64,000 nucleotides of DNA from a virus (lineage: Duplodnaviria; Caudoviricetes), in the IMG/VR virus record IMGVR_UViG_3300027898_000001. One strand, given 5' to 3'. The translations under genes were made by a program, and so were the position numbers. Positions 1 to 64,000 of the stretch are shown here, one piece after another. Numbering within the stretch: the first letter of the stretch is position 1; each line of letters starts with the position of its first letter. The notes beneath the pieces were generated by a model. The model ran no database searches. It saw only the letters and a program-made list of their open reading frames with translations, and had not been told where the DNA came from.

Positions 1-135
1 GATCCGGGTTCTGCTGCTGGTGCTGGAGCATTGTGGGTAAACCCAAGTGTACAACCTCCAGCTACGACTACGGTCGTTGTACCACCTACAACGACTATAT
101 CGGATCCAGCCCTTGGAACGATCAAATGGCCTTAA
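1..135 (+). CDS. 3' end of a fibre/collagen-family protein (partial, runs off the window start)
   Basis: Frame 1 reads DPGSAAGAGALWVNPSVQPPATTTVVVPPTTTISDPALGTIKWP*. DPGxAAGxGALWVxP is shared with the C-terminus of 160..666. Confidence 0.75.
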   Translation, partial: DPGSAAGAGALWVNPSVQPPATTTVVVPPTTTISDPALGTIKWP

Positions 136-159
136 TAGTATTGATGAACTGAGGTATTT

Positions 160-666
160 ATGAGTGGATTAACTAAACCCCCATTGTCAATGCTGGATGC
201 TAGAGGTTCTACAGCCTCTGACGTTAGATTTGATGGTGAACAGGTTGTTGTTGCGTCAGACCCTAGCACAACTAGTAAGAATGTAGTATCGGGTAGTTAT
301 GATGATGTTAGCGGTGTTGTTACATTGACATTCGCAGATGGTACGAATATACAGATTAGTGGATTTATGACACCCGGAAGTATAGGTATAGGTGCTCCCG
401 GTCCGCAAGGTGTTAGTGGTACTAATGGTGCAGATGGTCTTTTAGGTATTGATGGTTTGCAAGGCCCTACTGGTTGTCAAGGTCCACCCGGCACCCCGGG
501 TTCAACTGGACCTCAAGGCACTCCAGGTATTCAAGGTCCTGAAGGTAGACCAGGTCCGCAAGGTGAAAAAGGTGATAAAGGTGATACGGGTTTTGTGGCT
601 ATTTACATAACAGCAGAAGATCCAGGAGCAGCAGCCGGCCCAGGTGCATTGTGGGTTAAACCATAA
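160..666 (+). CDS. Collagen-like (Gly-X-Y) tail fibre/whisker protein
   Basis: 22 consecutive GXY triplets. The N-terminal domain (LTKxPxSM...GFMT...IG) is paralogous to 4200..4973. RBS GAGG upstream. Confidence 0.9.
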   Translation: MSGLTKPPLSMLDARGSTASDVRFDGEQVVVASDPSTTSKNVVSGSYDDVSGVVTLTFADGTNIQISGFMTPGSIGIGAPGPQGVSGTNGADGLLGIDGLQGPTGCQGPPGTPGSTGPQGTPGIQGPEGRPGPQGEKGDKGDTGFVAIYITAEDPGAAAGPGALWVKP

Positions 667-680
667 TAGGTGATAGTGAT

Positions 681-3600
681 ATGGCACGTCTTCGTATTAG
701 AATGGTGAATAATAACGACTGGCTAGATATATGCCAGTCAGAATGGCATGTGCGTAACGCTGCCAACACAGATTGGATTCGCTTGACTCCCGCGCAAGGT
801 CTTATGGTTCGTCACGGTACTAATAACTATTGGTTACCAGTAAACTGCTTATCTGATGATGACTGTACTACTGATGCTTATGGTGGTACAGTTGACGGTA
901 AGGGTACTAACGGTACGGGTAGTCCTGTGCCTACAGTTAAAAGTCCTGATGTCGGTTATCCTAATGAAACAACACAAGTAAATCCATGGGATCCTACAAC
1001 TTACGTTAAACCAAAACCTGTTGTTGTACCTACAGTTACACCAACTGGACCATCAGGCGGTACTACAACTCCAACCACCCCACCTGTAATAGTAAACAAC
1101 ACTGGTAATAACTCACCAAATAATCCAGATTATACAAGCAAGACTGTAGATAAATCTTCTGCTGGTTCTGGAGATAAATCTTGTCCTGGTGGTACATATT
1201 CTGGTGGTACTTACCCTACTGGCTATGACTTGCCAGATGCCTGTGGTGCAAATGCTGCTGTTGTGAAAAAACCTGATGGTACTACAGTATTACCTAGACC
1301 GGGCACAGGTGTACCTGAAACTGTCAAACCAGCTGCACCTAGTACAGGAACGGGAGCTGGTACTAAAACTTCTCCAAATAACTGTCCGTGTACTATCAAT
1401 AGCGATGGTGCTTCTCTTATTACAGAAGCGTATGTAAATCTTGGTGGTGTTTCTGGCCAAGTAGATATTGAATACGATGCGAGTAATGGTTTTACTGGGT
1501 TCGTTATATATTATGCCGGCGTTTCAGTAGCAGATACAAATGGTCATGTACAAGGTACAGGTAGACTATCATTTCAATACGATAGTGCTGCCGGTGGAGG
1601 TGACCACAACATATTTATACGTGCGCGTACTGATATTGCTACAAACACATGGTCGTTACGTATTCCATGTCCTGGTACGAAGAATGAATTAGGTACATTG
1701 ACTAACCCTGCACCTTGTTTAGGTAACTTTCAACCTAGTACAGGTAGTGGACCAATCAATGAAGTTGTACATGATATGGGTTCTACTGCTGGTCAAGTTG
1801 TTGTTGACTATCAAATGTTTAATATTCCAGATCAGATGGATATTTTCCAAGGTAGTACAAAGATAGCAACAACAGGTACGGCTGTATCTAATACAGGTAC
1901 GTTGAAATTTCAATACACACCTATAGGTAATAACACTAAGATTATGGTTCGTATAACCTCTTCTTCGGGTGATACTACATGGGCGTATAACATATCATGT
2001 CCTGATGCTGCAGGTAGTAGCGCTAAACCAGCACCTTGTGATCCTAACAACTCAGTTAAATCTGGTGGTGCTGGAGCTACAGATATTTATTTCGATTTAG
2101 GCTCAACAGCCGGTGATTCTATATTGCGTTATAATGCCTTCGCTATTCCTGATACATTTGACGTATACCAAGGCCAGACGTTAATTGCGACTACAGGTGC
2201 AGTATCTAACGAAGGTCAGATAACATTCCCGTATAACCCAGCTTCTGGTGATGTGCGTGTGCGTGTTACAGGTTCTGGTCAAACTACGTGGGCGTTTCTA
2301 GTTGAATGTCCGGGACCAACTGCTGTACTAGTAACATGCGGTCAAACATTCGCAGATAAAACATTAGGTGATACTGTAGTTGCATTTACTGCTGCTGCAA
2401 ATGCTTTCTGTTTAGTCGAGTATGCTACTATAGGTGTTGGACCCTCTCCGGGTGACGGTACCGGGGTACCGGATAACATACATATTGATTACAATGGTAA
2501 TCGTATTGAATCTACTGGTGTCGTGTATCGTTACGCTGCTTGGGGATACGGTACGTTAGTTATTCCTAATGCTGTCGGTATTAATAGTGCTGCTGTTGGT
2601 AGAGTAGCAGGACCTTCTTGGTGGCAACAAACCACGTATTGCCCCACTGTTTGGGATGCACACATTGGCATGCAGAATTTTATGACTGGTATGCCTCATG
2701 TATTTGAAGACACCAGCTATTATGTAAGTGTTTATAATGGTAGTAAGAAGATAGGCCTATCTGCTGATCTTAAAATGAAGGAATTCTCGTGTGCAGTTTT
2801 AATGACGATGCTCAATCTAACTGACGGTCATTTAACTGTACCAGGTCATGCTGATGACTATTGTGCTCTTTATATATCTGGACCAAATTTACCTACACCA
2901 ATGTTAGTAGGGGAGTATTCCTTACCAAGTGTTACAACGAGTTCAATTACAGTACCGCCGGGTCAGTATTTCTTAACAGCATTGTTAGAGAACACTACGT
3001 CAGGTACCAACAATGCTTGGTTTTGTTGTTCTATATTAGATGGTGGAAGTCGTATAGCAACTACAACCTCTAATGATTGGTACGGTGATTATTTTGAATA
3101 CACTAAAACGTATACAAACAACACACCGTTGATACAACAAATAAATGCACCTATTTTCGACACTGTATCGCAAGCAAATACTTATATGGCTGCTAATGCT
3201 GCACCTAGTTTGTCTACTATTTTTAATACATGGCCTAGAGTTAATGGTGCTATGTATTATGTGAACGACAGTGCAGCTCAAATGGCAAGGGATGCGGCTG
3301 CTACATCTTGGTCTTATGATAGTGCGGCCAACAGTTTTTCAAATTCAATAAATTCTACTAATCCTATAAGTATTGTATCACCAACCGCTTATTCAGATTA
3401 TGTGTTTGAAGCTACTCTGTCTAGTACGGACCCGGATGATGACACTATAGGTTTGGTCATAGGTTTTGCTCAAGCCTCCGGTTCAGTGTATTCATTAGTT
3501 ATAGCACGTACTGGTGGAGGTGATCCACCTTTATCCGGATTTGGTGTACTTCTTGTTAATAACTTGTTTCAAACAGAGATATCCTCTTATCCTGCTGCTG

Positions 3601-4025
3601 AAACGCCCGTACGCGGACCTTGGAGTGGAGGCTCTACGAAAATTCGTGTTACTAGAGCTGGTGATGTATTTACGTTTCAAACTACACCGTTTGGAAGCAA
3701 TGTATATGGACAAACATGTACACTTGATTTAAACAGTAACCCAAGTTTGTTTAGATTTAAAACATCATCACCTATAGGCTTCTACGCTTATTCTCAAGCT
3801 GCTGCTACGTTCTCTAATGTGACTTCTCCTGGAACTACAGTAGCGGGTGGTGCGGTTTATAGTATGGAAACTAATACATACTGGACAGCAGTTAATGGTG
3901 TGTGGACTAATCAAGGAACTAACACTGCATTTTCAAGTAATTTAAAGCCTTACACGTATGTTGTAAATCCGACGACTCAAGTAGGATACCACATCTATAA
4001 TAAGACTCAGAGGAAAGCACCATGA
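681..4025 (+). CDS. Large virion fibre/adhesin protein with repeated beta-sandwich modules and a C-terminal lectin-like domain
   Basis: 1114 aa. N-terminal triple (V/I)R-x6-W repeat, Pro/Thr/Gly-rich linker, three clear ~90-aa repeats each ending in CP, and a C-terminal DDDTIGLVIGF...IGFYAYSQ...FSNV segment. Confidence 0.75.
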   Translation: MARLRIRMVNNNDWLDICQSEWHVRNAANTDWIRLTPAQGLMVRHGTNNYWLPVNCLSDDDCTTDAYGGTVDGKGTNGTGSPVPTVKSPDVGYPNETTQVNPWDPTTYVKPKPVVVPTVTPTGPSGGTTTPTTPPVIVNNTGNNSPNNPDYTSKTVDKSSAGSGDKSCPGGTYSGGTYPTGYDLPDACGANAAVVKKPDGTTVLPRPGTGVPETVKPAAPSTGTGAGTKTSPNNCPCTINSDGASLITEAYVNLGGVSGQVDIEYDASNGFTGFVIYYAGVSVADTNGHVQGTGRLSFQYDSAAGGGDHNIFIRARTDIATNTWSLRIPCPGTKNELGTLTNPAPCLGNFQPSTGSGPINEVVHDMGSTAGQVVVDYQMFNIPDQMDIFQGSTKIATTGTAVSNTGTLKFQYTPIGNNTKIMVRITSSSGDTTWAYNISCPDAAGSSAKPAPCDPNNSVKSGGAGATDIYFDLGSTAGDSILRYNAFAIPDTFDVYQGQTLIATTGAVSNEGQITFPYNPASGDVRVRVTGSGQTTWAFLVECPGPTAVLVTCGQTFADKTLGDTVVAFTAAANAFCLVEYATIGVGPSPGDGTGVPDNIHIDYNGNRIESTGVVYRYAAWGYGTLVIPNAVGINSAAVGRVAGPSWWQQTTYCPTVWDAHIGMQNFMTGMPHVFEDTSYYVSVYNGSKKIGLSADLKMKEFSCAVLMTMLNLTDGHLTVPGHADDYCALYISGPNLPTPMLVGEYSLPSVTTSSITVPPGQYFLTALLENTTSGTNNAWFCCSILDGGSRIATTTSNDWYGDYFEYTKTYTNNTPLIQQINAPIFDTVSQANTYMAANAAPSLSTIFNTWPRVNGAMYYVNDSAAQMARDAAATSWSYDSAANSFSNSINSTNPISIVSPTAYSDYVFEATLSSTDPDDDTIGLVIGFAQASGSVYSLVIARTGGGDPPLSGFGVLLVNNLFQTEISSYPAAETPVRGPWSGGSTKIRVTRAGDVFTFQTTPFGSNVYGQTCTLDLNSNPSLFRFKTSSPIGFYAYSQAAATFSNVTSPGTTVAGGAVYSMETNTYWTAVNGVWTNQGTNTAFSSNLKPYTYVVNPTTQVGYHIYNKTQRKAP

Positions 4026-4189
4026 TAGTTTTACAAGTCCGTAAGACAGCCCAATCATCTTGGGTAAAAAACTTTAGTAACTACGGTTGGAAAGTTAGAA
4101 GTCCTGCGAACAATGCTTGGGTCCCTATGGGCCCCTTTAATACACAAGTTCGCAGTGCAGATAACACAACTTGGTTACCAACTTCGTAA
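4022..4189 (+). CDS. 55-aa small virion protein with three VR-x6-W repeats (absent from the ORF track)
   Basis: [59 protein letters not shown] overlap with the stop of 681..4025. The repeats match the N-terminus of that protein. Confidence 0.8.
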
Positions 4190-4199
4190 GGTAATTGAT

Positions 4200-4973
4200 A
4201 TGCTAACAAAAACGCCCGTATCTATGATAGGTGTTGGAGCAAATGCTCAACCAAAAGATCAATTGGTGTATAATGGTTCTGCGGTAGAAGCCCAATCTCC
4301 TAGTAGTGGACAGCAGCAAGATATTTATGTTTCTAGTGCTAAGTATAATAGTGATACAGGTGTGTTAGAATTAACGCGCTCAGATTCTACTATACTTCAA
4401 GTTCCAGGATTTATGACTGTAGCTAACATAGGTGTAGGTCCTAGAGGTTCAACTGGGCCTCAAGGTAATCCAGGCCCTTCTGGACGCAATGGTAAAGATG
4501 GTGCTAATGGTATTCCAGGTTGTACTGGACCAAAAGGTGATGCTGGTCCTATTGGTCCTGCTGGGGCTTCTGGTACTTTGGGTTCTATTGGTCCTCAAGG
4601 TGCTACTGGCCCTGCCGGTCCTACGGGACCTCAAGGCCCTGCGGGTACAGATGGTGCTAGTCCTATATACACAACTAGTGCTACGGCATCTAGTGAGAAG
4701 ATGAGCACAGGCCGCGTTATGCAATGGGGTAGATACACGGATGCTACTGTGGGTCAAATAAAAACTGTTTTACTACCTAGTGCGCTTACTGCTTCTGTAG
4801 ATACTAATGCCTTGAGCTTTGTCCTGCAATGGATTGATCCAACTTCTGCGGTCGCAAATAAAGTTGGTGTGACTACAATAAGCAGCGGCTCTGTAACTCT
4901 AACCGCAGATAATGGTTTGTTAGCAGGTGCGGCTGCAACTGGTTGGGATTTCTATTGGTACTTGGTGCAATAA
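4200..4973 (+). CDS. Collagen-like tail fibre protein with a C-terminal gp53-like fibre-tip beta domain
   Basis: 25 GXY triplets and C-terminal MQWGRY...LP motif. Start moved from 4113 to ATG 4200 (RBS AAGGT, homology to the 160..666 N-terminus, no overlap with 4022..4189). Confidence 0.85.
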
Positions 4974-4974
4974 T

Positions 4975-5442
4975 ATGAACATATATTACGTTAGTTACAA
5001 TTCAATTGGTGAGATACTAGGGTTATATAACAGTAATCAACATAAAGTTCACGAGATACCTGCAAACTCTATCCAAATAAGCCAAGCACAACACAGCACT
5101 CTATGTAGACGTCCTGCAGACTTTAGTGTAAATGTAGCATTGGGTCAAATGGTGGATTCAGGTGCTAGTATCGCTTCTGTAGAAGCTGGTGCTATACCGA
5201 ATGCTAAACGCGATATTATCAATAAAGTGGCAGAAGGTTTTTCATTAAACGATACCGTGTACTGTGCGGATGATGTGGCTAGCGCACATGCCACACAATG
5301 TTTAATGTTATCTAACATTGATCCAAAGAAGTCATTTAATTTACGTGTTATAACAGCAAATGGACACGAATTAAAAACTGTAGATGCTGCTACTTTATTA
5401 CAAGTTGTTAAAGGTATTAATAAGCTCCGAGAAGGCATCTAA
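4975..5442 (+). CDS. Tail fibre assembly chaperone-like protein
   Basis: Follows a fibre gene. N-terminal YYVSYNSIGEILGLY...IPANSIQIS resembles Tfa/gp38-type chaperones. Start moved to ATG 4975, right after the upstream stop. Confidence 0.55.
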   Translation: MNIYYVSYNSIGEILGLYNSNQHKVHEIPANSIQISQAQHSTLCRRPADFSVNVALGQMVDSGASIASVEAGAIPNAKRDIINKVAEGFSLNDTVYCADDVASAHATQCLMLSNIDPKKSFNLRVITANGHELKTVDAATLLQVVKGINKLREGI

Positions 5443-5457
5443 TAAGGGCACTCAATT

Positions 5458-6300
5458 ATGTACTCAACAGTTTCAGACCTAGTTACAGGGTTGATGACGT
5501 ATGCTAATAAACGTGGCTTAACGTCTGCAAACCCTGTAACAATTACATTACAGGATAGTGTTACATCGTACCAACCAATTAGATTTATAGTAGCTACTGC
5601 TGAACCTTACACCGCAGTTATGCCACTTGATTTAATGTGGCTTGTTACTGATTCCAGTTCTCCGAACTTCAATAAAGTTCTACGCAGAGTTAATAGAACA
5701 CCTAGCAATGGTTATAACCAGACTTGGGTTGAAATGACTGTATTGAGTGCTGTTTGGATCGCGCAAACTTGGGATACTGCTATACCATCAGATCAGTATG
5801 CAAGGGACCATGTTGCGACTGCGGGTAACCCTCACAATACTACGGCGGCTGATGTAGGTGCATTAGATTTAACTGGAGGTTCGATGACAGGTGCATTGAC
5901 ACCTAGACCTACACCTGTCGGAGATTATTTATCTACAGAAGTTGTACCTAGAAGTTGGATTGACACTGCGTTGAACGCTGTACGTTCTCTAACTACTACC
6001 GTAAAGACTTTGCAAACGAATTTAAACACACAGTTTGTAAACTTACGTACAAGGGTCCAAGTTTTAGAATCTGAGATTATAGGACTACGTGTTCTTGTAT
6101 ACACACCAACTGCGGCTTCCGATACTTGGAACATAACGCACACGTTTAACAAATCTAATGTGCTTGTAGAAGTATTCGATACAAACAACATGAAAGTAAT
6201 TCCAGCATCTATCCAAATAATAGATGCTGCCAATGTGCAAATCATTTTTGCAATTCCATTTTTAGGTCGTGCAGAAATATCACCTAAGGTAATATTCTAA
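5458..6300 (+). CDS. Virion structural/tail fibre-associated protein
   Basis: H...GNPHxTTAxDVGAL..GGSMTGAL fibre motif, coiled coil, and C-terminal WxITH domain shared with 8724, 10474 and 11085. Confidence 0.7.
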   Translation: MYSTVSDLVTGLMTYANKRGLTSANPVTITLQDSVTSYQPIRFIVATAEPYTAVMPLDLMWLVTDSSSPNFNKVLRRVNRTPSNGYNQTWVEMTVLSAVWIAQTWDTAIPSDQYARDHVATAGNPHNTTAADVGALDLTGGSMTGALTPRPTPVGDYLSTEVVPRSWIDTALNAVRSLTTTVKTLQTNLNTQFVNLRTRVQVLESEIIGLRVLVYTPTAASDTWNITHTFNKSNVLVEVFDTNNMKVIPASIQIIDAANVQIIFAIPFLGRAEISPKVIF

Positions 6301-7052
6301 TGATTCGACTATTCAGCGTCATCCTAGCGTTATCATGTAACGCTGCTTCTTTTGCATCTACATTGATTGTGGAATCTGGGGACGCTGCAAGAATCTACGA
6401 CAACACATTAGCTAACTACTACCCTTCCACAGTTCATATCTTTACAGTACGGGACTTCATTTATGATGCCTATGACAACCGTAAAGATACTATCACTGCT
6501 ATCCTAACTGCTAAGAAATACGATAATTTAGTCGTACTGGGATTCGATGACGTGCCAGCTTCTAGTAATCTGACCGTTATTCCTCTTTTCTCCCGAGTTG
6601 ACAACTATTCCACACAAATTAAACGGATTGTTCAGGCATTCGAGCCTAAATCTGCTATACATGTAGTGTGTGATACATATTGTCCAACTCAGCTTGGAGA
6701 AGTCCATCGCATTAAAACCCAATTACATTTAAAGATTTTGTTGTCAGAATTAGAACATAAGGAAAACATCGTTATTATTAACTTGTTACCTTCCTTGTAT
6801 GATTCTGACACAGAGCATTTCATTTTTGGTGACACTATATCAAAAATGTTTATGCAAAATTCAAAGCATTTAGAGTTCTCTATTTTTAGACCAGATTCAA
6901 ACACTGCCGTATCTCTATGGATAGAACCTAAAAATATTGTCTCACATTCAGATAAAATGACAGTTGAAGTAAATCTACAACGTATTACTGTTTTGAATAA
7001 ACAAAACGAAATATTCGAGGCAGTTAAATCTGAGGAATTAAAAATACGATGA
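6300..7052 (+). CDS. Secreted/periplasmic protein, possibly with a substrate-binding-protein-like fold
   Basis: N-terminal signal peptide MIRLFSVILALSCNAASFA and alternating alpha/beta pattern. Fold assignment is tentative. Confidence 0.5.
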   Translation: MIRLFSVILALSCNAASFASTLIVESGDAARIYDNTLANYYPSTVHIFTVRDFIYDAYDNRKDTITAILTAKKYDNLVVLGFDDVPASSNLTVIPLFSRVDNYSTQIKRIVQAFEPKSAIHVVCDTYCPTQLGEVHRIKTQLHLKILLSELEHKENIVIINLLPSLYDSDTEHFIFGDTISKMFMQNSKHLEFSIFRPDSNTAVSLWIEPKNIVSHSDKMTVEVNLQRITVLNKQNEIFEAVKSEELKIR

Positions 7053-7324
7053 ATCTCTGGATAGCGAGAGTGCTTATAGTGTCTGTTATTGTGCTACTTC
7101 TTATTGTATCACTAGTACCTATATTCACGACATCCGAAAATCGCAGTAAGGAAATTGTAGCACTATCTACCTTAGCATGTGTCGTTGAGACCTGTGTGAC
7201 AACTTCTACTGAAGGGAAAGATTGTACGGAACTTAAACCAAAGCTATCTAAAGTTAAAATCACACTCGATGCGAACAAATACCAGCACATCAATGTAGAG
7301 CCTACTAACATTGAGTGCAAATAA
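7049..7324 (+). CDS. Small bitopic membrane protein
   Basis: N-terminal hydrophobic helix, three Cys, ATGA coupling to the upstream gene. Confidence 0.6.
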   Translation: MNLWIARVLIVSVIVLLLIVSLVPIFTTSENRSKEIVALSTLACVVETCVTTSTEGKDCTELKPKLSKVKITLDANKYQHINVEPTNIECK

Positions 7325-7872
7325 AAAGGTTTTTGAATATGAATGGTATAGAAGTGCTCGTAAATACTCCTTTACCAACTATTGCTTCGGTTATAGTTGC
7401 TGTAGCTTGCCTAATAGGCTACTACTTATTTGTGTTGCCTCTAATTTCGGAGAATCGACAACTTAAAAAAGACAATAAAGAGCTAGAAGGTAAATTGGAT
7501 GTTGTTAGCGATACTACTTTGAATAAACTGTTAGATCAGAATCTTAGGTTCAATGAAGTATTGCAGAGATTAGAAGCAGATATAAAAAATAATCCGGACA
7601 AAGCAGTAGAAAAGATTATTCAGGCTTTAGATAAACTAGATGGTATGATGGATAAGAAGGACAGTGTCGCAATAACGGCTGTAGCTGAAATTCGCACAAT
7701 GTTATCTAATATTGTTGAACAACATCATGGTTCAAAATCGCGTGACGATATGTTACACACCATGATGCAAGAACTCATACGTGCAATGCACAATATCAGT
7801 GATAAGCAAAGTCAAATCATTGGTGCATTGTTAGGTATGTCCAGAATCCAAGATCGTAACCGGCCTTTATAA
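7315..7872 (+). CDS. Membrane-anchored coiled-coil protein
   Basis: One TM helix (IASVIVAVACLIGYYLFVLP) followed by heptad-rich helices. The start may be ATG 7339. Confidence 0.65.
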   Translation: MQIKRFLNMNGIEVLVNTPLPTIASVIVAVACLIGYYLFVLPLISENRQLKKDNKELEGKLDVVSDTTLNKLLDQNLRFNEVLQRLEADIKNNPDKAVEKIIQALDKLDGMMDKKDSVAITAVAEIRTMLSNIVEQHHGSKSRDDMLHTMMQELIRAMHNISDKQSQIIGALLGMSRIQDRNRPL

Positions 7873-7873
7873 A

Positions 7874-8665
7874 ATGACTCATTTTGTACGTAACAACATA
7901 CGCTACCGTTCAGCGTCAGCTAAAGCCTTGGAAGGATTCTACAACTCCAAGGCTTTTATCTTGAACGAAACTATTAGTAGTAAACACGGTATAAGTGAGA
8001 CTGCGCGAGAAGTCCTTCTGCTGATGTTTAATACCCACAACAACGTGCTATACTTTGTTGAAAACCAATTCTTAGACAAAGACGTTATTCTTGCTGATGA
8101 CACTAATATCATTGGCAATGAATTGCGCAAATCTTTCAAAGGTATATGCGAAATATTTGATAAGCATATTGATATATTTGATTCCAATTTTATACGCCAT
8201 TGGATAAAGATACATCAACAACTGTTATTCGCATTTTACCATTCAATAGATTGTGCTGCGGGTAAGCCTCCTATTTTAGCATTCTCTTTCATAACAGAAT
8301 CGCTCATAGCTTACCTGAACGCTACAATGTTTGAACTATTTGAGCTTGATTGTTTGTTAGGTTCAAATATAGTAAAGCGCAAGGTAACTTCAAATCAGTC
8401 ATTTCCAGATGGTTTGATTTTATACATGGATGATCTTACACAGACGTATGAGGATCAAACAGGCGTGTGCTCCGAAGTAGAGAGACTCCTGTACTATGTT
8501 GAAACCTTGATCAGCGTAGAGTCTTTCAATATCGAAGTTCGGGATTACTCGAATCGGTATGAGGACACCGTAGGGGGAACTAAAGCGTCTAGTAACCTAC
8601 TACAAAAGTTGAAGTCCTTTCCATTTGTTAAGGATGTGGACCTAATTAAGAAAGTATCTGCGTAG
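7874..8665 (+). CDS. Hypothetical cytoplasmic protein
   Basis: 263-aa ORF 1 nt after the upstream stop. C-terminal LILYMDD weakly resembles the first strand of a receiver domain. Confidence 0.6.
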   Translation: MTHFVRNNIRYRSASAKALEGFYNSKAFILNETISSKHGISETAREVLLLMFNTHNNVLYFVENQFLDKDVILADDTNIIGNELRKSFKGICEIFDKHIDIFDSNFIRHWIKIHQQLLFAFYHSIDCAAGKPPILAFSFITESLIAYLNATMFELFELDCLLGSNIVKRKVTSNQSFPDGLILYMDDLTQTYEDQTGVCSEVERLLYYVETLISVESFNIEVRDYSNRYEDTVGGTKASSNLLQKLKSFPFVKDVDLIKKVSA

Positions 8666-8677
8666 TTTTGTATTCTG

Positions 8678-8685
8678 TAATTTAA
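8678..8685 (+). promoter_or_regulatory. Candidate late-promoter element TAATTTAA
   Basis: The same 8-mer lies in the short spacers before 8724 (+), 39448 (+, 39400-39407) and the sheath gene (-, 63247-63254). It is AT-rich, so chance is not excluded. Confidence 0.3.
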
Positions 8686-8723
8686 GTATAGCGTTAATCC
8701 CGACGCATCTTTAGGAGTTTTAT

Positions 8724-10421
8724 ATGAATCTCAATGGTCACTTATCGGTCGCTGGTCAGATTAAGAATTTGAAATTTGAACAATTGGCAACCGATCCAGC
8801 TTCTCCCGCGTTATCACAAGCTTGGTACAACACTACTACTCTTGCGTTGAAATATTACGATGGTGTTTCAGTACAAATCATTGCAACTGGTTCAGGTGCA
8901 TTGTCTCAGTACATGAAACTCGATGGCTCTGCTTCTATGACAGGTCCTTTGACCTTGTCTTCTGCTGACCAAACTGGTGCACCTGATACTACTGCTGCTG
9001 CAAAAGGTTATGTTGATACTGGCTTGGCTACTAAACAAGCTACCATCACTGGTGCTGCTACTTCAATCGTTTCTGCAAACTTGGGCGCAAGCCTTGCTGT
9101 AGTTTCTGATTCAAGTGGTAAAGTTGCTGTTGCTGCTACCACCACTGCTGCTGAAATTGAATACGTACACGGCGTAACTTCTGCAATTCAAACTCAATTG
9201 AATGGCAAACAAGCTACTATCGGTTACGTACCAGTTAACAAAGCTGGTGATACCTTAGGCGGTGCTTTGAATCTTGGTGGCAACACCTTGACAGGTATTG
9301 CTGCACCTGTAAATGCTACGGATGCTTTGCGTAAAATCGACTTAGATGTTGCACTTTCTAAGATGGATTTCCAAGCAGACGTAGACGGTGTTCAAGTTGA
9401 TGCTACTTTGGATCCAGGTGCTACTCCTGCAACAGGTGCTCGTTATGTTATCAGCAACCCTGCAGCATTGCATGCCAATTTCGGTACAATCTCTGGCGTA
9501 GCAGCTAACGACATTGTACAATACAACGGTACTGCTTTCGTTGTTGCGTATGACGTAGTTGCTCAAGGCCAAGGCGCTTTGGCTTGGGATCGTTTGGGCG
9601 GTATGTTCATTCGTTATAACGGTACTAACTGGGCTGAGTTCGGTGGATTGTCTGGTGTAACTACTGGCGTAGGCTTGTCAAAATCTGGCAATACTATTTC
9701 TGTAAACCTTGGTGCAGGTATCACTTCATTACCAACTAATGAAGTTGGTGTTGACGCATTGGCAGCTGGTGGCTTGTTCACCACAGTTGATGGTTCTACT
9801 GCATCTACTGCATCTAATGCACAGTTGTCGGTTAAACTGTCGGATGCTGCGTTAGCATTGTCTACCTCTGGTTTGACTATCGCTGCAAATGGTGTTGTTG
9901 CTTCTCATTTGAACACTTCTATCGTTGGTAACGGTTTGCAAGGCGCTGGCGGTACTGCACTGTCTGTTAAAACTGCCTCTGCTTCTGGTATCATTGTAGA
10001 CGGTACTGGTGTTTCTATTGATGACACTGAATTACGTAACCGTGTTGTATACCGTGATGGTGCTCAAGCAATGACTGGTCCTTTGACCTTGTCTTCTTCT
10101 GACCAATCAGCTGGTAGCTCAACTACTGCGGTATCTAAAGGTTACGTAACTGGTTTGGTAGCGGGTTCTACTACTGCTATCACTAACTTGACCACTCGTT
10201 TGGCTGCGGGTTACTTCATGTATGATGGTACAGCTTCTGCTGTTACCTCTGCAACTGTTACCCACAACATGAACAACAAGTATGTTCAAGTTAGCATCGT
10301 TGATGAACTTGATGAAGTGATTATCCCTGAATCAATCACATTCACCAGCGCCAATGCTTTGTCTGTTACTTTTGCCGTAGCTCAGAAATTCCGCGCAATT
10401 GTTACTGGTTTAGCTAACTAA
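8724..10421 (+). CDS. Tail fibre/virion structural protein
   Basis: 565 aa, Ala/Gly/Thr-rich. Duplicated MTGPLTLSSxDQ...KGYV motif, GNGL/GxGL fibre repeats, C-terminal THNMNN domain, strong ggt/gct/act codon bias. Confidence 0.8.
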   Translation: MNLNGHLSVAGQIKNLKFEQLATDPASPALSQAWYNTTTLALKYYDGVSVQIIATGSGALSQYMKLDGSASMTGPLTLSSADQTGAPDTTAAAKGYVDTGLATKQATITGAATSIVSANLGASLAVVSDSSGKVAVAATTTAAEIEYVHGVTSAIQTQLNGKQATIGYVPVNKAGDTLGGALNLGGNTLTGIAAPVNATDALRKIDLDVALSKMDFQADVDGVQVDATLDPGATPATGARYVISNPAALHANFGTISGVAANDIVQYNGTAFVVAYDVVAQGQGALAWDRLGGMFIRYNGTNWAEFGGLSGVTTGVGLSKSGNTISVNLGAGITSLPTNEVGVDALAAGGLFTTVDGSTASTASNAQLSVKLSDAALALSTSGLTIAANGVVASHLNTSIVGNGLQGAGGTALSVKTASASGIIVDGTGVSIDDTELRNRVVYRDGAQAMTGPLTLSSSDQSAGSSTTAVSKGYVTGLVAGSTTAITNLTTRLAAGYFMYDGTASAVTSATVTHNMNNKYVQVSIVDELDEVIIPESITFTSANALSVTFAVAQKFRAIVTGLAN

Positions 10422-10430
10422 TTGGCTTAT

Positions 10431-10456
10431 TAAGGGTGGCTAGTACAGCACCCTTA
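10431..10456 (+). terminator. Stem-loop after the fibre gene (weak terminator or stabilising hairpin)
   Basis: TAAGGGTG/CACCCTTA 8-bp stem with only a short U tract. Confidence 0.5.
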
Positions 10457-10473
10457 ATTTCTGGAGTGATGCG

Positions 10474-11073
10474 ATGAAACATAATGGTACAATTGATCTC
10501 CAGGGTAACCTACTGAAAAATATAACGCTGGAAACAGTGGTAAATTTTCCAGCAACGGCTAAGCCTGGAAGTTTTATCTTTAAAGACAAACGTGTAATGA
10601 TATGTGTCGAAATAGATAATGGTGTGCCTTTTTGGGTTCCGTTAACGAATGAAGTTGACACATTCATCTATACTCAAGCTGTGGCTGCAACTACTTGGAC
10701 TATTAATCACAATCTTAACAGTAGCAATACTATTGTTCAGATTATTGATGGTTCTGGTAATCATATTGTTCCAGACACTATTGTGCAGACGTTTGATACA
10801 ACTACTGTTACCTTCATTAATGCGCAAGCAGGTAGAGCTATTCTTATGCTCGGTTCAATTGAAGGTAGTGATCGTCCAAACTTTGCGTATGAGCAGACTT
10901 TCTCTGTTGCTTCTACGACTTGGGTTGTTCCACACACTCTCGGTTATTATCCAGCAATTCGTGTGTTCATTGGTAATGCGGAAGTTCAACCACTGTCGAT
11001 TGTACATGACTCGTTGAACCAAGCGACTATTACGTTTAGCACACCACAAACTGGTATGATCCGCGCGATCTAA
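10474..11073 (+). CDS. Virion structural protein with two WxIxHxL beta domains
   Basis: N-terminus is paralogous to 8724. Contains WTINHNLN and WVVPHTLG repeats. Confidence 0.7.
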   Translation: MKHNGTIDLQGNLLKNITLETVVNFPATAKPGSFIFKDKRVMICVEIDNGVPFWVPLTNEVDTFIYTQAVAATTWTINHNLNSSNTIVQIIDGSGNHIVPDTIVQTFDTTTVTFINAQAGRAILMLGSIEGSDRPNFAYEQTFSVASTTWVVPHTLGYYPAIRVFIGNAEVQPLSIVHDSLNQATITFSTPQTGMIRAI

Positions 11074-11084
11074 TTGGAGGCCGT

Positions 11085-11303
11085 ATGCAAACTGTTAGAA
11101 GTTATACACATACACAAGCCACTGCCTCCACAACTTGGAACATTAATCACAACTTAGGTACAATGGCACCAATCATTGATACTTATATTTACGTGAATAG
11201 TGTTTTAACAAAGATTCTACCACTTAGCGTAACTGTTACAGATGCTTACAATGCTGTGATCACATTCTCTTCGGCACGTAGCGGTACAGCAGCTTGCCGA
11301 TAG
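11085..11303 (+). CDS. Small virion protein, single WxIxHNL domain
   Basis: WNINHNLG motif, RBS GGAGG. Confidence 0.7.
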   Translation: MQTVRSYTHTQATASTTWNINHNLGTMAPIIDTYIYVNSVLTKILPLSVTVTDAYNAVITFSSARSGTAACR

Positions 11304-11313
11304 GAGGCGACCT

Positions 11314-11883
11314 ATGTTAGCAGATGGATTACAACTAGCTAGTGGGAGTCAGATTGTACGTACAATCCTAGATGATGCACACAGAGGTACAACTTTACCT
11401 GCTAGTGCTGCTGATGGTACAGAGTTTGAACTAACTTCAAAGTCAGGTAATAACTCTGCTGGGATATACATTTACGTTGCTGCTGAATCGGCTTGGGTCG
11501 TGAAATATCCAAACAATGATTTAGTTCCATACGATGTGAGTGGTTGTACGATTGGAGGTATTGCAAATGCTGCTGTTATTCAACGGCATTTGGCGGTAAG
11601 AAGTTTTAAACTGAAATCTGGATTTGAGAGCTGTCTAGCCCAAGCACTCAATGCTCCAAGTGTTGATACTACCTTTTCTATAACTCGAATCAGTCGTACT
11701 GGTCAGAGTGTTGCAATAGGTAGTTTGTTTTTTGCTGGTGGCGAAACAGTTGGTGTTTATACTCAAGTGGGTAGTGGGGATATCCTGTTTAGTGCAGGTG
11801 AACTACTTGTTGTGAAAGCACCAACTACAGCAGATCAATTCATTTCAGACGTTTCGTTTACTTTAGCAGGTACTCTTGTCTAA
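11314..11883 (+). CDS. Virion structural beta-sandwich protein
   Basis: RBS GGAGG. Beta-rich C-terminal domain resembles 11930 and 12339. Confidence 0.6.
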   Translation: MLADGLQLASGSQIVRTILDDAHRGTTLPASAADGTEFELTSKSGNNSAGIYIYVAAESAWVVKYPNNDLVPYDVSGCTIGGIANAAVIQRHLAVRSFKLKSGFESCLAQALNAPSVDTTFSITRISRTGQSVAIGSLFFAGGETVGVYTQVGSGDILFSAGELLVVKAPTTADQFISDVSFTLAGTLV

Positions 11884-11889
11884 TCCCAT

Positions 11890-11913
11890 TGGGCTCCTTG
11901 TGGGCCCATTTTT
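11890..11913 (+). terminator. Rho-independent terminator
   Basis: TGGGCTC-CTTGT-GGGCCCA followed by TTTTT, immediately after the stop at 11883. Confidence 0.6.
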
Positions 11914-11929
11914 ATTTCGGAGACAAATC

Positions 11930-12337
11930 ATGCTCGTTGATAGCCCAGTACTCGCAGGCTCAAGCAGTCTACTTATTGGACAAGCTAAAGATAAAACATT
12001 AACCCAAGCCGGTACTCTGGCAGTAGTAACAGGCGTTACTCGTTGGACACTAACTAACGCAATTCGTATTACTTCTATTGTAAGTCGTGTGGAAACACCT
12101 TCTGTAGGTAGTGATATTCAGATAACTGTTAAGAAAAATGGCATATCTGTTACAACTTCACCTATTGTTATTACTGCGAACACTAACGTAAATACTACTT
12201 TGGCGGCTGCAATGATTACAAATAAAGTTACAGGTGTTGCTGGAGATTATTTCACAGCAGACGTTGTCCAAGTAGGCAGCACCACATCAGGTTCTGATCT
12301 GACCGTGAAGATAAACTATGTAATAACTGGAGCTTAA
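11930..12337 (+). CDS. Virion structural beta-sandwich protein
   Basis: Start moved from 11876 to ATG 11930 (RBS GGAG, downstream of the terminator). TVKKNG...AGDYFTADV pattern. Confidence 0.6.
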   Translation: MLVDSPVLAGSSSLLIGQAKDKTLTQAGTLAVVTGVTRWTLTNAIRITSIVSRVETPSVGSDIQITVKKNGISVTTSPIVITANTNVNTTLAAAMITNKVTGVAGDYFTADVVQVGSTTSGSDLTVKINYVITGA

Positions 12338-12338
12338 T

Positions 12339-12761
12339 ATGAACTTTGACGGTGTAACTATTGTCGATGAAGCATATCCAGTTAATTCTACATCTACTCA
12401 AGCATTGCAAGGTTACACACCTAGTGGTATCACATTAGATCACACATTGGCTATAATAGGTGCATTGCAAGTAGGATATAAAACATCTTGGTATGTTCCT
12501 GTAGCCTGTACTATAAGTGCATTGCACTTCGGTGTGGGGATTGCTATTCCAACTAATTCATTCACTGTAACTGTGCAAAATAATGGTACTACTATTTACA
12601 CTGCTACATTTAATTCTGGTGTACAATTACTAGATGTTTTAGGTACTGCGTTAACCTCAGCAACATTAGCTGCTAATGATCTATTAGCATTCACGGTGTC
12701 TACGGTTAATAATGCGGTGCCTGGGTATCATTTCTCTGTTCAAATTGATTATAAGGTGTGA
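12339..12761 (+). CDS. Virion structural beta-sandwich protein
   Basis: TVQNNG...AANDLLAFTV pattern, paralogous to 11930. Confidence 0.6.
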   Translation: MNFDGVTIVDEAYPVNSTSTQALQGYTPSGITLDHTLAIIGALQVGYKTSWYVPVACTISALHFGVGIAIPTNSFTVTVQNNGTTIYTATFNSGVQLLDVLGTALTSATLAANDLLAFTVSTVNNAVPGYHFSVQIDYKV

Positions 12762-12765
12762 TATA

Positions 12766-12987
12766 ATGTTACCTACTAATCATATTGTTGGTGAAAGTGT
12801 TATAGAATTAGATCATTATGTTATTGATTGTAGTGGAGCTGATTCTGAGTTTGAGCGAGATAAACACAACTTTGTTTTCCAACACATAAAGGCTGATGTA
12901 ATTTTCATAACGCGCTGTGAAGGCAACAAAGTAAACATTGCAGTAAACAAAGAGGCGATAGTTCCTTTAGAACTCATTGTAATATAA
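12766..12987 (+). CDS. Hypothetical protein
   Basis: Start moved to ATG 12766 (RBS AAGGTG). TAATG coupling to the next gene. Confidence 0.55.
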   Translation: MLPTNHIVGESVIELDHYVIDCSGADSEFERDKHNFVFQHIKADVIFITRCEGNKVNIAVNKEAIVPLELIVI

Positions 12988-13190
12988 TGGAAATATTCAT
13001 TTCATTGTCGTCAAACGAAATAGTTGTGTCAGACAGTAATGTGCAAAGTAAGATTAGTGGTATTAAGAAGAAACGTCGCAGAGCACAAATAAAAATGGCG
13101 GAGAAAGCGAATAAAGAAAATGCTCGTATTTTAAAAGAGAATAATATTCGCGGACACCATCGCATGGATAATTTTGGTATCGACAAATAA
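12987..13190 (+). CDS. Small basic protein with MEIFISLSSN N-terminal motif (candidate internal head protein)
   Basis: KKKRRRAQ basic cluster. N-terminal motif shared with 14979 and 15647. Confidence 0.6.
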   Translation: MEIFISLSSNEIVVSDSNVQSKISGIKKKRRRAQIKMAEKANKENARILKENNIRGHHRMDNFGIDK

Positions 13191-13216
13191 AACATTAAAT
13201 CAGTAGGGGATTTATT

Positions 13217-13540
13217 ATGATGAACACCGATCAGATTATATCTACATTAAAAGCCAAGTATGCAGCTATTGTTCCTATAGTAGTGGCAATACTTAGTGCT
13301 GTTTTAGCATTCTTTAGCTATCAGTATTATATGCAAAGAAAAGCAGATAGCGCTAGAGTAGTTCAGGAAAACACCACGAATGTGGAAAATGAAAAGGTCA
13401 TTGAAGACGACCATAAAGAAGTTGTAGTTGCCCAAGCGCAAGTGGAAGTAGCAGTACAGAAAGCAGAAGATATACAACTTAAACCAACCGTACCGACTCC
13501 AGATGTTCAGGCCTCTGTAGACGAATGGAACAAAAACTAA
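13217..13540 (+). CDS. Inner-membrane spanin-like (Rz-like) protein
   Basis: One N-terminal TM helix and a periplasmic helical region, located in the lysis cassette. Confidence 0.55.
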   Translation: MMNTDQIISTLKAKYAAIVPIVVAILSAVLAFFSYQYYMQRKADSARVVQENTTNVENEKVIEDDHKEVVVAQAQVEVAVQKAEDIQLKPTVPTPDVQASVDEWNKN

Positions 13541-13554
13541 TTCTAATCGTATAG

Positions 13555-13959
13555 GTGAATGATATGACAGCAGTTACTACTATTGCAGGATTTGATATTG
13601 CTCAAGTTAAAGATGTTGCTATGATAGGTCTATTTAGCACAGCAGGCTTTAGCATTCGTCTTGTGAAGAAATTTATTTCAGAAGGTGTGCATCCTTGGGA
13701 TTATATCCGCTGCTATTTTGTACGCACTATGAGCAGTTGGTTTACCATTACAGGAGCTGCTGTTACCAATTACATGACAACTAATGATATGCACGCCATT
13801 ACGTATATCACTATGGCGTATATGGCAGATAGTTTGATTAATAAAGCACCTACGCAACAAGAACTAGATGCGTATCAATCTCTTGTTGCAAAAGACGATA
13901 AAGCAACCGTCTCTATTATTGCTAAGGCAAATGATGCTGTTATTGAGGAGAAAAAATGA
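13555..13959 (+). CDS. Holin-like membrane protein
   Basis: Two to three hydrophobic segments and a charged C-terminus, located in the lysis cassette. The start may be ATG 13564. Confidence 0.5.
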   Translation: MNDMTAVTTIAGFDIAQVKDVAMIGLFSTAGFSIRLVKKFISEGVHPWDYIRCYFVRTMSSWFTITGAAVTNYMTTNDMHAITYITMAYMADSLINKAPTQQELDAYQSLVAKDDKATVSIIAKANDAVIEEKK

Positions 13960-14417
13960 TGATGAAGTATTTGTTTGTACTGTGTGTAGTATTGCTAACT
14001 GGTTGTGCTACAGAATTGCAAGTAAAGCCTACAAACCACTACAGTGATATTAAATCTATGGATCCTATCCATGTAACTGTAGAAACTTATCCAGAAACAA
14101 AAGCAATTGTTGTACCGTATAACGGGCATACAGTAGCAGCTTTTGAGAAAGATGATTTTGATAAGTTACGTGAATTTAAAGACAAGGCAAATAAGAATGC
14201 TCAGGTGCTTACTGCGACCATTGATGCTTCTAATGCCCTTGTAACGCAGAATAATGCTTTGTTGAATATGGCTAAGGCAGAAGAACGACGGGCTAATGAT
14301 TTAGAACAAGATTTGTCTCGAACAGAAACACAGTTGCGTAATGAAGAAAAATCTAAATTGTGGGATTCTTTGTTCTATAAGATTATAATTGTTCTTGGTC
14401 TAGCCTCACATTTCTAA
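13956..14417 (+). CDS. Spanin-like lipoprotein (o-spanin or unimolecular spanin)
   Basis: Lipobox LTGC, coiled coil, hydrophobic C-terminal tail LFYKIIIVLGLASHF. Confidence 0.65.
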   Translation: MMMKYLFVLCVVLLTGCATELQVKPTNHYSDIKSMDPIHVTVETYPETKAIVVPYNGHTVAAFEKDDFDKLREFKDKANKNAQVLTATIDASNALVTQNNALLNMAKAEERRANDLEQDLSRTETQLRNEEKSKLWDSLFYKIIIVLGLASHF

Positions 14418-14428
14418 GGTGAATTATT

Positions 14429-14974
14429 ATGAGCGCATTACCTGTAATTATCGGTAAAACAAACGATCAAATATCAGAACACTTCCAGTATCATGAAGTA
14501 GTAGATAGTTATGATGCTGACCGTCAAGGTATTGATAACCAAGTTTACAATCCAGAGTTTTTGTTGAATGCAAAGGCATTGGCAGAGAATGTGCTTGAGA
14601 AGATTAGAGCACATTTCTTTTCCATAACTGGACACGGTGTTAATATTAATAGTTGGTACCGTTGCGAAGCGTTGGAGCACTATGAGTGTGCAGCAGCGTT
14701 TGTTGATTGGTGCAAACAACGTGGTATCGACCCGAATGCTCCAGATGCTTGGTTCTCTTACTTTCAACGTAAGTCGCATCCAGCCGCGTGTGCAGCAGAT
14801 ATTCATATCGTAGGTGTCTCTAATCAAGACGTGTACAACTGGATTTCAGCTAATTTAGAGTTCGATCAGTTGATCTTAGAGTTTGTTAATCCCAAAGTTC
14901 CGGGTAGTGGTTGGGTCCATGTTAGCTGGAATCGCTTTGGACACAATCGCAAACAATCATTCTCAATAGGATAA
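14429..14974 (+). CDS. Endolysin, peptidase M15 family Zn peptidase
   Basis: SWYRC, SHPAACAAD (His and Asp ligands) and GWVHVSW motifs. FDQLILEF is typical of phage M15 lysins. Confidence 0.85.
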   Translation: MSALPVIIGKTNDQISEHFQYHEVVDSYDADRQGIDNQVYNPEFLLNAKALAENVLEKIRAHFFSITGHGVNINSWYRCEALEHYECAAAFVDWCKQRGIDPNAPDAWFSYFQRKSHPAACAADIHIVGVSNQDVYNWISANLEFDQLILEFVNPKVPGSGWVHVSWNRFGHNRKQSFSIG

Positions 14975-14978
14975 GATA

Positions 14979-15636
14979 ATGGAAATCGAATTTTCTTTAT
15001 CAACAAATGTAGTAAGCATTAAAAAGAATAAGCCTAAGATAAAGTTACCTGAAATGTTACAATCTGATGGCTTTGATAGACTTTTTTAAGGATATTCCTG
15101 ATTCAGAGTTGGACTTACTTATTGGTAAATATGCATCACGTAAAAGATACGATAAGACAACGGCTTATATTAAGGTGATAGGTGTTCAACGCATTTTTAA
15201 TGGTAAACTAGCTTTGCGTGGCGTCGAAGATTACAAGCACGATCCACATCAGGTTGGCTCAGCGTTGAAGTTAAAAGAGTTGACGTTTTTAGAAGGTAAG
15301 CCTGTTGAGTACTGGGAACCTAATGACTCGTCAGATAAAACAAATAGAGATTTAACAGATTCTCTATTTATCGCTGTGAAGCAGTTATATCCAGATGCAG
15401 TGAAAGGAGTTAATAATGATGATAAGGAGCAGCATAGATATAACATAATTGTGCGCCGTAATCACTTCGTGAAAAATAAATTTGTTGTTGGTAGTGTTTG
15501 GCAACTGTCAGACGGCAGCATACAATCAAACTTCTTCAATGCGAATTACGATTATTCCACATTACATTCTAAAAACATTGATGATTTAATGGTGAATACA
15601 AAATTTAAAATATTCTTAGCAAGATCACTAAAGTAA
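14979..15636 (+). CDS. Hypothetical protein spanning a +1 frameshift (ORF 14979..15089 joined to ORF 15067..15636)
   Basis: The upstream ORF has RBS AGGA and the MEIEFSLSTN motif and ends CTT TTT TAA G. A +1 shift gives ...DRLF-KDIPDSEL. ATG 15067 has no obvious RBS. Confidence 0.55.
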
Positions 15637-15646
15637 GGTTGATGTT

Positions 15647-15709
15647 ATGGAAATTGAAATATCTTTATCTAGTAATAGTATTGATTACTGGCATTGCATA
15701 CTACTTTAG
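15647..15709 (+). CDS. 20-aa peptide or gene remnant, MEIEISLSSNSIDYWHCILL
   Basis: RBS AAGGT 7 nt upstream. Third copy of the MEIxxSLSxN motif. Lies at the convergent strand junction. Confidence 0.4.
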   Translation: MEIEISLSSNSIDYWHCILL

Positions 15710-15806
15710 CGGATTTGATTACCTCATCTGTCAATACTTCACCTTCGACCATAACTGTTTTTAGGTCTTCTCGTAATTCTGCCTCTAATTCTTCACGATT
15801 TAACAT
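15669..15806 (-). CDS. 45-aa acidic hypothetical protein (absent from the ORF track)
   Basis: MLNREELEAELREDLKTVMVEGEVLTDEVIKSAKVVCNASNQYYY*. Last ORF of the minus-strand block. RBS weak. Confidence 0.4.
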   Translation of the reverse strand: MLNREELEAELREDLKTVMVEGEVLTDEVIKSAKVVCNASNQYYY

Positions 15807-15925
15807 AAATTGTATCAGCTTCACGTTATTGGAACACACCATTTAGGGGCGGTTTTAATGCTACTCCACAGGTGTGGAACCATGTTGTCCTACGGTGTTA
15901 TTTAACATTCTCTACTTGTATTACA

Positions 15926-16723
15926 TCAACTTTCATTATGCACATCCTGATAACTTACAATGAACTTCGCTTTGCGTAACCAGTGATCGGCTAAGCATCG
16001 CATACAAGTGTGAGCAGATCGCGTACAATCACCATCGTGTTCAGCTTCCATCCAAACCATAAAATTAGGAACGCTAACACTACCTATATTATCACCGTCT
16101 TCGTGTGGCTCATCAATCTCATAACTGGCGAGAGCTAATGCAAGTTTTAAGATACGATTATCTTTAGCATCACGATTATCGAGTTGAGACCGTTTAATAG
16201 GATTTTCTTCAGGTTCAAATGGTACTACTATTGGATGACCATTAAAACTTTCAGATTCAGTTATTTTAGGTGTATGTTCTTCGTCAATAATACCTACAGA
16301 AATAAATGTAGTATCACGATCTACGATAACTCTATTTGCTGTTCCTAAATGCGATAGTTTTATTGTAGATACTGTTGACTCAGATACAATAGTAGCACTT
16401 GTGATTGTCGCAATATTTTGTAAAGCACCTTTTCTTAACTCACCGAATCCTGGTGCTTTACACGCAACTACTCTTATGTAACCACGTATCTTATTCACTA
16501 CTAGCGTAGATAACGCCTTGCCTATAATATCCTCAGCAATAATAATCAGTGGACGTTTTGAATTAATAACTTCCGTTAGTATAGGAAGAAAGGGTTCTAT
16601 TTCGTTGAGTTCTCCATCAACTAATAAAACATACGCATTTTCAAACACTACGTTCAATTCAGAATCGTTGTTAATAAAGTAAGGTGATAAGTAACCTTGA
16701 TCGAAACGTGTCTCGTCTATCAT
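15926..16723 (-). CDS. groEL: GroEL apical-domain-only protein fused to a Cys/His-rich C-terminal domain
   Basis: Residues ~1-145 align with E. coli GroEL ~191-337 (FDQGYLSPYF, LIIIAED, ALSTLVVN, KAPGFG, DTT). No equatorial ATPase domain. C-terminal HDGDC-x5-C-x2-C. Confidence 0.9.
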   Translation of the reverse strand: MIDETRFDQGYLSPYFINNDSELNVVFENAYVLLVDGELNEIEPFLPILTEVINSKRPLIIIAEDIIGKALSTLVVNKIRGYIRVVACKAPGFGELRKGALQNIATITSATIVSESTVSTIKLSHLGTANRVIVDRDTTFISVGIIDEEHTPKITESESFNGHPIVVPFEPEENPIKRSQLDNRDAKDNRILKLALALASYEIDEPHEDGDNIGSVSVPNFMVWMEAEHDGDCTRSAHTCMRCLADHWLRKAKFIVSYQDVHNES

Positions 16724-17535
16724 TGCCGTATCTCGTATTTATCAAGAATATGTTTAACAAGAGGTTTATTACTTGGTGTGCGAGTCAGACAATCAAAATC
16801 TATATCAACATCTGTTTTGCATTTCACCAACTTGTAGGACAGTCGCAAGTTATCTAATTGCTCTGATAACCTTTTACCTGTCGCACCCTTAATGTTGTCT
16901 ATATTAGCAACAATATTTTTCAGAGTACCATACTCTTTAATGAGCTTTAGTGCAATTACATCACCAACGCCGTACACACCAGGAATATGGTCAGTCTTAT
17001 CACCTTTCATTGCAAGAAAGTATGTTACTTGTTTTGGTGTTAAGCCTTTCTCTTCCAATAATGATTTCAACGTAGTACGTTTCTGTGCCTTAGTATCAAG
17101 CAAATCTACATACTTGGAAATAAACTGTGCGCAGTCTTTATCGCCAGTTAGAATTGTAAGCTGCATTTCATTTTCAGTGTAGTGCTTTGCAATAGTACCA
17201 AGAACATCGTCGGCTTCAACACCTTTTATATTCAACACTGGAAGTCCAAACGCGCGACATAGTTTGCGGATAATAGGTTTCTGTACCTTTAGGTCGTCTG
17301 GACACGGTTTGCGATGCAGTTTGTAATCGGCATATAAATCGTAACGGAAGTTTCTACTCTCATGGTCAAATGTCACGATTATGTTTTGCTGTTCACGTAA
17401 CAAAGGTTTTATCATGTGATAGAAGAATGTGATAACGCCAGTTGGTTCACCCTTTCTAGTAGTCAATTGGGCTTTGAAACTAGCGTAGTATGCACGGTAC
17501 AAATAGTAGTTACCATCTAGTACTAGAGTGCGCAT
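16720..17535 (-). CDS. 5'-3' exonuclease / flap endonuclease (PolA N-terminal-like)
   Basis: LDGNYYLYRAYY, FD...FR..LY..YK..R, EADDVLGT, TGDKD..Q and GDKTDHIPGVYGVG motifs. No polymerase domain. Confidence 0.92.
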   Translation of the reverse strand: MRTLVLDGNYYLYRAYYASFKAQLTTRKGEPTGVITFFYHMIKPLLREQQNIIVTFDHESRNFRYDLYADYKLHRKPCPDDLKVQKPIIRKLCRAFGLPVLNIKGVEADDVLGTIAKHYTENEMQLTILTGDKDCAQFISKYVDLLDTKAQKRTTLKSLLEEKGLTPKQVTYFLAMKGDKTDHIPGVYGVGDVIALKLIKEYGTLKNIVANIDNIKGATGKRLSEQLDNLRLSYKLVKCKTDVDIDFDCLTRTPSNKPLVKHILDKYEIRQ

Positions 17536-18035
17536 TATTTGACAACCGTTAATGTTGGTTTAGCTGGGAAGTGAGAGTTCTCGAAAAACTCTTTAGATTC
17601 TTTCTTGTTATATTTGGACGCAAGTGGATTAGGAATAATGTATATGGGTTCGCTTGGAGATCCAAAGTTATACTCAAAGTAGAATGCTTTATCCTCAGAG
17701 GGTGCAGAATCACCGGTGCTAACGCCAATAATATTCTCTAATGGCAATACACAGCGGAAAGGAACACCGTTAAATGTTGTGTTGAATGCAATAACAGCGT
17801 TCTCATAATCTATATTGTAGTTCGTCATGGAACGTGTCGCAGCACGTAGCGTTACTTTTTTACGATCTTGTAGGGATTTTGGTAATGATAGTTCGACTGG
17901 AGATAATAGGAGTATTTGGGCGCGCGAGAAACTAGGCTTTCTTGACAATTGTATATGTGGGTCGTAACCCATCATAGACAACATGTTGATGTGGTTTTGT
18001 ACTACTTCGATATTGGTGCAGAACTGTTTTAACAT
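17535..18035 (-). CDS. sspB: SspB-like ClpXP adaptor
   Basis: FNTTFNGVP...LPLENI resembles SspB FNARFGGxP...VPLxAV. C-terminus KPTLTVVK resembles the ClpX-binding tail RPALRVVK. Confidence 0.75.
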   Translation of the reverse strand: MLKQFCTNIEVVQNHINMLSMMGYDPHIQLSRKPSFSRAQILLLSPVELSLPKSLQDRKKVTLRAATRSMTNYNIDYENAVIAFNTTFNGVPFRCVLPLENIIGVSTGDSAPSEDKAFYFEYNFGSPSEPIYIIPNPLASKYNKKESKEFFENSHFPAKPTLTVVK

Positions 18036-18044
18036 GATTATCGC

Positions 18045-18079
18045 CTGTAAATATAGTTAAGTTCATAGTATATTTACAG
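18045..18079. repeat. 11-bp perfect inverted repeat upstream of the sspB operon (operator or promoter hairpin)
   Basis: CTGTAAATATA (18045-18055), 13-nt spacer, TATATTTACAG (18069-18079). Confidence 0.6.
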
Positions 18080-18149
18080 TATTTGTAGAAAATGGTTTAT
18101 CCCCAGAGTACAAACTACTAGCAATAGGATGATGTGTATAACCTAATGT

Positions 18150-18405
18150 TTTCGCTACAACAGTACAGGCAAGGATGCTGTGAGTATAGCTGAACCCTAT
18201 TGTACGCGGTCATTTGGGTGGATTTTTCACTCACCCCGTCATACAACAACTGTGATAAACCTGCGAATGATTAACGGCTCTACGCTGCTCTAATGCAACG
18301 CCTTACAATAAAGCATAAGGTTCGCTTACCGAGTACGTGTGATCCTTCTTAATGCAAACCACCTAGATCACGCAACGCATGTACTAATGCTATCGCTCAC
18401 TTCCA
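18150..18405 (-). ncRNA. Structured ncRNA candidate, copy 1
   Basis: Intergenic. Shares four ordered sequence blocks with 19388..19570. Predicted closing stem GCATTAGTACA/TGTACTGTTGT and internal hairpins. Ends are approximate. Confidence 0.6.
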
Positions 18406-18407
18406 AC

Positions 18408-18773
18408 TCAAGCTATTCTTGCACGTCTACGACTTTCAAATTCTTGGAATCTTGTTGTGTAGAATTCATCGTAATGTTCTTCCAATTTATGGACAGCATT
18501 TTCAATTATTTCTACAATATTTTGTACCTGAATTTTCTTAGATTGTTGTGTTATAGGTTGTTCGTCTAACCAAATCGTTAACCATTCTTTTAGTTCGCGT
18601 GCAACTTCTTTGGCATCATTTTTACACACAACAATATATTTATGTAAGTCTGAGAATACCAAACCTTTAGTGTCACTACCAACACGATGGTCTATGTAAT
18701 ATTCTGTTTTTGTTTCTTTGTGTGTTACAGAAACTGAACCACCATCACGGTGCATTGCTATATAAACTGTCAT
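18408..18773 (-). CDS. Hypothetical protein
   Basis: Co-oriented, overlaps the upstream stop (ATGA). Confidence 0.65.
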   Translation of the reverse strand: MTVYIAMHRDGGSVSVTHKETKTEYYIDHRVGSDTKGLVFSDLHKYIVVCKNDAKEVARELKEWLTIWLDEQPITQQSKKIQVQNIVEIIENAVHKLEEHYDEFYTTRFQEFESRRRARIA

Positions 18774-19108
18774 TCAATATTTCTCGGTTCGTAACAGGTA
18801 ACGTAATCTTTGCAACGATCTGCACACAGATTAAGCATTTTACGGTGATATTCGTTTTCAGTTTTCTTGGCCCATGTAATACAATTAACTGCCAATTCAT
18901 TACAATCTTGTTCTGATACAGATAATCTACCCATAACTGTATCGTAAACAGGTGCACCTATCATACCTAATGATTCACAAGCAATACCACCGCGTATCAT
19001 GTACCGCTTTTTATTGAACTCGAATAATACCGAACCACCGTCACGCACGGTACGAAATTCAGGGTATTCAATTTCTTCATTTTTAGGTAAGGTTATGTCA
19101 ATATTCAT
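18770..19108 (-). CDS. Hypothetical protein
   Basis: Coupled ORF in the minus-strand operon. Confidence 0.65.
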   Translation of the reverse strand: MNIDITLPKNEEIEYPEFRTVRDGGSVLFEFNKKRYMIRGGIACESLGMIGAPVYDTVMGRLSVSEQDCNELAVNCITWAKKTENEYHRKMLNLCADRCKDYVTCYEPRNIE

Positions 19109-19323
19109 TTTGCTAATCTCTTTCTAGCAGAATCGCACAATGCCATCATTTGACTGCGTACGGTAAACCATTCACCTTCCGGTACTCTTGTATCTGTTCT
19201 ACCTGCTAGAGCATACATACGGTTTATATCACGACCTAAGAATAAAGCTCTTTGCGTAGCGCAATGTATTTCACAATAACCGATAAATTCTTCATCAGTC
19301 ATTTCATTATCTTGTTGTGTCAT
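19105..19323 (-). CDS. Hypothetical protein
   Basis: RBS AAGGTG, coupled to the next gene. Confidence 0.65.
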   Translation of the reverse strand: MTQQDNEMTDEEFIGYCEIHCATQRALFLGRDINRMYALAGRTDTRVPEGEWFTVRSQMMALCDSARKRLAK

Positions 19324-19387
19324 AATACACCTTATCTAAGTGAAATTAAAAATGATTGTTCCTGTCACAAATATCTTTCGATAAGTG

Positions 19388-19570
19388 TAGGCTACAGCAG
19401 TTGGGCGGAATCGGAGTATACCGAACTACCAGACATAACAATCTGCGGTTGATTGACGGCTCTGCGCCTTTCGGGAGTAGGATAAAGACGCTTACCTAGT
19501 TGAATGAGGTTGAAACATAAGAACCTAAGTAAGTCCGCATACCGTGCAGTTTAGCTACGCTGTTACAACA
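19388..19570 (-). ncRNA. Structured ncRNA candidate, copy 2
   Basis: Intergenic. GGTAAGCG, CGCAGAGCCGTCAATCAACCGCAG, GTTCGGTATACTC and CTGCTGTAGC occur in the same order as in copy 1. The stem GCGTCTTT/AAAGGCGC uses a G-U pair that forms only on the minus strand. Confidence 0.6.
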
Positions 19571-19633
19571 ACCATATTTCCGAAGCGTAGTCACCATACC
19601 TATGTTTTAGGTGAATGTGAAACTGCAAACACT

Positions 19634-19993
19634 TTAAAGAATTACGTTTATAGCACTAGCCGTATTAGAATTTTGCGTCTGCATAACTGCGATGAACGCA
19701 TCCTTAGGTACGGAATAACAAGTCATCACCAATTTGTTATATAACTTACCTACAACAAATCTAGTGTAGTCGGTCTCACGGTGGTATTGTTGAAAATTTA
19801 GTTCGTACTCCGGATTTGATTGCAAACGTCGGAGAGTTTCATAGCCTAAGATAAGTACAAAACAATTCTTATCTGTGACCAGCTCTTCCAATTCACATTC
19901 ATCGAAATCCATTAACTTATTAGAAGCAAATGGCATGCGAAGTATGCGTTGAATGATGCGTAAATTCGCACCAGCATCTTGAAGTTCCATCAT
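19634..19993 (-). CDS. Hypothetical protein, weakly similar to the capsid-like paralogs 31305 and 36198
   Basis: FVLILGYETLRRLQSNPEYELNF versus FLIIDDATYKSCMDNPHSSLIF. Confidence 0.5.
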   Translation of the reverse strand: MMELQDAGANLRIIQRILRMPFASNKLMDFDECELEELVTDKNCFVLILGYETLRRLQSNPEYELNFQQYHRETDYTRFVVGKLYNKLVMTCYSVPKDAFIAVMQTQNSNTASAINVIL

Positions 19994-20055
19994 AGATCCT
20001 TAGCGTTGCAGTATTTATTATAACGTGTTAGAAAACAATGTACCCGCAACGCACT

Positions 20056-20247
20056 TCATCGCAAGATAGCGATATTCTTTTCTGGAACGTGTTGTGAAAC
20101 CTTACGAGTTATAGGGAATTCACAATCGGCTTCAATGGTATATCTCTGAACACCATTACATTTCTCTACTTCTGTTATTACGCCAGTAGATGTGCCTGAT
20201 TTTAAAATTGTGTAGGAAACTCTATCATTAACGGAAAATTTAGCCAT
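20056..20247 (-). CDS. Small SH3/KOW-like beta-barrel protein
   Basis: MAKFSVNDRV...GVITEV...YTIE pattern. Confidence 0.5.
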   Translation of the reverse strand: MAKFSVNDRVSYTILKSGTSTGVITEVEKCNGVQRYTIEADCEFPITRKVSQHVPEKNIAILR

Positions 20248-20259
20248 GATAGCACCTTA

Positions 20260-20613
20260 CTACACTGTTACAGCAACATCGTTATAACGAACATACTCAG
20301 CCAAAGTGAGAGGTAACTTGGCTTCAATTGCGGCATGATCGAATAAGGTTGCATCGTAACCTGAAGCGGACATAGCGTTCCAATCAATCGAGCTATCATC
20401 GAATGGTAAGAATGTAACAGTATTAGAACCAGTTGTGACTGTTGTACTATTGATAGTTGTTGAATTAATAAACATGCGTTCAAACTCGCGCGCTAACTCT
20501 AGTGAGGCATCCTCAGAAACACAAACTATTGCTGTTTTTGAATGTTTACTTGAGGACTTGAACGCGCTTGTCAACATATTCAATGTACGGCTGCTTCCTT
20601 TTAGTGCTGTCAT
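20260..20613 (-). CDS. Hypothetical protein
   Basis: Coupled ORF. Confidence 0.6.
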   Translation of the reverse strand: MTALKGSSRTLNMLTSAFKSSSKHSKTAIVCVSEDASLELAREFERMFINSTTINSTTVTTGSNTVTFLPFDDSSIDWNAMSASGYDATLFDHAAIEAKLPLTLAEYVRYNDVAVTV

Positions 20614-21020
20614 TTTACTACTCTCAATTTAGGTTTTTGTTTACTGAAAACTCGCATCATTTTAAAGTCCTTAGGATCGAATTCAAATATAATCTCATCA
20701 CCGCTTGATTTAAGCATAGGGATATATTCAACAGGTACTTTAAACTCCGCATTGTCTTCTACGCGGTTAAATGACAAAACACCGCTTTCATAACACATAC
20801 GCATGTTACGTACTGTAACATCCCACAACGGTACTGTTATGTACTCCTCATCAGCATAATCATTTGGTAATACTAATTCTGCGTTTGGAAGTGGGGATGT
20901 TGCATTAGTCCTATCTAAATATGGTTGTTTAGATACCACTAAGACTGGCACCAGATGCAAATCTATAATGCAGTCATAATAGCTACATAGTGTGTATGCA
21001 GTAATACAGGAAAAGATCAT
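20610..21020 (-). CDS. sspB: Second SspB-like adaptor
   Basis: VLPNDYADEEYITVPL...VRNMRM...SFN resembles SspB VPMEYARDGQIVLNI...VGNLEL...RFN. C-terminus KPKLRVVK. Confidence 0.65.
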   Translation of the reverse strand: MIFSCITAYTLCSYYDCIIDLHLVPVLVVSKQPYLDRTNATSPLPNAELVLPNDYADEEYITVPLWDVTVRNMRMCYESGVLSFNRVEDNAEFKVPVEYIPMLKSSGDEIIFEFDPKDFKMMRVFSKQKPKLRVVK

Positions 21021-21068
21021 TATAAATCCTTATTGTATGGCTGTCGCTGTTAGGTCATTGCATTAAAA

Positions 21069-21740
21069 TTATTGAGCACATAGAAAATTCAATGACAGAA
21101 CATACATGCCAGTAACATCCTGTGTAACATACTTATGGTTATTCTGGCGATAGAAATAGTAGCCAAATCCATATACATTTTTAAACAATGGCATAACAGT
21201 GCGACGGAATTGTTCATTGTTACGGAAACCTAATAACTTGGAACAGTGTATATCTTGTGAAAAGATATTAATAGTAATACCATCTTTAGTTCTTATAAGC
21301 TCCAACTCTGCATTGCTTTGCATATTCACATTACGAGCCGAGACTATTAAGAAATCCATAATATCCGCATAACCTAATGCCTTGAAATACTTATCTAAAC
21401 CTTTACACTGTGCTATTAAGTTTGGTACACAAGCGCGTATAGCGGCTTCCGATTTGGTGATACTGCTTGTAAATAGATCAATTATTTCTTGAATATAAGC
21501 ACTTTGACCGTATTTGTTAAAACTAACTATACGATAAAATATTCTGGAGTTATTGTGAAATACAGCAATATCAAACACATTAAGAGTAGAATGTTGTACC
21601 ATAGCGAATCTATGGGTATAACTTATAGCAGTATACACATTACCAGCTTTTAATAGCTCGATGCCGAAATACTTTAGTTTGTTTCTAACGTAATCAACAG
21701 TTAGTTCTTGTGGTGTAGGTTCTTGTCTAGTTAGCATCAT
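21069..21740 (-). CDS. Hypothetical protein, LGY-x4-DF paralog family
   Basis: ALGYADIMDFL and LLGFRNNEQF motifs shared with 21737 and 24824. Confidence 0.6.
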   Translation of the reverse strand: MMLTRQEPTPQELTVDYVRNKLKYFGIELLKAGNVYTAISYTHRFAMVQHSTLNVFDIAVFHNNSRIFYRIVSFNKYGQSAYIQEIIDLFTSSITKSEAAIRACVPNLIAQCKGLDKYFKALGYADIMDFLIVSARNVNMQSNAELELIRTKDGITINIFSQDIHCSKLLGFRNNEQFRRTVMPLFKNVYGFGYYFYRQNNHKYVTQDVTGMYVLSLNFLCAQ

Positions 21741-22423
21741 TTGAAGAATCCTAATTGTAATTGATATACAGGTTTACTATATGGACGTTTCTTATTACTA
21801 GGTACAACTTTAACAGGCGAGTGTGAGAAATAGTTAATACCTAGCACTTTTAAAACTTTGTTTAGTTCCGAATCCCTGTCATAACCTAATGCCTTATAAA
21901 TCTTATCTTCACTGCAAATGGTTACGCCAAATCCATTGTTCTCACCGTCATGTTTAATCTCATTAAAGCTGACGTGTGTGAGTATCTTCTTATCATACAG
22001 GTGTGACATTGTTAAAATGAAATCAACGGCATTTTTATAACCGAAGTCTTTCATATTAGCATCGCCTAAATGTAGAAGGTCAGCGTATCTGGCTAGGTTA
22101 CGCTTGATGTTGAAATACTTTAATGTCTGGTGTTGGTAGTATGCTTTGTATCGCTTGATAGCAGTTTCCACTCTATCTGCGTAAGACGTTTCATCCAAGA
22201 AGCAGCGAATCACATCATGGTACTCATGTATTTTTGATGTGTGCGATATTACCAATTCAGTTCTAGTACCAGCATTCTGAATCAGTATAGATAAAATGTC
22301 TGGAACATACGTTAATGTAAACGTAACACTACTATCACCTACTTCTATATTATATACATGACCTACATGGTGCAATACGATACCCCGTATTGCTCGGTAA
22401 GCATCTTGAAGTTCTACGTTCAT
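21737..22423 (-). CDS. Hypothetical protein, LGY-x4-DF paralog family
   Basis: FGYKNAVDFI and ALGYDRDSEL motifs. Confidence 0.6.
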   Translation of the reverse strand: MNVELQDAYRAIRGIVLHHVGHVYNIEVGDSSVTFTLTYVPDILSILIQNAGTRTELVISHTSKIHEYHDVIRCFLDETSYADRVETAIKRYKAYYQHQTLKYFNIKRNLARYADLLHLGDANMKDFGYKNAVDFILTMSHLYDKKILTHVSFNEIKHDGENNGFGVTICSEDKIYKALGYDRDSELNKVLKVLGINYFSHSPVKVVPSNKKRPYSKPVYQLQLGFFK

Positions 22424-22429
22424 AGCAGA

Positions 22430-22864
22430 TTACCGCTGTGGTTGAATTTGTTGCAGAATATTACTTTGAATACTCCATTGCATATTCTGAAACGAATTCT
22501 GGAACAGTCCTGCAATTGCCTTAGCAAGGAATTGTTCTACGTTTGCACCTACACAATTGTTAATCAGTTCTTGAATCTTCTCCGGATTGTCTTTGAACCA
22601 AAGATTGAGAGCGTCTGGAACTTTAGCACGTACAATATCCAGCAACGCTACTTCCATCAGAGCGGGTTCCATACGGTAATCAGTAGGTCTATGTGGGTTT
22701 GGAATTACTTTGCGTTCTTTGAAGAAAAGCTCCTCGATACCACGAGTCATAATTTTCTGCAATTCTTCTTCTGTGAGAAGCAGTCCTACGTTGGCGCGCA
22801 TTAAATCAATCATGCGCTCATCAAAAGATTTTACTTCTGCTAGTAGCGTATCACTGTTCGACAT
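22430..22864 (-). CDS. Hypothetical helical protein
   Basis: Start moved to ATG 22864 (RBS AAGGA). Confidence 0.6.
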   Translation of the reverse strand: MSNSDTLLAEVKSFDERMIDLMRANVGLLLTEEELQKIMTRGIEELFFKERKVIPNPHRPTDYRMEPALMEVALLDIVRAKVPDALNLWFKDNPEKIQELINNCVGANVEQFLAKAIAGLFQNSFQNMQWSIQSNILQQIQPQR

Positions 22865-23537
22865 AGTGTATTCCTTCTTTGGTCCAGTTAGTTGCTGGAA
22901 GTTGTGAATCATTTAAGTGCTTGTAAAATTCTTCACGCACAGTATCTTGCAAAACATTCATTATTGCAGGCATTACAATTTCTTTTACAGGCAACTCAAG
23001 ATTTATTTTTGCTACAAACTCGCTAGGTATTGTATAGATCGTTGAGCTAGTGCATGATGCACGTATGTAGGGCGTTTGATTGTGTACAGCACACGTAATG
23101 ACAGATGCGGTGGTATCCGATCGGTGTAAGATAATAATGTATTGTCCTTGATGTAGATTTGGAAAGGCAGTTGGTTTACGTGTGATAAAACCTATACTTA
23201 CGGATGTAACAGGCTCTTTGACAAAATAATCTTTAAAGTCCGTCATCTTTAATCTACAAATGACTTTACCGATAGCATCACTCAATTCACTATTAGACAA
23301 GCCAAACTTACCAAGCTCCGACATTTTCTCCTGTGTCTTGATAGCAAGACACTCCAAACGAATCAACGCAGCAGCAAGTGAGGTGTAACTAGAACTCGCA
23401 TAGCGCGTATTCAGTGTACTACCACCACCAACATGTTCACCGTATTTCAATTTTCGTAATTGTGCAGATATATCGTTTAGATTATCTTGTGCGGTCTGCA
23501 CCATCATATTGGCAGTTTCTAAATCAATGGGTTTCAT
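22851..23537 (-). CDS. Hypothetical protein
   Basis: Start moved to ATG 23537 (RBS GGAGG). Confidence 0.6.
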   Translation of the reverse strand: MKPIDLETANMMVQTAQDNLNDISAQLRKLKYGEHVGGGSTLNTRYASSSYTSLAAALIRLECLAIKTQEKMSELGKFGLSNSELSDAIGKVICRLKMTDFKDYFVKEPVTSVSIGFITRKPTAFPNLHQGQYIIILHRSDTTASVITCAVHNQTPYIRASCTSSTIYTIPSEFVAKINLELPVKEIVMPAIMNVLQDTVREEFYKHLNDSQLPATNWTKEGIHYVEQ

Positions 23538-24342
23538 TTGGACCTCCAGCAACGTGTACGCTAGCAGGTACAATACCAGAAAGTGCTAATGCTAAGAATG
23601 CGCTAGTATCTTTGCCCGCTTCATAGTGTTCGACAAATGCGTTGCGTGTGTGCTGCGACCAAGGCTCACCACCACAGCAGCTAAAGTCAGGACAACATTC
23701 ATCCCGCACATTGTTATGTAGGAATTGCCCCATCTGCCACTTCTTCATTTGCATATAACTTGTTGCTGGGCCGCTTCTAACTTGATGTAAGTTAAAATCA
23801 CGTAAGCTATCAATGCGCATAAACTTGCCGCCACATTCAACATCAATATTCCAAGGAGCATTAACTAACACAGGTACTTTACACGCTTCTTTAGTGAAAG
23901 CATCCATACAGTGCTCCACAGTATCATCAAAGAAGTAATCAACTTTACCGAATGTTTTGAGAATAAAATCTGCTTTGCTATCAAACAGTGGTAATACATG
24001 CAAAGAGCTGTAATTAACCCTGTGCTGTCTAAGCCAAATATCCGATTTTACTTTACCGTTAGGATCGAAACCTCTGTTAGTAACAAAATGAATATCGTGG
24101 TCGTCTTTATACAACTGATTGATTAACCACAATCCTGGTTTAGGTCTAGCCGTAGTAAACAAATCAGAATCGGTAATGTGCTTTAGCCATTCTTCGATAG
24201 GAATGTTTAAATATTCATGGGTAGCGCGTTTATTCCACTCGCGCCAATGTAACACGTTGGGGTCAATCTTTGCAGCCAATTCACCAAATTCTGGAAGTGC
24301 ATTGACAACAGTGTCATCAAGATCAAATACAAATACACTCAT
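23524..24342 (-). CDS. HAD-family 5'(3')-deoxyribonucleotidase fused to a Cys-rich ECCPDFSCC domain
   Basis: FDLDDTV (DxD), FVTNR, K and FFDD motifs, plus a C-terminal HN...DECCPDFSCC extension. Confidence 0.8.
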   Translation of the reverse strand: MSVFVFDLDDTVVNALPEFGELAAKIDPNVLHWREWNKRATHEYLNIPIEEWLKHITDSDLFTTARPKPGLWLINQLYKDDHDIHFVTNRGFDPNGKVKSDIWLRQHRVNYSSLHVLPLFDSKADFILKTFGKVDYFFDDTVEHCMDAFTKEACKVPVLVNAPWNIDVECGGKFMRIDSLRDFNLHQVRSGPATSYMQMKKWQMGQFLHNNVRDECCPDFSCCGGEPWSQHTRNAFVEHYEAGKDTSAFLALALSGIVPASVHVAGGPNETH

Positions 24343-24770
24343 TTTAATGCCTTTGTTTGTTGATGAAAGAATAACGTGGCATCATTATAATACCACGTAT
24401 CCATCAGAGAGCGAATTTTCGATAATGGGAGCTTGTCGTACGGTGGTAATACGTGAAGTCCAAACTCTTCTGGAACGAATTGTGATGAAGTGCGTAGAAG
24501 TTCAAATATCCAAGAGGCGGGGTGCATATCACTTCTACATTCTATGTTTACAGATTCTAGCTTTGATTTCAATAAGCCATATTGATTTACGACAAAGAAG
24601 CGTCTGGCAATTTGCAGCATTAGATTGTCACACCTCGTAATGATTGCAGATTTCTCCTCACCCGTCATTCCATTCCATTGAACTATCTCGTGACAAAAAC
24701 GCTTGCAGCCTTTACATACATCATCACCAAGAGTAGTTGAGCACGTACCAACACATAGCGTTTTAATCAT
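24339..24770 (-). CDS. DUF1289-like putative Fe-S protein, long form
   Basis: CVGTCS...DVCKGCKRF.HEI..WN...EEK motif. Confidence 0.8.
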   Translation of the reverse strand: MIKTLCVGTCSTTLGDDVCKGCKRFCHEIVQWNGMTGEEKSAIITRCDNLMLQIARRFFVVNQYGLLKSKLESVNIECRSDMHPASWIFELLRTSSQFVPEEFGLHVLPPYDKLPLSKIRSLMDTWYYNDATLFFHQQTKALK

Positions 24771-24823
24771 AAGGAACTCCTAATGCGTTGACATACAACA
24801 AAGGTAAAATAACATGGGTAGTA

Positions 24824-25210
24824 TTACTCATATTTCCTATCGAAATGTAGCATTAAGGTATGATACGTTCTAAGACCACCGTTTAACACTACACATCTAT
24901 AAACACCTAGAGCCTTAGCAATCGACAATAAATGTTGAATTGAATTGTAGCCAAGACATTTAGATAGAAACTGGATATCATACGTTTGAAATGTAAATAC
25001 ATGCTTGTCTAATGTGAGTGAATAATGAATTGCAGTATTTGTTCTATCCATATCAGAAAGTAGTTGCATAAAATCTGATATGGAGTCGTATCCGAAGTTT
25101 TCAACATCATCGCTACAGTCGCGTTTTGGAAAGCGTTTTAAACCTTCATTAAACTCTGCAATTTCTACTTGCCAAGCACTAGGCGATTGATACTCTATGT
25201 AGTCGGTCAT
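24824..25210 (-). CDS. Hypothetical protein, LGY-x4-DF paralog family
   Basis: FGYDSISDFM and CLGYNSIQHL motifs. Start moved to ATG 25210 (RBS GGAG). Confidence 0.6.
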   Translation of the reverse strand: MTDYIEYQSPSAWQVEIAEFNEGLKRFPKRDCSDDVENFGYDSISDFMQLLSDMDRTNTAIHYSLTLDKHVFTFQTYDIQFLSKCLGYNSIQHLLSIAKALGVYRCVVLNGGLRTYHTLMLHFDRKYE

Positions 25211-25215
25211 ACAAC

Positions 25216-25557
25216 TTACTCCAGTATTTCTACTTTGCGTACAACGTATTGTGGACGACACCAAGAGAATCTGCGTGTATCATAGACAACTTTAACTAAC
25301 TTACCATTATCTTTTGCTTTTACAATAGAATCCACTAATTGTGCAGGCACTTCCATATCCATATCCTGTGTTGACATCGAACCTACACCGTTGCGGACAA
25401 CACCTAAAGATAAGGATACTTCAGAGAAGTCATCACAGATAATAGGTGTTTTATTAGTTACAAACTTAACTTGGCCAGTTAAATCATTAGAACGTGAAGA
25501 ATAACCACAGCTGCTTGTCAACAAAATAACTAGAACTAAACATAAATACTTTTTCAT
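25216..25557 (-). CDS. Lipoprotein
   Basis: MKKYLCLVLVILLTSSC signal and lipobox. Start moved to ATG 25557. Confidence 0.7.
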   Translation of the reverse strand: MKKYLCLVLVILLTSSCGYSSRSNDLTGQVKFVTNKTPIICDDFSEVSLSLGVVRNGVGSMSTQDMDMEVPAQLVDSIVKAKDNGKLVKVVYDTRRFSWCRPQYVVRKVEILE

Positions 25558-25603
25558 AATAAACACCTATAAATAATTGAATTGAATACGGTTTATAAAA
25601 GTT

Positions 25604-26059
25604 TTATTCCCCACCTCCGCCAGAATCGCCAGAATCACCACTATCCGTACTACCACCACTTGTATCAACTTCTGTAGAAGTGCCTGAGGCGGTATCGACA
25701 TTTTCAAAATCCAACTCTAGTTGTTCTGTCATCTGACCTGTTTCAAAGTCTATCTCGGATACAGTTTCAGAGTGTTCTTGTTCTTCAACATCTGCTGGTA
25801 CTTTACCACTAGATACGGGTGTTGGTGAAATATTGTTGTACGAGGTAATACGAGAAGTGTTGGTATAGTACGCAACAGGTGCACTCGTTGCGCTATCATA
25901 TCGAGTTGACTCATAAAACATGTAGTAGTACATGTAACTACCATCATCTAAAACTTTCTTAGATTCTACAACATGCGCCTTGTGGTGATGTTGGTGATGC
26001 TGTTCACTACAACCTACAAGCAGCAAAGATAGCAACAAATATTTAATCATGCGAATCAT
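25604..26059 (-). CDS. Lipoprotein with His-rich N-terminus and acidic/Gly-Ser C-terminus
   Basis: LLLSLLLVGC lipobox. Start moved to ATG 26059 (RBS AAGGA). Confidence 0.7.
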   Translation of the reverse strand: MIRMIKYLLLSLLLVGCSEQHHQHHHKAHVVESKKVLDDGSYMYYYMFYESTRYDSATSAPVAYYTNTSRITSYNNISPTPVSSGKVPADVEEQEHSETVSEIDFETGQMTEQLELDFENVDTASGTSTEVDTSGGSTDSGDSGDSGGGGE

Positions 26060-26573
26060 GTTTAGTTTCCTTGTGTAAATCATGTTCAATGCGTTCACCC
26101 AACAAGTGCAAATATTCAATCACACTTAGTGCAATTGCACCTATTAGGAATACAATGAATATGGTTAAATGTTTTGTACTGATTGCAGGCTCAAGGGAGT
26201 CTGTAACGTAATCCCTTAACAAACCCATACCACTAACGATAATGATTGAAGTCATAATCTTTATCTTCAACATACCACTACTGATACGTTCATTAGCATG
26301 TCCGTGATCTTTGCATATAAACGAATTATACGAACCAGTAATAATCATCTTGATAAGATTAGCGATCATCACGGTATCCGCAAAATCCAATGCTACAATT
26401 TTCATCTGCTCTACAGTGCTTGGTACATTTAGAACCATGCGCCACACTTCGAGCAAGAATACATAACCAGTTTGACCCAACACTACAACTAATGCAAGAT
26501 AAAATAACGGCAGTACCCATTTAATGTTAAAAATAACGTCTTCGACTAACTTCTTTACATGTGGTTTATTCAT
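26043..26573 (-). CDS. YqhA/UPF0114-like membrane protein
   Basis: KWVLPLFYLAL...D.VMIANL..MI..GSY..FI...ISSG.LK.K...SII..S pattern, multiple TM helices. Confidence 0.7.
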   Translation of the reverse strand: MNKPHVKKLVEDVIFNIKWVLPLFYLALVVVLGQTGYVFLLEVWRMVLNVPSTVEQMKIVALDFADTVMIANLIKMIITGSYNSFICKDHGHANERISSGMLKIKIMTSIIIVSGMGLLRDYVTDSLEPAISTKHLTIFIVFLIGAIALSVIEYLHLLGERIEHDLHKETKHDSHD

Positions 26574-26576
26574 AGT

Positions 26577-26828
26577 CTACCCTAACAGTTCTTCAGATGG
26601 GAATTCAATTCTTTCTTGTAATTGCTTAGCAGGAATGTGTGTACCTGTAATAACTTTTGTACGCGCAATTTTACCATCAACAACACCAAAAATATGTTTC
26701 TCGACTTTGTCAGGTACTTGCATACCATTACCGTACCTTGTCATAGAAGGGTAACGATACACTACTTCCAATTCACCCTTATCGTTTGGAAATACACTAA
26801 CTACTCTTGCATTGTTTGTATCAAACAT
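26577..26828 (-). CDS. Hypothetical protein
   Basis: Coupled ORF. Confidence 0.6.
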   Translation of the reverse strand: MFDTNNARVVSVFPNDKGELEVVYRYPSMTRYGNGMQVPDKVEKHIFGVVDGKIARTKVITGTHIPAKQLQERIEFPSEELLG

Positions 26829-27555
26829 GATTTGTATATCCTAAACTGTAGCGAGATTCACAATGTTTACAATCAAACATTAAGTAAGCCGCTTTATTGT
26901 TTGCAAGATTTACCACATCAATCGGTAAAGTATCTTCCGAATTCAACTTAGTACCTGTGCCACATTTAGCACAAATTAATTCCCAAGTATATCGAATAGA
27001 AGAAGTGGGAGTTCTATACATGGAACCTATCTGTTTTCTTTGCAGATTAACAAGATTGGCTAATATTGCTTCGGCATGGTACATACTATCTACAGGCTTG
27101 GGTTCAGCTTTCATAAGATTCTTATCATCATACGTTGTACCATCGTATGATTTCATAAAATATTTATCAGTTGATTCGTTATGTGTAACGATAGCTAGTA
27201 AAAGGTCTCTCAATATTGTTCTGTATTCATAAGCTCCTGTAGTAGTTTTCATTCTGTAGTATCTAAATTCATCCTTATCAAATACTTTGTAAGGACGGTC
27301 AAGCTCTACGAATGTAGACTCACTTACATATATAGGTAGCATCGTCACCATATACATGGATTTGGTTTGACAAGCCGTGCATTTGTAATGCAAACAACCG
27401 TCAGCATCTTCACCCAAATACTTACCAACGTTGTCTGTGAAGTACCACTTATTACAAGAATGGCATTTTGTATCCCAGCCTTGTTTCTTTAACGTATCTT
27501 CATGTTGCTGCTTCCATTTATAGTCAGCATACCACAGTTTGATTTTATTTAACAT
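26821..27555 (-). CDS. Zn-ribbon protein with four CxxC pairs
   Basis: CHSC, CTAC, CAKC and CKHC. Confidence 0.65.
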   Translation of the reverse strand: MLNKIKLWYADYKWKQQHEDTLKKQGWDTKCHSCNKWYFTDNVGKYLGEDADGCLHYKCTACQTKSMYMVTMLPIYVSESTFVELDRPYKVFDKDEFRYYRMKTTTGAYEYRTILRDLLLAIVTHNESTDKYFMKSYDGTTYDDKNLMKAEPKPVDSMYHAEAILANLVNLQRKQIGSMYRTPTSSIRYTWELICAKCGTGTKLNSEDTLPIDVVNLANNKAAYLMFDCKHCESRYSLGYTNHV

Positions 27556-27577
27556 ATATCACCTTACTTAAAATTCA

Positions 27578-27605
27578 ATTACATAATAGGAAGTTTTACT
27601 GTCAA
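27578..27605 (-). promoter_or_regulatory. Sigma70-like early promoter
   Basis: Minus strand TTGACA (27605-27600), 16-nt spacer, TGTAAT (27583-27578), upstream of 27555. Confidence 0.55.
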
Positions 27606-27716
27606 TGGAATTATTAGATTATTGGTTTTTAATTGCTATCGGTAGGATATTTTGTAGCTGTTGGAAGTATAAGCAGGATAGTTCTAGGTTTTTCAAAGCG
27701 TGTTTTTGTTTAACAC

Positions 27717-27757
27717 ATATTTTGGCTATCTTACACTAAGAATATAGCCAAAAATAT
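27717..27757. terminator. AT-rich stem-loop (terminator or operator)
   Basis: TTTTGGCTAT/ATAGCCAAAA perfect 10 bp, plus inner CTTA-CAC-TAAG. Confidence 0.55.
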
Positions 27758-27765
27758 TTATTCTC

Positions 27766-28086
27766 CTATACGGTAGCTGTAGGTATATTGTGTTTTGTGA
27801 ACATCTCCATCGATGTTGAGTATATATCCTCTATAGTCCTAACACCGTACATGTGAAAGTGTTTCAATCTGGTTAAACGATTATTGTTTAGCAGATAGGC
27901 TTCAACGTACCGTCTAATCTGTTCAGATGTTGTATGGAAGTTTGTAGCACCTTTTATAGTACCATTAGATGTCAGCTTAACATGCAATTCAGTTGTGTTA
28001 CCACTGTTATACGCCCACATGTGCAGTTCTTCTTTTGTAGGACAACCTAATATTTCAATTGTTTTGACAGTAGTTCGTATCAGCAT
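27766..28086 (-). CDS. Hypothetical protein
   Basis: Coupled ORF. Confidence 0.55.
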   Translation of the reverse strand: MLIRTTVKTIEILGCPTKEELHMWAYNSGNTTELHVKLTSNGTIKGATNFHTTSEQIRRYVEAYLLNNNRLTRLKHFHMYGVRTIEDIYSTSMEMFTKHNIPTATV

Positions 28087-28571
28087 TCTTGCACACTCTC
28101 TGTCTCAACTGCTCGAAAGAATTTTGCTTCCAACAGTTCACCTTCTATTTGTAGGAACATATTACCATATATGTCGCGGAATACAAACTCAGTCTTGTAG
28201 ATTTTACCTCTATACTGTGGATAGGGGCCGGTGTATCGTAACTCTTTATTCCACAATTCAGTGTAAGCATAATTATCATGTAACTTAAGTACACTTAAGT
28301 TTGGCTTCACACCTCTTGCCAATTTACCGAACGCATGATGTAAGGTATGTGCATTAATTAAATCAGAAGACTGATAAGTTGAAAGGATTTCATCCTGTAA
28401 TTCTACTATTTGATTTGATATGTTATCGTTCTTTCTATCCATGTGCATAGTGTGGATGGATTCTATGATGCGAATAATACCATTAACACAAATAATTACA
28501 AGTGTTGCCATTGCAAGCACAAATAACAAATTTAGTTTTAATTCCAAACTCACCATATCTAAATGGGTCAT
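28080..28571 (-). CDS. Membrane-anchored hypothetical protein
   Basis: N-terminal TM helix. Confidence 0.6.
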   Translation of the reverse strand: MTHLDMVSLELKLNLLFVLAMATLVIICVNGIIRIIESIHTMHMDRKNDNISNQIVELQDEILSTYQSSDLINAHTLHHAFGKLARGVKPNLSVLKLHDNYAYTELWNKELRYTGPYPQYRGKIYKTEFVFRDIYGNMFLQIEGELLEAKFFRAVETESVQEC

Positions 28572-29038
28572 TATGCTATTCTCCGAAGTTTAACAGTAGG
28601 CACTAAAGCGCCAGTACGTTCTAATAGAGCAAAATATTTACCGTGTTTATCCCTAAGAATAGTTTTCACAACAACGATCTGTTTCCATTCATACTTCTTA
28701 CCATCAGGGCCTGTCCAATCATTAACAAACTCGCAAGGTCCCGATAACGTATTATATCCAGCATTAGAATCGCTTAAACGTGACAACATGTTATGTATGT
28801 TATAGTGGTTGTCGTCATGTTCATTCGATACTAATAATCTCAAAATAATATTTAACACATTGACATTTACGGTATCATTTTCCTTGGTACTAGAGTTAAT
28901 TTCACTGCGTACAACTTTAATTCTATCCAGCAAAGTATTGTGTTTTTCAAGAAGGTTATTGTAGTTCTTGTTATAGAAAATAGCTGCAATAATCACAGCT
29001 GCCAATAATAAGATTACGAAAATTCCCCACAACATCAT
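28571..29038 (-). CDS. Membrane-anchored hypothetical protein
   Basis: N-terminal TM helix and coiled coil. Confidence 0.6.
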   Translation of the reverse strand: MMLWGIFVILLLAAVIIAAIFYNKNYNNLLEKHNTLLDRIKVVRSEINSSTKENDTVNVNVLNIILRLLVSNEHDDNHYNIHNMLSRLSDSNAGYNTLSGPCEFVNDWTGPDGKKYEWKQIVVVKTILRDKHGKYFALLERTGALVPTVKLRRIA

Positions 29039-29331
29039 ACATTCTCCAAATATTCTAATGGTACGGCTATAGTTACGTACCGATACAGTTTATCTTGACA
29101 CGCTACTCTGTGTACAATTAAACCGAAGTACCTGTTATTCAAATCTGTTACAATGTGAGGCAGCTGCACAACCTCACCGGCATTAAGCACACTGAAATCT
29201 ATACGCACTCTAACCGGACCTAGTCGTACGGGTCCACGTTTTACTTTTAACCAGATGAGGAGATTCACCATACTAGATAGTGAAAGTAGTATGAATATGA
29301 AAGTCCATAAAAAGTTTGAGAACATACTCAT
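29035..29331 (-). CDS. Membrane-anchored hypothetical protein
   Basis: N-terminal TM helix. Confidence 0.55.
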   Translation of the reverse strand: MSMFSNFLWTFIFILLSLSSMVNLLIWLKVKRGPVRLGPVRVRIDFSVLNAGEVVQLPHIVTDLNNRYFGLIVHRVACQDKLYRYVTIAVPLEYLENV

Positions 29332-29765
29332 TCCTCTTTCAAACTTGTGCCATGGTACATTGGAACGGGACCATGCACATAGAATCGTGAGTGTGTTTCA
29401 TACGACCAAATTTCTTGACCGAAATATTTCCAACTACCTTTTAACTTGCATTGCTCGATAGTTTGTTCTCCAGTTTGCTTTGAAATAAGATAATAAAATT
29501 TACCTACTTCAAATTCATCCGCTTTTAATACCTGAGGCACATAAAAATGTTTACACAGATCATTTAGTGCTTTTTCTTTTTCGTCATCTAACACTAAATG
29601 TATAATACCATTTGGATATACAATAGAGTGTATACATCGGTCTTGATTAGATTCTACGCCTCGACTGTCTTTACTGCGCGTAATGAACGGACCTTTACGA
29701 GTTAGTGGATTAGAATAGTAAAATCCGTCAGGTCTACTATTTTCTAATGTTGGATCGTTTATCAT
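29328..29765 (-). CDS. Hypothetical protein
   Basis: Coupled ORF. Confidence 0.6.
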   Translation of the reverse strand: MINDPTLENSRPDGFYYSNPLTRKGPFITRSKDSRGVESNQDRCIHSIVYPNGIIHLVLDDEKEKALNDLCKHFYVPQVLKADEFEVGKFYYLISKQTGEQTIEQCKLKGSWKYFGQEIWSYETHSRFYVHGPVPMYHGTSLKEE

Positions 29766-29785
29766 AGTATTTCTCTCATATACAC

Positions 29786-30052
29786 TTATTTACAGTTTTC
29801 GCAATAAACTACTTTTGCAATTATAGGTCGATTTACATGCAAATAAAGCTCAGAAGCAGGTAATCTATTATTTGGAAGCGTAAAAGGTGGTCTACCTAAA
29901 TCACCATACCAAGTACATATAGCAGCATAAGTAGGATTACGATAAAACCATTTATTGCACTGAATGCAGCGCCACTTTTTGTGTACACGAAAGCTGGCTA
30001 ATAAATTTTCTTCCATCGAATTTATTCCTAGAAAATAACTTGTGTAATTCAC
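29786..30052 (-). CDS. Possible small Zn-finger protein (start uncertain)
   Basis: CIQC and CENC pairs. Overlaps the 3' end of the AAA gene. Confidence 0.35.
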   Translation of the reverse strand: MNYTSYFLGINSMEENLLASFRVHKKWRCIQCNKWFYRNPTYAAICTWYGDLGRPPFTLPNNRLPASELYLHVNRPIIAKVVYCENCK

Positions 30053-31304
30053 AGCCCATTATAGGACAGAATTCTAAATTCGCGTATACGGAATAGTCTA
30101 TCTCTGGGTACATAACTGCTATATAGCGTTTTATTAGTGGTGGGGTCAGTGCAGTTATTTCTAACTTCAAATCAACTCGACCACTTCTTAATACAGCAGC
30201 ATCAACTTGTTCTAAGTGATTGGTAGTCATAAACGTAATAACACCATCTATAGGGATAATACCATCGAACGCATTTAGAACACCACTTATAGTTAGCGGT
30301 TGAAACATAGGAATTTCAGAACCTTCTTCCTTAGGTTTCTCTACGATGTACATACCATCATCATTTGTATCTTGTTTCTCTTGTCGGGATTGTACAGCAG
30401 AAGTACCTTCAAAATCCTCTATCAGTAGAAAAGAATTTTTAGGTATAGATGATATGGCTTTTGCCAGAGAAATATCACTCAATGTAGATAGATTGAGAGA
30501 GTAAATGTTTCTATTGTAATGACTCGCAAGCGCGCGAATCAATGATGTTTTACCACCTCCAGGTGAACCATAAAGTACGATTGTGGATTTAGGTGCGAAG
30601 CCTCGATCAATGTACCACTTTCTGTTGTTGGTTACAAACTCAATCTCACTCTTAATACTGTTTAAAACACTATCATCCATTATAACCGTTTCTAAACTTC
30701 GTGGAAATACTGATGATGTTAATTCCCAACTACTATTAATGTAATTAAAAACATGATTAGCTTTAGTATCGAATTTCAATGCAAACTTATCACCCAGCTT
30801 AATGATAGTTTTATTTGTAAGTCCAAATGTGTAGATTATTATTTCTTCCTTTAGTTTCTCAGCACCAGAAGATTCCAACCGTTTTAATACGAACCAATAC
30901 AGCTTACCTTTGTCGAAGAATATGTGTGTACCTAAACCTGGTCCAGTTACTGTATCTAAAAATGATTCCTCTAGACCTGCTCTGCCTTCACGTACTAGAT
31001 TCAAGTCGTTGCGCTTGCTAAAATACCCTGAGTGCATTGCAACTGATTTAGAAAACTTAAACCATTTTGTGCTGCTGAACCACATTAGAAAATCTCTGTA
31101 CTGCATTTCTTGCCAATAATGGCCAGTTGCATTTGAAATAGATACAGATACAACTAGATTACGCACAATGAGCCCATAGAATATTTTAGGCAACCATCGA
31201 AGTAAAAGTGTACTTACGGTTATTGCCCAGACTGAAATAATACCACCAATTACTGGATTTGTTTTTAACAGTTCTGAGTACCAATGTCCAATCTCAATCA
31301 ACAT
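29952..31304 (-). CDS. BCS1-like membrane-anchored AAA+ ATPase
   Basis: N-terminal TM, GPGLGTH (BCS1_N-like), WYIDRG, Walker A GSPGGGKT, Walker B LLIED, SGVLNAFDG, FMTTNH and LRSGRVD. Confidence 0.88.
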   Translation of the reverse strand: MLIEIGHWYSELLKTNPVIGGIISVWAITVSTLLLRWLPKIFYGLIVRNLVVSVSISNATGHYWQEMQYRDFLMWFSSTKWFKFSKSVAMHSGYFSKRNDLNLVREGRAGLEESFLDTVTGPGLGTHIFFDKGKLYWFVLKRLESSGAEKLKEEIIIYTFGLTNKTIIKLGDKFALKFDTKANHVFNYINSSWELTSSVFPRSLETVIMDDSVLNSIKSEIEFVTNNRKWYIDRGFAPKSTIVLYGSPGGGKTSLIRALASHYNRNIYSLNLSTLSDISLAKAISSIPKNSFLLIEDFEGTSAVQSRQEKQDTNDDGMYIVEKPKEEGSEIPMFQPLTISGVLNAFDGIIPIDGVITFMTTNHLEQVDAAVLRSGRVDLKLEITALTPPLIKRYIAVMYPEIDYSVYANLEFCPIMGCELHKLFSRNKFDGRKFISQLSCTQKVALHSVQ

Positions 31305-31958
31305 TTATACTGCTCCATTTTCTAGTGATAATACAGCGACTTTTTCAGGTACTGCTTTACAAATAACTTTACGAGTGATTTTAGCTGTTTGGTTTGGTTC
31401 GTCTAATACTACATCTATAGTCGATTCGTAAACACCAACATTAGCGCCCAACAGTACGGCTAGATGTTTTTGAAACTTGTGGCTAGGGTGTTCAAATGCG
31501 TCTGTGCGTACTTCTATATTTCTACCATTTATGGTAAGATTACCTAGAATACCATTACACACATATTCATATTTTGTTATAGGATCGAACGCCCTTGTCA
31601 GGGCATCATTTGTAAGGAAGTCTGACCACACAGAAGCATTTAGAAATAATGTTGATGGTAATTCTACAGCGTCACACATTTTAATAATGGTGCTGTAGTC
31701 AAATACTTTTGTAGTGAATTTATGCGCAGCTACTTCGAAGGATTCTGACATAACACGATTTTCTAATGGGGCACCCACACGGTAAGATAGATCAATATAG
31801 GCGTCTTCTACCTCGTTAGTCGTGTATTTAACGTCCAGAATAAATGGTTCTGATCTGGAATCAATTGGCGTTTCACTTTTGGTGAATACGTGGCGCATGT
31901 GACTACTTTTTAATTCTTCTGAAACTTGAATGATGTGATTAGATTGTATATTTAACAT
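31305..31958 (-). CDS. Degenerate major-capsid-like (HK97-fold fragment) protein
   Basis: LFLN..VWSDFL...FDPITKYE...GILG.L...I..RTDAF.HP resembles capsid A-domain text. Paralog of 36198. Start moved to ATG 31958 (TAATG coupling). Confidence 0.5.
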   Translation of the reverse strand: MLNIQSNHIIQVSEELKSSHMRHVFTKSETPIDSRSEPFILDVKYTTNEVEDAYIDLSYRVGAPLENRVMSESFEVAAHKFTTKVFDYSTIIKMCDAVELPSTLFLNASVWSDFLTNDALTRAFDPITKYEYVCNGILGNLTINGRNIEVRTDAFEHPSHKFQKHLAVLLGANVGVYESTIDVVLDEPNQTAKITRKVICKAVPEKVAVLSLENGAV

Positions 31959-32341
31959 TATGCTTTTCCTATTTTGATTGATATAACTATTACAACTAAC
32001 GTGGCTATGAACCATACTATTGGATGAGAATGTACGTCATCAGTCTCCTCGTGAAGTTCAGCTTCTGGTAACATATTATCTGGACAGCGTTCTGGGTCTT
32101 GCACTTTATCACAAGACACCTCGGTAGGTGCTACGGTTCTAGGATGAATGGAAGTGTATACTGGTGATGGTGATTTGCCTTGAGATTCCTCTTCGGACAT
32201 GCCAGGACGGGTTACTGCGTCCTCTGTCGTTACGTGTGATACTGTGTGTGATTCTACATGTGTTGTAGTAGTGGTATGAGAAGACACATGTGCATAAGGA
32301 TGTGCAGCCATTGCAGCAACCATAGTTAGTGCTAGAAACAT
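31958..32341 (-). CDS. Exported His/Thr-rich protein with a C-terminal membrane anchor
   Basis: Signal-like N-terminus and C-terminal TM helix. Confidence 0.6.
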   Translation of the reverse strand: MFLALTMVAAMAAHPYAHVSSHTTTTTHVESHTVSHVTTEDAVTRPGMSEEESQGKSPSPVYTSIHPRTVAPTEVSCDKVQDPERCPDNMLPEAELHEETDDVHSHPIVWFIATLVVIVISIKIGKA

Positions 32342-32343
32342 TA

Positions 32344-32979
32344 CTACTCCTTAGCATTTATAGGTAAATAGTGTTTGAAACAATGATTTAAACAGTGGCC
32401 TGTTGCAGTAGCAAACCAATAAGATGTACTTTCAGTGTATCGCCATACACATTCTATCCAACCAGTACCTAATGTTTCATCTTCTATATAAAGAAGAATA
32501 GGCTTGCCGTCGAACGGTTCTTTTGTACAATCAATTTCTTCTGGCATTGGAATAACATCAATACCGCGTCGCACTTCTATAGCATCCGAGTGTAACCAAT
32601 CGTAAAACTTCTGAGAAGTATCCACAGCTTTAGGAATGTCAACGGCATCTTCATAATCTACTTTACTTGCGGCAACCACAGCAGTTGCTAGAATACTATG
32701 TCGTACTTTAGGGTACATCAGAATAGCACACGAGGATATACTAGACCCCATGTAACAGCAAGGGACGGCCTCCCAAGATGATGGTAATTCTCCGGGCAGC
32801 TGACCTGCAATTATATTCTTCATATCTTTGCGTTGTTTAGTAAAAGTTATGCCACACTCTTTACATCTACCCGACCACTCTTGCTCAGCATCGACCTTGG
32901 GAACTCCTGCTGCTATGTCATGATCTATTTCTAATCTTGCCATATTTTCACACCACTCTTTATCGAAGTCATGTTTCAT
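32344..32979 (-). CDS. Multi-domain hypothetical protein
   Basis: Start moved to ATG 32979 to avoid overlapping the FmdB-like gene. Contains CKEC. Confidence 0.55.
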   Translation of the reverse strand: MKHDFDKEWCENMARLEIDHDIAAGVPKVDAEQEWSGRCKECGITFTKQRKDMKNIIAGQLPGELPSSWEAVPCCYMGSSISSCAILMYPKVRHSILATAVVAASKVDYEDAVDIPKAVDTSQKFYDWLHSDAIEVRRGIDVIPMPEEIDCTKEPFDGKPILLYIEDETLGTGWIECVWRYTESTSYWFATATGHCLNHCFKHYLPINAKE

Positions 32980-32980
32980 G

Positions 32981-33172
32981 TTAATACTTTCCAGTTGTAG
33001 TAAACCAATTACCCACATAAGATACAGAAGGAGCTGCGGTGTGATACACTTCATAACGAGTTCCACATACTTCACAACTAGGTCTATCTTCTTTTATACT
33101 ATGCTGTAATTCTTTTACAACATTATGTTGTTCGCAATCTTTGTTTGGACAAACATAATCATACGTCGGCAT
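32981..33172 (-). CDS. FmdB-family zinc-ribbon protein
   Basis: MPTYDYVC...C...CEVCG...F..GNWF.T.  Start moved to ATG 33172. Confidence 0.8.
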   Translation of the reverse strand: MPTYDYVCPNKDCEQHNVVKELQHSIKEDRPSCEVCGTRYEVYHTAAPSVSYVGNWFTTTGKY

Positions 33173-33524
33173 GGTTTTCACTCCAAATAGCCACATTCTT
33201 ACTAACCAGTTCAACACAAATCATTTCTATTTTTACACAAGACCCATTTATTTGTAATAACTTGTGAGAGAAATCGCTTACTGGGTATTCTATAAAACGT
33301 GTAGGTCTAAAATAGCCATACACAACGTCATTTTTAATGATGACATTGCTTATAATTCCTATAGTACCTATAGGTAAATGTTCATTTACAGCAATAACTC
33401 GGTATGCTGCCGGCACATGGTGTTTTACCACGCGCACTTTATTTTGTTTTGGCTTTATCTTTACTAGAAGTAGAAGTGTTAGGAAGAAAGCTATAATAAT
33501 TATTTTTACGTAACAGCAGTACAT
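33159..33524 (-). CDS. Membrane-anchored hypothetical protein
   Basis: N-terminal TM helix. Confidence 0.5.
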   Translation of the reverse strand: MYCCYVKIIIIAFFLTLLLLVKIKPKQNKVRVVKHHVPAAYRVIAVNEHLPIGTIGIISNVIIKNDVVYGYFRPTRFIEYPVSDFSHKLLQINGSCVKIEMICVELVSKNVAIWSENHADV

Positions 33525-33541
33525 GATTATCTCATAATAGT

Positions 33542-33832
33542 TTAGTTTGAACTACAGGTATTATCTTTTTTAATATCAACATGTTTAATAAACATTAATC
33601 GGATTGTATTTTTATGATTCTCTTGCAACTGGGCTAATACGCAATCAGCTTCTTCCAATTCAACGTGGATATATTTTTGCATTGTAGCTAAGGCATCACG
33701 CGCATTTGCTATAGATTCTTTATACTCGCTAATTATATTTTGACGTTCTGATGCACGTATTGCTTTGGTATATAATACTAGGAATACACATAATGCAACA
33801 AAACCTATTAATGTCTCTACCATGATAATCAC
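33542..33832 (-). CDS. Membrane-anchored coiled-coil protein
   Basis: N-terminal TM helix. Confidence 0.55.
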   Translation of the reverse strand: MIIMVETLIGFVALCVFLVLYTKAIRASERQNIISEYKESIANARDALATMQKYIHVELEEADCVLAQLQENHKNTIRLMFIKHVDIKKDNTCSSN

Positions 33833-33833
33833 C

Positions 33834-34439
33834 CTATTTTATTAAAGTTTGAATGGATTTCTTAACATCGTTGCTATACCACGTGCCACCGTTTTGCATA
33901 ACTGTTTCACGTATTGTTTCTTGTATATGGTACAGTTCATTCGACAATCTAGTTATTTCTTTCCACTTTGCGTATTCACCAGGTTCTAGTTCTAGTTCTA
34001 GTTCTAGCACAGACTCTGCGGCAGCATCAAGTATCTGTGCTTCTACTTTACAGGCCTCATGTAGACCGTGACTTTTAGGCTTCCAAGTGTTACAGGCTTT
34101 ATAAAACAACATTGAAGCTGCGGAACGAATTCCTGTTAGAAATTCACTAGAAGGTACATTGTTTTTAAATACGTTCGGTAGTATTGCATATTGTGTAACT
34201 GCGTTATACTGCAACTCTCTACCATCGCACAATACCCATTTAGCACCTGCACACACAATACCATCATACACAGCATCTACGTTGTCGGAATTAGATTCCC
34301 AACTACCTTGAACCCAACCGAGCTCCGTATTTAGCAAATAAGAAGTACCATCGAACGGTGCACCTTTTATATGTGTGATTTTCCCATCGACTTGTCCAAA
34401 CGTAATGTCGATGCAGAGATTAGGATTCAGATTTTCCAT
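33834..34439 (-). CDS. Hypothetical protein
   Basis: Coupled ORF. Confidence 0.6.
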   Translation of the reverse strand: MENLNPNLCIDITFGQVDGKITHIKGAPFDGTSYLLNTELGWVQGSWESNSDNVDAVYDGIVCAGAKWVLCDGRELQYNAVTQYAILPNVFKNNVPSSEFLTGIRSAASMLFYKACNTWKPKSHGLHEACKVEAQILDAAAESVLELELELEPGEYAKWKEITRLSNELYHIQETIRETVMQNGGTWYSNDVKKSIQTLIK

Positions 34440-34641
34440 TTTCAGCTACCGTTTCGCCCCAATTGATGGGAGTGTATTTAGGTTTGTCTCTACCATACAA
34501 ATGTGTAAGATCAGCTTTACAGCCTAAACATATTCCACCAGTATCTGCTTCTTGTCCGCATGTAGGACACACTACGCAATCCATACAACCTGCACCAGAA
34601 CATGTGGCACACGGTGTTTTCACAGATATACTAATCTCCAT
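34420..34641 (-). CDS. Small Cys-rich zinc-finger protein (DnaJ-like CxxCxGxG)
   Basis: CATCSGAGC, CPTCG and CLGC. Confidence 0.65.
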   Translation of the reverse strand: MEISISVKTPCATCSGAGCMDCVVCPTCGQEADTGGICLGCKADLTHLYGRDKPKYTPINWGETVAENGKSES

Positions 34642-34648
34642 ACATACC

Positions 34649-34876
34649 TCACTTAATTCTAGTTATCTTGCTGAAATCTGTTTTAATAGATTTACCGATT
34701 TCTAATGTTAATACGTGGTCTGTCCAAAACCAGCGACCATCCATAGTAGAACCCTTTAGGGTATTCTTACTTGTTAACCAATCTGGTGCGGTGTGCTCTG
34801 TAAATGTTGTTAATTCTCTACTTAGAGAACCTAGCATGGAGAAACACTTAACTTCTTGCTCTACTGCTGTGTCCAT
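34649..34876 (-). CDS. Hypothetical protein
   Basis: Coupled ORF. Confidence 0.6.
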   Translation of the reverse strand: MDTAVEQEVKCFSMLGSLSRELTTFTEHTAPDWLTSKNTLKGSTMDGRWFWTDHVLTLEIGKSIKTDFSKITRIK

Positions 34877-35247
34877 TATACTGCACCTATAATGTATGGA
34901 AAATCGTCAACATGTTGGATGCAGTGTGTCATACCACGTCGTGACGGTATTGTTAAAGAACCTGTATTAGATGAGAGAAACTTATCCAAAGCGGACAATT
35001 GGTTTGTCTTTAATATGTGCAGTGTAGACTTATCAAAAGATTCTTTTAATGCTGCAGCCAATTCATTACCTGACTTCGCTTCTCCCATTACTGCTTCAAC
35101 AAAAGCGTTGTCGCAGGACTTTTCAATATCGTTTCTAGTATCAAGTAGTAGACGATTAAATTCTACCTGCGCTTTTAAATCACCATTGATACCTGCTATA
35201 GCTACGGCTAGATGTTTTTTACTTACCATGTTTATCTCCATGCACAA
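34876..35247 (-). CDS. Hypothetical protein
   Basis: Coupled ORF. The start may be ATG 35229. Confidence 0.55.
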   Translation of the reverse strand: MCMEINMVSKKHLAVAIAGINGDLKAQVEFNRLLLDTRNDIEKSCDNAFVEAVMGEAKSGNELAAALKESFDKSTLHILKTNQLSALDKFLSSNTGSLTIPSRRGMTHCIQHVDDFPYIIGAV

Positions 35248-35458
35248 ATAGCCAAACCACGACTACATTAAAGTATAGGGATATAATGCTGAGTAGCCAT
35301 AAGCCCACTGCGAAATCGACACCACTACTTGTATGCGTGTTCCAGAATACTGGAGCTAGTTCAAATGCAACTAAGTAATTAATAAATGGCCATGCGCATA
35401 GAAATATCACAATAAATACAATCACGTTCAGTACACGTTCTTTAAACTTAGACCACAT
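35219..35458 (-). CDS. Small two-TM membrane protein
   Basis: Two hydrophobic helices. Confidence 0.6.
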   Translation of the reverse strand: MWSKFKERVLNVIVFIVIFLCAWPFINYLVAFELAPVFWNTHTSSGVDFAVGLWLLSIISLYFNVVVVWLFVHGDKHGK

Positions 35459-35459
35459 G

Positions 35460-35732
35460 TTACTTCTCCTTTGTTAGTCTGTATTCGTGTATTCGGTATA
35501 GCCATAACATAGAAAAGAATACAGAGTTTATGAACAGACCAAGGTCTTTATGATAGTAGGCAACATAGAACCAAAAGACTTGTGATAATAGGCAAGAAAT
35601 AAATCCTAAATACCGAGTTGTGTATTTCTTACTAGTAGAAAGCCAGACACCACCAACACTCATAATAGGCAACATAAGCGAGCACAGTATGAGTATAGGT
35701 GGCTGTGAGAAAAATATCAGAATGTCATTCAT
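35460..35732 (-). CDS. Small three-TM membrane protein (PnuC/PQ-loop-like half transporter, tentative)
   Basis: Three hydrophobic helices, GF...Q.FW pattern. Confidence 0.45.
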   Translation of the reverse strand: MNDILIFFSQPPILILCSLMLPIMSVGGVWLSTSKKYTTRYLGFISCLLSQVFWFYVAYYHKDLGLFINSVFFSMLWLYRIHEYRLTKEK

Positions 35733-35733
35733 G

Positions 35734-36210
35734 TTAATCTAATCCTAATTCGTTGAAAATATCGTCAACGAATTTAAACACGTAATCATTCAATGCGATT
35801 GTACCATTTGGTTGCTCACGCTCAGTGAAACCTGATTGTAAAGCTATCTCACGGATTCGCTCTTTCGTCAATTTCTGTACTCGCGTAGTAGCAGAAGTTA
35901 TGAATACAATGCGATACTTACCTGCACTACCGAAACAACACGTTATATAAATTTTATCCTTGTCATATATAATGTCTCGCAAGCAATTTAAACATAATTG
36001 ATCCTGAGTGTTATATATGACAACATGACACGCATCAATATCTTTACCTTCTAGTAAAAATTCGTACTTGGTATTCACACGGTCTTCAGGCACTTCTAAC
36101 GTGACAGTAGAGCACATGTTTGGTGTATCTATCACGTTATGTTTAACGGCTTCTGCGGTTTTAGGGGAATCTGGCACTACAAGCTCACCGTTTAAACTTA
36201 TTTTAACCAT
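35734..36210 (-). CDS. Hypothetical protein
   Basis: Coupled ORF. Confidence 0.6.
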   Translation of the reverse strand: MVKISLNGELVVPDSPKTAEAVKHNVIDTPNMCSTVTLEVPEDRVNTKYEFLLEGKDIDACHVVIYNTQDQLCLNCLRDIIYDKDKIYITCCFGSAGKYRIVFITSATTRVQKLTKERIREIALQSGFTEREQPNGTIALNDYVFKFVDDIFNELGLD

Positions 36211-36965
36211 AATGGTGCACCTTCTGGAAGTATTAATTGTACCATGTTGTCTGTATCAACATCCATGGCTATTTTACGCAAGACAGTTACAGTGGTCTGT
36301 TTCTGTTTAATACGATCAAACATTGCTGTATTGCTATCTTTCTTATGGATAGTCGAATCACGCCAATCACGTATAGCTGTAAGTGCAGTAGCTATTGGAT
36401 TAGTAGGCGATTCTTCACCAGAAGAAATATTTGAAAGCTTAAACTCGCTTGTGTATTTAAACGTATTTTCACCTATAACAGTAGTTGGAAAACTAGTGTA
36501 AGCGCATTCCGAATCTGCAAGAAATTGTGGACCCACTATCTTCAGATTGAAATCCTGAAAAACAACAGAACCAATAATATCAGACTTAACTGTATTCTTA
36601 TCAGAATTAAAAATCAGGCTAGAGTGCGGGTTATCCATACAACTTTTATAAGTAGCATCATCAATAATAAGAAACGCAGGATTTTCCACTAGCGTACACA
36701 TTTTATGTAATACGTTAATGGTGAACTCTGGACGTTCTACTTGCTGCTTTGCATGAGATAAAGCACTATAAAATGCGTCGTTCTCTAACTTAACTCCAAG
36801 CTGTTTGGCGATACGCTCCTCTAGTGAAGGATCCACCTGAAATGTTGCATAAAATGATTCACCTACAACGGTTCTAGCATTACCCGCTGTCCGCAAGTGA
36901 GAAGACAGTAGTGATTTATTTACGTTATCTACACAATATGTAACAAAATCATTTATACTTGTCAC
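36198..36965 (-). CDS. Degenerate capsid-like paralog of 31305..31958
   Basis: Shared in order: L(K/L)SSH(M/L)R, G..LEN, KMC..VE.P..L. Confidence 0.5.
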   Translation of the reverse strand: MTSINDFVTYCVDNVNKSLLSSHLRTAGNARTVVGESFYATFQVDPSLEERIAKQLGVKLENDAFYSALSHAKQQVERPEFTINVLHKMCTLVENPAFLIIDDATYKSCMDNPHSSLIFNSDKNTVKSDIIGSVVFQDFNLKIVGPQFLADSECAYTSFPTTVIGENTFKYTSEFKLSNISSGEESPTNPIATALTAIRDWRDSTIHKKDSNTAMFDRIKQKQTTVTVLRKIAMDVDTDNMVQLILPEGAPLWLK

Positions 36966-36983
36966 GATACTATCCCCAGTTAT

Positions 36984-37829
36984 TTAAAATGAAGCGGCTT
37001 CGATGGCTGTCCACAATGGAATTTGCATAACAACGTGCTCATTACCATCGTTAGGTGCTTCGTAAAATTTAGGCAAAGTCTTTTCATCTGCACGACGCAA
37101 GATAATAGTGCCAAGTGCTTTAACAATATCCGCATCCGTACTATCTGCTTCAAACAATTCAGAATGATTAAACTCTTGGAACAGTACGTTTTTCTTACCT
37201 TCTAAATCTGTTACTTGGTAAGAGTAGGTACCAGCAGGTTGTTCATTAAGACTACGCAATTGTTCAAACGTCAATGAAATAAGACGCGCTGGTAATTCAG
37301 GCGCTACCACTTCATCTATATTCACATTAGGATAGTCACGTTTCAAATCAGCTGCGGCGGCTACACGATTTGGAATGAAGATATAAAGATCATCACCGTT
37401 TTGTTTAATACCTAAAGATGGAATACCTTCACCAGCATAGACAACAAGACCGTCTTTGGATTCGACTCCATTCACAGTATAGGTGAATTCAAAATAGTTG
37501 ACCGGGCCTAATTGCTCTAGCAGAACCTGCTCCATATTCTTATGTACTTCCAAAGTAGATAATGCGGATTTAGCTACATCATTCTTCGGCATAGAGAATT
37601 TATATTTGTTGGTAGGTTTGAAGTTTTTGTGTACAGTGCTTTTAAATACGAGACCTGTTACAACACCATTAGCGTCACGATGATAACCAGAAGCGCCGTG
37701 TAATTCTGCTAAAGATTGCGCATGACGATCTGCGTCTTCATTGTACTTTATGGTGTCGAGTACGCTTGTGCGAATAGTCTCATTACGTACAGCAAAATAG
37801 GAGCGGCGAACATTGTGGTACAGTTTCAT
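36984..37829 (-). CDS. Hypothetical protein
   Basis: 281-aa ORF with good codon usage. Confidence 0.7.
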   Translation of the reverse strand: MKLYHNVRRSYFAVRNETIRTSVLDTIKYNEDADRHAQSLAELHGASGYHRDANGVVTGLVFKSTVHKNFKPTNKYKFSMPKNDVAKSALSTLEVHKNMEQVLLEQLGPVNYFEFTYTVNGVESKDGLVVYAGEGIPSLGIKQNGDDLYIFIPNRVAAAADLKRDYPNVNIDEVVAPELPARLISLTFEQLRSLNEQPAGTYSYQVTDLEGKKNVLFQEFNHSELFEADSTDADIVKALGTIILRRADEKTLPKFYEAPNDGNEHVVMQIPLWTAIEAASF

Positions 37830-37831
37830 AA

Positions 37832-38074
37832 TTAAGCCTTATAAAATTGAATGAAAGTAGTTTTTAAAAGTGGTTCATCTAACATAGGTATGCTGTTCTT
37901 TGTAAACCATGCATCTTTAGGTAGAACACGTTGTACGTACATTGGACTTAATCCATTGCGTTGTACAGCATACGCGCTAGATAAAAAGGTTTGAACATTG
38001 CTAGAACTGCCCATATTTACTTGATGTATAGCAATGTATATTTTAGATTTTCTTACTAAATCTCCAGAGTACAT
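37832..38074 (-). CDS. Hypothetical protein
   Basis: ORF in operon. Confidence 0.55.
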   Translation of the reverse strand: MYSGDLVRKSKIYIAIHQVNMGSSSNVQTFLSSAYAVQRNGLSPMYVQRVLPKDAWFTKNSIPMLDEPLLKTTFIQFYKA

Positions 38075-38083
38075 AAATAAACC

Positions 38084-38371
38084 CTATTTTATTTCTTGCA
38101 CAATATGCTCTGAGTTAGCACTTAAATTAATGTCTCTGTGGTTGTGCACATCAATAAGAAGTTTTGAAATTTCATCATGTGTAAAGGTAAACAAATGATT
38201 CTCTTTACCTTCAATTGAAACGAGTTCGGCAGAAAGTGCAGCCGAATGCACAGCAGCATTACTTTTACTCAATCGTTCTAAAATAAAACCAATCGCATAT
38301 AGAATTCCTAGAACTACTAATGCTAATAAGGTTATTGCTCCAATTCCTGCTAGTATGTATAGTTTAATCAT
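38084..38371 (-). CDS. Membrane-anchored hypothetical protein
   Basis: N-terminal TM helix. Confidence 0.6.
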   Translation of the reverse strand: MIKLYILAGIGAITLLALVVLGILYAIGFILERLSKSNAAVHSAALSAELVSIEGKENHLFTFTHDEISKLLIDVHNHRDINLSANSEHIVQEIK

Positions 38372-38736
38372 AGCACTACTTTTTTGACCTCGATGTTGAA
38401 TTTGGAAATATAATCTTCGTAAACCTTTTGCATTCGTTTTGCATTCTCCGCATCACGAGTATGAAACAGAGAATCTGGCATCGGTAGTCCTGATTCGTGA
38501 ACTACCATCAACATTCTCTGTAGCATATCCATACCAGTTACTGTACTTCTTGGGTCTAACCAGTAATCGAAACTAATTACTTCGTACATTTGATTGGATG
38601 CGATAGCGTCATCTAACTTTTTAATAAATTCACGAGGAGATTTAACAGTATCCCACTCAGAGAATTTACTAATACGATTTTGATATACCAGATGAATAGG
38701 CCTTTCATCATCTAAAAATAATCCGCGATTAGTCAT
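38368..38736 (-). CDS. Cyclic-phosphate-processing receiver-like (cREC) domain protein
   Basis: LFLDDER...W..VKS..EF...ISFD..L...TGMD pattern. Confidence 0.65.
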   Translation of the reverse strand: MTNRGLFLDDERPIHLVYQNRISKFSEWDTVKSPREFIKKLDDAIASNQMYEVISFDYWLDPRSTVTGMDMLQRMLMVVHESGLPMPDSLFHTRDAENAKRMQKVYEDYISKFNIEVKKVVL

Positions 38737-39367
38737 GTTTTGGTCTCACAATATGTCCACAAATATATTGTACAGCTTTTTCCATATCCGCCGCAGCGTG
38801 TTCCGCAGCGTCATCTTTTAAATTTTTGTATTGCGCTATTAATTCGATAGGTGCCTCTAATTCAGGCAATTTATAACCATCATGCAATGCTACCTTATGT
38901 GTAAGATACTGATAATCACCTTCGTACATATCAGGCAATTTACCCAATGTGGTAAATTCTACTCTATAGGTTACTCTACCTGATCTATACATTATACCAT
39001 GTCGGTATACATGTCCTGTTATCACCTTACTGTAATCGCATACAGGGTTAGTATTATGATGCACAATAGTTTCACCATATATGTAAGAAGCTCTAATGAG
39101 TTCCGTAAATTTGAACCTAATAATACTATCAAACTTTATACCCGTATTTACTTTTTTATCCTCACTGGTTTCGCGTATTCGCTCTAATTCCATCTTCCGT
39201 AATCTTCGTCTAGCTTCGGCCTGATATTTTATATTGGCAATGAAACCCAGATTATTGTTTGCACACAATTTAAAATAGTCCACCACAAATGCAATAACAC
39301 ATAAAATAACAATAATGATTAAGGCGTCCTGACATGTCAACATTTTGTACTCTCCAAATAACTTCAA
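38729..39367 (-). CDS. Membrane-anchored hypothetical protein
   Basis: N-terminal TM helix and basic coiled coil. Confidence 0.6.
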   Translation of the reverse strand: MKLFGEYKMLTCQDALIIIVILCVIAFVVDYFKLCANNNLGFIANIKYQAEARRRLRKMELERIRETSEDKKVNTGIKFDSIIRFKFTELIRASYIYGETIVHHNTNPVCDYSKVITGHVYRHGIMYRSGRVTYRVEFTTLGKLPDMYEGDYQYLTHKVALHDGYKLPELEAPIELIAQYKNLKDDAAEHAAADMEKAVQYICGHIVRPKHD

Positions 39368-39377
39368 TTGTCTTCAA

Positions 39378-39385
39378 TATTTACA
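39378..39385 (-). promoter_or_regulatory. Candidate phage promoter TGTAAATA
   Basis: The same 8-mer occurs on the minus strand in spacers at 18071-18078, 43861-43868 and 50064-50071. Confidence 0.4.
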
Positions 39386-39447
39386 GTATTTATTACTAAT
39401 AATTTAAACAGCTCATAGTTCTTGAGCATTTTTATAGGAAACTGAGT

Positions 39448-40059
39448 ATGAAAATCAACAGTAAAACGCTGCGTTTTAACAAGTCAGGATCGTCTGATGT
39501 GGTAGAACACAGAATTCGATTTGCGAGTACATGCGAAGCGTTTGACTACGGTCTACAATACTCCGCTATAAGGAATGAAATGATAGCTTTACGGTTATCT
39601 GACCTTATTCCTAAACAACCTGGTTCATATTCCATATTCATAACTGCGGTTGACGCAGCTGGAAATGAATCAGATCAACTAGACTGTGGATCATATAGGT
39701 ACGATGATATGGCTAAACTTAACACAAAAACCCTCCGCTTTTTACCATCAACTTCTGCTGATACAGTAGAGCATCGCATCCGCATTAATGTTGAAGGTGC
39801 GCCTTTTGACTATGCGACTGCGTATTCTTCTGTGCCATATACAGCAGCTAATCCTGTTGGTAGTGGTGCTGCTACTCCAGCAACTCAAGTATCAGTTAAT
39901 ATTGGTTCTTTGAGTAATGTGCCTTCAGCTACTGGTACGTATGAAGTATTCGTTACAGCAGCTGATGCTTCTGGAAATGAATCTGACCCGTTGGTTATTC
40001 ACGGTGCGGTATTCGACTTCACTGCACCAGACGCACCAACTGCAGGCGAAATCGTTTAA
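39448..40059 (+). CDS. Tandem-duplicated FN3/Ig-like protein
   Basis: Two ~95-aa repeats: K.NSKTLRF..S.S.DVVEHRIR...FDY...Y.IFITAVDAAGNESD and KLNTKTLRF..S.S.DTVEHRIR...FDY...YEVFVTAADASGNESD. Confidence 0.75.
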   Translation: MKINSKTLRFNKSGSSDVVEHRIRFASTCEAFDYGLQYSAIRNEMIALRLSDLIPKQPGSYSIFITAVDAAGNESDQLDCGSYRYDDMAKLNTKTLRFLPSTSADTVEHRIRINVEGAPFDYATAYSSVPYTAANPVGSGAATPATQVSVNIGSLSNVPSATGTYEVFVTAADASGNESDPLVIHGAVFDFTAPDAPTAGEIV

Positions 40060-40060
40060 T

Positions 40061-40092
40061 AAATAGGGGGAAATTTCCCCCTATTTTCTTTT
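40061..40092 (+). terminator. Rho-independent terminator
   Basis: AAATAGGGGG-AAATTT-CCCCCTATTT followed by TCTTT. Confidence 0.8.
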
Positions 40093-40107
40093 CTACGGAG
40101 AATTATT

Positions 40108-41085
40108 GTGAAAAAGTTTCTTTTAGCTAGTTTAATGTTTTTACTTTCATACAGTGCGAATGCTGTCATTATAAGGGCAGAGAATTTTTCCACAATGAGT
40201 GGTATTCAGATTGAACAGACTGCCGATGTTGGTGGTGGTAATAACGTAGGGTATTTTGATGCTGGTGATTGGTTACAATACGCACCAGTTACTATTACTA
40301 CCGCTGGACAATACACGTTTGCATTCCGTGTAGCTGGAAATGATTCATTAGGACAGTTTGTATTATACGATAATGGTGCAACACTTATAACAGTGAGCGT
40401 ACCTATGACTGGAGGATGGCAAAATTGGACAACTGTTACTTATACTGCGAATCTTACTTCAGGTCAGCACGTATTTAAAATTTTAACAGTTAGTAGAAGT
40501 TTTAATCTAAATTGGTTCTCATACGATTTAGGTATTGTTCCTGCGCCTGTACTGCAAGCAGCTTCATCATCCGCAGCATCGTCTTCTAGCAGTGCGCCAG
40601 TAACGGCATCAGGACCTTTAATATTAAGTAGTTCTACCACAGCATCTAGTAGCTTGTCTTCAACATCTAGTTCATGTGCGCCTGTAACGAATTGTGCATT
40701 ATCATTACCTAGTGTTATACGTGTAAATTGGACACCACCTACACAACGAGAGAATGGTACTCCACTAGCAATATCAGAATTATGTTGTTATGATATTAGA
40801 GCTAGAGATACAAATAACAATGTGGTGTGGGAAACAAGTGTATCACCAGGTTCTACAACGTCTTATATTTTTACTTTACCAACAGCATTACAGAAATCAA
40901 TAAATCGTTTTGAAATAGCTGCGGCAGATACGAATGGTTTATATAGTGAATGGGCTACATTAACACCTACAGACGGTTCTGTGTTAGCGAGTAGTTCGAG
41001 TGTTTCAACGAGTAGTTCTAAATCATCATCATCTTCATCATCAAGAAAGTTTATAGCTGCACCAACACAAGGCAGTATACAATAA
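40108..41085 (+). CDS. Secreted CBM6 + poly-Ser linker + FN3 protein with no catalytic domain
   Basis: Signal peptide ending ANA. CBM6 text (RAENF...GGGNNVGYFDAGDWLQY...TGGWQNWTTV...FNLNWF). Ser-rich linkers. FN3 WTPPTQRENGTPL...ELCCYDI...AAADTNGLYS. Confidence 0.88.
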   Translation: MKKFLLASLMFLLSYSANAVIIRAENFSTMSGIQIEQTADVGGGNNVGYFDAGDWLQYAPVTITTAGQYTFAFRVAGNDSLGQFVLYDNGATLITVSVPMTGGWQNWTTVTYTANLTSGQHVFKILTVSRSFNLNWFSYDLGIVPAPVLQAASSSAASSSSSAPVTASGPLILSSSTTASSSLSSTSSSCAPVTNCALSLPSVIRVNWTPPTQRENGTPLAISELCCYDIRARDTNNNVVWETSVSPGSTTSYIFTLPTALQKSINRFEIAAADTNGLYSEWATLTPTDGSVLASSSSVSTSSSKSSSSSSSRKFIAAPTQGSIQ

Positions 41086-41108
41086 AAAGGGGCTTAAGCC
41101 CCTTTTTT
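41084..41108. terminator. Bidirectional terminator between convergent genes
   Basis: AAAAAGGGGC-TTAA-GCCCCTTTTT. The stop codon of 41094..41342 lies in the loop. Confidence 0.85.
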
Positions 41109-41342
41109 ATTTGCATTGGATAAACTTATTAGCTTACAAGACACTACAGCATCTTGGACTACTTGCCAATCCATTATAGCCTTTGCAGGTATTGTTATTT
41201 TTAATTCGTGTTCCAGCAATACTGAAAAAGAGGCAAGAGAATCTATTGTACCACACAGTGATTTTATCTGCGTACTATCATCGAATCTACGGTTGCCTAC
41301 AAACTTACTTAATTCGCTATATACTGTGGCACGAATATCCAT
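41094..41342 (-). CDS. Divergent acyl carrier protein-like protein (Ser retained)
   Basis: TIDSLASFSVLLEHELKITIP matches the ACP helix II DSL motif, with non-canonical flanks. Confidence 0.6.
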   Translation of the reverse strand: MDIRATVYSELSKFVGNRRFDDSTQIKSLCGTIDSLASFSVLLEHELKITIPAKAIMDWQVVQDAVVSCKLISLSNANKKGA

Positions 41343-41371
41343 AACAAACTCCTGTTGTATGAAAAACTATG

Positions 41372-41659
41372 TTAGGCTGTCTTCAAACTGATATGCTCAT
41401 TAACAACATGGATCAGGTCTTGAATAGTATTAACATCATGGAGTTCTTCATCTTGAATTTCAATGTCAAACGCATCTTCCAATTCCATAACCACTTCAAC
41501 AACGTCTAAACTATCTACACCTAGTGCAGCTAATTCGGTGCCTGGTTTTAGTTCTTCGTGTCTAAGTCCGATATTATCAATCAGAATTTCCAGAATTTTT
41601 AAAGTTGCTACATCATCTCCGAATTCAGGACAAATAGTGTTAGTTTGTATCACCTGCAT
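41372..41659 (-). CDS. acpP: Acyl carrier protein (canonical)
   Basis: LGVDSLDVVEVVMELEDAFDIEIQDEE...TIQD, acidic 95-aa protein. Confidence 0.9.
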   Translation of the reverse strand: MQVIQTNTICPEFGDDVATLKILEILIDNIGLRHEELKPGTELAALGVDSLDVVEVVMELEDAFDIEIQDEELHDVNTIQDLIHVVNEHISLKTA

Positions 41660-41898
41660 TTTAATTCACTCTCGCTTATTAGTTGGTCAATGTAAATGGT
41701 TAATTCTTCAAACTTGTTACAATTCAATACTACGTCCTCAGCGACCGTAACATCAAATCTCTGCTCAATTGTCATCAGCACTTCAAACACTTCTTCTGGG
41801 TCGCCCAATTTATTAAGATGTAACCTAGCTTCAGGTGAAATACTTTCAACGTAATCATGCTTAACAAGTATATCGTATAAAGGAACTACGCACGACAT
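41650..41898 (-). CDS. ACP-like protein lacking the phosphopantetheine serine
   Basis: LGDPEEVFEVLMTIEQRFDVTVAED aligns to LGxDSLDxVExVMxxExxFxxxI, with no Ser at the DSL position. Confidence 0.65.
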   Translation of the reverse strand: MSCVVPLYDILVKHDYVESISPEARLHLNKLGDPEEVFEVLMTIEQRFDVTVAEDVVLNCNKFEELTIYIDQLISESELKCR

Positions 41899-41904
41899 TT
41901 GTAA

Positions 41905-42189
41905 TTACCTTTCAACAATTTCTATATCGTATTCTAAATCTGATAATGTTGATAGTGCGACATAAACCAGATTATTTTGTCTATCACGTATAACTTCTAT
42001 GCAATCTAAATTTACATTCTTTGAACTATTATTTCCTGGAATTGATTTACGCACAGAAACAATTTCTGTAACATCTGAACAAACTGCTAAAAAGGCTTGT
42101 AGTGAGGTGCTATAAAAATTGTAACTATTTGTTACTACTCCTGTTGTTGGATCCAATGTTGAAGATTGTGGCATTATGATAGAAGACAT
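41905..42189 (-). CDS. Hypothetical protein
   Basis: ORF in operon. Confidence 0.55.
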   Translation of the reverse strand: MSSIIMPQSSTLDPTTGVVTNSYNFYSTSLQAFLAVCSDVTEIVSVRKSIPGNNSSKNVNLDCIEVIRDRQNNLVYVALSTLSDLEYDIEIVER

Positions 42190-42192
42190 ATC

Positions 42193-42522
42193 TTACTCTA
42201 CTTTGGCTGTACCGATTATCGTATTTCCATAATCCAACTGCTGGTAGATAGTCAACAATGTTTCTGGAAAGATGAATGTATCAATACGGTTCAAACAAGA
42301 TGCGAATGACCCATACTCTTTTAAAATTATCAATGGTTCATCGTCAGACACAATATTTTTGAATTCTTCGTGTGACATTATGTTTGGAACAAAGCAAATA
42401 GTTTCCCGTAAATCTACGGTAATATAACGGTGTCCACTATCTTGTGTGATATGTATTCCAAGCGAAGACATTGCAACCATTCGTTTAGCAAAGTCAGATA
42501 ATTCCGAAGCAGCATGATCCAT
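42193..42522 (-). CDS. Hypothetical protein
   Basis: Start moved from TTG 42552 to ATG 42522 (RBS AGGA). Confidence 0.6.
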   Translation of the reverse strand: MDHAASELSDFAKRMVAMSSLGIHITQDSGHRYITVDLRETICFVPNIMSHEEFKNIVSDDEPLIILKEYGSFASCLNRIDTFIFPETLLTIYQQLDYGNTIIGTAKVE

Positions 42523-42539
42523 AATAAGTCCTATTAAAC

Positions 42540-42905
42540 AAAAAGGGCCCAACTAAACCGTCATTCTCCAAACGTAGTGTGCACACTACAATTTGCGAGC
42601 TTCTGATTGAAGTCAGACCCTTGATGAGTTCTATTAGCCTAATAGGCAGAACAATTCTTTTTAGCAAAGTGCCCTACTTAAAGGGTTTTCGATTAGTTTG
42701 ATAATGTTTTTCGGGTGTTGTATAACTTCGGATAGATTTATTGTATCCTATAAACAACACCCTAACTAGAACGAGCATATCTGTAGGCAATATCGGCAAT
42801 TGTTGAATGTAGTGGACCTTTAATAGAAGGTGCCACAGTGTTACTGAAATATTGGCACAGATACGTCACTCTAGTTTGCACTATATAGGCAAGTTCAAGC
42901 AACCA
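42540..42905 (-). ncRNA. Large hairpin-dense structured ncRNA candidate (~360 nt)
   Basis: No ORF of 60 aa or more. At least seven stems, e.g. 42574-42589, 42713-42720/42755-42762, 42812-42836. The 42543-42549/42616-42622 stem pairs fully only on the minus strand (G-U). Confidence 0.55.
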
Positions 42906-42910
42906 TTTAA

Positions 42911-43204
42911 TCAATTTGAATCCTCCGTACCAATATTCATCTTCCAGTATTCTAAATTTTGTTGTGCCTCTTCCAAAGTATCGTAGTAGTCAACGACCTT
43001 TTCGATATTGTGGTTAATGATTGTAGTGCCACGCAATCCACTTTTGTCGCTATCATACTCGGTAACATCATACGTTTGTACAATATTGAAACGCAATTTG
43101 TGGAAAGCGGTTGGAATGAGTTTGTATAGCAGTTTGTAACCAATTGTCCGCGAGACTCGAATTGAGTATTCTTTGATTCTGTTATTTACATGCTCAACTG
43201 CCAC
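42911..43204 (-). CDS. Hypothetical protein
   Basis: RBS GAGG/GGAG region upstream. Confidence 0.55.
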   Translation of the reverse strand: MAVEHVNNRIKEYSIRVSRTIGYKLLYKLIPTAFHKLRFNIVQTYDVTEYDSDKSGLRGTTIINHNIEKVVDYYDTLEEAQQNLEYWKMNIGTEDSN

Positions 43205-43610
43205 GATATTCTCCTAGAATGTTTGAAACATTTTCCACTTTGTGCATAACAAGTACAGGCACACTTAAATGATTTGTGTACGATTTCTTCTCGACTCGAC
43301 CTTCGTTCGGATCATATAACGTAGTGATACCTGTATTATCAACACACATTAAAATATAGTGTGTACCTGCCATAACATTTAAAGAGGGTACTGTGCAGAT
43401 ATATACTCCACTATATTGTACCAAATGAGGATACAGTATAGGACGACAAATAAATCCATGTTTTGCGAACAGCGCCAACATAATGTCTTCTGATATACCT
43501 ACACCAAATGTAGGAGCTTCTTCTAGCAATATATCAATTGGTACTTTTGTTACCATAGAAATGCAAGCATGTCCGCAACTATGGCTACAAACTTGTTGAA
43601 CGAAATCCAT
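43194..43610 (-). CDS. C39-like cysteine peptidase
   Basis: QQVCSHSCGHACISM (Q...C), THYILM (H) and LYDPN (D). Start moved to ATG 43610 (RBS AAGGT). Confidence 0.75.
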   Translation of the reverse strand: MDFVQQVCSHSCGHACISMVTKVPIDILLEEAPTFGVGISEDIMLALFAKHGFICRPILYPHLVQYSGVYICTVPSLNVMAGTHYILMCVDNTGITTLYDPNEGRVEKKSYTNHLSVPVLVMHKVENVSNILGEYRGS

Positions 43611-43624
43611 AACGAATACCTTGT

Positions 43625-43860
43625 AGGAGAATTGCGCAGAGGTTGGTACGCAATTCAATTTTCTCTAATTCTGCCACAACACAGTTAGCTTACGCGCTAC
43701 ATCGACCTTTCAACTCATCTACGACAATATAAATAAAGCCTCCGAGAAAACATGAACCTGCAAGGATTTAATCTATATCTGTTTGACACAATGGAACAAA
43801 CAGATTGTGAGTCTACATTACTGCGGCAGGTACACAATAACTTATCTCACGCGCATCCTA
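43625..43860 (-). ncRNA. Structured leader or ncRNA candidate downstream of a TGTAAATA motif
   Basis: Stems 43777-43785/43797-43805 (9 bp) and 43629-43636/43649-43656 (8 bp), plus GTGAG/CTCAC. Confidence 0.4.
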
Positions 43861-43871
43861 TATTTACACTT

Positions 43872-44225
43872 TTAAGAAAGAGCAATATTACCATCAACTA
43901 TATTGTCTAGGAGCCTGGAAGCACGATCTCCTGTGAATTTGACACGAGCCGGAATTTCACTCTCTAATTCGAGTAACTTTTCTTTCAATATATCAATAAC
44001 TTTATCACCTACACGCTCGCGCAAACCTTTAAACTTAGAATCATTCAAATCGTGTTTTATTGATTCAAAATGATAAACACTTACTGCTTTAAATCCACCC
44101 GATCTGTACGTTAGGATTAATTCAATAACATTCTGGTGAGTTACAAGAACATGGGCTTGTTGATTTCTTGTAGTAAGTGCTTTTGTGATTTTTGTATAAA
44201 ACTTATTATGATCCATATTATGCAC
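43872..44225 (-). CDS. Hypothetical protein
   Basis: ORF in operon. Confidence 0.6.
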   Translation of the reverse strand: MHNMDHNKFYTKITKALTTRNQQAHVLVTHQNVIELILTYRSGGFKAVSVYHFESIKHDLNDSKFKGLRERVGDKVIDILKEKLLELESEIPARVKFTGDRASRLLDNIVDGNIALS

Positions 44226-44766
44226 TCTTTCTTGAAAAGATTGATTTTATTTTAGCAACAAACACAGCATTGATTCGTATACTTACATACGGTGTTGCCC
44301 AAAAGCTGTTATCAGTAAACTTACTGTAAGCATCTTGATAAATATTCCAACCAACATGTAATTCTAACAACAATAGTGGAATTTCTTTATACCATATACC
44401 GTATTCTTCTTTCTGCGCATCTGTTATTATTGCAAGATAAGTAGGTGCAGGTTTACCTACGTACCATAGAATACTACCAGTGTTTCTAACACCTAGCCAA
44501 TACCATGCTGTACAAAACCAACCGAACTTATCGTATATAGAACGTACAAATGGTAAAGTTAAATCACCGCACATCAATTCGTCTTTAGTTTCTGCCCATG
44601 CTAACCAATCAACATACTTAGCACGTTTTATTCCTAGCAAATCGCTAGGTCGTTTATCAGAAATAGTTTCATTAGATGCAAATGCGATGAAGAATGGTGT
44701 AAGAACAATAGCTGGTATTTTCCAAAGAATATCAAGCAATAGAAACAGTGTGATTTTTAAATTCAT
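44218..44766 (-). CDS. Phage membrane/envelope-associated protein
   Basis: N-terminal TM, W..W..T.D...GD...WYWLG.RN pattern common in phages. Confidence 0.55.
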   Translation of the reverse strand: MNLKITLFLLLDILWKIPAIVLTPFFIAFASNETISDKRPSDLLGIKRAKYVDWLAWAETKDELMCGDLTLPFVRSIYDKFGWFCTAWYWLGVRNTGSILWYVGKPAPTYLAIITDAQKEEYGIWYKEIPLLLLELHVGWNIYQDAYSKFTDNSFWATPYVSIRINAVFVAKIKSIFSRKSA

Positions 44767-45667
44767 TCCAACCAACTCCTATATGAGATTCACGAATAAA
44801 ATTGGTACTAGGTAAAATCAATTCAGTGCCATTTTCCAACATATACTGAACACAAAACTTATCTCTATGTCCTTTTACTACACTTACAGAAGTGACAAGT
44901 ACGGGATGTTGTACATTTTGTAATATATACATACGTCCAGGCACAGGTAACTCTCTATCTTCTTCCCTAGGGATTGGAATAAATGGATTACTGTCTTTGT
45001 ACATGTTTTCTATAGTTAGTCGAACAATTACAGGAACAGAAATTTCTAAACTTATGTTTATGTTTGTCCTGGTATAATTAACATAGGTTAATTCGATACT
45101 TATACCAGGACCATAATCATTAGGCGATATGGTCAGAACCAACTTATAATCAGAAATAGTTTCTTCTAATGAAAATTTCTTTATAATACGATGTGTAATA
45201 AAATCCTGCATTCTATTATGAAGATAATGGTTAATACGAGATTTGGCAACACTAATAGTGCAACCTATGTTATCCTGCAATCTATAATCGTTTAATTCTG
45301 CAATTAATGTAGCTATTGCTATAATCGTACCTACAGAAAAATCTGTTCCAGCAACACTATTACCAAATACTACAGGTGATGTACCGTTGTATGGTGCAAT
45401 ACAATTAACCTGATTCTGCATTAAAATATCTCGATACGCCTGAGTTACTGGACCGCATCGAAATCTTTGATTCGCCGTATAGGTTGAAAATTGACTAGCT
45501 AGAGAATTCTCCATAACACTATCAATATATTTACGCACAACAATTTGGTTTTCTTTGTCACTTGACGTGTTCACAAAATAGTTTAAAGTAAATGGTGGTA
45601 TTTTATCATCAACAAAACTATCTGGAAACCACACGTTGTAATTGGTTGGAACTAAAACATATAACAT
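44732..45667 (-). CDS. Hypothetical protein
   Basis: Start moved to ATG 45667, directly after the GNAT stop. Confidence 0.6.
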   Translation of the reverse strand: MLYVLVPTNYNVWFPDSFVDDKIPPFTLNYFVNTSSDKENQIVVRKYIDSVMENSLASQFSTYTANQRFRCGPVTQAYRDILMQNQVNCIAPYNGTSPVVFGNSVAGTDFSVGTIIAIATLIAELNDYRLQDNIGCTISVAKSRINHYLHNRMQDFITHRIIKKFSLEETISDYKLVLTISPNDYGPGISIELTYVNYTRTNINISLEISVPVIVRLTIENMYKDSNPFIPIPREEDRELPVPGRMYILQNVQHPVLVTSVSVVKGHRDKFCVQYMLENGTELILPSTNFIRESHIGVGWNEFKNHTVSIA

Positions 45668-45668
45668 G

Positions 45669-46079
45669 TCACAAGACCTCTTTAAATGTGGCGAAGACTG
45701 CCTTACCACGAGTCTTATTTGCATTCATACTCACGGCGTTCGTGATGCAAACACCACTGAACACGGAACACTTCTGATTATCACGACCATAATCCGCTAC
45801 AGAATCCCGCAACAGTTTCCAACCGCCACGATTTCTGTATCTTGGTTTAACGTAGGATAATGCTATATAAATAGCGTCAGCATTCAATTCATAAAACTGC
45901 ACAATACCAACAGGCGTATCTTTATGCAACAACAAGTAAGCCATAGTTTCTGTGCGAAATTCTAATCCGTAATGACGATCAACATAGCCAACTTTTAACA
46001 ACTCTGCCTGCGCCTCTACAACTAATTGCATGGCACGTAAAGAGTTGGCAGTATTGAGAATTAGTTGGGTAGTAAACAT
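45669..46079 (-). CDS. GNAT-family acyl/acetyltransferase
   Basis: PVGIVQF, IYIALSYVKPRYRNRGG (motif A) and N..S (motif B). Confidence 0.75.
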   Translation of the reverse strand: MFTTQLILNTANSLRAMQLVVEAQAELLKVGYVDRHYGLEFRTETMAYLLLHKDTPVGIVQFYELNADAIYIALSYVKPRYRNRGGWKLLRDSVADYGRDNQKCSVFSGVCITNAVSMNANKTRGKAVFATFKEVL

Positions 46080-46081
46080 AA

Positions 46082-46363
46082 TTAGTCTCCTGACGCTTCG
46101 TCAGAAAGACTCTCATCCACTTCGTAATCAACACCTCGAATACAAAGCTCTTCTTCATTTGTATGTACGATAATACCGTCAGGCCTGCGCAGAACATAAA
46201 GTGGAGATTTTTGATTTACTTCAAACACAACACCCATGACTTTAGCCATGAAATGTTCCGCACCTTTCTGCTTTAGTTCGACAATCTCTTCCAAAGCATA
46301 CTTAGAGGTGAAATGGCCTTGAGGTACTACTTCTTTTGATTCTACAAATACTTCTGTACTCAT
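46082..46363 (-). CDS. Small SH3-like (YccV/HspQ-like, tentative) protein
   Basis: KYALEEIV...VMGVVFE...PLYVL..PDG..VHTNEEEL. Start moved to ATG 46363. Confidence 0.45.
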   Translation of the reverse strand: MSTEVFVESKEVVPQGHFTSKYALEEIVELKQKGAEHFMAKVMGVVFEVNQKSPLYVLRRPDGIIVHTNEEELCIRGVDYEVDESLSDEASGD

Positions 46364-46364
46364 G

Positions 46365-46601
46365 TTACACCTCTGTTTTAGGAATTTCTTTACCTGCGGC
46401 TGCGAATACATTTGCGCGAAACTCATCACACAGCGCGTTCAATGTTTTTGCATCCAAATCTTTCAAATCAAATGAGGTACCTAATTGTAAGTTATGCACT
46501 GTAATACCCTCTTGTCTAGGACGTACAACAGGTGCTTTAACAATTTCTACACGCTTAGGTACTTCAAATGGTTTTAATTCTATGTTGATAGTTATTGACA
46601 C
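46365..46601 (-). CDS. Hypothetical protein
   Basis: Coupled ORF. Confidence 0.65.
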   Translation of the reverse strand: MSITINIELKPFEVPKRVEIVKAPVVRPRQEGITVHNLQLGTSFDLKDLDAKTLNALCDEFRANVFAAAGKEIPKTEV

Positions 46602-47065
46602 TATACCTTCTCCTCATCAAGTCTTTCATAAATATAGTAGCAGTACACAAACTGAATTGAATCATCTTCATCATACAGGTACTCATGTTGCGGTGTATGA
46701 TTGCCAATATAATCTCCCCACTTATGCCAGCGCCAACCACCACTGCTAGATTGCTCGCTTTTATGTACAGGTGTTATTGTGACAACGAATTTGCGATCAG
46801 GATCATTTACTAACATGGGACAAAAGTCTAGCAAATTTTGAGCACTATCACAAACACCATAGGCTTCAACATAACAACCGTCACGATTAACTAGGTTTTC
46901 AGGATACCGTTCATAATATCCACGTAGAAAATCACTTGAACCGAAATGACCTATTTCATATACGCCAGTTATAACTTCATGTACGTTTTGAGAATTGCCG
47001 TTTATACGTGCTATTGTATTTAAAATTGGGTCACCTACTGTGACTCTGTATTCAGGTACTAACAT
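46601..47065 (-). CDS. Hypothetical phage protein
   Basis: GGWRWHKWGDYIG motif, common in phage hypothetical proteins. Confidence 0.7.
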   Translation of the reverse strand: MLVPEYRVTVGDPILNTIARINGNSQNVHEVITGVYEIGHFGSSDFLRGYYERYPENLVNRDGCYVEAYGVCDSAQNLLDFCPMLVNDPDRKFVVTITPVHKSEQSSSGGWRWHKWGDYIGNHTPQHEYLYDEDDSIQFVYCYYIYERLDEEKV

Positions 47066-47073
47066 AATGCTAC

Positions 47074-47376
47074 CTATCGCTGTCTGGTACGTGTAAGTCC
47101 AGATAACATACCAAAGAAATATGCGTACACCTCACGTTCAGTTTGTACACACGTTAATTGTTGGAATGGTGCAACACCGCCTACCTCAACATACAGTTCA
47201 TACGACTTTGTACTAACAGCACGACTGAACAATCCGCCACGTGTCGTATGTTTACGTTCAAGTAGTTGCCAATTCTTTTTAGTAGCGAGACGGATTTCCT
47301 CTAAATACCCTTGCAGTTCTTGATTCTCTAGTGGAATGTTTTGCTCGTGCTCATGTAAGAATGTTGTAGTTGTCAT
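47074..47376 (-). CDS. Hypothetical protein
   Basis: RBS AAGGTG. Confidence 0.65.
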   Translation of the reverse strand: MTTTTFLHEHEQNIPLENQELQGYLEEIRLATKKNWQLLERKHTTRGGLFSRAVSTKSYELYVEVGGVAPFQQLTCVQTEREVYAYFFGMLSGLTRTRQR

Positions 47377-47384
47377 AATACACC

Positions 47385-47852
47385 TTAAATGTGAGTAAAA
47401 CCCGCTACTACCATTTCACCACACGCAGGACAATGATACTGACCAAGAGGTTCGAATATTAGCATTTCAGGATGTTCTGTACAGCTAAAGTCGGAGTTCT
47501 TGAAAACTCGAATTAGAATAACCTTTGAGGACATGCGTCTGGCGTGCACATGCAAACCTTTCGTAGATAACAAACTTACAAAATCTTGCAGCAGTTTGTC
47601 GTACTGAAACTGTGGAATAGACTCATCATCTTGTTTAAATAGGACATCAAACACTTTTATATCTGATGGAATACCCACGTATTCGACATGGTTCCACGCG
47701 AAGTTTGATGCTTTGGTAGGGTCTGGAAGCAGTGTGTGCGAGGACTCTAGTACAACATGCTCAGGCAGAGTAATTCGATCAAATTTGTGCTCAAATATTG
47801 TGGTCATGGTGGCGTTACTCAACGATGTTAAATGATACATTAATAGTTTCAA
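47385..47852 (-). CDS. Hypothetical protein with C-terminal Zn ribbon
   Basis: C.EHP...YHCPACGEM. Start uncertain. Confidence 0.6.
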   Translation of the reverse strand: MKLLMYHLTSLSNATMTTIFEHKFDRITLPEHVVLESSHTLLPDPTKASNFAWNHVEYVGIPSDIKVFDVLFKQDDESIPQFQYDKLLQDFVSLLSTKGLHVHARRMSSKVILIRVFKNSDFSCTEHPEMLIFEPLGQYHCPACGEMVVAGFTHI

Positions 47853-48723
47853 CTGCCGCTATAGGGGTTATTGAAACCATAGCTGACCTAGTTTTATGCT
47901 GTGTTGGAAAATAATGATAAAATTTAACCACGTCTTCCTGAGAATCTTCACCATAAACAATTTCATGTTCTGTAACAAATAGAGCCAGTTGCTTTAATAC
48001 TGAGGCTTTACCAGATACGTTATTGAAGGGTACTTTAAACAATTTCAACAAATGGTATAATGCTATTGCATACAGTCGCTTAATATGGTTTGGATACAAT
48101 TCTTTCCACGTTATTGTTTTTGTGTAAATGTTTGACACTGAGGCTTTTTGAATTTGTTTTTTATCTACACAACCATCTAAATGTTGTTGTATTGCCTTGT
48201 GGGTGTCAAAATCATTATCGAATTCATACAAGGCTTTAGCCGCATTTGTTTTTAATGTATCCATAATACCATTAATAGTAAGGGTATCAAATAATGCATA
48301 ACCAGTTGTAGTCTTAGGACCTAACACAGGTCGTGGTGTATCATACAGAAACATTTCGGCAGCAGTGTGGTCATGATCTGCAATTGGTGTGCGTTTATAC
48401 GCGAAGTCCCAATTACGTAAAAGCGCTCGCGATAGTGTAGTGCCGAAGGCATCTTCTGGCGCAATACCATAACCATAATGTTTTACCAATGCGAAACGGT
48501 AATAAGTGTAGGCTTGGACTTGTGCTATGTGATTGTAGTTCACACTGTCGCCACTATCAACAATGTGGAATGCACGTTTATTCACAATCTCTACAGTAAA
48601 TGATATGTCTTCATTTAATGTGTCACATACAACCACTTTATCTGTAAGCGTAGATACAGATACGTTATGTAATTCTGAACACGCTTGTAATAACTTTTCT
48701 TGTAATTCCAATGCGGTAATCAT
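47815..48723 (-). CDS. Protein with a tail-sheath C-terminal-domain-like segment
   Basis: VLGPKT...LKT..A...ND..T and terminal VSITPIAAVETINVSF resemble the sheath C-terminus. Confidence 0.4.
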   Translation of the reverse strand: MITALELQEKLLQACSELHNVSVSTLTDKVVVCDTLNEDISFTVEIVNKRAFHIVDSGDSVNYNHIAQVQAYTYYRFALVKHYGYGIAPEDAFGTTLSRALLRNWDFAYKRTPIADHDHTAAEMFLYDTPRPVLGPKTTTGYALFDTLTINGIMDTLKTNAAKALYEFDNDFDTHKAIQQHLDGCVDKKQIQKASVSNIYTKTITWKELYPNHIKRLYAIALYHLLKLFKVPFNNVSGKASVLKQLALFVTEHEIVYGEDSQEDVVKFYHYFPTQHKTRSAMVSITPIAAVETINVSFNIVE

Positions 48724-48947
48724 ACTTCCTTAACCTCGATTCTGCGAGCAAGCTCCAATGAATTTCCAGAACTATCAAATTGCAAGGAAGTTCTGTTATC
48801 AGAATATCCTAATACTCTATGTGTTCTAGCGCATACCATCTTATTTACAGCTATGTGATTTGCATTCACTATTTCAACTTCTTGTCGAATATCACTGAAC
48901 GTGCGGCGTCTGCGTCCTTTTAATCTTTCTACAACGTCTGCTTCCAT
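48720..48947 (-). CDS. Hypothetical protein
   Basis: Coupled ORF. Confidence 0.5.
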   Translation of the reverse strand: MEADVVERLKGRRRRTFSDIRQEVEIVNANHIAVNKMVCARTHRVLGYSDNRTSLQFDSSGNSLELARRIEVKEV

Positions 48948-48956
48948 TAAAATATC

Positions 48957-49178
48957 TCAACTAAAATTTTTAAGCCATTCTTCTTCTGATATTTCTACCC
49001 AATTTACAGCAGCACCTTCATCACGACCTATAGGTATAAAACCGATACTACAATTTTCTTCGGCAACTAAACAGTTATTGTACATTGTAGAATTCACTTC
49101 ACCTACAATTTTAATTTCGCGTCCACCTGTATGGCGATACGCTTTACCTATTTCAAAGCACGGCATGATACTAAGCAC
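48957..49178 (-). CDS. Small hypothetical protein
   Basis: FEIGKAYRHTGG pattern. Confidence 0.6.
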   Translation of the reverse strand: MLSIMPCFEIGKAYRHTGGREIKIVGEVNSTMYNNCLVAEENCSIGFIPIGRDEGAAVNWVEISEEEWLKNFS

Positions 49179-49179
49179 C

Positions 49180-49611
49180 TCATGTGTTACATGCAGTTGT
49201 GGCTAACTTGTCCGCTAGTTCATTAAAAACATTACCATTATGCGCGCGAACCCAAAACCATTGTATATCGTGTAGGCTCACATCAAGTTGTTCCCAAAAT
49301 TCTTTGTTCTTTACAGGTTTTCTATCGACTGTACGCCAACCATTACGTTTCCAGCCAGTTAGCCATTTTGTGATACCATTATACACGTATTGGCTATCAG
49401 TATAAATGCTAATAGAAGTACCTGCACGAAAAACACGATTTGCAAATTTAACGGCTTCAATAGCTGCTTGTAATTCCATCTGATTATTTGTGGTATTTGC
49501 AACATATCCCGATAAATGCTTTTGCTTCTTACCATCTGTTATAACAACACCCCAACCACCTGGGCCGGGATTACCTTTACACGCACCATCAGTGTATATT
49601 TGAATGGGCAT
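49180..49611 (-). CDS. rnhA: Ribonuclease HI
   Basis: IYTDGACKGNPGPGGWG, TTNNQMEL, TDSQYV, WVRAHNG and NELADKLA. Start moved to ATG 49611. Confidence 0.95.
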   Translation of the reverse strand: MPIQIYTDGACKGNPGPGGWGVVITDGKKQKHLSGYVANTTNNQMELQAAIEAVKFANRVFRAGTSISIYTDSQYVYNGITKWLTGWKRNGWRTVDRKPVKNKEFWEQLDVSLHDIQWFWVRAHNGNVFNELADKLATTACNT

Positions 49612-49644
49612 ATTATTAAACCTCTTATCATGTAGCATATAGAG

Positions 49645-49669
49645 AAAAAGCGGCTTTCGCCGCTTTTTT
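49645..49669 (-). terminator. Rho-independent terminator
   Basis: Minus strand AAAAGCGGC-GAAA-GCCGCTTTTT. Confidence 0.85.
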
Positions 49670-50009
49670 ATACTGTTACTGGCTTCAAAACACTGTGTGG
49701 TGCTAAAGCTGTAACTTGAATTAACTCAACTTGTACAATGCCAGGATTCGGTTGAGAATCTAAAACTGCTTCGATTAAATCCTCGTACTTGGTGTGCAAC
49801 TGTTCGATTGTCAAAGACGTTGAAACCAATTGATCTTCTTCCTGTACAAGTTTCTCGGTTGTAAAACCTTTCAGTGTTTTAAATTCTTCCGTAGTCGTAA
49901 TCTTGAATGACAAGCGGAATACATTAATCGGTTGCACGACTGGAATAACTTCGGGTGCAGTAATAGTTGTCGAAGCACCTCGTGACGATTTAGTAGCTTT
50001 TGGTGGCAT
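49668..50009 (-). CDS. Hypothetical protein
   Basis: RBS AGGA. Confidence 0.65.
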   Translation of the reverse strand: MPPKATKSSRGASTTITAPEVIPVVQPINVFRLSFKITTTEEFKTLKGFTTEKLVQEEDQLVSTSLTIEQLHTKYEDLIEAVLDSQPNPGIVQVELIQVTALAPHSVLKPVTV

Positions 50010-50073
50010 TTTTAAATTCCTGTGAAATTATGTGTGAAAGTGAGTAGTCTTTGCTACATATAGTATTTACACT

Positions 50074-50937
50074 TTATGCTTTTGCTACTGTACCTGATGC
50101 TTTTTGCGCTTCATATTCTGTGGTTAAATATGTCAATAAATCGTCCACATTCAAACCTGTACCTGCTGCTTTTTGTGAGTCACAGTAATCTGTAAGGAAT
50201 TCATTATCTTCACGTCCACTCCAGATTTTGAAGTAATCGTTTGAACGCTGTCCGTTTGAAGTACGGAAGATGTTCAACAAGTTTTTAGAAACGTAAATTT
50301 CATAAACGTCATTAGCAGTTACGCCAAAAGCATCGTACAACGCATGTAATAACGCCCAGTTAGGTTCCGCGTTATTCAAAGTAGTGTGACAGAACTGTTC
50401 CAATAAATCTACTACCGGGAATTTAGTAATATCAACTTCTGCATGAACACCGTTAACAGTTTCAGAAGGGCTGAATTGAATCTTCTCATACGCATCGTTT
50501 GACGCATACTTACCAATAGGCTCAATAGTGATAGTATTGTCCATTGTTGATAGTTCTTCTGCAACATCGTGTAATACGTCTTCTGTTTCCGCTTCGGTAA
50601 ATTCGTAACCAACACCTGGAGGTACATCTTCATCACCGAATGCTAATGCTACATAACCAGCCCGTAAAGAGTGCGACAATGCAAAATGGTGAATATCAAT
50701 TAATTCTAACACAGCTTGTGGAACATTAGTTGGAGTCTTTTTCCACCATTTATAACCAATATGGTCGATAGCTTCGGCAGCTTCTTTCCAACCAGCGCGA
50801 TAATACTGAATATCACAATTACAACTTGTGCGCCAGGCCTCAGACATTACATCGTTTGCTTTACCTTGTAGCAACAGCATATCGCGCATTTGTTGATAGG
50901 TAAAACGAATCTTTGGTGTATAAAAAGCTAATGACAT
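50074..50937 (-). CDS. dut: Dimeric all-alpha dUTPase
   Basis: ML.LQ...N, EAAEAIDH.GYKWWK, ELIDIHHF.LS and Y..KN.LN.FR...G motifs. Confidence 0.88.
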   Translation of the reverse strand: MSLAFYTPKIRFTYQQMRDMLLLQGKANDVMSEAWRTSCNCDIQYYRAGWKEAAEAIDHIGYKWWKKTPTNVPQAVLELIDIHHFALSHSLRAGYVALAFGDEDVPPGVGYEFTEAETEDVLHDVAEELSTMDNTITIEPIGKYASNDAYEKIQFSPSETVNGVHAEVDITKFPVVDLLEQFCHTTLNNAEPNWALLHALYDAFGVTANDVYEIYVSKNLLNIFRTSNGQRSNDYFKIWSGREDNEFLTDYCDSQKAAGTGLNVDDLLTYLTTEYEAQKASGTVAKA

Positions 50938-50966
50938 AAAAATACCCTACTATTTTTGTGATTTAA

Positions 50967-51266
50967 TTAACGGAGACTTGCATCTATTGGTTGATTTGCT
51001 ACTACAATACGAACACCCATGTAATAACAGGAAGCTGGAACATCACCCAATTCAGGAACGCGAGTAAGACCACGAGGTGCAGGTGCTGTACGATCTGCAT
51101 AATACTTATCAGAGTTTACAACATCTTTGTGGAAAGGAGAATTAATAAAAGCTTTCATTTCGTCCGCTGACAATGTAATCTTTTCGATAGATTGATTGTT
51201 TGCTACTGCCGTAAGAATAGCATTACGGACTTGTCCAACAATAGTTGTGTCAAATACTACTTGCAT
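50967..51266 (-). CDS. Hypothetical protein
   Basis: RBS AGGT. Confidence 0.65.
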   Translation of the reverse strand: MQVVFDTTIVGQVRNAILTAVANNQSIEKITLSADEMKAFINSPFHKDVVNSDKYYADRTAPAPRGLTRVPELGDVPASCYYMGVRIVVANQPIDASLR

Positions 51267-51278
51267 AAAATATACCTA

Positions 51279-52064
51279 TTAGTTGTCTTCAAGTTCTCGG
51301 ATACTGATAAGCTCTATGCTTGCGTGGCGGGCAATATCTTCTACCTCACCATTGCTATCATAGGTATCATCATAAATAATACGTTCAGGTTGTGCTATTG
51401 ATAAAAGGCTCATACATGTTGCGCAGGGTCTTGACGTAACATACATTGTGCTACCTTCTAGTCTAATACCTAACTTTGCCGCCATACCAATCGCGTTTTG
51501 TTCAGCGTGATTACAAGGACATAAGTGGAGACCTTCACCTGTTTTGCAACCACGTTCTACACGTAAACAAGTTTTTGGATGAGGTGAACCCGCAGCAACC
51601 CCATTATAGGCACTCATAACAGGCACTTTGTTTTGAACTACCTGCACACCAACTGCGCGACCAGCTCGACACGTTGTACGACCAGCTGCCCAGAAAGCGC
51701 CACGCATAAAATGACGATGCCAACTTTCTCTAGGCCGTTCAAACACAAACCCATAGTGGAACGTAATTACAGGTTGTTGTTCAAACAAGTCATCACTATC
51801 AAAATAAATGGATAGTGTATCACGATATTTAATTATCTTAAATTGCTTACGTTCATTCTCAGAAATATCATAAGCCATATTTAAAAAGACTTTTGCCATT
51901 TCAAAGAAAGTTTCATCCGAACAAGTTATTGGATAAAGTTGTTCTAACACGTTACGTATAACACTGGCATTATGCTTATCAATAAAAGGCTGAAACTGCT
52001 TCATTTGCTTCAAACCGCTATTGATAACATCTGACGGTGTAGGGTCTTGCGCTAACCTTGACAT
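51279..52064 (-). CDS. dCMP deaminase with an N-terminal extra domain
   Basis: HAEQNAI and PCATC zinc motifs, SAYNG. About 115 extra N-terminal residues. Confidence 0.88.
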   Translation of the reverse strand: MSRLAQDPTPSDVINSGLKQMKQFQPFIDKHNASVIRNVLEQLYPITCSDETFFEMAKVFLNMAYDISENERKQFKIIKYRDTLSIYFDSDDLFEQQPVITFHYGFVFERPRESWHRHFMRGAFWAAGRTTCRAGRAVGVQVVQNKVPVMSAYNGVAAGSPHPKTCLRVERGCKTGEGLHLCPCNHAEQNAIGMAAKLGIRLEGSTMYVTSRPCATCMSLLSIAQPERIIYDDTYDSNGEVEDIARHASIELISIRELEDN

Positions 52065-52109
52065 AGTAACTCCGTATACACTTTAAGATAAGATATTATT
52101 CTTTTACAG

Positions 52110-54863
52110 TTATGTTATTTTTGAAGTGCCGCTGAACGAGAATGCGCTACCGCCATCTGAATTAAATTCTGATATAGTATCAGTAGTAGGGTAAGTCCAC
52201 TGCTTATAATCAACATCTGGAAAAGTATCTAGGCTCCGTGGTTGTGGTGAAGTAGGGTCTGCGGCTGCTTGCTTTTGACTATTGCTACTTCCCATTTTAG
52301 CTAAAGTGCCCCAAGATATAGGACCTCTATTCATAGTAATAGCATCAGAGACAGATTCTACAGCATTAGTTGGTGTGATACGTTGCTTACTCACAGCTTT
52401 TTCTAACAATGGTGCTACACCAGAGCGACCGAAGCTAAAATTAAATATCTTCGAGAATCCAGTATCGTTTTTAGCACCTGTAATACCATCTACTACCTTA
52501 CCTTTTACTGCCCACTGACTTACATTAATAGATGGTGATAGACCTACAGATTTACCTATCTTTAACACACCACCGAGCGCTTGTTGAAAACCACTCTGTG
52601 TTGCCGTAGAATTAGGGTCACCCGCAATAACTTCGTGATTACCAAAAGCCGCAGATAACTTTGGAATCTTACTCGCAATAGTTTCTACGAGACTACTAGC
52701 ATCTGTAGGCATACGTGTACCAAAAGTTTTCTGATAAATATTACCACCACCATTCAACAACACTTTCTTAGGATCTTTATATGTATCTACAAATTTCTTA
52801 GCATAATCTACTACGGATTTAGGATGTAACAACACATCTTTAGGAGATAATCCAAACGTGGCCGCTGGAAACAAAAAGTTTGTACCAAATTTAGATAGGT
52901 GGTCTGCTGCGGATATTTTCTCCGCATTTGCAAGTGAACTTGGAATCTTAGAAGGATCAGAAAAATCTTTTAAGAACACACCACCTTTCAATGGGTCTGT
53001 TACAAAACTACCTATATTTATATTACTGCTAGTTGCTGGGGAAACAATACTAGTGTACGGTGTTGTTTTAAGTTCAGATAATGGATCTTTACCTGAATCT
53101 AAAGTAAATCTATCTAACACGGGTTTTTCAATAGGGGTATTTAAAGAATTTAAAGTGTCTTGACTTAGACCGTTTAACCCAACACCGTTGAACGCACTAT
53201 CTCTAGCTTCACCTTGATTCTGTAAAACAGCGTCAATTGAATTATTTGCACTCAATTCTACAACAGACGCTGGTATCTTCTTAACAGTAAAAGAGCGATC
53301 TGGATTGAAAGCATCTGGCGATATTGTCATAGCGTCTTTCAATCCACTATCACCTTTGTTCACATCAGCTACTGCCTTAGCTAAATCGTTTTGTGCGACT
53401 ATAGCTGGACTAGTAGGTGTCAATGAACCTGGTCCACCTAATGGTGTACTAGGTATAGCAGGATTCGTAGCATCGAAATTACCTAAACCATCCATAAGAT
53501 TGTTTAACTGATCCGCTTCTGGTAATACATCTTCTTTCTTTCTAACAATGGATTGATTAGTTGGTAATGTTGTAGCTTGTGTATTGCCTTGCAACTGAGC
53601 TACGCGGTCCGCAGTTAAATCATCGCCCGCATTCGCTTTACCCTTTGCTGCGCCACTAGCGTCTGTACCTGTCTTCGCAGCCGCGCCAGTATACACATAG
53701 CTGCGGTAAATATCAAATACTTCACTGTAATTAATACCATTTTTAATGCTGATAGTTTTGCCTGCAATGATATACTTACCATTGTTAGATACACTGTCCA
53801 CATCCAAAATACCTACGGCATCTTTCTGCACATATTCTATAGTATCAAATTCAGTTAAAGTAGTGAATTGGTTAGTCAATACACGAAGACGTTCGGAGAA
53901 TAAACCTAATCCTCGAATGTTTTGATAAATTGCTTGCTCATAGTCTTTATGTATATTGCTATGCGGATGCGGTTCTGTACCATGATCGAATCCTACATAG
54001 TTTACACGAGCTGGACCTTCTAATTGATCTTTAACTTTAGCGTTTACTGGTAATGCTGGACCAAATGTAGGCGCATCCATACCATCAATTACAGGAGGTG
54101 AAGCATCTTCTAATGTATGACCATGTTGCACTTGACCGTAGTTGACCCAATGTGTCATCAGACCACCAGTGCTATTCTCTTTCATTTCACGTAATTGGTA
54201 AATTGGAGCTGTTTTGCCGCTAGCATCTGTATTTAGTGCAAATGTAGCAACAGGATCTTTCTTCATTAACGCGAATAAATCCTTATACTTAAATACACCG
54301 TCAGTAGTCAACACTTTAGACATACAACTAGTTTCACTGGCGTAGCCGCGCATAACAATATCTTCTGCAAAACTACAACGTGTGGTATTCACGTTCAACC
54401 AATTCATGTTGTCATCCGTACCACCTTCTGGACCATCAAACTTCAAATCACTCTTAGCAACCATATTAGCCAATGCTTGGTCAGACGTTGCACGATAACT
54501 TTCACAGTAAACACTAGTACACCATTTAGGCGCATCAAATATACAAACAACTTTGATTTGAGGACCATCAGAGTGTATTTCGCGCTTTACGCTCCACACA
54601 CGAAACGATTTGGGTACCTTTTTATCTAAAATGCCATCACGTACTACAGTTATAGTGATTTTAGTACCTTCAACAAGGTTCATATCACGTTGTAAGTGCC
54701 CACCCTGATCCTGCAAAAACATAGTCAGAGTAGGCACGACAATACCCAAGCCACTGTGAATCAGTACCTGTATAATCAAGTTTGGGCTCGGTTGTGATTT
54801 TTGATCGTCAATTTCTATTTCACAATAGACAATCTTAGAAACGTGAATAACATTAAGAGACAT
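52110..54863 (-). CDS. Baseplate hub-like protein (gp27/GpD-like N-terminus) with a long C-terminal extension
   Basis: 917 aa. Beta-rich N-terminal ~390 aa ending G.YII.G..I..K..NYSE. Sits among baseplate genes. Confidence 0.6.
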   Translation of the reverse strand: MSLNVIHVSKIVYCEIEIDDQKSQPSPNLIIQVLIHSGLGIVVPTLTMFLQDQGGHLQRDMNLVEGTKITITVVRDGILDKKVPKSFRVWSVKREIHSDGPQIKVVCIFDAPKWCTSVYCESYRATSDQALANMVAKSDLKFDGPEGGTDDNMNWLNVNTTRCSFAEDIVMRGYASETSCMSKVLTTDGVFKYKDLFALMKKDPVATFALNTDASGKTAPIYQLREMKENSTGGLMTHWVNYGQVQHGHTLEDASPPVIDGMDAPTFGPALPVNAKVKDQLEGPARVNYVGFDHGTEPHPHSNIHKDYEQAIYQNIRGLGLFSERLRVLTNQFTTLTEFDTIEYVQKDAVGILDVDSVSNNGKYIIAGKTISIKNGINYSEVFDIYRSYVYTGAAAKTGTDASGAAKGKANAGDDLTADRVAQLQGNTQATTLPTNQSIVRKKEDVLPEADQLNNLMDGLGNFDATNPAIPSTPLGGPGSLTPTSPAIVAQNDLAKAVADVNKGDSGLKDAMTISPDAFNPDRSFTVKKIPASVVELSANNSIDAVLQNQGEARDSAFNGVGLNGLSQDTLNSLNTPIEKPVLDRFTLDSGKDPLSELKTTPYTSIVSPATSSNINIGSFVTDPLKGGVFLKDFSDPSKIPSSLANAEKISAADHLSKFGTNFLFPAATFGLSPKDVLLHPKSVVDYAKKFVDTYKDPKKVLLNGGGNIYQKTFGTRMPTDASSLVETIASKIPKLSAAFGNHEVIAGDPNSTATQSGFQQALGGVLKIGKSVGLSPSINVSQWAVKGKVVDGITGAKNDTGFSKIFNFSFGRSGVAPLLEKAVSKQRITPTNAVESVSDAITMNRGPISWGTLAKMGSSNSQKQAAADPTSPQPRSLDTFPDVDYKQWTYPTTDTISEFNSDGGSAFSFSGTSKIT

Positions 54864-54864
54864 A

Positions 54865-55194
54865 TTAAATCCTAGTCGTTTTCTGCACGTTATTTAACTT
54901 AGCTAGAGCTGAGGTTAATTCATTAACATTAGGTATCATAATACGCATACCAGTTTTTAATTGGAAGTTGTCGGCGATCTTATTGTAAGCCAGTATTGCC
55001 CACCATAAATCGGTAGTGTTGTAACAAATATCAGAGATTAGCGCTGCATTGGCTTCAGTCATAGAATCTACAGTGTAATACTGGTAATTATTTACACTGT
55101 AGACAGCATCGAAACTACGGTCACGCAATGGATCCATTCCCAACTCATCTACTACAACGTAATCAATTCTCTGGGTCGCACTCATATTATGCAC
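54865..55194 (-). CDS. Baseplate wedge protein (gp53/LysM-like)
   Basis: LISDICY.TTDLWWAILAYNKI...LKTGMRIMIP. Confidence 0.75.
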   Translation of the reverse strand: MHNMSATQRIDYVVVDELGMDPLRDRSFDAVYSVNNYQYYTVDSMTEANAALISDICYNTTDLWWAILAYNKIADNFQLKTGMRIMIPNVNELTSALAKLNNVQKTTRI

Positions 55195-55879
55195 TCGCTA
55201 GTTTAGATCGGAAGAAACCGTCAATATCTTTACGTGATACTGTCCAGAATGAAGTGGCACTCACTGTGATTGTAGCATTCATAGGAGCACCTTTCTGACC
55301 CATCTGTGTATCAAAATCACAAGATACATCATCAATAACACAAGGGGTCATGGTAAAGAAATCACCGATGCGAATTGTGATTAAATCACCACTACTTTGA
55401 TCCCATGCAGTATATGCAGTGTTGAGTGTTGGTCCAGGTGCGTGTAAGAATCCAGCAGCATCTTCTGTAGGAGCTACCAACTTCATCATATCACGCATGT
55501 TTTTCAAAACATCATTCACTTCGTCTTCTTGTGCGAACAGTACAAATGGAATGGCTATTTTTAACATAGAGCCACCTTCCCATACCGCGCTACTTAAATA
55601 CTTGTTACGCGATGTGACACCTGTTGCAGCGGTAGCGAACTGACCAGCTGCACTACCAACACGACCAGCCATATCTTGCAAGGGTGCTGCAAATGGATTA
55701 TCCCAATTTGAAGATAACTGAAACTGATAATTCTTGGGAAGTGGTGTAGTGATATCTATAATACGATTGCCGCCAGTAGTAGCTGTCAACTGTGCGGTAT
55801 AGGCTCGATGTACACCAGCTGTAACAGCATTCTTTGACGCCTTTGGTGGTGTCGCAGTACCTTGATTAGTCGAAGCCAT
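55187..55879 (-). CDS. Baseplate/tail-tube initiator protein
   Basis: F..TPCVIDDVSCDF...P..ATITV pattern. Lies between the tape measure and wedge genes. Confidence 0.6.
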   Translation of the reverse strand: MASTNQGTATPPKASKNAVTAGVHRAYTAQLTATTGGNRIIDITTPLPKNYQFQLSSNWDNPFAAPLQDMAGRVGSAAGQFATAATGVTSRNKYLSSAVWEGGSMLKIAIPFVLFAQEDEVNDVLKNMRDMMKLVAPTEDAAGFLHAPGPTLNTAYTAWDQSSGDLITIRIGDFFTMTPCVIDDVSCDFDTQMGQKGAPMNATITVSATSFWTVSRKDIDGFFRSKLASA

Positions 55880-58749
55880 TATATAATCCCCATATTAAGC
55901 AGACCTAAGCCATTATCGTGTGCAGCATGCGGTACGTCATCAATACGAGTAGTGTTGTTTGCTACTGGTACAGGCACAGTGCCTACTTTAATGCCAAGAT
56001 CAGCTTTGGCTTTATCTGTAGAGCGTACACGTTCAATAGATGTATCTGGTGCGTTGTTTGTAATAACTTGTTTCGTTGGTGAATACGTAGCACGAACAGG
56101 TGGTGTTTCATTAACAGCTTTAGCGCTAGATACAACAGGGCCTGGTTGTGATATACTACCCATAGGTGCAGGTACTGAACTACCTTGCGTCACTTGTGGC
56201 CTAGCAAGCATCATAGGTGGTGTGCCAGATACTGTCGGGCTCGCAGGTGCTGTGGAGCTTTGTGGTGCATTTGTCGATTGCGGTTGTACTAATAACATGC
56301 TAGGATTAAAACTGCCACCAGCTGGTGTTGCACCTGGAGTATTTGTAGTAACATTACTAGCACCACCACCAAACAAGGACTGTAGAAAACTTTGAGTCTC
56401 TGGATTGTTATCTTTCAGAATGTTTTTAAATGCAGCCTCAAAAGCTGTTTGAATAGCAGTAGCAAGCACTTCAACATCACGAGGCACATCACCAGATGTT
56501 CTCATTGTCTCTGTAGACTTAGCGGCTAAAGCAGAAGTAGTACCATTTACAATAGGCTCTGCTTTCTTTTCAGTGTCTGTCTTTTTATCTGAACCAAAAT
56601 AATCTAAGGCAGATGCAGCAAGTGCACCGCCAGGTATAAATGGTAACGCACCCATTGCAACATTCTTAGCATTTGTACCTATACTATTATTCTTAGCGCG
56701 ACCCCATGCACCCCCATCACTCTTAGGATCATTCTCATCACCGAATGCCCATGTTCTAGCACCATGTGTGAGTTTTTCTCCACCATAATAACCAACGGCA
56801 CCACCGACTAAACCACCTATAGCAGTACCGACAACAGGCACAACTGAACCTATTGCGGCACCTGTAGCTGCACCAGCTGCTGCGCCAGCTGTACCACCAC
56901 CTAGATCGACTAAACTACCAGTCTTCTGTGCTGTAGTGGCTTTATCATCGTTGACAATATTATACGCATCATACGCAGTCATCGCAGCACCAACAAATGG
57001 TAATGCTTTTCCGAAACCCCTACCTACCGATTTAACACCACTACGTATTGCACCTGTTTTAGCTGCACCTTCAGCCGCCATAGGCGTAGCAGATGTTTCT
57101 ACAGTAGCACGGGGTGCAGACTCTACCGCAGTTGCTCTAGCTTCGGCTTGGGGTTTCACTTCTGTGAATTCCGCATCTACAGCAGCACCGAATGGGGAAT
57201 TAGCGGCTACCGTAGGTGAAGGTAGACCCATGCGTTCAGGTATGTTTGAAGTTCTAGGAGCTGCTGGGGTAATAGGTGCGCGTACAGATTCAGATGTTAA
57301 TGGTGAAGTGGATTTACCTATATCAGAAGCAGATATAATTTCAGGAGGTGCAGAACCTAAAGATGAAACAGTGGGCTTCTTACCCATTAAATGATCTGTC
57401 ATCTTATCGCCATAATAAGCAGCGGCACCGAATGCTGTAGCAGCGACTAGACCATTTCTTACACCGTGTTCTGAACTAGATACATTTGTACCATTTGATG
57501 TTACACTCTGCATAGCATCTGTAGATATAGGAACACCTTTAGCTTTCATGGCATCATAAATATCTTTGTTGTCTGTCTTAACAGCAGACTCCGCTGTCAT
57601 TACACCAGAACGAACAGCTTCTTGTTGTATAGCATTTAAAGGAAAGCCTGTTTCTGGATGTGCAATAAAGCCTTGTGATTCAGAAATCTGTGTACGGAGT
57701 TTTCGTAAATCTTCACCAGCTAATGGTGGAAGACCTGATTGTATACGTTGATTTTGGTACTCACGCTCATCTGTAGATATTTTTGAGTTAGTATCAGCAT
57801 TATCTACGGCTTCTTCACCTTTACCCATTAAATACGATGTACCTGCAGCCGCTGCTGTGCCTAATGCAAGAACAGTACCTAGTTTACCTTTGGCACCATG
57901 TTCACCATGCAGAGCATCAGTAACAACAGTTTTTAAACCGGAAGCTTTCTCTGTTATTGCATCTTTGGCACCAGACAACTTACCACCAATCTTACCAAAA
58001 ATACCTTTTTCTTCTTCCAATGGTGGTGTTTTAGGACGACCGCCATGACCTTCTTCCTCCAAAGCACCGGGTCTAGCTTTTTCTCTTAAGTGTTCTTCTT
58101 CCTCTAAAGAACCTGATTTAAACTTGCCTTTACCTCGTATCTTGTCATACACACCTTTAGCTTTCGCCATTAGTGCTGCACCTAACAAAGAATCGACTAA
58201 ACTACCAATGCTGCCAAACACATCATGTTTAGGATCTTTAGGATTGCCATCAACTGAATGTGTATCTAAACCGTATGGAGTTCTTGCTTGTGTAATAGAT
58301 TTAGGTGCAGTTTTCTCATCCTTAAGAAGTTTATAAATTTCAGAAGCGCTCTCATTCAACTTAACCATTTTCTGATCTAGTGAGTGAAGCTGACTTACTT
58401 GAACAGCATTAAACTTTTTATCTTGGTCTTTCTGTGTAGACAACGATTGAACAACTGCATGATTATCTATGTTAGCATCATGGGCTATTACAGATAACTT
58501 ATCAGTGATCGCTTTCACAGGAGTAGTTTGCGAAACACTACTAGATTTTACTTCTGCTTTTTTGGCATCGACTGCCACTTCTTTGGCTGTAGATACTTCA
58601 CCCTTAGCTTTTACCTTACTAGGAAGTTTACCACCAAAGCCTTCATCGTCATTTGCGGAAGATGATACAGGTTTAGTTTCAACAAGTTCATTCTCTACAT
58701 CAGGCTTATATTTGTTTGCTAATAGCTGTAATGCTTTACCTTCTGCCAT
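55879..58749 (-). CDS. Tape measure protein
   Basis: About 956 aa, Ala/Gly-rich, GAAAGAATGAAIGSVVPVVGTAIGGLVGG motif. Start moved to ATG 58749. Confidence 0.75.
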   Translation of the reverse strand: MAEGKALQLLANKYKPDVENELVETKPVSSSANDDEGFGGKLPSKVKAKGEVSTAKEVAVDAKKAEVKSSSVSQTTPVKAITDKLSVIAHDANIDNHAVVQSLSTQKDQDKKFNAVQVSQLHSLDQKMVKLNESASEIYKLLKDEKTAPKSITQARTPYGLDTHSVDGNPKDPKHDVFGSIGSLVDSLLGAALMAKAKGVYDKIRGKGKFKSGSLEEEEHLREKARPGALEEEGHGGRPKTPPLEEEKGIFGKIGGKLSGAKDAITEKASGLKTVVTDALHGEHGAKGKLGTVLALGTAAAAGTSYLMGKGEEAVDNADTNSKISTDEREYQNQRIQSGLPPLAGEDLRKLRTQISESQGFIAHPETGFPLNAIQQEAVRSGVMTAESAVKTDNKDIYDAMKAKGVPISTDAMQSVTSNGTNVSSSEHGVRNGLVAATAFGAAAYYGDKMTDHLMGKKPTVSSLGSAPPEIISASDIGKSTSPLTSESVRAPITPAAPRTSNIPERMGLPSPTVAANSPFGAAVDAEFTEVKPQAEARATAVESAPRATVETSATPMAAEGAAKTGAIRSGVKSVGRGFGKALPFVGAAMTAYDAYNIVNDDKATTAQKTGSLVDLGGGTAGAAAGAATGAAIGSVVPVVGTAIGGLVGGAVGYYGGEKLTHGARTWAFGDENDPKSDGGAWGRAKNNSIGTNAKNVAMGALPFIPGGALAASALDYFGSDKKTDTEKKAEPIVNGTTSALAAKSTETMRTSGDVPRDVEVLATAIQTAFEAAFKNILKDNNPETQSFLQSLFGGGASNVTTNTPGATPAGGSFNPSMLLVQPQSTNAPQSSTAPASPTVSGTPPMMLARPQVTQGSSVPAPMGSISQPGPVVSSAKAVNETPPVRATYSPTKQVITNNAPDTSIERVRSTDKAKADLGIKVGTVPVPVANNTTRIDDVPHAAHDNGLGLLNMGII

Positions 58750-59809
58750 ACTTATTACCCCGCACTGCTTTGTCGAGTCTGCGTTTTTCCTCATCTTCTT
58801 TGCGATCTTTGACTAAACAACTATTATGATAAAGTAATTGTTTAACCAACATGTTTTCATTTGGCTGTAAACCAAATTCAGCAAGTAAGGAGTATTGAAT
58901 GTCAAGAATGTTTTTATCCGAATTATCTGCAAAGAATGTGGTGAAATTCACATTCTGTCTGTACGTAGTTTTATAGCCACAGTTACGACACCGTAGTGGG
59001 AGCATTTCATAAACACCATGATAGTGCTCTTTCGATACACGCATTAACTCAACAAACTGTTCTGTAGATAACACATCTAACGCCACTAACTTTTCTTCCA
59101 ATGTATTGCCAGCTTTTACCCATCTTGCATACTCGGCCATTTGTGCGTCTTCAGGACATTCTTTGCGTATATCATTTAGCTCTTGCAATGTCCCAACACG
59201 AGGAAAGTCCATGAAGCTAGGTAGAGAATCGAAGTCATCCTCTAACGAAGTGATACGCATTGCAGCATTGTTGATAAGTTCGTTTGTTTCCCAACCACAG
59301 GTTCCGTATTCCAGTCCCTGATAAGCCATGTCTTCATGTGAAACTCCTGTAACAACACCATCATCACCGCCTATCTTTCGCATAACAGTGTTCGCACAAG
59401 TCCAGCGTACAAATGTAGGACTTTCAGGATAACTACTACGTCTAAGCCATGCAAGTAGAAACGTGAAGTCACCATCTGTAAGAACATTAACATCCACGCT
59501 AGAGCAAGCATTAACCGCGCGGGTTAGATGGAATATACCACGAGGGGAATTAGCTGTAAGGTGTATAAGAGGTAATTCAGTTAGACGAAAAGGTCTTAAA
59601 TAGATCTCTCTAAGATCTATATCACGATATGCAAAATAACCTGTAGGCAAATCACCTATGTTTTGATAATTAGGATCGGTTGTAAATCTTTTATCAGTTA
59701 CCATTACAGGTTGTTGTATAGGTGCATTACACTCGGAAGAACAGGTCGGCTGTGATTTCGAACTTTGAAATGTGTTTTTGATTGCAGCGAGTACAGTTTT
59801 TAGCAACAT
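58736..59809 (-). CDS. Baseplate hub/tail assembly chaperone (T4 gp26-like), paralog 1
   Basis: LRPF, LTDGDF..LL, DFPR, ARW...G.TLEEK and CxxC, shared with 59727. Confidence 0.6.
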   Translation of the reverse strand: MLLKTVLAAIKNTFQSSKSQPTCSSECNAPIQQPVMVTDKRFTTDPNYQNIGDLPTGYFAYRDIDLREIYLRPFRLTELPLIHLTANSPRGIFHLTRAVNACSSVDVNVLTDGDFTFLLAWLRRSSYPESPTFVRWTCANTVMRKIGGDDGVVTGVSHEDMAYQGLEYGTCGWETNELINNAAMRITSLEDDFDSLPSFMDFPRVGTLQELNDIRKECPEDAQMAEYARWVKAGNTLEEKLVALDVLSTEQFVELMRVSKEHYHGVYEMLPLRCRNCGYKTTYRQNVNFTTFFADNSDKNILDIQYSLLAEFGLQPNENMLVKQLLYHNSCLVKDRKEDEEKRRLDKAVRGNKYGRR

Positions 59810-60509
59810 AGCGTTTCACACCATGAGAATGAGTTAAGTTTGCTTTTAATGCGGCTTCGGCTAAGTCCATAGGACTATTTTCGAGTATCGCAAACTTCTC
59901 TTCTAAGGTAGTACCTTCACGTATCCAGCGAGCCGCTTCAACTAGGTTCAAACGCTCAGGGTCTTTACGCATTCTATTAGCATCAGAACTAGTTAGCATT
60001 CTAGGAAAATCTAAACGCGCATCTAATACGTCTTCTGTTAGGATCTTTAAATCCAAATCAGGTAATGCAATGCCAATAGAGTTATCTGTCTCGCAATATA
60101 TTGCTTCAACTACTAGAAAGTCCGGATTTTGTAAATCTGATTTTTCTGCATCTGTGGCTGCAATATATTTTTCAGTTAATTCTTTAAGATCTTCTGAGGT
60201 GAAAATTCTATTCAAACCAGTTGTTTCTTTCCAAAGTATATTATCACAAATCCATTGAGCAACCAAGTTATCTTTTGAATAACCCACTATTCGCTGATAA
60301 GCTAGTAGATAATGGAAGTCGCCATCTGTGAGCTGTCTGGAGTCTATGGAGAGCACTTCCGATAGCGCATCCAACGTGGGTTCCATAGAAGCTAGAGCAA
60401 CCGCTTTAGATAGCTTTTTTAGCTGTTTTACCCCAAACATGTCCATTTCTATATGACGCATGTTATAGGGTACCATACGACTTGGTAGAACATCTGATCC
60501 AAATTTCAT
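59727..60509 (-). CDS. Baseplate hub/tail assembly chaperone, paralog 2
   Basis: LTDGDFHYLL, DFPR, ARWIREGTTLEEK and CTRC. Confidence 0.6.
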   Translation of the reverse strand: MKFGSDVLPSRMVPYNMRHIEMDMFGVKQLKKLSKAVALASMEPTLDALSEVLSIDSRQLTDGDFHYLLAYQRIVGYSKDNLVAQWICDNILWKETTGLNRIFTSEDLKELTEKYIAATDAEKSDLQNPDFLVVEAIYCETDNSIGIALPDLDLKILTEDVLDARLDFPRMLTSSDANRMRKDPERLNLVEAARWIREGTTLEEKFAILENSPMDLAEAALKANLTHSHGVKRYVAKNCTRCNQKHISKFEITADLFFRV

Positions 60510-60525
60510 AAAATCACCGTTTGTG

Positions 60526-61029
60526 TTATTTAATGTCTTGATCGTCTACGGAAAAGTTTTGTTGTATCCGTATACGACTGTTATCTGTGTATGTCAAATC
60601 GAATTGACCTCTAGCTGCTGGCCATATACCTTTTAACGTAGCTGTAAGTATCGTGTTGTTGCCTTGATCTAACAGCGCTACTGGTACATCACGTTTGTAA
60701 CTGGCTGGAAGATAGTACAGTCCTGTATCAGGATTGCGAATTGCTTTTCTCCAAGCTTCTAACCATAGTGTAGTAGTTAGATTTTTATCTTCATAGAAAG
60801 TAATATCTGTAGCAGTAATATTTTGAAATCCTGGAAAATAAAGATAACTACCTGCTATGAATACTTCTTGTTCTATGTTTGTATTGTAGAACGGTAAGTT
60901 GACAGCTTCTACATACTCTCGTGGCAAAGTTATACCGCCAAAAGATGGTAACGCCAGAACTACCCATTTGAATGACAATAGCGGGTCAGGCATTTTATTA
61001 ACTAAATCAAAGCTAACTAATTCATCCAT
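60526..61029 (-). CDS. Tail tube-like protein (second tube fold)
   Basis: AVNLPF, ITFYED, W...I.NP.TG.Y and L.GIWP patterns of the gp19-like family. Start moved to ATG 61029. Confidence 0.7.
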   Translation of the reverse strand: MDELVSFDLVNKMPDPLLSFKWVVLALPSFGGITLPREYVEAVNLPFYNTNIEQEVFIAGSYLYFPGFQNITATDITFYEDKNLTTTLWLEAWRKAIRNPDTGLYYLPASYKRDVPVALLDQGNNTILTATLKGIWPAARGQFDLTYTDNSRIRIQQNFSVDDQDIK

Positions 61030-61042
61030 AGCACACACCAAT

Positions 61043-61080
61043 AAAAAAGGTTACGTAACCGCTAAGCCACGTAACCTTTT
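61043..61080 (-). terminator. Terminator after the tail tube gene
   Basis: 12-bp stem AAAAGGTTACGT/ACGTAACCTTTT with a U tract on the minus strand. Confidence 0.75.
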
Positions 61081-61104
61081 GCGCGCGGCTTATTGCCGAT
61101 GATA

Positions 61105-61620
61105 TTAACGGATACGTTTGTACACGTCAAATTTGAAAGTAGTGGATAGTGTGATAATACCACCACCAGCACCATCAAATGATTCTTCAGGAACTTCAGA
61201 CACCCAGCAGTTTTTAATCTCATACTGTGCAGCAACAGAACCATCTTGTTGATACATAGTCATGGTACCAGTAACTGCGTAATCTGCTTTGAATGAACCG
61301 TGCTGTGTATCTGTAGCACGAATCTTCTCAGCCCAATCTTCAAGCATCTTCGCCATTTCACCTTTAGAGTTCTCAATGATTTCTAAGGTGAAAGAGTTTG
61401 AGAAAGTTTTACGTGCGGCATGCATGGTCTTATGACCAAACAATTCCACTTCAACTTCCGCTAATGTAACACCAGGCTTAACCGCAGTCTTACATTGTAC
61501 GGTCATCTGACGAACACTACCACCACCAGGAATCGAGGCAAAGGTAAAATCGAAGTTGTCATTTAACATTGGATCTTTGACGTTAAGCACGTCATCAAGC
61601 GTTGGCTTAGGCATAATCAA
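61105..61620 (-). CDS. Tail tube protein
   Basis: gp19-like: F.F.F..IPG, PG.T...VEV, Y.I..CWVSEV, TF.FD. Directly downstream of the sheath. Confidence 0.85.
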   Translation of the reverse strand: MIMPKPTLDDVLNVKDPMLNDNFDFTFASIPGGGSVRQMTVQCKTAVKPGVTLAEVEVELFGHKTMHAARKTFSNSFTLEIIENSKGEMAKMLEDWAEKIRATDTQHGSFKADYAVTGTMTMYQQDGSVAAQYEIKNCWVSEVPEESFDGAGGGIITLSTTFKFDVYKRIR

Positions 61621-61631
61621 CTCCGAAAATA

Positions 61632-63221
61632 TTAGTTAGTAGCATTAACAAGACTTTGAGCGAATGTGATCTGACCAGTTTTAGGTATGATTGCATTCAA
61701 ATGGATACGTTTAGCTGGTAGTACAGGGTCAACATACACATCTAATATCAAATCACCATTAGCAATATTCTCATTAGAATTGTTGCGATCATCACAAATA
61801 ATTTCGTAACCGTACAGACCACGGCCACGTTTAATAGGTGCTAGAATACTATCACACAATGCTTTCATACTAATGCGCAAGAAAGTATCGTTAGGTTCAT
61901 ACACACCAACTAGTGAACTGTTTGCGATGCTGGTCTTCAACAAAGAAATCAAGCGACGGACGTTGATGTTTGATAATGCTGACGCGAACGATTGTAACGT
62001 ATCAGCGCCCCAAACAACATAACCTTGTCCAGGCATAGAAATCAATGGGTTGATTTGATTGTCTGCAAATAAATCACGATGACCTTGTTTGTATGCAACA
62101 CGAAGACCTTGGACACTCAACTGACTACGTGTAATACCGGCAGGTGCGAACCAAGCAGCGGCTACACGATCAGTACGGGCAAACACACCAGCAACATGAC
62201 CAGAACACGGTATATACAAATTGTTTGCACGATCAGTATCACGTATAAGGATATCTGGAGCATATAAAGCACCATAAGAAGTGCTTACATTCAAAGTATC
62301 TCTACGCCAATTAACAGCGGCTTGTGCATCTTGTTGATCTGAAGGTACGTCTAAGATTGCAAAACAATCATCACGTTCCGCAGCAATTTCTAACATACGT
62401 TGTTGGACGGTAACATCAGTATAACCGGCATTTATTAACAGGTTAACTGTAAGGTCTTCAACGTCACGGAACACTTCCCACGCATTAGCAATATCCGAAG
62501 TGGTAACCGCAGTTCCGTTATCACCTTGTGTTATACCACCACTTGTCAACGCATTTATTAACACCGCTTGTTCATTTACTAAGAAACTTGGGTGTTGACG
62601 ATTAACAAGGACATGAATACGCTTCGACGTTTCTGTCAGATTTTCGATATTCAGTTGCTTACCGAATCCATCCAATTTATCAAATAGCGTAGCACGATAA
62701 CTTTCAACTGCAACGGAACTACTACCTTCAAATACGTTCAACACAAAGCCTTGATTGCTTGCGTCGTTTGTATCAGGATAAATAAGTACACGCAAATTGT
62801 TGTTCCAATCGCCCGGATTATCTGCGTAAATCCACATAATATCGTTTGTATCAAAAACAATATCAGCGGCACTATTAAGTCCTACTGTGAACGGAACAGT
62901 TGTGCTGAAATTGTTGACAGTAGCTACTTTAATGCCACCCAATTTAGCGTTGTTTGCAATCCGTACAACATACAATTGGCTACTGTCTTCTAAGAATGCA
63001 GTGGCACAATAGTGCATGTAAGTGAGTGTGGGATCTGATACACCATATTGTGCGTTCAAATCTGTTTTATCTACAACTAAACTCGCTACACCTACGGGAC
63101 CCTTGTGAGAAGGTCCAACGATAGCACCAATACTGGTCGGAGCTGCTGTAGTTCTTACCGTATCATCGACTTCTCCGGTGTACACGCCGGCGCTTGTACT
63201 GGAGCCTGAATTTATAGACAT
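61632..63221 (-). CDS. Contractile tail sheath protein
   Basis: GVYTGE.D...,W.APAG..R, INP, VVWG..T, INVRRL and YEPND motifs. Confidence 0.93.
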   Translation of the reverse strand: MSINSGSSTSAGVYTGEVDDTVRTTAAPTSIGAIVGPSHKGPVGVASLVVDKTDLNAQYGVSDPTLTYMHYCATAFLEDSSQLYVVRIANNAKLGGIKVATVNNFSTTVPFTVGLNSAADIVFDTNDIMWIYADNPGDWNNNLRVLIYPDTNDASNQGFVLNVFEGSSSVAVESYRATLFDKLDGFGKQLNIENLTETSKRIHVLVNRQHPSFLVNEQAVLINALTSGGITQGDNGTAVTTSDIANAWEVFRDVEDLTVNLLINAGYTDVTVQQRMLEIAAERDDCFAILDVPSDQQDAQAAVNWRRDTLNVSTSYGALYAPDILIRDTDRANNLYIPCSGHVAGVFARTDRVAAAWFAPAGITRSQLSVQGLRVAYKQGHRDLFADNQINPLISMPGQGYVVWGADTLQSFASALSNINVRRLISLLKTSIANSSLVGVYEPNDTFLRISMKALCDSILAPIKRGRGLYGYEIICDDRNNSNENIANGDLILDVYVDPVLPAKRIHLNAIIPKTGQITFAQSLVNATN

Positions 63222-63259
63222 TTAAAGTCTCCTGTTAGTGACTGGTTTAAATTATCGTA

Positions 63260-64000
63260 TTAAATGTGTGTTAGACTGCAACGCACAGCTTCCGAACTCA
63301 GGCCACTTATTACAATAGACCCATTAAAACTACCATGAAATACAAACAATCCAGTACACAATATAGTGATAGTCTGTTGTTGAAATGCAGGTGCGGGCGG
63401 TACAGGCGGTACTATAGGTGGAGAAGATGGACTTGAGCCTGTAGGTGGTACAACTGTAGCTACACCCTTAACAAGCAGACTAGAACCACTATCTGTTGTT
63501 ATATCAAGATAAGATGCTTGAATAGTATCAGCATACGCTACATTTAACTTGTTATCTCCGCTTACACTGGCAGCTGACACTAGGTCCAAGGTACCTTCGA
63601 ATACACCTGTACCTATAACTTTCTCGGTACAGCGGACATATTCAAACTCACCTGTGCGCATATTCGATACGGCAATATCAATATAAATACTACCAGTTAA
63701 ATCGTAATCGAAAAGAATCACAGGTATTGATGTATCTGGAACTACAGTAGAAGGTAATGTAATTAAACCATTCGTATTTGCGTCACTGCGCACTGTAATT
63801 GAACCAGATACAGTAGGTGTAGTCGCAGCTTTAGTATCTGTAACTATAACAGATATAATATCATCTACTGACACACTAAGAACACCATCATTATCCGCAT
63901 ACGTACTAGTGTTAGCAGCAGTTGGAAAAGAAAGTGCAAATATGCCAGGTGACGTTTCTACTAGAGAAACACTTTCCACTTCACCTGTAGTGTTATTAAT
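63260..64000 (-). CDS. Virion structural protein (partial, open to the window end)
   Basis: The frame is open upstream of the track's GTG 63979 (INNTTGEVES...). Internal repeat E.....G.F and D..L.V...D.I...Y.D. Confidence 0.65.
   Translation of the reverse strand: MNNTTGEVESVSLVETSPGIFALSFPTAANTSTYADNDGVLSVSVDDIISVIVTDTKAATTPTVSGSITVRSDANTNGLITLPSTVVPDTSIPVILFDYDLTGSIYIDIAVSNMRTGEFEYVRCTEKVIGTGVFEGTLDLVSAASVSGDNKLNVAYADTIQASYLDITTDSGSSLLVKGVATVVPPTGSSPSSPPIVPPVPPAPAFQQQTITILCTGLFVFHGSFNGSIVISGLSSEAVRCSLTHI

Follow-up and report, generated by a model that had tools for sequence, protein, structure and literature searches.

The minus-strand ORF at positions 15926..16723 of the window, by which we mean the whole 64,000-nt stretch of phage DNA analysed here, encodes a protein of 265 residues (plus stop codon) with an unusual composition: a GroEL apical domain, without the remainder of the chaperonin, is joined through a linker to a small helical domain carrying one His and three Cys residues (H-C3). 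We consider it about an even call that this protein would bind ligands in its apical groove without ATP, as a module that a tether links to a docking or multimerising tail domain; this is our best reading, and it draws on sequence, on predicted structure and on analogy with engineered GroEL fragments.

A GroEL apical domain with all groove residues kept

Residues 1–148 of the protein (16280..16723, minus strand) were assigned to the GroEL apical domain by BLASTP, phmmer, NCBIfam and Foldseek. The BLASTP alignment with E. coli K-12 GroEL (NC_000913.3) covers GroEL residues 189–339 at 46% identity (E 4e-43), with no residues beyond. An earlier, sequence-only reading of this DNA had proposed an apical-only extent of approximately GroEL 191–337, and the alignment bears this out. 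The offset to GroEL numbering is +188 through residue 117 and +191 from there on, with a single 3-residue deletion at GroEL 306–308; the conserved Gly of the 306–308 loop is missing in the phage protein. Searching PDB sequences with phmmer gives matches at E 4e-40 to 1e-36, always to GroEL 190–339 only, and these comprise the apical crystal constructs 3osx, 1fy9, 1la1, 1jon, 1kid, 1dk7 and 1srv as well as full-length GroELs. The NCBIfam GroEL models likewise match at positions 189–338 only (E 1e-44 to 8.5e-47), and PHROG 5725 (chaperonin groEL) is matched at E 1.7e-26. The scores against TIGR02348 (152.7 bits vs a cut-off of 582.1) and PF00118 (Cpn60_TCP1; 26.8 vs 34.3) are both below the cut-off.

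The groove itself looks intact. All nine groove residues (Y199, S201, Y203, F204, L234, L237, L259, V263 and V264, corresponding to Y11, S13, Y15, F16, L46, L49, L71, V75 and V76 in the phage protein) are identical in the BLASTP alignment, so that the eight positions listed as kept in the sequence-only reading are indeed kept, and S201 can be added to them. In GroEL, mutagenesis has identified these nine residues as needed for binding of polypeptide and GroES. With 74% of conserved columns retained overall, keeping nine out of nine goes only weakly beyond expectation (about 0.07). Together, the nine residues and the predicted apical fold (see below) show that the hydrophobic helix H/I groove of GroEL is present in the phage protein.

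Overall the domain has diverged considerably. Its identity to 118 GroEL fragments from many phyla is uniformly 44–51%, a range that does not resolve the donor lineage, and identity to phage-encoded GroELs is 28–42% (tblastn). In a MAFFT alignment of the 118 apical segments, 48 of the 65 GroEL columns that are at least 90% conserved are kept in the phage protein, a much higher rate of retention than at the variable columns of the apical domain. The remaining 17 near-invariant positions are altered, including M193T, K226E, E238T, E257K, V276C, R284L, A287G, M288A and D291N. Thr thus replaces E238, a residue whose conservation among GroELs is at least 95%, and the position of R197 is occupied by Gln. 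In GroEL, R197 forms an inter-subunit salt bridge with E386, and E257 takes part in inter-subunit salt bridges as well; the change at E257 would fit release from the constraints of the ring, which we regard as a lead. An alignment (A2) in which MAFFT paired GroEL helix K/L (SDYDREKL) with SYEIDEPH of the tail was rejected as forced, given that the phmmer and BLASTP matches end at residues 148–150.

Predicted structure of the fusion

The full-length protein was modelled with AlphaFold2 (AF2) using a cleaned alignment (A4) in which 30 apical segments of GroELs were combined with 27 proteins of the tail family. The mean pLDDT of the model is 84.5, with values above 90 for residues 1–145. Foldseek superimposes the apical part on 1jon (GroEL 191–345) with a TM score of 0.96 at 1.5 A, and on 1srv (Thermus thermophilus 192–336) with a TM score by target of 0.93 at 1.3 A. 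The strand formed by residues 139–143 is not followed by an equivalent of helix K/L, and the domain therefore corresponds to a short minichaperone of the 193–335 type and not to the full 191–376 apical domain.

The apical domain is followed by an acidic, Pro-rich linker (residues 149–185; 16169..16279, minus strand) that is predicted to be disordered, with pLDDT values below 50 for residues 146–181 (~36 residues). No homologue spanning residues 149–185 was found in either the protein-cluster or the tail phmmer searches. The only hydrophobic patch in the linker is G162-H-P-I-V-V-P-F169 (16217–16240). The pTM of the full-length model is only 0.56, indicating that there is no fixed packing between the apical and tail domains, which are predicted to be independent beads on a disordered tether.

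The tail belongs to a phage-associated family

The sequence-only reading had described the C-terminal part as an unrelated Cys/His tail of ~120 residues. The Cys/His domain is real, but the tail consists of two parts in the AF2 model, the disordered linker and a domain of ~78 residues, and that domain has its own phage-associated family. The domain comprises residues 186–263 (15935..16168, minus strand) and belongs to a rare, unnamed family, delineated by an exhaustive phmmer search with residues 146–265 as the query against 1.84 billion representatives. This search gave 63 related proteins (E 7.6e-11 to 8e-4), all of which match over residues ~190–257 and share 35–48% identity with the phage tail in that region (residues 190–257). 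Most of them are stand-alone proteins of 70–140 residues, and none of the 63 contains a chaperonin domain.

The family consensus, from an alignment of 47 sequences (A1), is LAxLLAxYExDEPH ... WLxxEHxGDCxxxPxxCxRCxAExxxHKAxWI. The His and the C-x2-C pair (C240 and C243) are invariant in this alignment, while the Y, D, P and G-D-C residues (including C233) are at least 90% conserved. The phage tail retains every invariant and near-invariant residue of its family, and it has the features by which we define the family, namely a match of ~70 residues with Y, D, P, H, G-D-C and C-x2-C. Family conservation, together with the codons read from the sequence, places a putative metal site H229-x3-C233-x6-C240-x2-C243 at 15995..16039 (minus strand). 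The motif noted earlier, HDGDC-x5-C-x2-C, was correct in its HDGDC and C-x2-C elements; the spacing between them is x6, giving H229-D-G-D-C233-x6-C240-x2-C243. It is plausible that H229, C233, C240 and C243 form a four-ligand zinc site.

When the tail domain is modelled alone with A1, AF2 predicts four helices with high confidence (pLDDT 95.1, pTM 0.83). The score of a predicted tail homodimer is 0.40, vs a mark of 0.42, and speaks neither for nor against a dimer. Residues 150–265 have no match in Pfam, PHROGs or NCBIfam, and a PDB profile search gives E values of 0.7 or worse. Structure searches yielded no convincing relative either: the best matches have E 4.5 in the PDB (Foldseek), Z 4.8 in VIA-align wide (48,161 chains), E 2.4 in AFDB clusters and E 0.036 in BFVD (an uncharacterised Orpheovirus protein), the matches in the Atlas have TM scores of 0.59 or less to unrelated families, and an ESM Atlas feature search returned low scores only. 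These blanks are no proof of a new fold.

The loci of tail-family members with readable context are all in phage-like DNA with small, tightly packed genes. Two contigs, one of 94 kb from IMG/VR (L007) and one of 28.6 kb (L010), have a gene for DNA polymerase III alpha that is split in two, with the family member in between; a DnaQ-type exonuclease, a SLOG-domain protein and SSB are encoded nearby. Another contig (L011) has a family member together with a phage integrase, and on a 41-kb contig (L008) the member is accompanied by SMC/AAA and metallophosphatase genes. Further modules are found in some members: the N-terminus of P0139 is a zinc ribbon of the Lar restriction-alleviation type (PF14354; 32.4 bits, which exceeds the cut-off), and P0122, P0127, P0130 and P0157 have Cys-rich, ribbon-like extensions. 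Judged from these sequences, the tail is a recurrent small domain of phage early/replication regions that accepts varied N-terminal partners.

Gene neighbourhood and absence of a parent groEL

The gene directly upstream, in the same direction, encodes a 5'-3' exonuclease of the FEN/Pol I N-terminal type (271 aa; 16720..17535, minus strand; PF02739 E 5e-47, PF01367 E 2e-24). The ATG of the fusion ORF (16723–16721) overlaps the TGA of the exonuclease gene (16722–16720), so that tcat on the plus strand reads as ATGA at 16720..16723 on the minus strand. This start in an ATGA overlap had been pointed out from the sequence alone; we read the same overlap, and the junction is identical in a contig from a second study. 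Through it, the start of the fusion ORF is probably translationally coupled to the exonuclease gene. In the window too, then, a tail-bearing gene comes after a DNA-metabolism gene. Next upstream is a weakly SspB-like gene (166 aa; 17535..18035, minus strand; PF04386 E 0.031, below the cut-off) whose product ends in ...KPTLTVVK; in all, two SspB-like ORFs are found near the fusion gene, with the C-termini LTVVK and LRVVK. With the fusion ORF a long block of minus-strand genes comes to its end, and the ORF is convergent with plus-strand genes, which include an endolysin and a spanin-like lipoprotein. Neither a terminator-like site nor unusual folding (z -1.2) was seen in the intergenic region at 15637–15925. 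There are no tRNA genes in the 64-kb window.

The source is an uncultured freshwater jumbo phage. Among its relatives, Pseudomonas phage PaBG has 50.7% and phage NCTB 47% identity in the tail sheath; a third, represented by a complete IMG/VR genome of 241.7 kb, has 59% identity in a neighbouring 565-aa virion protein. None of these three genomes contains GroEL-like sequence, while the GroEL-model control was positive in 14 of 14 control genomes. An intact groEL at this place in related phages, which the sequence-only reading had named as the observation that would speak for a decaying fragment, is thus absent from PaBG, NCTB and the 241.7-kb genome. Neither does the window itself hold other GroEL pieces in any frame; tblastn with N- and C-terminal parts of GroEL finds only 16265–16723, all other matches having E values above 0.8. 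A weak, recurrent tblastn match of GroEL C-terminal parts at 42985–43176 (E 0.8–8) has no Pfam support and was dismissed as chance. Since these three relatives have no groEL and the window has no remnants, the apical domain is not what is left of an ancestral full-length groEL decaying at this position.

Synteny with the 241.7-kb relative stops near window position 12.3 kb, the exonuclease gene is also absent from that genome, and nothing within the first 49 kb of PaBG matches the ORFs of 13.5–24.3 kb. The break in synteny and the unmatched ORFs place the fusion gene in a lineage-specific accessory region.

We found no orthologue of the fusion in any collection searched. There is none among the proteins of 145–464 aa in a set of 5.8 billion clusters, in which 4772 matches were obtained; those inspected are partial, frameshifted or chimeric bacterial GroELs, full-length GroELs falling outside this size range. 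The tail query likewise returned no fusion among 1.84 billion representatives, and none was found in IMG/VR, where the tail and the complete protein were each used for pattern scans, or in INPHARED (megablast and tblastn). In INPHARED, 117 records match the apical part; among the matches listed, the annotations are chaperonin genes, and a match in Bacteroides phage DAC19 that is annotated only as hypothetical is a 540-aa gene. A search anchored on the exonuclease for synteny in IMG/VR and JGI metagenomes gave only relatives with less than 30% identity, none with the fusion. The fusion is thus known from one phage, and may be a chimera of recent origin. Chimeric ORFs confined to a single lineage often do not last long.

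Integrity and probable maintenance of the gene

A 1690-nt Logan contig from the probable source run matches 15600–16608 without difference, across the junctions of the apical domain, linker and tail. In another freshwater metagenome, produced by a different study (2025 vs 2017), the sequence is identical over 15808–16084 and 16652–17243, the latter piece including the ATGA junction; positions 16136–16604 are outside this second run. Both runs with the sequence are letter-identical, and there are no sequence variants. No RNA datasets carrying the ORF sequence are listed.

The GC content of the fusion gene is 36.6%, with a GC3 of 0.23, compared to 38.7% GC for the window and a GC3 of 0.31–0.39 for neighbouring phage genes. 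By these values its base composition reads as AT-rich and phage-like. The chance of a random 265-codon frame staying open at the base composition of the window is about 2e-8. The 148 apical codons are ~50% diverged from every GroEL compared and contain no stop or frameshift, and both ends of the GroEL-derived part fall on domain boundaries. The open, diverged frame, the precise boundaries and the retained residues argue indirectly for purifying selection on both domains in what is a singleton with no polymorphism seen.

Possible function and alternative explanations

If our preferred reading is correct, the apical groove between the helix H/I equivalents (L46, L49, L71, V75 and V76, plus Y11, Y15 and F16) would bind hydrophobic segments in extended form, either of non-native polypeptides or of mobile loops of the GroES type, and no ATP would be required. 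The tail would dock or assemble, setting the binder beside a partner or adding valency. In GroEL, monomeric apical domains bind weakly and ring avidity is important, and the equatorial domain carries most of the ring contacts. With its equatorial and intermediate domains missing, the fusion protein cannot bind ATP and is without the part that holds the GroEL ring together. Metal binding and an active groove are inferred, and so are a partner and a role in infection, should there be any.

Several other explanations need to be weighed against this. One is that the apical part has no function at all: illegitimate recombination could have placed a fragment of a bacterial groEL before an existing small gene of the tail family, leaving a chimeric ORF that is neutral or being lost, with the tail as the only functional part. 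The uniqueness of the fusion to one phage and its location among variable accessory genes, synteny with the nearest relative having stopped at ~12.3 kb, would suit such an accident, as would the fact that the tail family is normally stand-alone. However, the captured piece is bounded at domain limits on both sides, neutral evolution would hardly yield ~50% divergence over 148 codons with neither a stop nor a frameshift, conserved columns are retained far more than variable ones in a gene with the AT-rich composition of the phage, and an identical sequence occurs in freshwater metagenomes of two studies from 2017 and 2025. For these reasons we consider an accidental capture unlikely. A functional groove could alternatively serve as a sponge or reprogrammer of co-chaperonins, with the apical domain binding host GroES, or GroES/gp31-like loops of the phage, and thereby titrating or redirecting GroEL/ES instead of acting as a holdase for unfolded clients. 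It is established that the same residues are used for GroES and for substrate, and these are kept here; moreover, the neighbouring genes look as if they were aimed at host proteostasis, with the two SspB-like ORFs ending in LTVVK and LRVVK. Yet no GroES-like gene was found in the annotated parts of the window, a lone apical domain binds one mobile loop weakly, and the highly conserved E238 has been replaced by Thr, which together make this explanation quite improbable in our view.

It is also conceivable that the apical domain works in cis, helping the solubility or folding of its own tail or linker, with PIVVPF as a pseudo-ligand of the groove, or that it acts as a decoy, drawing off some host factor able to recognise GroEL. 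The I-V-V patch of the linker resembles the G-G-I-V-L loop of GroES. Still, a hydrophobic run of three residues within 40 is not unusual, AF2 docks neither the linker nor the tail on the groove (linker pLDDT below 50, pTM 0.56), the tail family exists and folds without an apical domain, and for a decoy, we know of no defence system that senses GroEL. A point in favour of action in cis is that engineered fusions to GrAD, an isolated apical domain, keep their partners soluble via a long flexible linker (PMC9138447). On balance we regard a cis helper or decoy as very unlikely. Returning to the groove-binding module, a bolder version of it, which we think doubtful, is that the apical surface has become a weapon or tool and no longer serves as a chaperone: it would capture GroES-type loops or hydrophobic segments, the H-C3 tail would tie the captive to a host or phage machine, and, together with the SspB-like look-alikes of ClpX adaptors, the protein would rewire host protein quality control. 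If so, the fold of the tail family would be a new one that binds zinc and has a defined target in the host.

Comparison with known systems

Engineered minichaperones, which are GroEL apical domains in isolation, have a research history of decades, with E. coli GroEL 191–345 and 193–335 as established limits. Residues 1–148 of the phage protein have the limits of such fragments (about 191 to 335–345, without helices K/L), and they share the predicted fold and groove residues of the engineered constructs (1jon, 1kid and 1srv), which likewise have no ATPase domain. In contrast to these constructs, the phage protein is natural, is only 45–48% identical to them, and has the 17 near-invariant changes, the 3-residue deletion and the additional C-terminal H-C3 domain. 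No natural stand-alone apical domain in a phage was found in the literature searched. As a reference point for what such a domain can do, isolated apical domains are stable monomers with the substrate-binding surface of GroEL that refold rhodanese and cyclophilin A without ATP (PMC9138447). The T. thermophilus apical domain GrAD comprises residues 190–333, and carriers have been fused to it through a long flexible linker (PMC9138447), a layout that is the same as the one predicted for the phage protein. A natural minichaperone-like gene raises the question of what one ATP-free apical domain does in a cell, and provides a ready test construct.

The apical domain is also homologous to that of full-length group I chaperonins, both bacterial and those of Vibrio, Flavobacterium, Cellulophaga and Bacteroides phages, EL (gp146) and AR9. 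The phage protein differs from all of these by the lack of equatorial and intermediate domains, and hence of an ATP site and a ring-forming part; the three-domain architecture of GroEL (equatorial, intermediate and apical, ~545 aa) is not that of the 265-aa ORF, and BLASTP and tblastn show that the equatorial ATP-binding domain is absent from the ORF as well as from the window. On its domain content, the phage protein falls outside the GroEL chaperonin family in the functional sense. A more distant parallel is offered by the PIKfyve/Fab1 lipid kinases, which contain a chaperonin-like (CCT apical/intermediate) domain. In these, too, the substrate-binding region of a chaperonin is reused as a module in a protein that is not a chaperonin, but they are eukaryotic, the domain is of group II origin and sits inside a large enzyme, and the relationship is at the superfamily level only.

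With the YExDEPH / H-C3 family (P0121–P0183) the tail shares all conserved residues, whereas members elsewhere are without a chaperonin domain and some have Zn-ribbon modules. The family is small and well-folding, with a conserved H-C3 site and no annotation. Its recurrence in phage early/replication regions, sometimes fused to Lar-like modules, makes it a candidate host-takeover domain.

Tail domain and linker of the apical-domain protein

Genes of the family to which the H-C3 tail domain of the apical-domain protein belongs are similarly placed in two unrelated phage contigs (L007, 4962-5237; L010, 7001-7330). In both, the gene for DNA polymerase III alpha is split, with its PHP/polymerase half on one side of a series of small genes and its finger/HhH half on the other, and the tail-family gene is one of this series. 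The adjoining genes encode a DnaQ-like exonuclease, a SLOG protein, a macro domain and an SSB. In one further family member, P0139 (154 aa; from a cluster of three members), the H-C3 domain is fused to a zinc ribbon of the Lar restriction-alleviation type (PF14354, 32.4 bits, over cut-off). This architecture hints at a place for the tail family among phage early or host-takeover proteins.

The disordered linker contains a sole hydrophobic patch, G-H-P-I-V-V-P-F (residues 162-169; window 16217-16240, minus strand). The groove of GroEL is where the GroES mobile loop, G-G-I-V-L, binds, and the patch is similar to this loop. It could be a cis pseudo-ligand of the groove or a product of chance; against the former, a hydrophobic run of three residues within 40 is nothing unusual.

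Genomic context and recurrence

Synteny between the window and its nearest complete relative (IMG/VR, 241.7 kb) ends past ~12.3 kb. Neither the 10 kb of that genome compared beyond the match nor positions 1-49000 of the related jumbo phage PaBG contain equivalents of the lysis genes, the exonuclease, the apical-domain gene or the minus-strand ORFs that follow. Window 12300-24300 is a variable accessory island.

The sequence of window 15600-17600 is letter-identical in freshwater metagenomes of two studies (2017 and 2025; the second study matches over 15808-16084 and 16652-17243), with no variants seen in either. Therefore, the phage, or a near-identical strain, is present in samples filed eight years apart.

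A small ORF (17535-18035, minus strand) forms one chain of overlapping genes with the exonuclease and the apical-domain gene. It ends in ...KPTLTVVK and has a weak Pfam SspB match (E 0.031, below cut-off); another small ORF (20610-21020, minus strand) ends in ...KPKLRVVK and has no SspB match in the Pfam search. Their LTVVK and LRVVK ends resemble the ClpX-docking tail of E. coli SspB, LRVVK.

Finally, the window encodes a 450-aa AAA ATPase (29952-31304, minus strand; PF00004, E 1.7e-11) with a weak, below-cut-off similarity to the BCS1 N-terminal domain (PF08740, E 6.8e-5); the ATPase matches PHROG 7485 (function unknown) at E 6e-111.

Follow-up and report, generated by a model that had tools for sequence, protein, structure and literature searches.

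Two diverged SspB-like proteins with ClpX-docking-type tails in an uncultured jumbo phage, a probable means of steering or blocking host protein degradation

Do some phages bring their own adaptors to the protein degradation machinery of their host? SspB is a bacterial protein that hands substrates to the ClpXP protease, and phages are subject to host proteases. To our knowledge, no phage-encoded adaptor that reprograms ClpXP has been demonstrated, and the SspB homologs of jumbo phages that we know of have so far been annotations only. An uncultured jumbo phage of ~260 kb raises the question anew, since it encodes two strongly diverged SspB copies, the long paralog P0001 and the short paralog P0002. 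Both lie in a 64-kb window, the whole stretch of DNA that was analyzed. Given their short ClpX-docking-type tails, we propose that they probably allow the phage to steer or block protein degradation in its host. The locus can be viewed as a natural experiment, in which two old paralogs have kept the docking peptide and have a cargo domain far from the ssrA-binding consensus.

An earlier note on this DNA had described the two ORFs. Both were confirmed on the minus strand at the coordinates and with the C-termini it had given (Table 1), and their start codons are backed by homolog alignments running from residue 1. The paralogs are strongly diverged from each other, as that note had claimed (BLASTP, 28% identity over 86 amino acids; E = 7e-07). 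No third SspB copy was found in the window with a hidden Markov model (HMM) of known SspBs applied to 375 frames. The note had also considered P0001 to be translationally coupled to its neighbors. This is visible in the sequence, as the stop codon of P0001 overlaps the start codon of the exonuclease (TAATG), the stop codon of which in turn overlaps the start codon of the GroEL fragment (ATGA). Residues 3 to 148 of this fragment match residues 190 to 338 of GroEL (PDB, E ~1e-37 to 4e-40). Promoter and terminator scans yielded site numbers below, or not above, those of shuffled sequence.

Table 1. Location of the two SspB-like paralogs, their characteristic segments, and the genes next to P0001. 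Positions are those of the 64-kb window.
Feature	Position	Strand	Description
P0001, long SspB-like paralog	17535..18035	-	166 aa; ends KPTLTVVK; N-terminal helix, SspB-type beta core, ~35-residue tether, C-terminal tail
P0002, short SspB-like paralog	20610..21020	-	136 aa; ends KPKLRVVK; SspB fold (predicted), tether of only ~11 residues
P0001 ClpX-binding-type tail LTVVK, residues 162-166	17538..17552	-	Aligned to LRVVK of E. coli SspB in profile match 8et3_Y
P0002 ClpX-binding-type tail LRVVK, residues 132-136	20613..20627	-	Same sequence as the tail of E. coli SspB
P0001 beta1-beta2 insertion, ~residues 31-47	17895..17945	-	Not present in SspB of the canonical type; contains P-x-x-[D/S]-R; from alignments
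P0002 beta1-beta2 insertion, ~residues 31-49	20874..20930	-	D36-R37 invariant within the P0002 clade
5'-3' exonuclease (FEN-type)	16720..17535	-	PF02739, E 5e-47; PF01367, E 2e-24
Stand-alone GroEL apical-domain protein with unrelated C-terminal extension	15926..16723	-	PDB GroEL apical domains; PHROG 5725

The SspB-like cores that had been ascribed to both ORFs were borne out, for which profile and fold evidence was needed. On its own, P0001 scores 14.8 bits against the Pfam SspB family (PF04386; E = 0.031), below the gathering threshold of 27 bits, and matches PHROG 8945 ("SspB-like") with an E value of 0.018; P0002 alone does not match PF04386. With an HMM of known SspBs only, P0001 ranks first among the 375 frames of the window (E = 5.8e-09). 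In hhalign comparisons against a reference set consisting of known SspBs only, P0001 alone reaches 92.9%, and P0002 alone is not significant (14.8%; with the HMM of known SspBs, E = 0.31). A profile comparison with SspB, which the earlier note had proposed as a check, was positive at the clade level for both paralogs, at 97.5% for the P0001 clade (E = 7e-12) and 95.9% for the P0002 clade (E = 6e-09). These clades belong to a family of ~20 metagenomic members, assembled with a profile of both proteins that retrieved 19 relatives (E = 3e-21 to 5e-4) in an exhaustive HMMER search of 1.84 billion representatives. A match to P0013 (7,059 aa, nine short stretches) was left out as a repeat artefact. 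When compared to the PDB, the family profile has SspB as its sole matches (E = 2e-14), in an alignment that spans the core through the LRVVK tail, and the top matches of the single-clade profiles are SspB only (E = 0.003 and 0.008). In addition, PF04386 is matched by 12 of the 20 family members (best E = 2.7e-17), and the bridging member P0012 matches Salmonella SspB (tblastn, 2e-11). Because P0002 alone is not significant against known SspBs, we assign it on the basis of family transitivity and fold. We consider it nearly certain that P0001 and P0002 belong to the SspB family by homology.

The AlphaFold2 model of P0002 (pLDDT, 90.4; pTM, 0.81), which was guided by a multiple-sequence alignment containing overtly SspB-like members, predicts the fold of the SspB substrate-binding domain, an N-terminal helix followed by a beta-sandwich. 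Its best 13 Foldseek matches are all SspB (TM score normalized to the target, 0.68 to 0.77). Structural comparison using VIA gave Z scores of 13.2 to E. coli SspB (8et3_Z; 102 of 105 residues, rmsd 2.4) and 12.8 to 1ou9_A. Caulobacter SspB-alpha (PDB 2QAS/2QAZ), a diverged SspB orthologue with the same fold, comes next among the structural matches (Z = 8.5), and the next unrelated match has a Z score of 5.3. The window proteins are nearer to the gammaproteobacterial, E. coli/H. influenzae-type SspB (PF04386; PDB 1OX9, 1OU9, 8ET3), with the Caulobacter protein clearly more distant. They share with the former the order of parts, namely, N-terminal helix, beta core, tether, and C-terminal L-R-V-V-K, and the predicted helix at residues 6 to 20 of the P0002 model aligns with SspB helix 1. 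However, they have only ~20% identity to these bacterial proteins, are phage encoded and duplicated, and carry a 15- to 20-residue beta1-beta2 insertion with P-x-x-D-R. In the P0002 model, this insertion (residues 31 to 49) forms a loop without regular structure (pLDDT ~78 to 82). The single-sequence AlphaFold model of P0001 was uninformative (pLDDT, 38.7), and the putative SspB fold of this paralog rests on sequence profiles.

Both ORFs have the ClpX-docking-type tail that had been reported for them, as LTVVK and LRVVK are located at the extreme C-terminus. Among 575 frames of the window, P0001 and P0002 are the only ones that end in L-x-V-V-K, with 0.016 expected by chance (estimated from amino-acid frequencies; stop-to-stop frames, minimum length 40 aa). 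All five P0002-clade members have a tail of the form L-[RK]-[LV]-V-K, and nearly all family members end in [L/F]-x-[V/L/I]-V-K. In E. coli SspB, the conserved C-terminal L-x-V-V-K module binds the N-domain of ClpX, and SspB-ClpX binding rests mainly on tethering by this tail (PMC9963277). The tethers differ in length. Compared to ~50 residues in E. coli/H. influenzae SspB, the tail of P0001 follows ~35 residues of low-confidence disorder past the core, and that of P0002 follows ~11 residues counted from model residue 120 (pLDDT ~82). Likewise, the distance from the P-x-E motif to the tail is 64 residues in P0001 and 34 to 36 in the P0002 clade versus ~75 in E. coli SspB. The very short tether of P0002 might hamper hand-off to the pore.

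SspBs have only two conserved parts, the dimer interface and the groove for ssrA (PMC9963277). While all tail positions are kept, P0001 and P0002 retain only 8/39 and 9/39 positions, respectively, of the canonical core signature, defined as the positions that do not vary between the SspBs of E. coli, pf16, and FLC4-3B and serving as an indirect proxy for ssrA contacts. This suggests selection on docking and not on the canonical groove. An eroded core with an intact tail would fit retained ClpX docking with a change of cargo, and it fits the idea, put forward in the earlier note, that the phage retargets ClpX or occupies it. The core also has features of its own. In alignments, the P-x-x-[D/S]-R motif of the insertion is conserved in both paralog clades, and the family has an invariant P-x-E where SspB shows P-x-A. 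The SspB strand L-N-I-A-P-R is replaced by V-P-L-W-D-V in P0002, and P0001 retains part of the strand motif (T-L-R-A-A-T-R versus V-L-N-I-A-P-R) together with F-N-x-x-F-x-G. Less diverged members of the family, P0012 and P0018, look canonical.

The concept of a tailed SspB homolog in a jumbo phage is already known from annotation. Erwinia phage RAY/Ea35-70 gp039, a 150-aa jumbo-phage homolog, was published as a presumed ClpXP adaptor of the SspB-like type and localizes to the cytoplasm (PMC10299810). It shares the KPTLTVVK tail of P0001, which is identical in Ea35-70. Unlike the P0001/P0002 family, however, it groups with the canonical SspBs (support, 97/94) and passes Pfam SspB according to its record, and the family profile matches Ea35-70 only once, in contrast to the two copies described here. 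The Ea35-70 stretch DPVLDR was rejected as a counterpart of the family insertion, as hhalign places it on the SspB V-P-x-E-Y strand and the apparent correspondence was a MAFFT misalignment. Other tailed homologs are Pseudomonas phage pf16 gp18 (KPTLRVVK), Ralstonia phage FLC4-3B gp94 (GFLSVVK), phage NCTB BN7874_154 (KPTLSVVK), and phiKZ gp232, a 302-aa fusion that ends in KLTVIK plus GGKK. Some of these are short like P0002 (128 to 139 aa). All four have canonical-type cores (17 to 22 of the 39 signature positions, or membership of the reference set) without the insertion, and each genome has one SspB copy as opposed to two. Aeromonas phage phiA8-29, a member of the Ackermannviridae and not a jumbo phage, encodes two adjacent SspB-fold paralogs (orf_009 and orf_010; Foldseek ranks 7 and 12). 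Unlike P0001 and P0002, these have no L-x-V-V-K tail and hence no ClpX-docking module. What is new here is a distinct, diverged subfamily, marked by the beta1-beta2 insertion and the invariant P-x-E, and the presence of two tailed copies in one phage.

In the mechanism that we propose, each protein would consist of a dimer-type SspB substrate-binding domain, a tether, and a C-terminal L-x-V-V-K peptide. During infection, the tails would dock on the N-domains of host ClpX, a step that we regard as likely by analogy with E. coli SspB, in which this function of the tail is established. P0001 and P0002 would then act as phage-specified ClpXP adaptors, the remodelled binding domains of which may bind something other than the ssrA tag, with different cargo for each paralog. 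We put the chances that both proteins are adaptors with non-ssrA cargo at about even. The identity of this cargo and the consequence for the phage are speculative. The paralogs could form a targeted-degradation system, in which each protein, or a heterodimer formed via the SspB-type dimer helix, tethers a specific host protein (e.g., an immunity protein, antitoxin, or regulator) to ClpX for destruction. In such a system, P0001 might be tied, via its cotranslation with the nuclease and the GroEL apical-domain protein, to a module for the takeover of protein quality control. This more specific scenario appears unlikely at present; if true, the pair would be a natural counterpart of engineered XB-peptide degraders. 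Fusing an XB peptide to a bait suffices for an untagged target to be degraded by ClpXP (PMC12373786).

The same features could also point to inhibition. As competitive blockers, dimers with two tails would take up the N-domains of ClpX in place of host SspB and other N-domain-dependent adaptors and substrates, so that phage proteins are stabilized or host regulation is disturbed and no cargo is delivered. A tail that is fully kept next to a largely lost cargo-groove signature would suit such a role, as would the mainly tail-dependent binding of SspB to ClpX (PMC9963277) and the short distance between fold and tail in P0002, an arrangement that seems less fit for passing on a substrate. The folded dimer may only present two tails with avidity, and an inhibitor fits this equally well. 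However, a short peptide would suffice for blocking, and expression of the XB anchor by itself did not affect the growth of E. coli (PMC12373786). Moreover, each clade conserves core motifs of its own (the P-x-x-D-R insertion, the invariant P-x-E, and clade-specific invariant residues), and two diverged copies are maintained in separate clades, which suggests specific ligand binding. We therefore hold pure blocking to be rather unlikely.

Adaptors of the conventional kind would instead, during infection, help ClpXP to remove tmRNA-tagged products of stalled translation, for example, for amino-acid recycling or to keep tagged proteins from ClpAP. The architecture is the same as that of SspB, P0001 keeps the strand-motif parts and F-N-x-x-F-x-G, and there are canonical-looking relatives (P0012 and P0018), but the low count of kept signature positions, an indirect measure of the ssrA groove, speaks against this role. 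So do the altered strand of P0002 and the insertion adjoining the core, and two copies would be redundant for one tag. A role of this kind thus seems improbable. It is more doubtful still that the tail has a different binding partner or use, be it a AAA+ unfoldase (phage encoded or another one of the host) or a self-limiting degron, with an SspB-like domain that works independently of ClpX. Tailless SspB-fold proteins in phages (phiA8-29 orf_009/010 and LucasX gp196) indicate that use of the fold need not involve ClpX docking. Against this, the tail is kept in ~20 diverged members and in the known phage homologs, mirroring its one experimentally defined function, and no unfoldase gene was seen within the 64-kb window. 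Should the two proteins, as phage-specified adaptors, each deliver a distinct host protein to ClpXP, they would represent a new counter-defense or takeover strategy and natural bacterial degrader modules. Should blocking of ClpX be all they do, they would count as protease inhibitors with a simple modular design.

The region and both proteins had no match in 50,697 phage records (megablast and tblastn), a word-indexed search of 5.8 billion proteins with P0001 and P0002 returned the queries only, and the family alignment added few members to it. Nothing was found in IMG/VR scans with P0001, P0002, P0004, and P0009 or when the P0001 clade was scanned against JGI metagenomes. The family profile detected no member in PaBG, Lu11, HRDY3, and Y3 or in five IMG/VR relatives (~52% sheath identity). 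The closest sequenced relatives of the phage thus lack these genes, suggesting that they are dispensable accessories. For two family members, P0005 and P0019, the longest contig measures 12,258 bp each. In the tree, the new family is separate from the known SspBs (97/94), and the P0002 clade (98/96) and P0001 with P0004 (97/93) form separate sub-clades. These well-supported groups indicate that the duplication is old and that both copies were retained across several phages. The recovery of a diverged subfamily of ~20 members also implies that the current Pfam and PHROG models underdetect phage relatives of SspB.

Two proteins encoded by this phage, P0001 and P0002, are homologs of the bacterial ClpXP adaptor SspB in sequence and fold, carry a conserved C-terminal tail of the type with which SspB docks on the ClpX N-domain, and are old paralogs. 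Both ORFs are present on the minus strand, and the coordinates and C-terminal residues reported in the earlier note were accurate. Its structural reading, of two SspB-like proteins with docking-type tails, is correct.

Coordinates of the SspB-like genes, their neighbors, and SspB homologs in other phages
Feature	Record	Position	Strand	Description
GroEL apical-domain protein, stand-alone	window	15926-16723	-	265 aa; residues 3-148 correspond to GroEL 190-338 (E value, ~1e-37 to 4e-40)
P0001, long SspB-like paralog	window	17535-18035	-	166 aa; C terminus KPTLTVVK
P0002, short SspB-like paralog	window	20610-21020	-	136 aa; C terminus KPKLRVVK
Two overlapping-coupled ORFs	window	21069-21740 and 21737-22423	-	~225 aa each; directly upstream of P0002
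NCTB BN7874_154, SspB homolog	L014 (LT598654.1)	6456-6875		GTG start at 6456 gives the full 139-aa SspB-like protein
phiA8-29 orf_009/orf_010	L021 (KY914485.1)	10149-11084		adjacent pair with SspB folds; both annotated as hypothetical

The window is a portion of a jumbo myovirus (contig, ~260 kb) and has a G+C content of ~38%. For structural proteins, the relationship to Pseudomonas phages PaBG and Lu11 is only distant (33 to 40% identity for the baseplate hub), the sheath is ~52% identical to that of PaBG and of some IMG/VR contigs, and no DNA-level match to the region was found among phage records. A FEN-type 5'-3' exonuclease gene (Pfam E value, 5e-47) begins in an overlap with the P0001 stop codon (TAATG), and its own stop overlaps the start of the GroEL apical-domain gene (ATGA), which confirms the coupling claimed previously. 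The GroEL-like protein ends in a Cys/His-rich extension of ~115 aa without a family match. Between the SspB-like genes lie two unusually long intergenic regions (18036-18407 and 19324-19633, minus strand) with common conserved blocks, e.g., GAGCCGT-AATCA--CGCAG. They gave no Rfam match at an E value of ≤1 and may represent a repeated noncoding RNA or regulatory element. The two ORFs upstream of P0002 have no family in Pfam or PHROG, and their mutual similarity is only marginal (E value, 0.046).

Taken singly, the two sequences offer weak support for SspB-likeness. P0001 scored below threshold against Pfam SspB (14.8 bits, E value of 0.031; cutoff, 27 bits), PHROG 8945 "SspB-like" (E value, 0.018), and PDB SspB chains (E value, ~0.3), all in one common register, and P0002 had no match at all. 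The paralogs are strongly diverged, as had been proposed, with a relationship that is still detectable (28% identity over 86 aa; E value, 7e-07). Exhaustive HMMER searching of 1.84 billion representatives with a two-sequence profile retrieved 19 further proteins (E values, 3e-21 to 5e-4). With few exceptions, these unnamed proteins derive from Logan or ENA assemblies and have [L/F]-x-[V/L/I]-V-K at the C terminus. The same profile matched nine short stretches (positions 91-123) of P0013, a 7,059-aa database protein that is probably a repeat or compositional artifact and was dropped from all alignments. When queried against the PDB, the profile of the resulting family matched only SspB (E values, 2e-14 to 7e-11), with an alignment extending through the C-terminal LRVVK of Escherichia coli SspB. 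Individually, 12 of 20 members matched Pfam SspB (best E value, 2.7e-17), and the member P0012 matched Salmonella SspB by tblastn (2e-11).

To guard against circularity, each paralog's clade was also tested alone. The best PDB matches were E. coli SspB for the P0001 clade (three sequences; E value, 0.003) and Haemophilus influenzae SspB for the P0002 clade (five sequences; E value, 0.008). Against a reference containing only E. coli SspB and five annotated phage homologs, hhalign gave 97.5% (E value, 7e-12) and 95.9% (E value, 6e-09) for the two clades, respectively; as single sequences, P0001 reached 92.9% and P0002 only 14.8%. Among 375 window frames, an HMM of this reference ranked P0001 first (E value, 5.8e-09) and P0002 second (E value of 0.31, not significant alone), with no third copy.

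The AlphaFold2 model of P0002 has a pLDDT of 90.4 and a pTM of 0.81, with the caveat that its 22-sequence family alignment included overtly SspB-like members. Foldseek returned SspB entries as the top 13 PDB matches (probability, 1.00; target-normalized TM score up to 0.77), followed by the Caulobacter SspB orthologue. In a VIA search, which does not depend on Foldseek, the model aligned with the E. coli SspB chain of 8ET3, a ClpXP delivery complex (Z score of 13.2, 102/105 residues, rmsd of 2.4), and with 1OU9 (Z score, 12.8), compared to 5.3 for the top unrelated chain. The SspB-like cores described in the earlier note are thus borne out by the clade alignments and this fold. An alignment-free AlphaFold model of P0001 was uninformative (pLDDT, 38.7).

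In a maximum-likelihood tree, the new family is set apart from known SspBs (support, 97/94). P0002 groups with four orthologues of 136 to 139 aa (98/96) and P0001 with P0004, a metagenomic relative, in another sub-clade (97/93), so the duplication is old. Judging from these sequences, both forms are maintained across several uncultured phages. The longest contig is 12,258 bp for both P0005 (P0001-like) and P0019 (P0002-like), which hints that the pair is present elsewhere too. Both paralogs and their clades share a beta1-beta2 insertion of 15 to 20 residues with a P-x-x-D-R motif, and the P-x-A of canonical SspBs is replaced in the family by an invariant P-x-E. The stretch from this proline to the tail measures 64 residues in P0001 and ~75 in E. 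coli; in the P0002 clade it is tightly conserved at 34 to 36. The domain of the P0002 model that is equivalent to SspB stops at about residue 120, and ~11 residues separate it from the tail.

E. coli SspB, pf16 gp18, and FLC4-3B gp94 have 39 invariant core positions in common, of which 8 are retained in P0001 and 9 in P0002; all tail positions are retained in both. The whole window contains 575 stop-to-stop frames of ≥40 aa, and L-x-V-V-K endings occur in just two, P0001 and P0002 (0.016 expected). According to a published analysis, conservation within the SspB family is confined to the ssrA groove and the dimer interface, and tail tethering accounts for most of the affinity for ClpX (PMC9963277). 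Set against this, an eroded core with a full tail reads as retained docking with an altered cargo site.

By analogy with established SspB biology, the tails would bind the N-domain of host ClpX, and the functional reading of the earlier note, that the phage retargets or blocks ClpXP, is plausible. We give roughly even chances to the likeliest reading, in which both proteins are ClpXP adaptors that differ in specificity and take cargo other than the ssrA tag, since clade-specific core motifs are conserved and two copies are maintained. In an engineered precedent, fusing a bait to the ClpX-binding XB peptide was enough for an untagged protein to be delivered to ClpXP (PMC12373786). The very short P0002 tether would suit bivalent blockers of ClpX N-domains, a rather unlikely alternative. 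A role as ordinary ssrA adaptors is quite improbable given the eroded core signature; use of the tail independently of ClpX is more improbable still. In the boldest reading, the pair would form a natural two-component targeted-degradation system acting on host proteins, which we regard as doubtful.

SspB-like ClpXP adaptors have already been annotated in phages, and published phage genomes contain tailed homologs. Ea35-70/RAY gp039 ends in KPTLTVVK, identical to the P0001 tail; the others are pf16 gp18 (KPTLRVVK), FLC4-3B gp94 (FLSVVK), phiKZ gp232 (KLTVIKGGKK), and the unannotated gene BN7874_154 of phage NCTB (KPTLSVVK), whose annotated start (locus position 6528) cuts off the N-terminal helix. 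The novelty lies in a strongly diverged SspB subfamily, missed by standard models and marked by the insertion and an eroded groove signature, and in the occurrence of two tailed paralogs within one phage. The family profile matched once per known genome scanned, and the family was absent from the nearest relatives of the window phage (PaBG, Lu11, HRDY3, Y3, and five IMG/VR relatives), indicating that the P0001 and P0002 genes are accessory. A BFVD fold search found SspB-fold proteins across many jumbo phages. The adjacent pair in Aeromonas phage phiA8-29, in contrast to P0001 and P0002, lacks the L-x-V-V-K tail in both members and thus forms a tail-less counterpart.

Follow-up and report, generated by a model that had tools for sequence, protein, structure and literature searches.

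A covarying, structured RNA family in intergenic spacers of uncultured jumbo phages

Genomic setting and distribution

The window (the whole stretch of DNA analysed here, 64 kb) belongs to an uncultured freshwater jumbo phage, and the sequencing runs listed as containing its sequence comprise one DNA run (a freshwater metagenome, the probable source) and zero RNA runs. Two gene-free spacers, 18036–18407 and 19324–19633, hold one copy apiece of an RNA encoded on the minus strand, as are all features described below. Copy 1 (type A) occupies 18094–18385, about 292 nt from the 5′ strand of helix P1 to the 3′ strand of helix P6, although its start may be closer to the upstream stop codon at 18408–18410; copy 2 (type B) occupies 19354–19627, 274 nt between the same two strands. 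The covariance-model match spans 18255–18339 in copy 1 (62.8 bits) and 19437–19552 in copy 2 (90.8 bits). Between the copies lie three small ORFs of 72, 112 and 121 aa without family assignment (18408–19323). Directly downstream of copy 1 is an SspB-like gene (17535–18035), whose product matches no Pfam family itself and aligns with proteins encoded at the syntenic position in relatives, which match PF04386, and beyond it a 5′–3′ exonuclease gene of the FEN family (16720–17535).

With the exonuclease as marker gene for locating relatives, six related metagenomic phage contigs were found to carry eight further copies, each in a syntenic spacer. The family stands at ten full copies and one 3′ fragment (window, L001, L002, two in L003, two in L142, L143, L226 and L224), approximately 270–310 nt long and all syntenic, near SspB/exonuclease genes. 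A search of the relatives' loci with R1, a covariance model built from the ten copies themselves, gave no copy beyond those ten.

In every copy the RNA has the orientation of its flanking genes, both of which are on the same strand, and it occupies the entire interval between the upstream stop codon and a point some 12 nt ahead of the following Shine-Dalgarno sequence, with 24–31 nt between the P6 3′ strand and the start codon in 7/10 copies. Because the gap is filled, leaving no room for a promoter of its own, and because 8/10 copies have no terminator, the RNA is expected to be made within polycistronic mRNA. The other two, L003A and L142A, have a strong terminator-like hairpin and U tract 3′ of the RNA. 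A promoter-like motif, CTGTAAATA, lies inside an AU hairpin between copy 1 and the SspB-like gene (18071–18079), and this combination of motif and hairpin also separates RNA from gene in L003A and L142A. Genes downstream of the RNA vary (SspB-like, a 97-aa ORF in L001, small ORFs for type B), and upstream ORFs differ from phage to phage; alignment of the downstream SspB-like proteins begins at the first residue of each.

The known distribution is narrow, at seven contigs from one uncultured clade. A DNA search of the INPHARED phage collection with a 2.5 kb region gave no match, IMG/VR, searched with the SspB-like and small-ORF proteins as guides, gave no relatives, and an exonuclease profile search of IMG/VR gave a best match 36% identical, at a locus without the RNA. 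Profile searching recovered no further clade members with retrievable DNA, and word-based protein searches with two SspB-like proteins returned self-matches only. R1 had no match in the whole genome of PaBG, a distant cultured relative, and there was none at the more distant SspB-bearing phage loci L453–L456. Pattern scans of IMG/VR, JGI metagenomes and GTDB genomes, with matches filtered on an upstream S1+S2 motif and then scored with R1, showed no RNA copy among the matches listed; the listed survivors were chance matches, for example inside a purF-like gene, and those from GTDB lay within genes. Among the matches listed, the RNA family is thus restricted to one small group of uncultured jumbo phages that are distantly related to Pseudomonas phage PaBG.

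The earlier note on this DNA had recognised no family for the two spacers, and the Rfam search likewise gave none: across the whole window, none of the 4227 models of Rfam 15 matched at gathering threshold, and at E up to 10 there were four chance-level matches (best E 6.1), none across the conserved core. ARAGORN found no tRNA or tmRNA in the window. The RNA class is previously undescribed, novelty being judged against the families of Rfam 15.

Covariation and the three-domain fold

The same note had described four blocks shared by the spacers and had taken them for two diverged paralogues of a structurally conserved non-coding RNA. All four blocks were located at the positions given, and the proposal is borne out by ten homologues with compensatory changes in several helices: S2, hairpin A, hairpin B, P6, P6a and P7 all covary. 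The placing of the RNA on the strand of the flanking genes also holds, since conserved U.G wobbles pair on the minus strand only and become A.C mismatches on the opposite strand. Remnants of a protein-coding gene had been offered as a possible refutation; every reading frame of the copies is closed, with 2–12 stops in each across six frames. A read-through, frameshift or ribosome-hopping signal was rejected because all frames are closed. Indels are located at hairpin tips. Within the 64 kb window there are exactly two occurrences of the 21-nt core, AGAGCCGTYAATCAWYCGCAG, where 100 shuffles gave an expectation of 0, and the RNA core has 21 invariant positions, where the SspB-like proteins are 18–33% identical. 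Pair statistics were computed in Python. Single-sequence folding energy was no better than that of shuffles (z −0.5 and −1.0), and by the same measure the sense strand was more stable than the antisense in only 6/10 copies. It is very probable that the family is real: structured, non-coding and conserved.

The fold comprises a variable 5′ domain (D1), a three-way junction (D2) and a 3′ domain (D3), with elements in the order P1-closed D1, S1 (CGGY), S2, hairpins A and B, joining strand, S2 3′ strand, one A, and P6-closed D3. D2 is a perfect three-way junction in which S2 meets hairpins A and B with no linker nucleotides between them: in 10/10 copies the stretch from S2 to NAGA divides exactly into two hairpins with zero unpaired bases, and all stems differ. 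S2 and S2′ form four Watson-Crick pairs in 10/10 copies, with double-sided changes at three positions (G-C to U-A at one, G-C to A-U at two), and are recovered by RNAalifold. The joining strand is invariant, NAGA-GCCG-UNA(0–2 nt)AUCR, and its GCCG can pair back with the CGGY just 5′ of S2, which would form a pseudoknot. This pairing is possible in 10/10 copies (CGGU/GCCG in eight, CGGC/GCCG in two), but since the variation in S1/S1′ is one-sided, U.G versus C-G only, the pseudoknot is compatible with the alignment rather than proven.

In copy 1, S1 (CGGU, 18328–18331), the 5′ strand of the proposed pseudoknot, is followed by the S2 5′ strand (GCGAA, 18321–18325), hairpin A (CCUUAUG/UGUAAGG, 18301–18320), hairpin B (CGUUGC/GCAGCG, 18283–18300, with the conserved U.G as third pair), the joining strand UAGA-GCCG-UUAAUCA (18268–18282, with S1′, GCCG, at 18275–18278) and the S2 3′ strand (UUCGC, 18263–18267), with which the 5′ strand covaries. 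The corresponding elements of copy 2 are S1 (CGGU, 19541–19544), the S2 5′ strand (GCGGA, 19534–19538), hairpin A (19491–19533), hairpin B (CGUCUUU/AAAGGCG, 19465–19490), the joining strand CAGA-GCCG-UCAAUCA (19450–19464, S1′ at 19457–19460) and the S2 3′ strand (ACCGC, of which CCGC is paired, 19445–19449).

Two hairpins that had been picked out by the earlier reading fall into place in this fold, CCTTA/TAAGG of copy 1 as hairpin A and GCGTCTTT/AAAGGCGC of copy 2 as hairpin B. Its first block was mispaired: the copy 2 sequence GGTAAGCG (19496–19489) is the junction between hairpins A and B, and the true homologue of block 1 of copy 1 is CGGTATGCGG (19544–19535). A supposed UAA/GAN-type internal loop, GGTAA-GCG[stem]CGY-AGAGCC, is contradicted by covariation, the GCG/CGY pairing breaking exactly where S2 covaries; MAFFT with RNAalifold on the 5′ core did pick this nested GCG/CGY helix, with broken pairs and zero covariation.

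D1 is closed by P1, and a helix abutting S1 is present in most homologues. The D1 of copy 1 (18332–18385) is drawn tentatively, with AGUAC (18385–18381)/GUACU (18336–18332) closing around the hairpin GUGAUC/GAUCAC (18371–18366/18344–18339). In copy 2 (19545–19627), UGCAGUUU (19627–19620)/AAACUGCA (19552–19545) closes around two hairpins, an arrangement that recurs with different sequences in L003B and L142B.

D3 is closed by P6, a perfect helix of 7–8 bp in 10/10 copies with eight different sequences; a 7-nt Watson-Crick complement was present in 9/10 copies, against 0.12 expected and 0/10 at eight control offsets. Next come a conserved A/GG internal loop and the covarying P6a, and the domain also has a CU-rich single-stranded motif and, in 7/10 copies, the P7 hairpin. 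RNAalifold recovered P6, P6a and P7 with compensatory pairs from L001, L143 and L002; MAFFT with RNAalifold across the ten 3′ domains gave no usable fold, the ends being misaligned. In copy 1 the P6 strands (GGUUUAUC, 18254–18261, and GAUAAACC, 18094–18101, the latter followed by AUUUUCU) enclose an interior (18102–18253) with P6a CAG/CUG and its A/GG loop, the P7 hairpin (18246–18200, inner GGGUG/CACCC, 11-nt loop) and a hairpin containing blocks 3 and 4 with the CU-rich loop AUCCUUGCC; P7 and the CU-rich motif of this copy are common to L226, L003A and L142A. In copy 2 the strands GAUUGUU (19437–19443) and AACAAUC (19354–19360, followed by AUUUUUAAUUU, with the start codon 30 nt downstream) enclose P6a UGUC/GACA with its A/GG loop, blocks 3 and 4, a CU-rich stretch and the GNRA hairpin UAUC-GAAA-GAUA (19361–19436). 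Blocks 3 and 4 are homologous between the copies, as first described, and can be read as the two strands of one D3 hairpin, tentatively because that pairing occurs only in this genome's two copies. By eye, the CU-rich motif had no consistent pairing with the loops of D1 or hairpin A. That this motif sequesters the ribosome-binding site is not supported, duplex energies between the RNA and the initiation region being no better than those of shuffles.

A possible role in cis and competing explanations

By analogy with flavivirus xrRNAs, we tentatively suggest that the RNA acts in cis, most likely as a barrier to 5′-end-dependent decay or as a processing point on the mRNA. It would be a compact folded module acting on its own transcript, and the barrier or processing would leave the downstream cistrons with a protected, structured 5′ end. 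A three-way junction of xrRNA type, made of S2, hairpin A and hairpin B, is found in 10/10 copies. For the second xrRNA pseudoknot (L3-S4) inspection by eye gave no consistent equivalent, with 3–5-nt matches between hairpin B loops and the joining strand in some copies. This counts against a barrier, as does the size of the RNA, 3–4 times that of an xrRNA, with the role of D1 and D3 left unexplained. In copy 1, L003A and L142A, moreover, transcripts from the CTGTAAATA promoter-like motif would lack the RNA.

An unlikely rival is a stable trans-acting RNA or ribonucleoprotein scaffold. It would be released by cutting from the polycistronic mRNA, P1 and P6 being its limits, and would work at another site, perhaps binding a phage or host protein, the ribosome or RNA polymerase, or serving as an anti-defence decoy. 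The large multi-domain fold, a single-stranded core that is invariant and far more conserved than the neighbouring proteins, and the closing helices that define the ends of the element are all consistent with such an RNA. So are the diversity of downstream genes, the terminator-like hairpin with U tract that follows the RNA in L003A and L142A, and the promoter-like motif that stands between RNA and next gene in three copies. Nevertheless, the RNA lacks its own promoter and, in most copies, a terminator, no partner protein gene adjoins it consistently, and it abuts a stop codon upstream and a ribosome-binding site downstream, as expected of a cis element.

That last position, directly upstream of ribosome-binding sites, would also suit a regulated leader. 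Its core would control the downstream genes either through a small-molecule or protein ligand or by modifying RNA polymerase, as HK022 put and Bacillus EAR do in processive antitermination. Invariant junction nucleotides surrounded by variable peripheral hairpins have an aptamer-like look, and two copies within one long same-strand gene block recall putL and putR. We consider this explanation quite unlikely. The terminator-like hairpins of L003A and L142A would fit it, but they are the only ones, so that an expression platform of riboswitch type could be proposed in just 2/10 copies, the other eight having no terminator/anti-terminator. Complementarity between the RNA and translation-initiation regions was no better than with shuffles or with the initiation regions of other genes, and the downstream genes share no common theme or single-pathway association. 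Metabolite riboswitches are normally widespread in cells, and no cellular copy was present among the listed matches from GTDB bacterial and archaeal genomes (one per species). Put and EAR are, besides, much smaller than this RNA, which matched no Rfam family.

A new ribozyme, for instance a self-cleaver that would separate the cistrons of the polycistronic mRNA, appears improbable. Small self-cleaving ribozymes are common in phage operons, and the intercistronic location, the pseudoknotted core (as proposed) and the invariant unpaired nucleotides are what such a ribozyme might show; yet searching as far as E 10 gave no match to any known ribozyme family (hammerhead, twister, twister-sister, hatchet, pistol, HDV-like and glmS models included), the RNA is far larger than known self-cleavers, and no conserved candidate cleavage site was identified. 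That there is no RNA element at all, and that the similarity reflects a DNA-level signal, a decayed gene or chance, is most improbable: single-sequence fold energies are unremarkable, which speaks for it, but at least five helices are kept by compensatory changes in ten copies, the conserved U.G pairs turn into A.C mismatches if the opposite strand is folded, indels fall in hairpin tips and stops occur in every frame.

Large structured RNA classes supported by covariation are rarely found, and OLE, GOLLD, ROOL and HEARO each led to unexpected biology. It is possible, though rather unlikely, that the present copies are the founding set of a new class of large pseudoknotted functional RNAs in DNA phages. 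Such a class could prove to be the first phage counterpart of the nuclease-stopping xrRNA ring, shaping how polycistronic mRNA decays, or else to have ribozyme activity of a new kind or to bind host machinery. With clear boundaries, a compact invariant core and natural variants that serve as compensatory mutants, the RNA is therefore ready for synthesis, probing and cryo-EM. Were it indeed to block or direct decay in cis, DNA phages would be shaping the fate of operon mRNA through folded RNA topology, and the element would offer a portable stabiliser or insulator part.

Comparison with known systems

A superficial likeness to the group I intron core (AAUCANNCGCAG resembles the Q element and GUUCAG... 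the R element, and a covarying P4-like helix follows a 2–3-nt J3/4-like linker) does not extend to topology, on which that assignment was rejected: GCCG, with which CGGY would pair, comes after hairpin B and ahead of the S2 3′ strand, so that the P3-like partner precedes, rather than follows, the 3′ strand of P4. Unlike a group I intron, the RNA has no P7/P3/P8 arrangement, its 3′ domain is closed by the single helix P6, its flanking ORFs are separate complete genes, and the Rfam group I model gave no match.

In being large, multi-domain and supported by covariation, the RNA resembles OLE, GOLLD, ROOL, raiA and HEARO/omega RNA, whose function was unknown at discovery and several of which are phage- or prophage-associated. 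It differs from them in that the Rfam models for OLE, GOLLD, ROOL, raiA and HEARO gave no match; it is smaller than GOLLD, ROOL and OLE, and known from one phage clade. Like the RNase III sites of T7 and the gene 32 leader pseudoknot of T4, it is intercistronic and co-transcribed and plausibly acts on mRNA fate, although no invariant multi-helix core is present in those elements, each of which is a single hairpin or a small pseudoknot. HK022 putL/putR and Bacillus EAR are, as the phage RNA would be if it acts in cis, structured cis-acting RNAs within long operons; HK022 has two diverged put copies per phage, and EAR is intercistronic. Put, a two-hairpin RNA, measures about 70 nt and EAR about 120 nt, whereas the phage RNA has a three-way junction with a proposed pseudoknot and no sequence or model match to either.

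From flavivirus xrRNAs the phage RNA is set apart by having no sequence similarity and no Rfam match, by being 3–4 times larger, with the extra domains D1 and D3, and by lying in intergenic regions of DNA phage mRNA rather than in the 3′ UTR of an RNA virus. The two share the occurrence of tandem or duplicate copies within one genome. In flavivirus xrRNAs, an element order of this kind forms a ring that halts 5′–3′ nucleases. As in the class 1 flavivirus RNAs, where the 5′ end (S1) pairs with the P1-P2-P3 three-way junction, the proposed fold runs from an S1 strand to a three-way junction, junction nucleotides that could pair back to S1, a 3′ strand equivalent to that of P1, and a downstream stacked helix (PMC7749634).

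A recurrent intergenic spacer and its relatives

From about 15.9 kb onward the genes of the window lie on the minus strand, and two gaps there, of 372 nt (18036–18407) and 310 nt (19324–19633), hold no ORF call and are separated by three small ORFs. The four sequence blocks that the earlier note had seen common to both spacers are present where it placed them, and the 64 kb contain just two exact occurrences of the 21-nt core of the second (0 expected). Its statement that no family was recognisable was borne out by Rfam, which across the whole window gave no match at gathering thresholds and only chance-level matches at E up to 10; ARAGORN found nothing in the window. The operon proposed below the first gap holds as regards an SspB-like gene and a FEN-family 5′–3′ exonuclease, while its ‘GroEL’ is an apical-domain match only. 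This 265-aa ORF (15926–16723, minus strand), which overlaps the exonuclease stop codon, matches PHROG profile positions 190–343 of 540 and scores below threshold for Pfam Cpn60. Elsewhere, direct repeats rich in GGT/CCT/CAA triplets (446–540 and 4446–4660, plus strand) look like collagen-like Gly-X-Y repeats, and the two plus-strand ORFs containing them probably encode tail fibre or structural proteins.

Relatives were located via nine exonuclease homologues (48–61% identity), giving loci L001, L002, L003, L142, L143, L224 and L226 on metagenomic phage contigs. Every full locus has a spacer of ~300–360 nt at the same place, directly upstream of the SspB-like gene, except that in L001 a 97-aa ORF replaces that gene; L003 and L142 share with the window a second spacer, which lies upstream of the first beyond three or four small ORFs. 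The conserved core is present in all of these spacers, which gives ten full copies plus one 3′ fragment (L224). The window's exonuclease is on record from a 260,268-bp contig, a freshwater metagenome was the sole DNA run found to hold the spacer, and cultured relatives are distant, the nearest being PaBG (baseplate hub 33% identical), then Lu11 and Erwinia phage Y3. No RNA copy was found in PaBG, in more distant SspB-bearing phages, or among the matches listed from pattern scans of IMG/VR, JGI metagenomes and GTDB genomes, which were rejected as chance occurrences within genes. Searching 138 kb of the exonuclease-bearing loci with a covariance model made from the 5′ core of the ten copies recovered no additional copy, and none in a 289-nt spacer behind a DUF4326 gene (L143:858–1145); this spacer carries CTGTAAATA then CTGTAAAC. 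A long ORF resembling amidophosphoribosyltransferase (purF) on GC-rich metagenome contigs (L067:2190–2254, L043:4149–4198) includes 21 nt identical to the RNA core, so the core string by itself is not diagnostic. In the core alignment the two copies of L003 share 76% identity, versus 66% for the positional counterparts L003A and L142A, which hints at gene conversion between copies inside one genome.

Comparative evidence for RNA structure

These spacers very probably represent a genuine family of structured RNA that had not been described before. All six frames are closed by stops (2–12 in each, in all copies) and homologues show compensatory changes in helices, both of which support the earlier claim of a non-coding structured RNA; length variation falls in hairpin tips. 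The minus-strand assignment, made from G-U pairs, also stands, since on the opposite strand the conserved U.G pairs (in S1 and third in hairpin B) would read as A.C mismatches. Folding energies of whole molecules neither separated the strands nor beat shuffles; the case for RNA is a comparative one, not a thermodynamic one.

Twenty-one positions of the ten-copy core alignment are invariant, comprising CGG, part of the junction-closing helix S2 and the strand CG-N-AGAGCCGU-N-A...AUC...G-A. S2 pairs the 5 nt following CGGY-NN (GCGRR) with the 5 nt preceding the final AG, has four Watson-Crick pairs in 10/10 copies, and shows two-sided changes at three positions (G-C to U-A in L142A; G-C to A-U in L003B; and, at the fourth pair, G-C to A-U in three copies). 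RNAalifold recovered S2 in the type-B trio (the upstream copies), although from the ten-sequence alignment it chose instead the nested GCG/CGY helix of the earlier note; that helix is contradicted, its pairs being broken exactly where S2 covaries (U.U in L142A, A.C in L003B) without compensatory change. The 38–96 nt between S2 and NAGA form two abutting hairpins in all ten copies and leave no base unpaired on either side of them or where they meet. The stem of hairpin A measures 6–10 bp and has a different sequence in each copy; hairpin B starts and ends with CG, its third pair often U.G. S2 and hairpins A and B together form a perfect three-way junction. A GCCG within the long joining strand is complementary to the CGGY (S1) located 2–3 nt 5′ of S2, the variable pair being U.G in eight copies, C-G in the other two; because this variation is one-sided only, an H-type pseudoknot is graded as likely.

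One A past the 3′ strand of S2, a strand of 7–8 nt pairs with another 80–160 nt downstream to form P6, which closes the 3′ domain. P6 is perfect in 10/10 copies, which between them show eight different sequences; when only Watson-Crick pairs were allowed, its complement was found in 9/10 copies (0.12 expected from shuffles) and in 0/10 at eight control offsets. Inward lie an asymmetric loop that is conserved (eight copies have A facing GG), a covarying helix, P6a, and an interior with hairpin P7 and a single-stranded, CU-rich motif that reads UCCUUGC or CCUCCU. P7 in the subgroup of copy 1, L226, L003A and L142A has a conserved 11-nt loop atop a GGUG/CAC stem. RNAalifold on L001, L143 and L002 recovered P6, P6a and P7, with compensatory changes in 22/55 predicted pairs. 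The third and fourth blocks of the earlier note can pair as the strands of a hairpin around the CU-rich loop, in the two window copies only. The 5′ domain, whose structure is tentative, has in most copies a helix with its 3′ strand running directly into S1; its sequence varies among phages, and in type-B copies it surrounds two hairpins.

Transcriptional setting

The RNA starts 0–22 nt past the upstream stop codon, and in seven copies its last helix ends 24–31 nt ahead of the next start codon. It thus fills the gap, leaving no room for a promoter of its own, and must be co-transcribed with its neighbours; in the small clade of jumbo phages that carries the family, it forms part of operon transcripts. 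Copy 1, L003A and L142A are followed by an insertion of 30–50 nt, where CTGTAAATA (or, in L142A, TGTAAATA) is accompanied by a hairpin. In the case of L003A and L142A this hairpin resembles a strong intrinsic terminator. These hairpins (L003:4930–4975, L142:4625–4670; 11–13-bp stem, then a U tract) directly follow the (C)TGTAAATA motif, ahead of the SspB ribosome-binding site; a promoter-like motif with a terminator-like hairpin immediately after it is an odd order, and the hairpins might serve as 5′ stabilisers or insulators.

The nine-base motif CTGTAAATA occurs on the window's minus strand at 18071–18079, 29787–29795, 39378–39386 and 48842–48850, and on the coding strand at L001:5548, L002:4693 and 7084, L003:4927 and L143:876. 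It lies in short gaps, mostly 11–45 nt upstream of gene starts (among them those at 29765 and 39367 in the window), is similar to TATAAATA, the late promoter of T4, and probably represents a class of phage promoter. In L001, L002 and L143 it sits exactly where the type-B RNA does in the window, L003 and L142. In some phages a putative promoter downstream of the RNA could bypass the element.

Possible roles and likeness to known RNAs

The leading mechanism, itself held tentatively, is that the RNA would act in cis on the mRNA as a barrier or processing module. A stable RNA acting in trans is rather unlikely, as is, to the same degree, a regulated leader; sequestration of the ribosome-binding site was dropped, since duplexes of the RNA with the translation-initiation region had energies no better than those of shuffles. 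A ribozyme is improbable. Strings resembling blocks 2 and 3 occur in group I introns, a reading excluded by topology and by the intact flanking genes.

In flavivirus xrRNA, a ring around the 5′ strand halts exonucleases, with elements in the order S1, P1, P2, P3, S1-pairing junction strand, P1′ (PMC7749634). With its likely S1 pairing, the phage RNA would have the same order, a likeness of topology only: the two differ in size and share no sequence or model similarity, and no consistent counterpart of the second pseudoknot of xrRNA was found when hairpin B loops of the phage RNA were compared by eye with the joining strand. With the antitermination RNAs put and EAR, which differ from it in size and fold, the phage RNA has its genomic logic in common.
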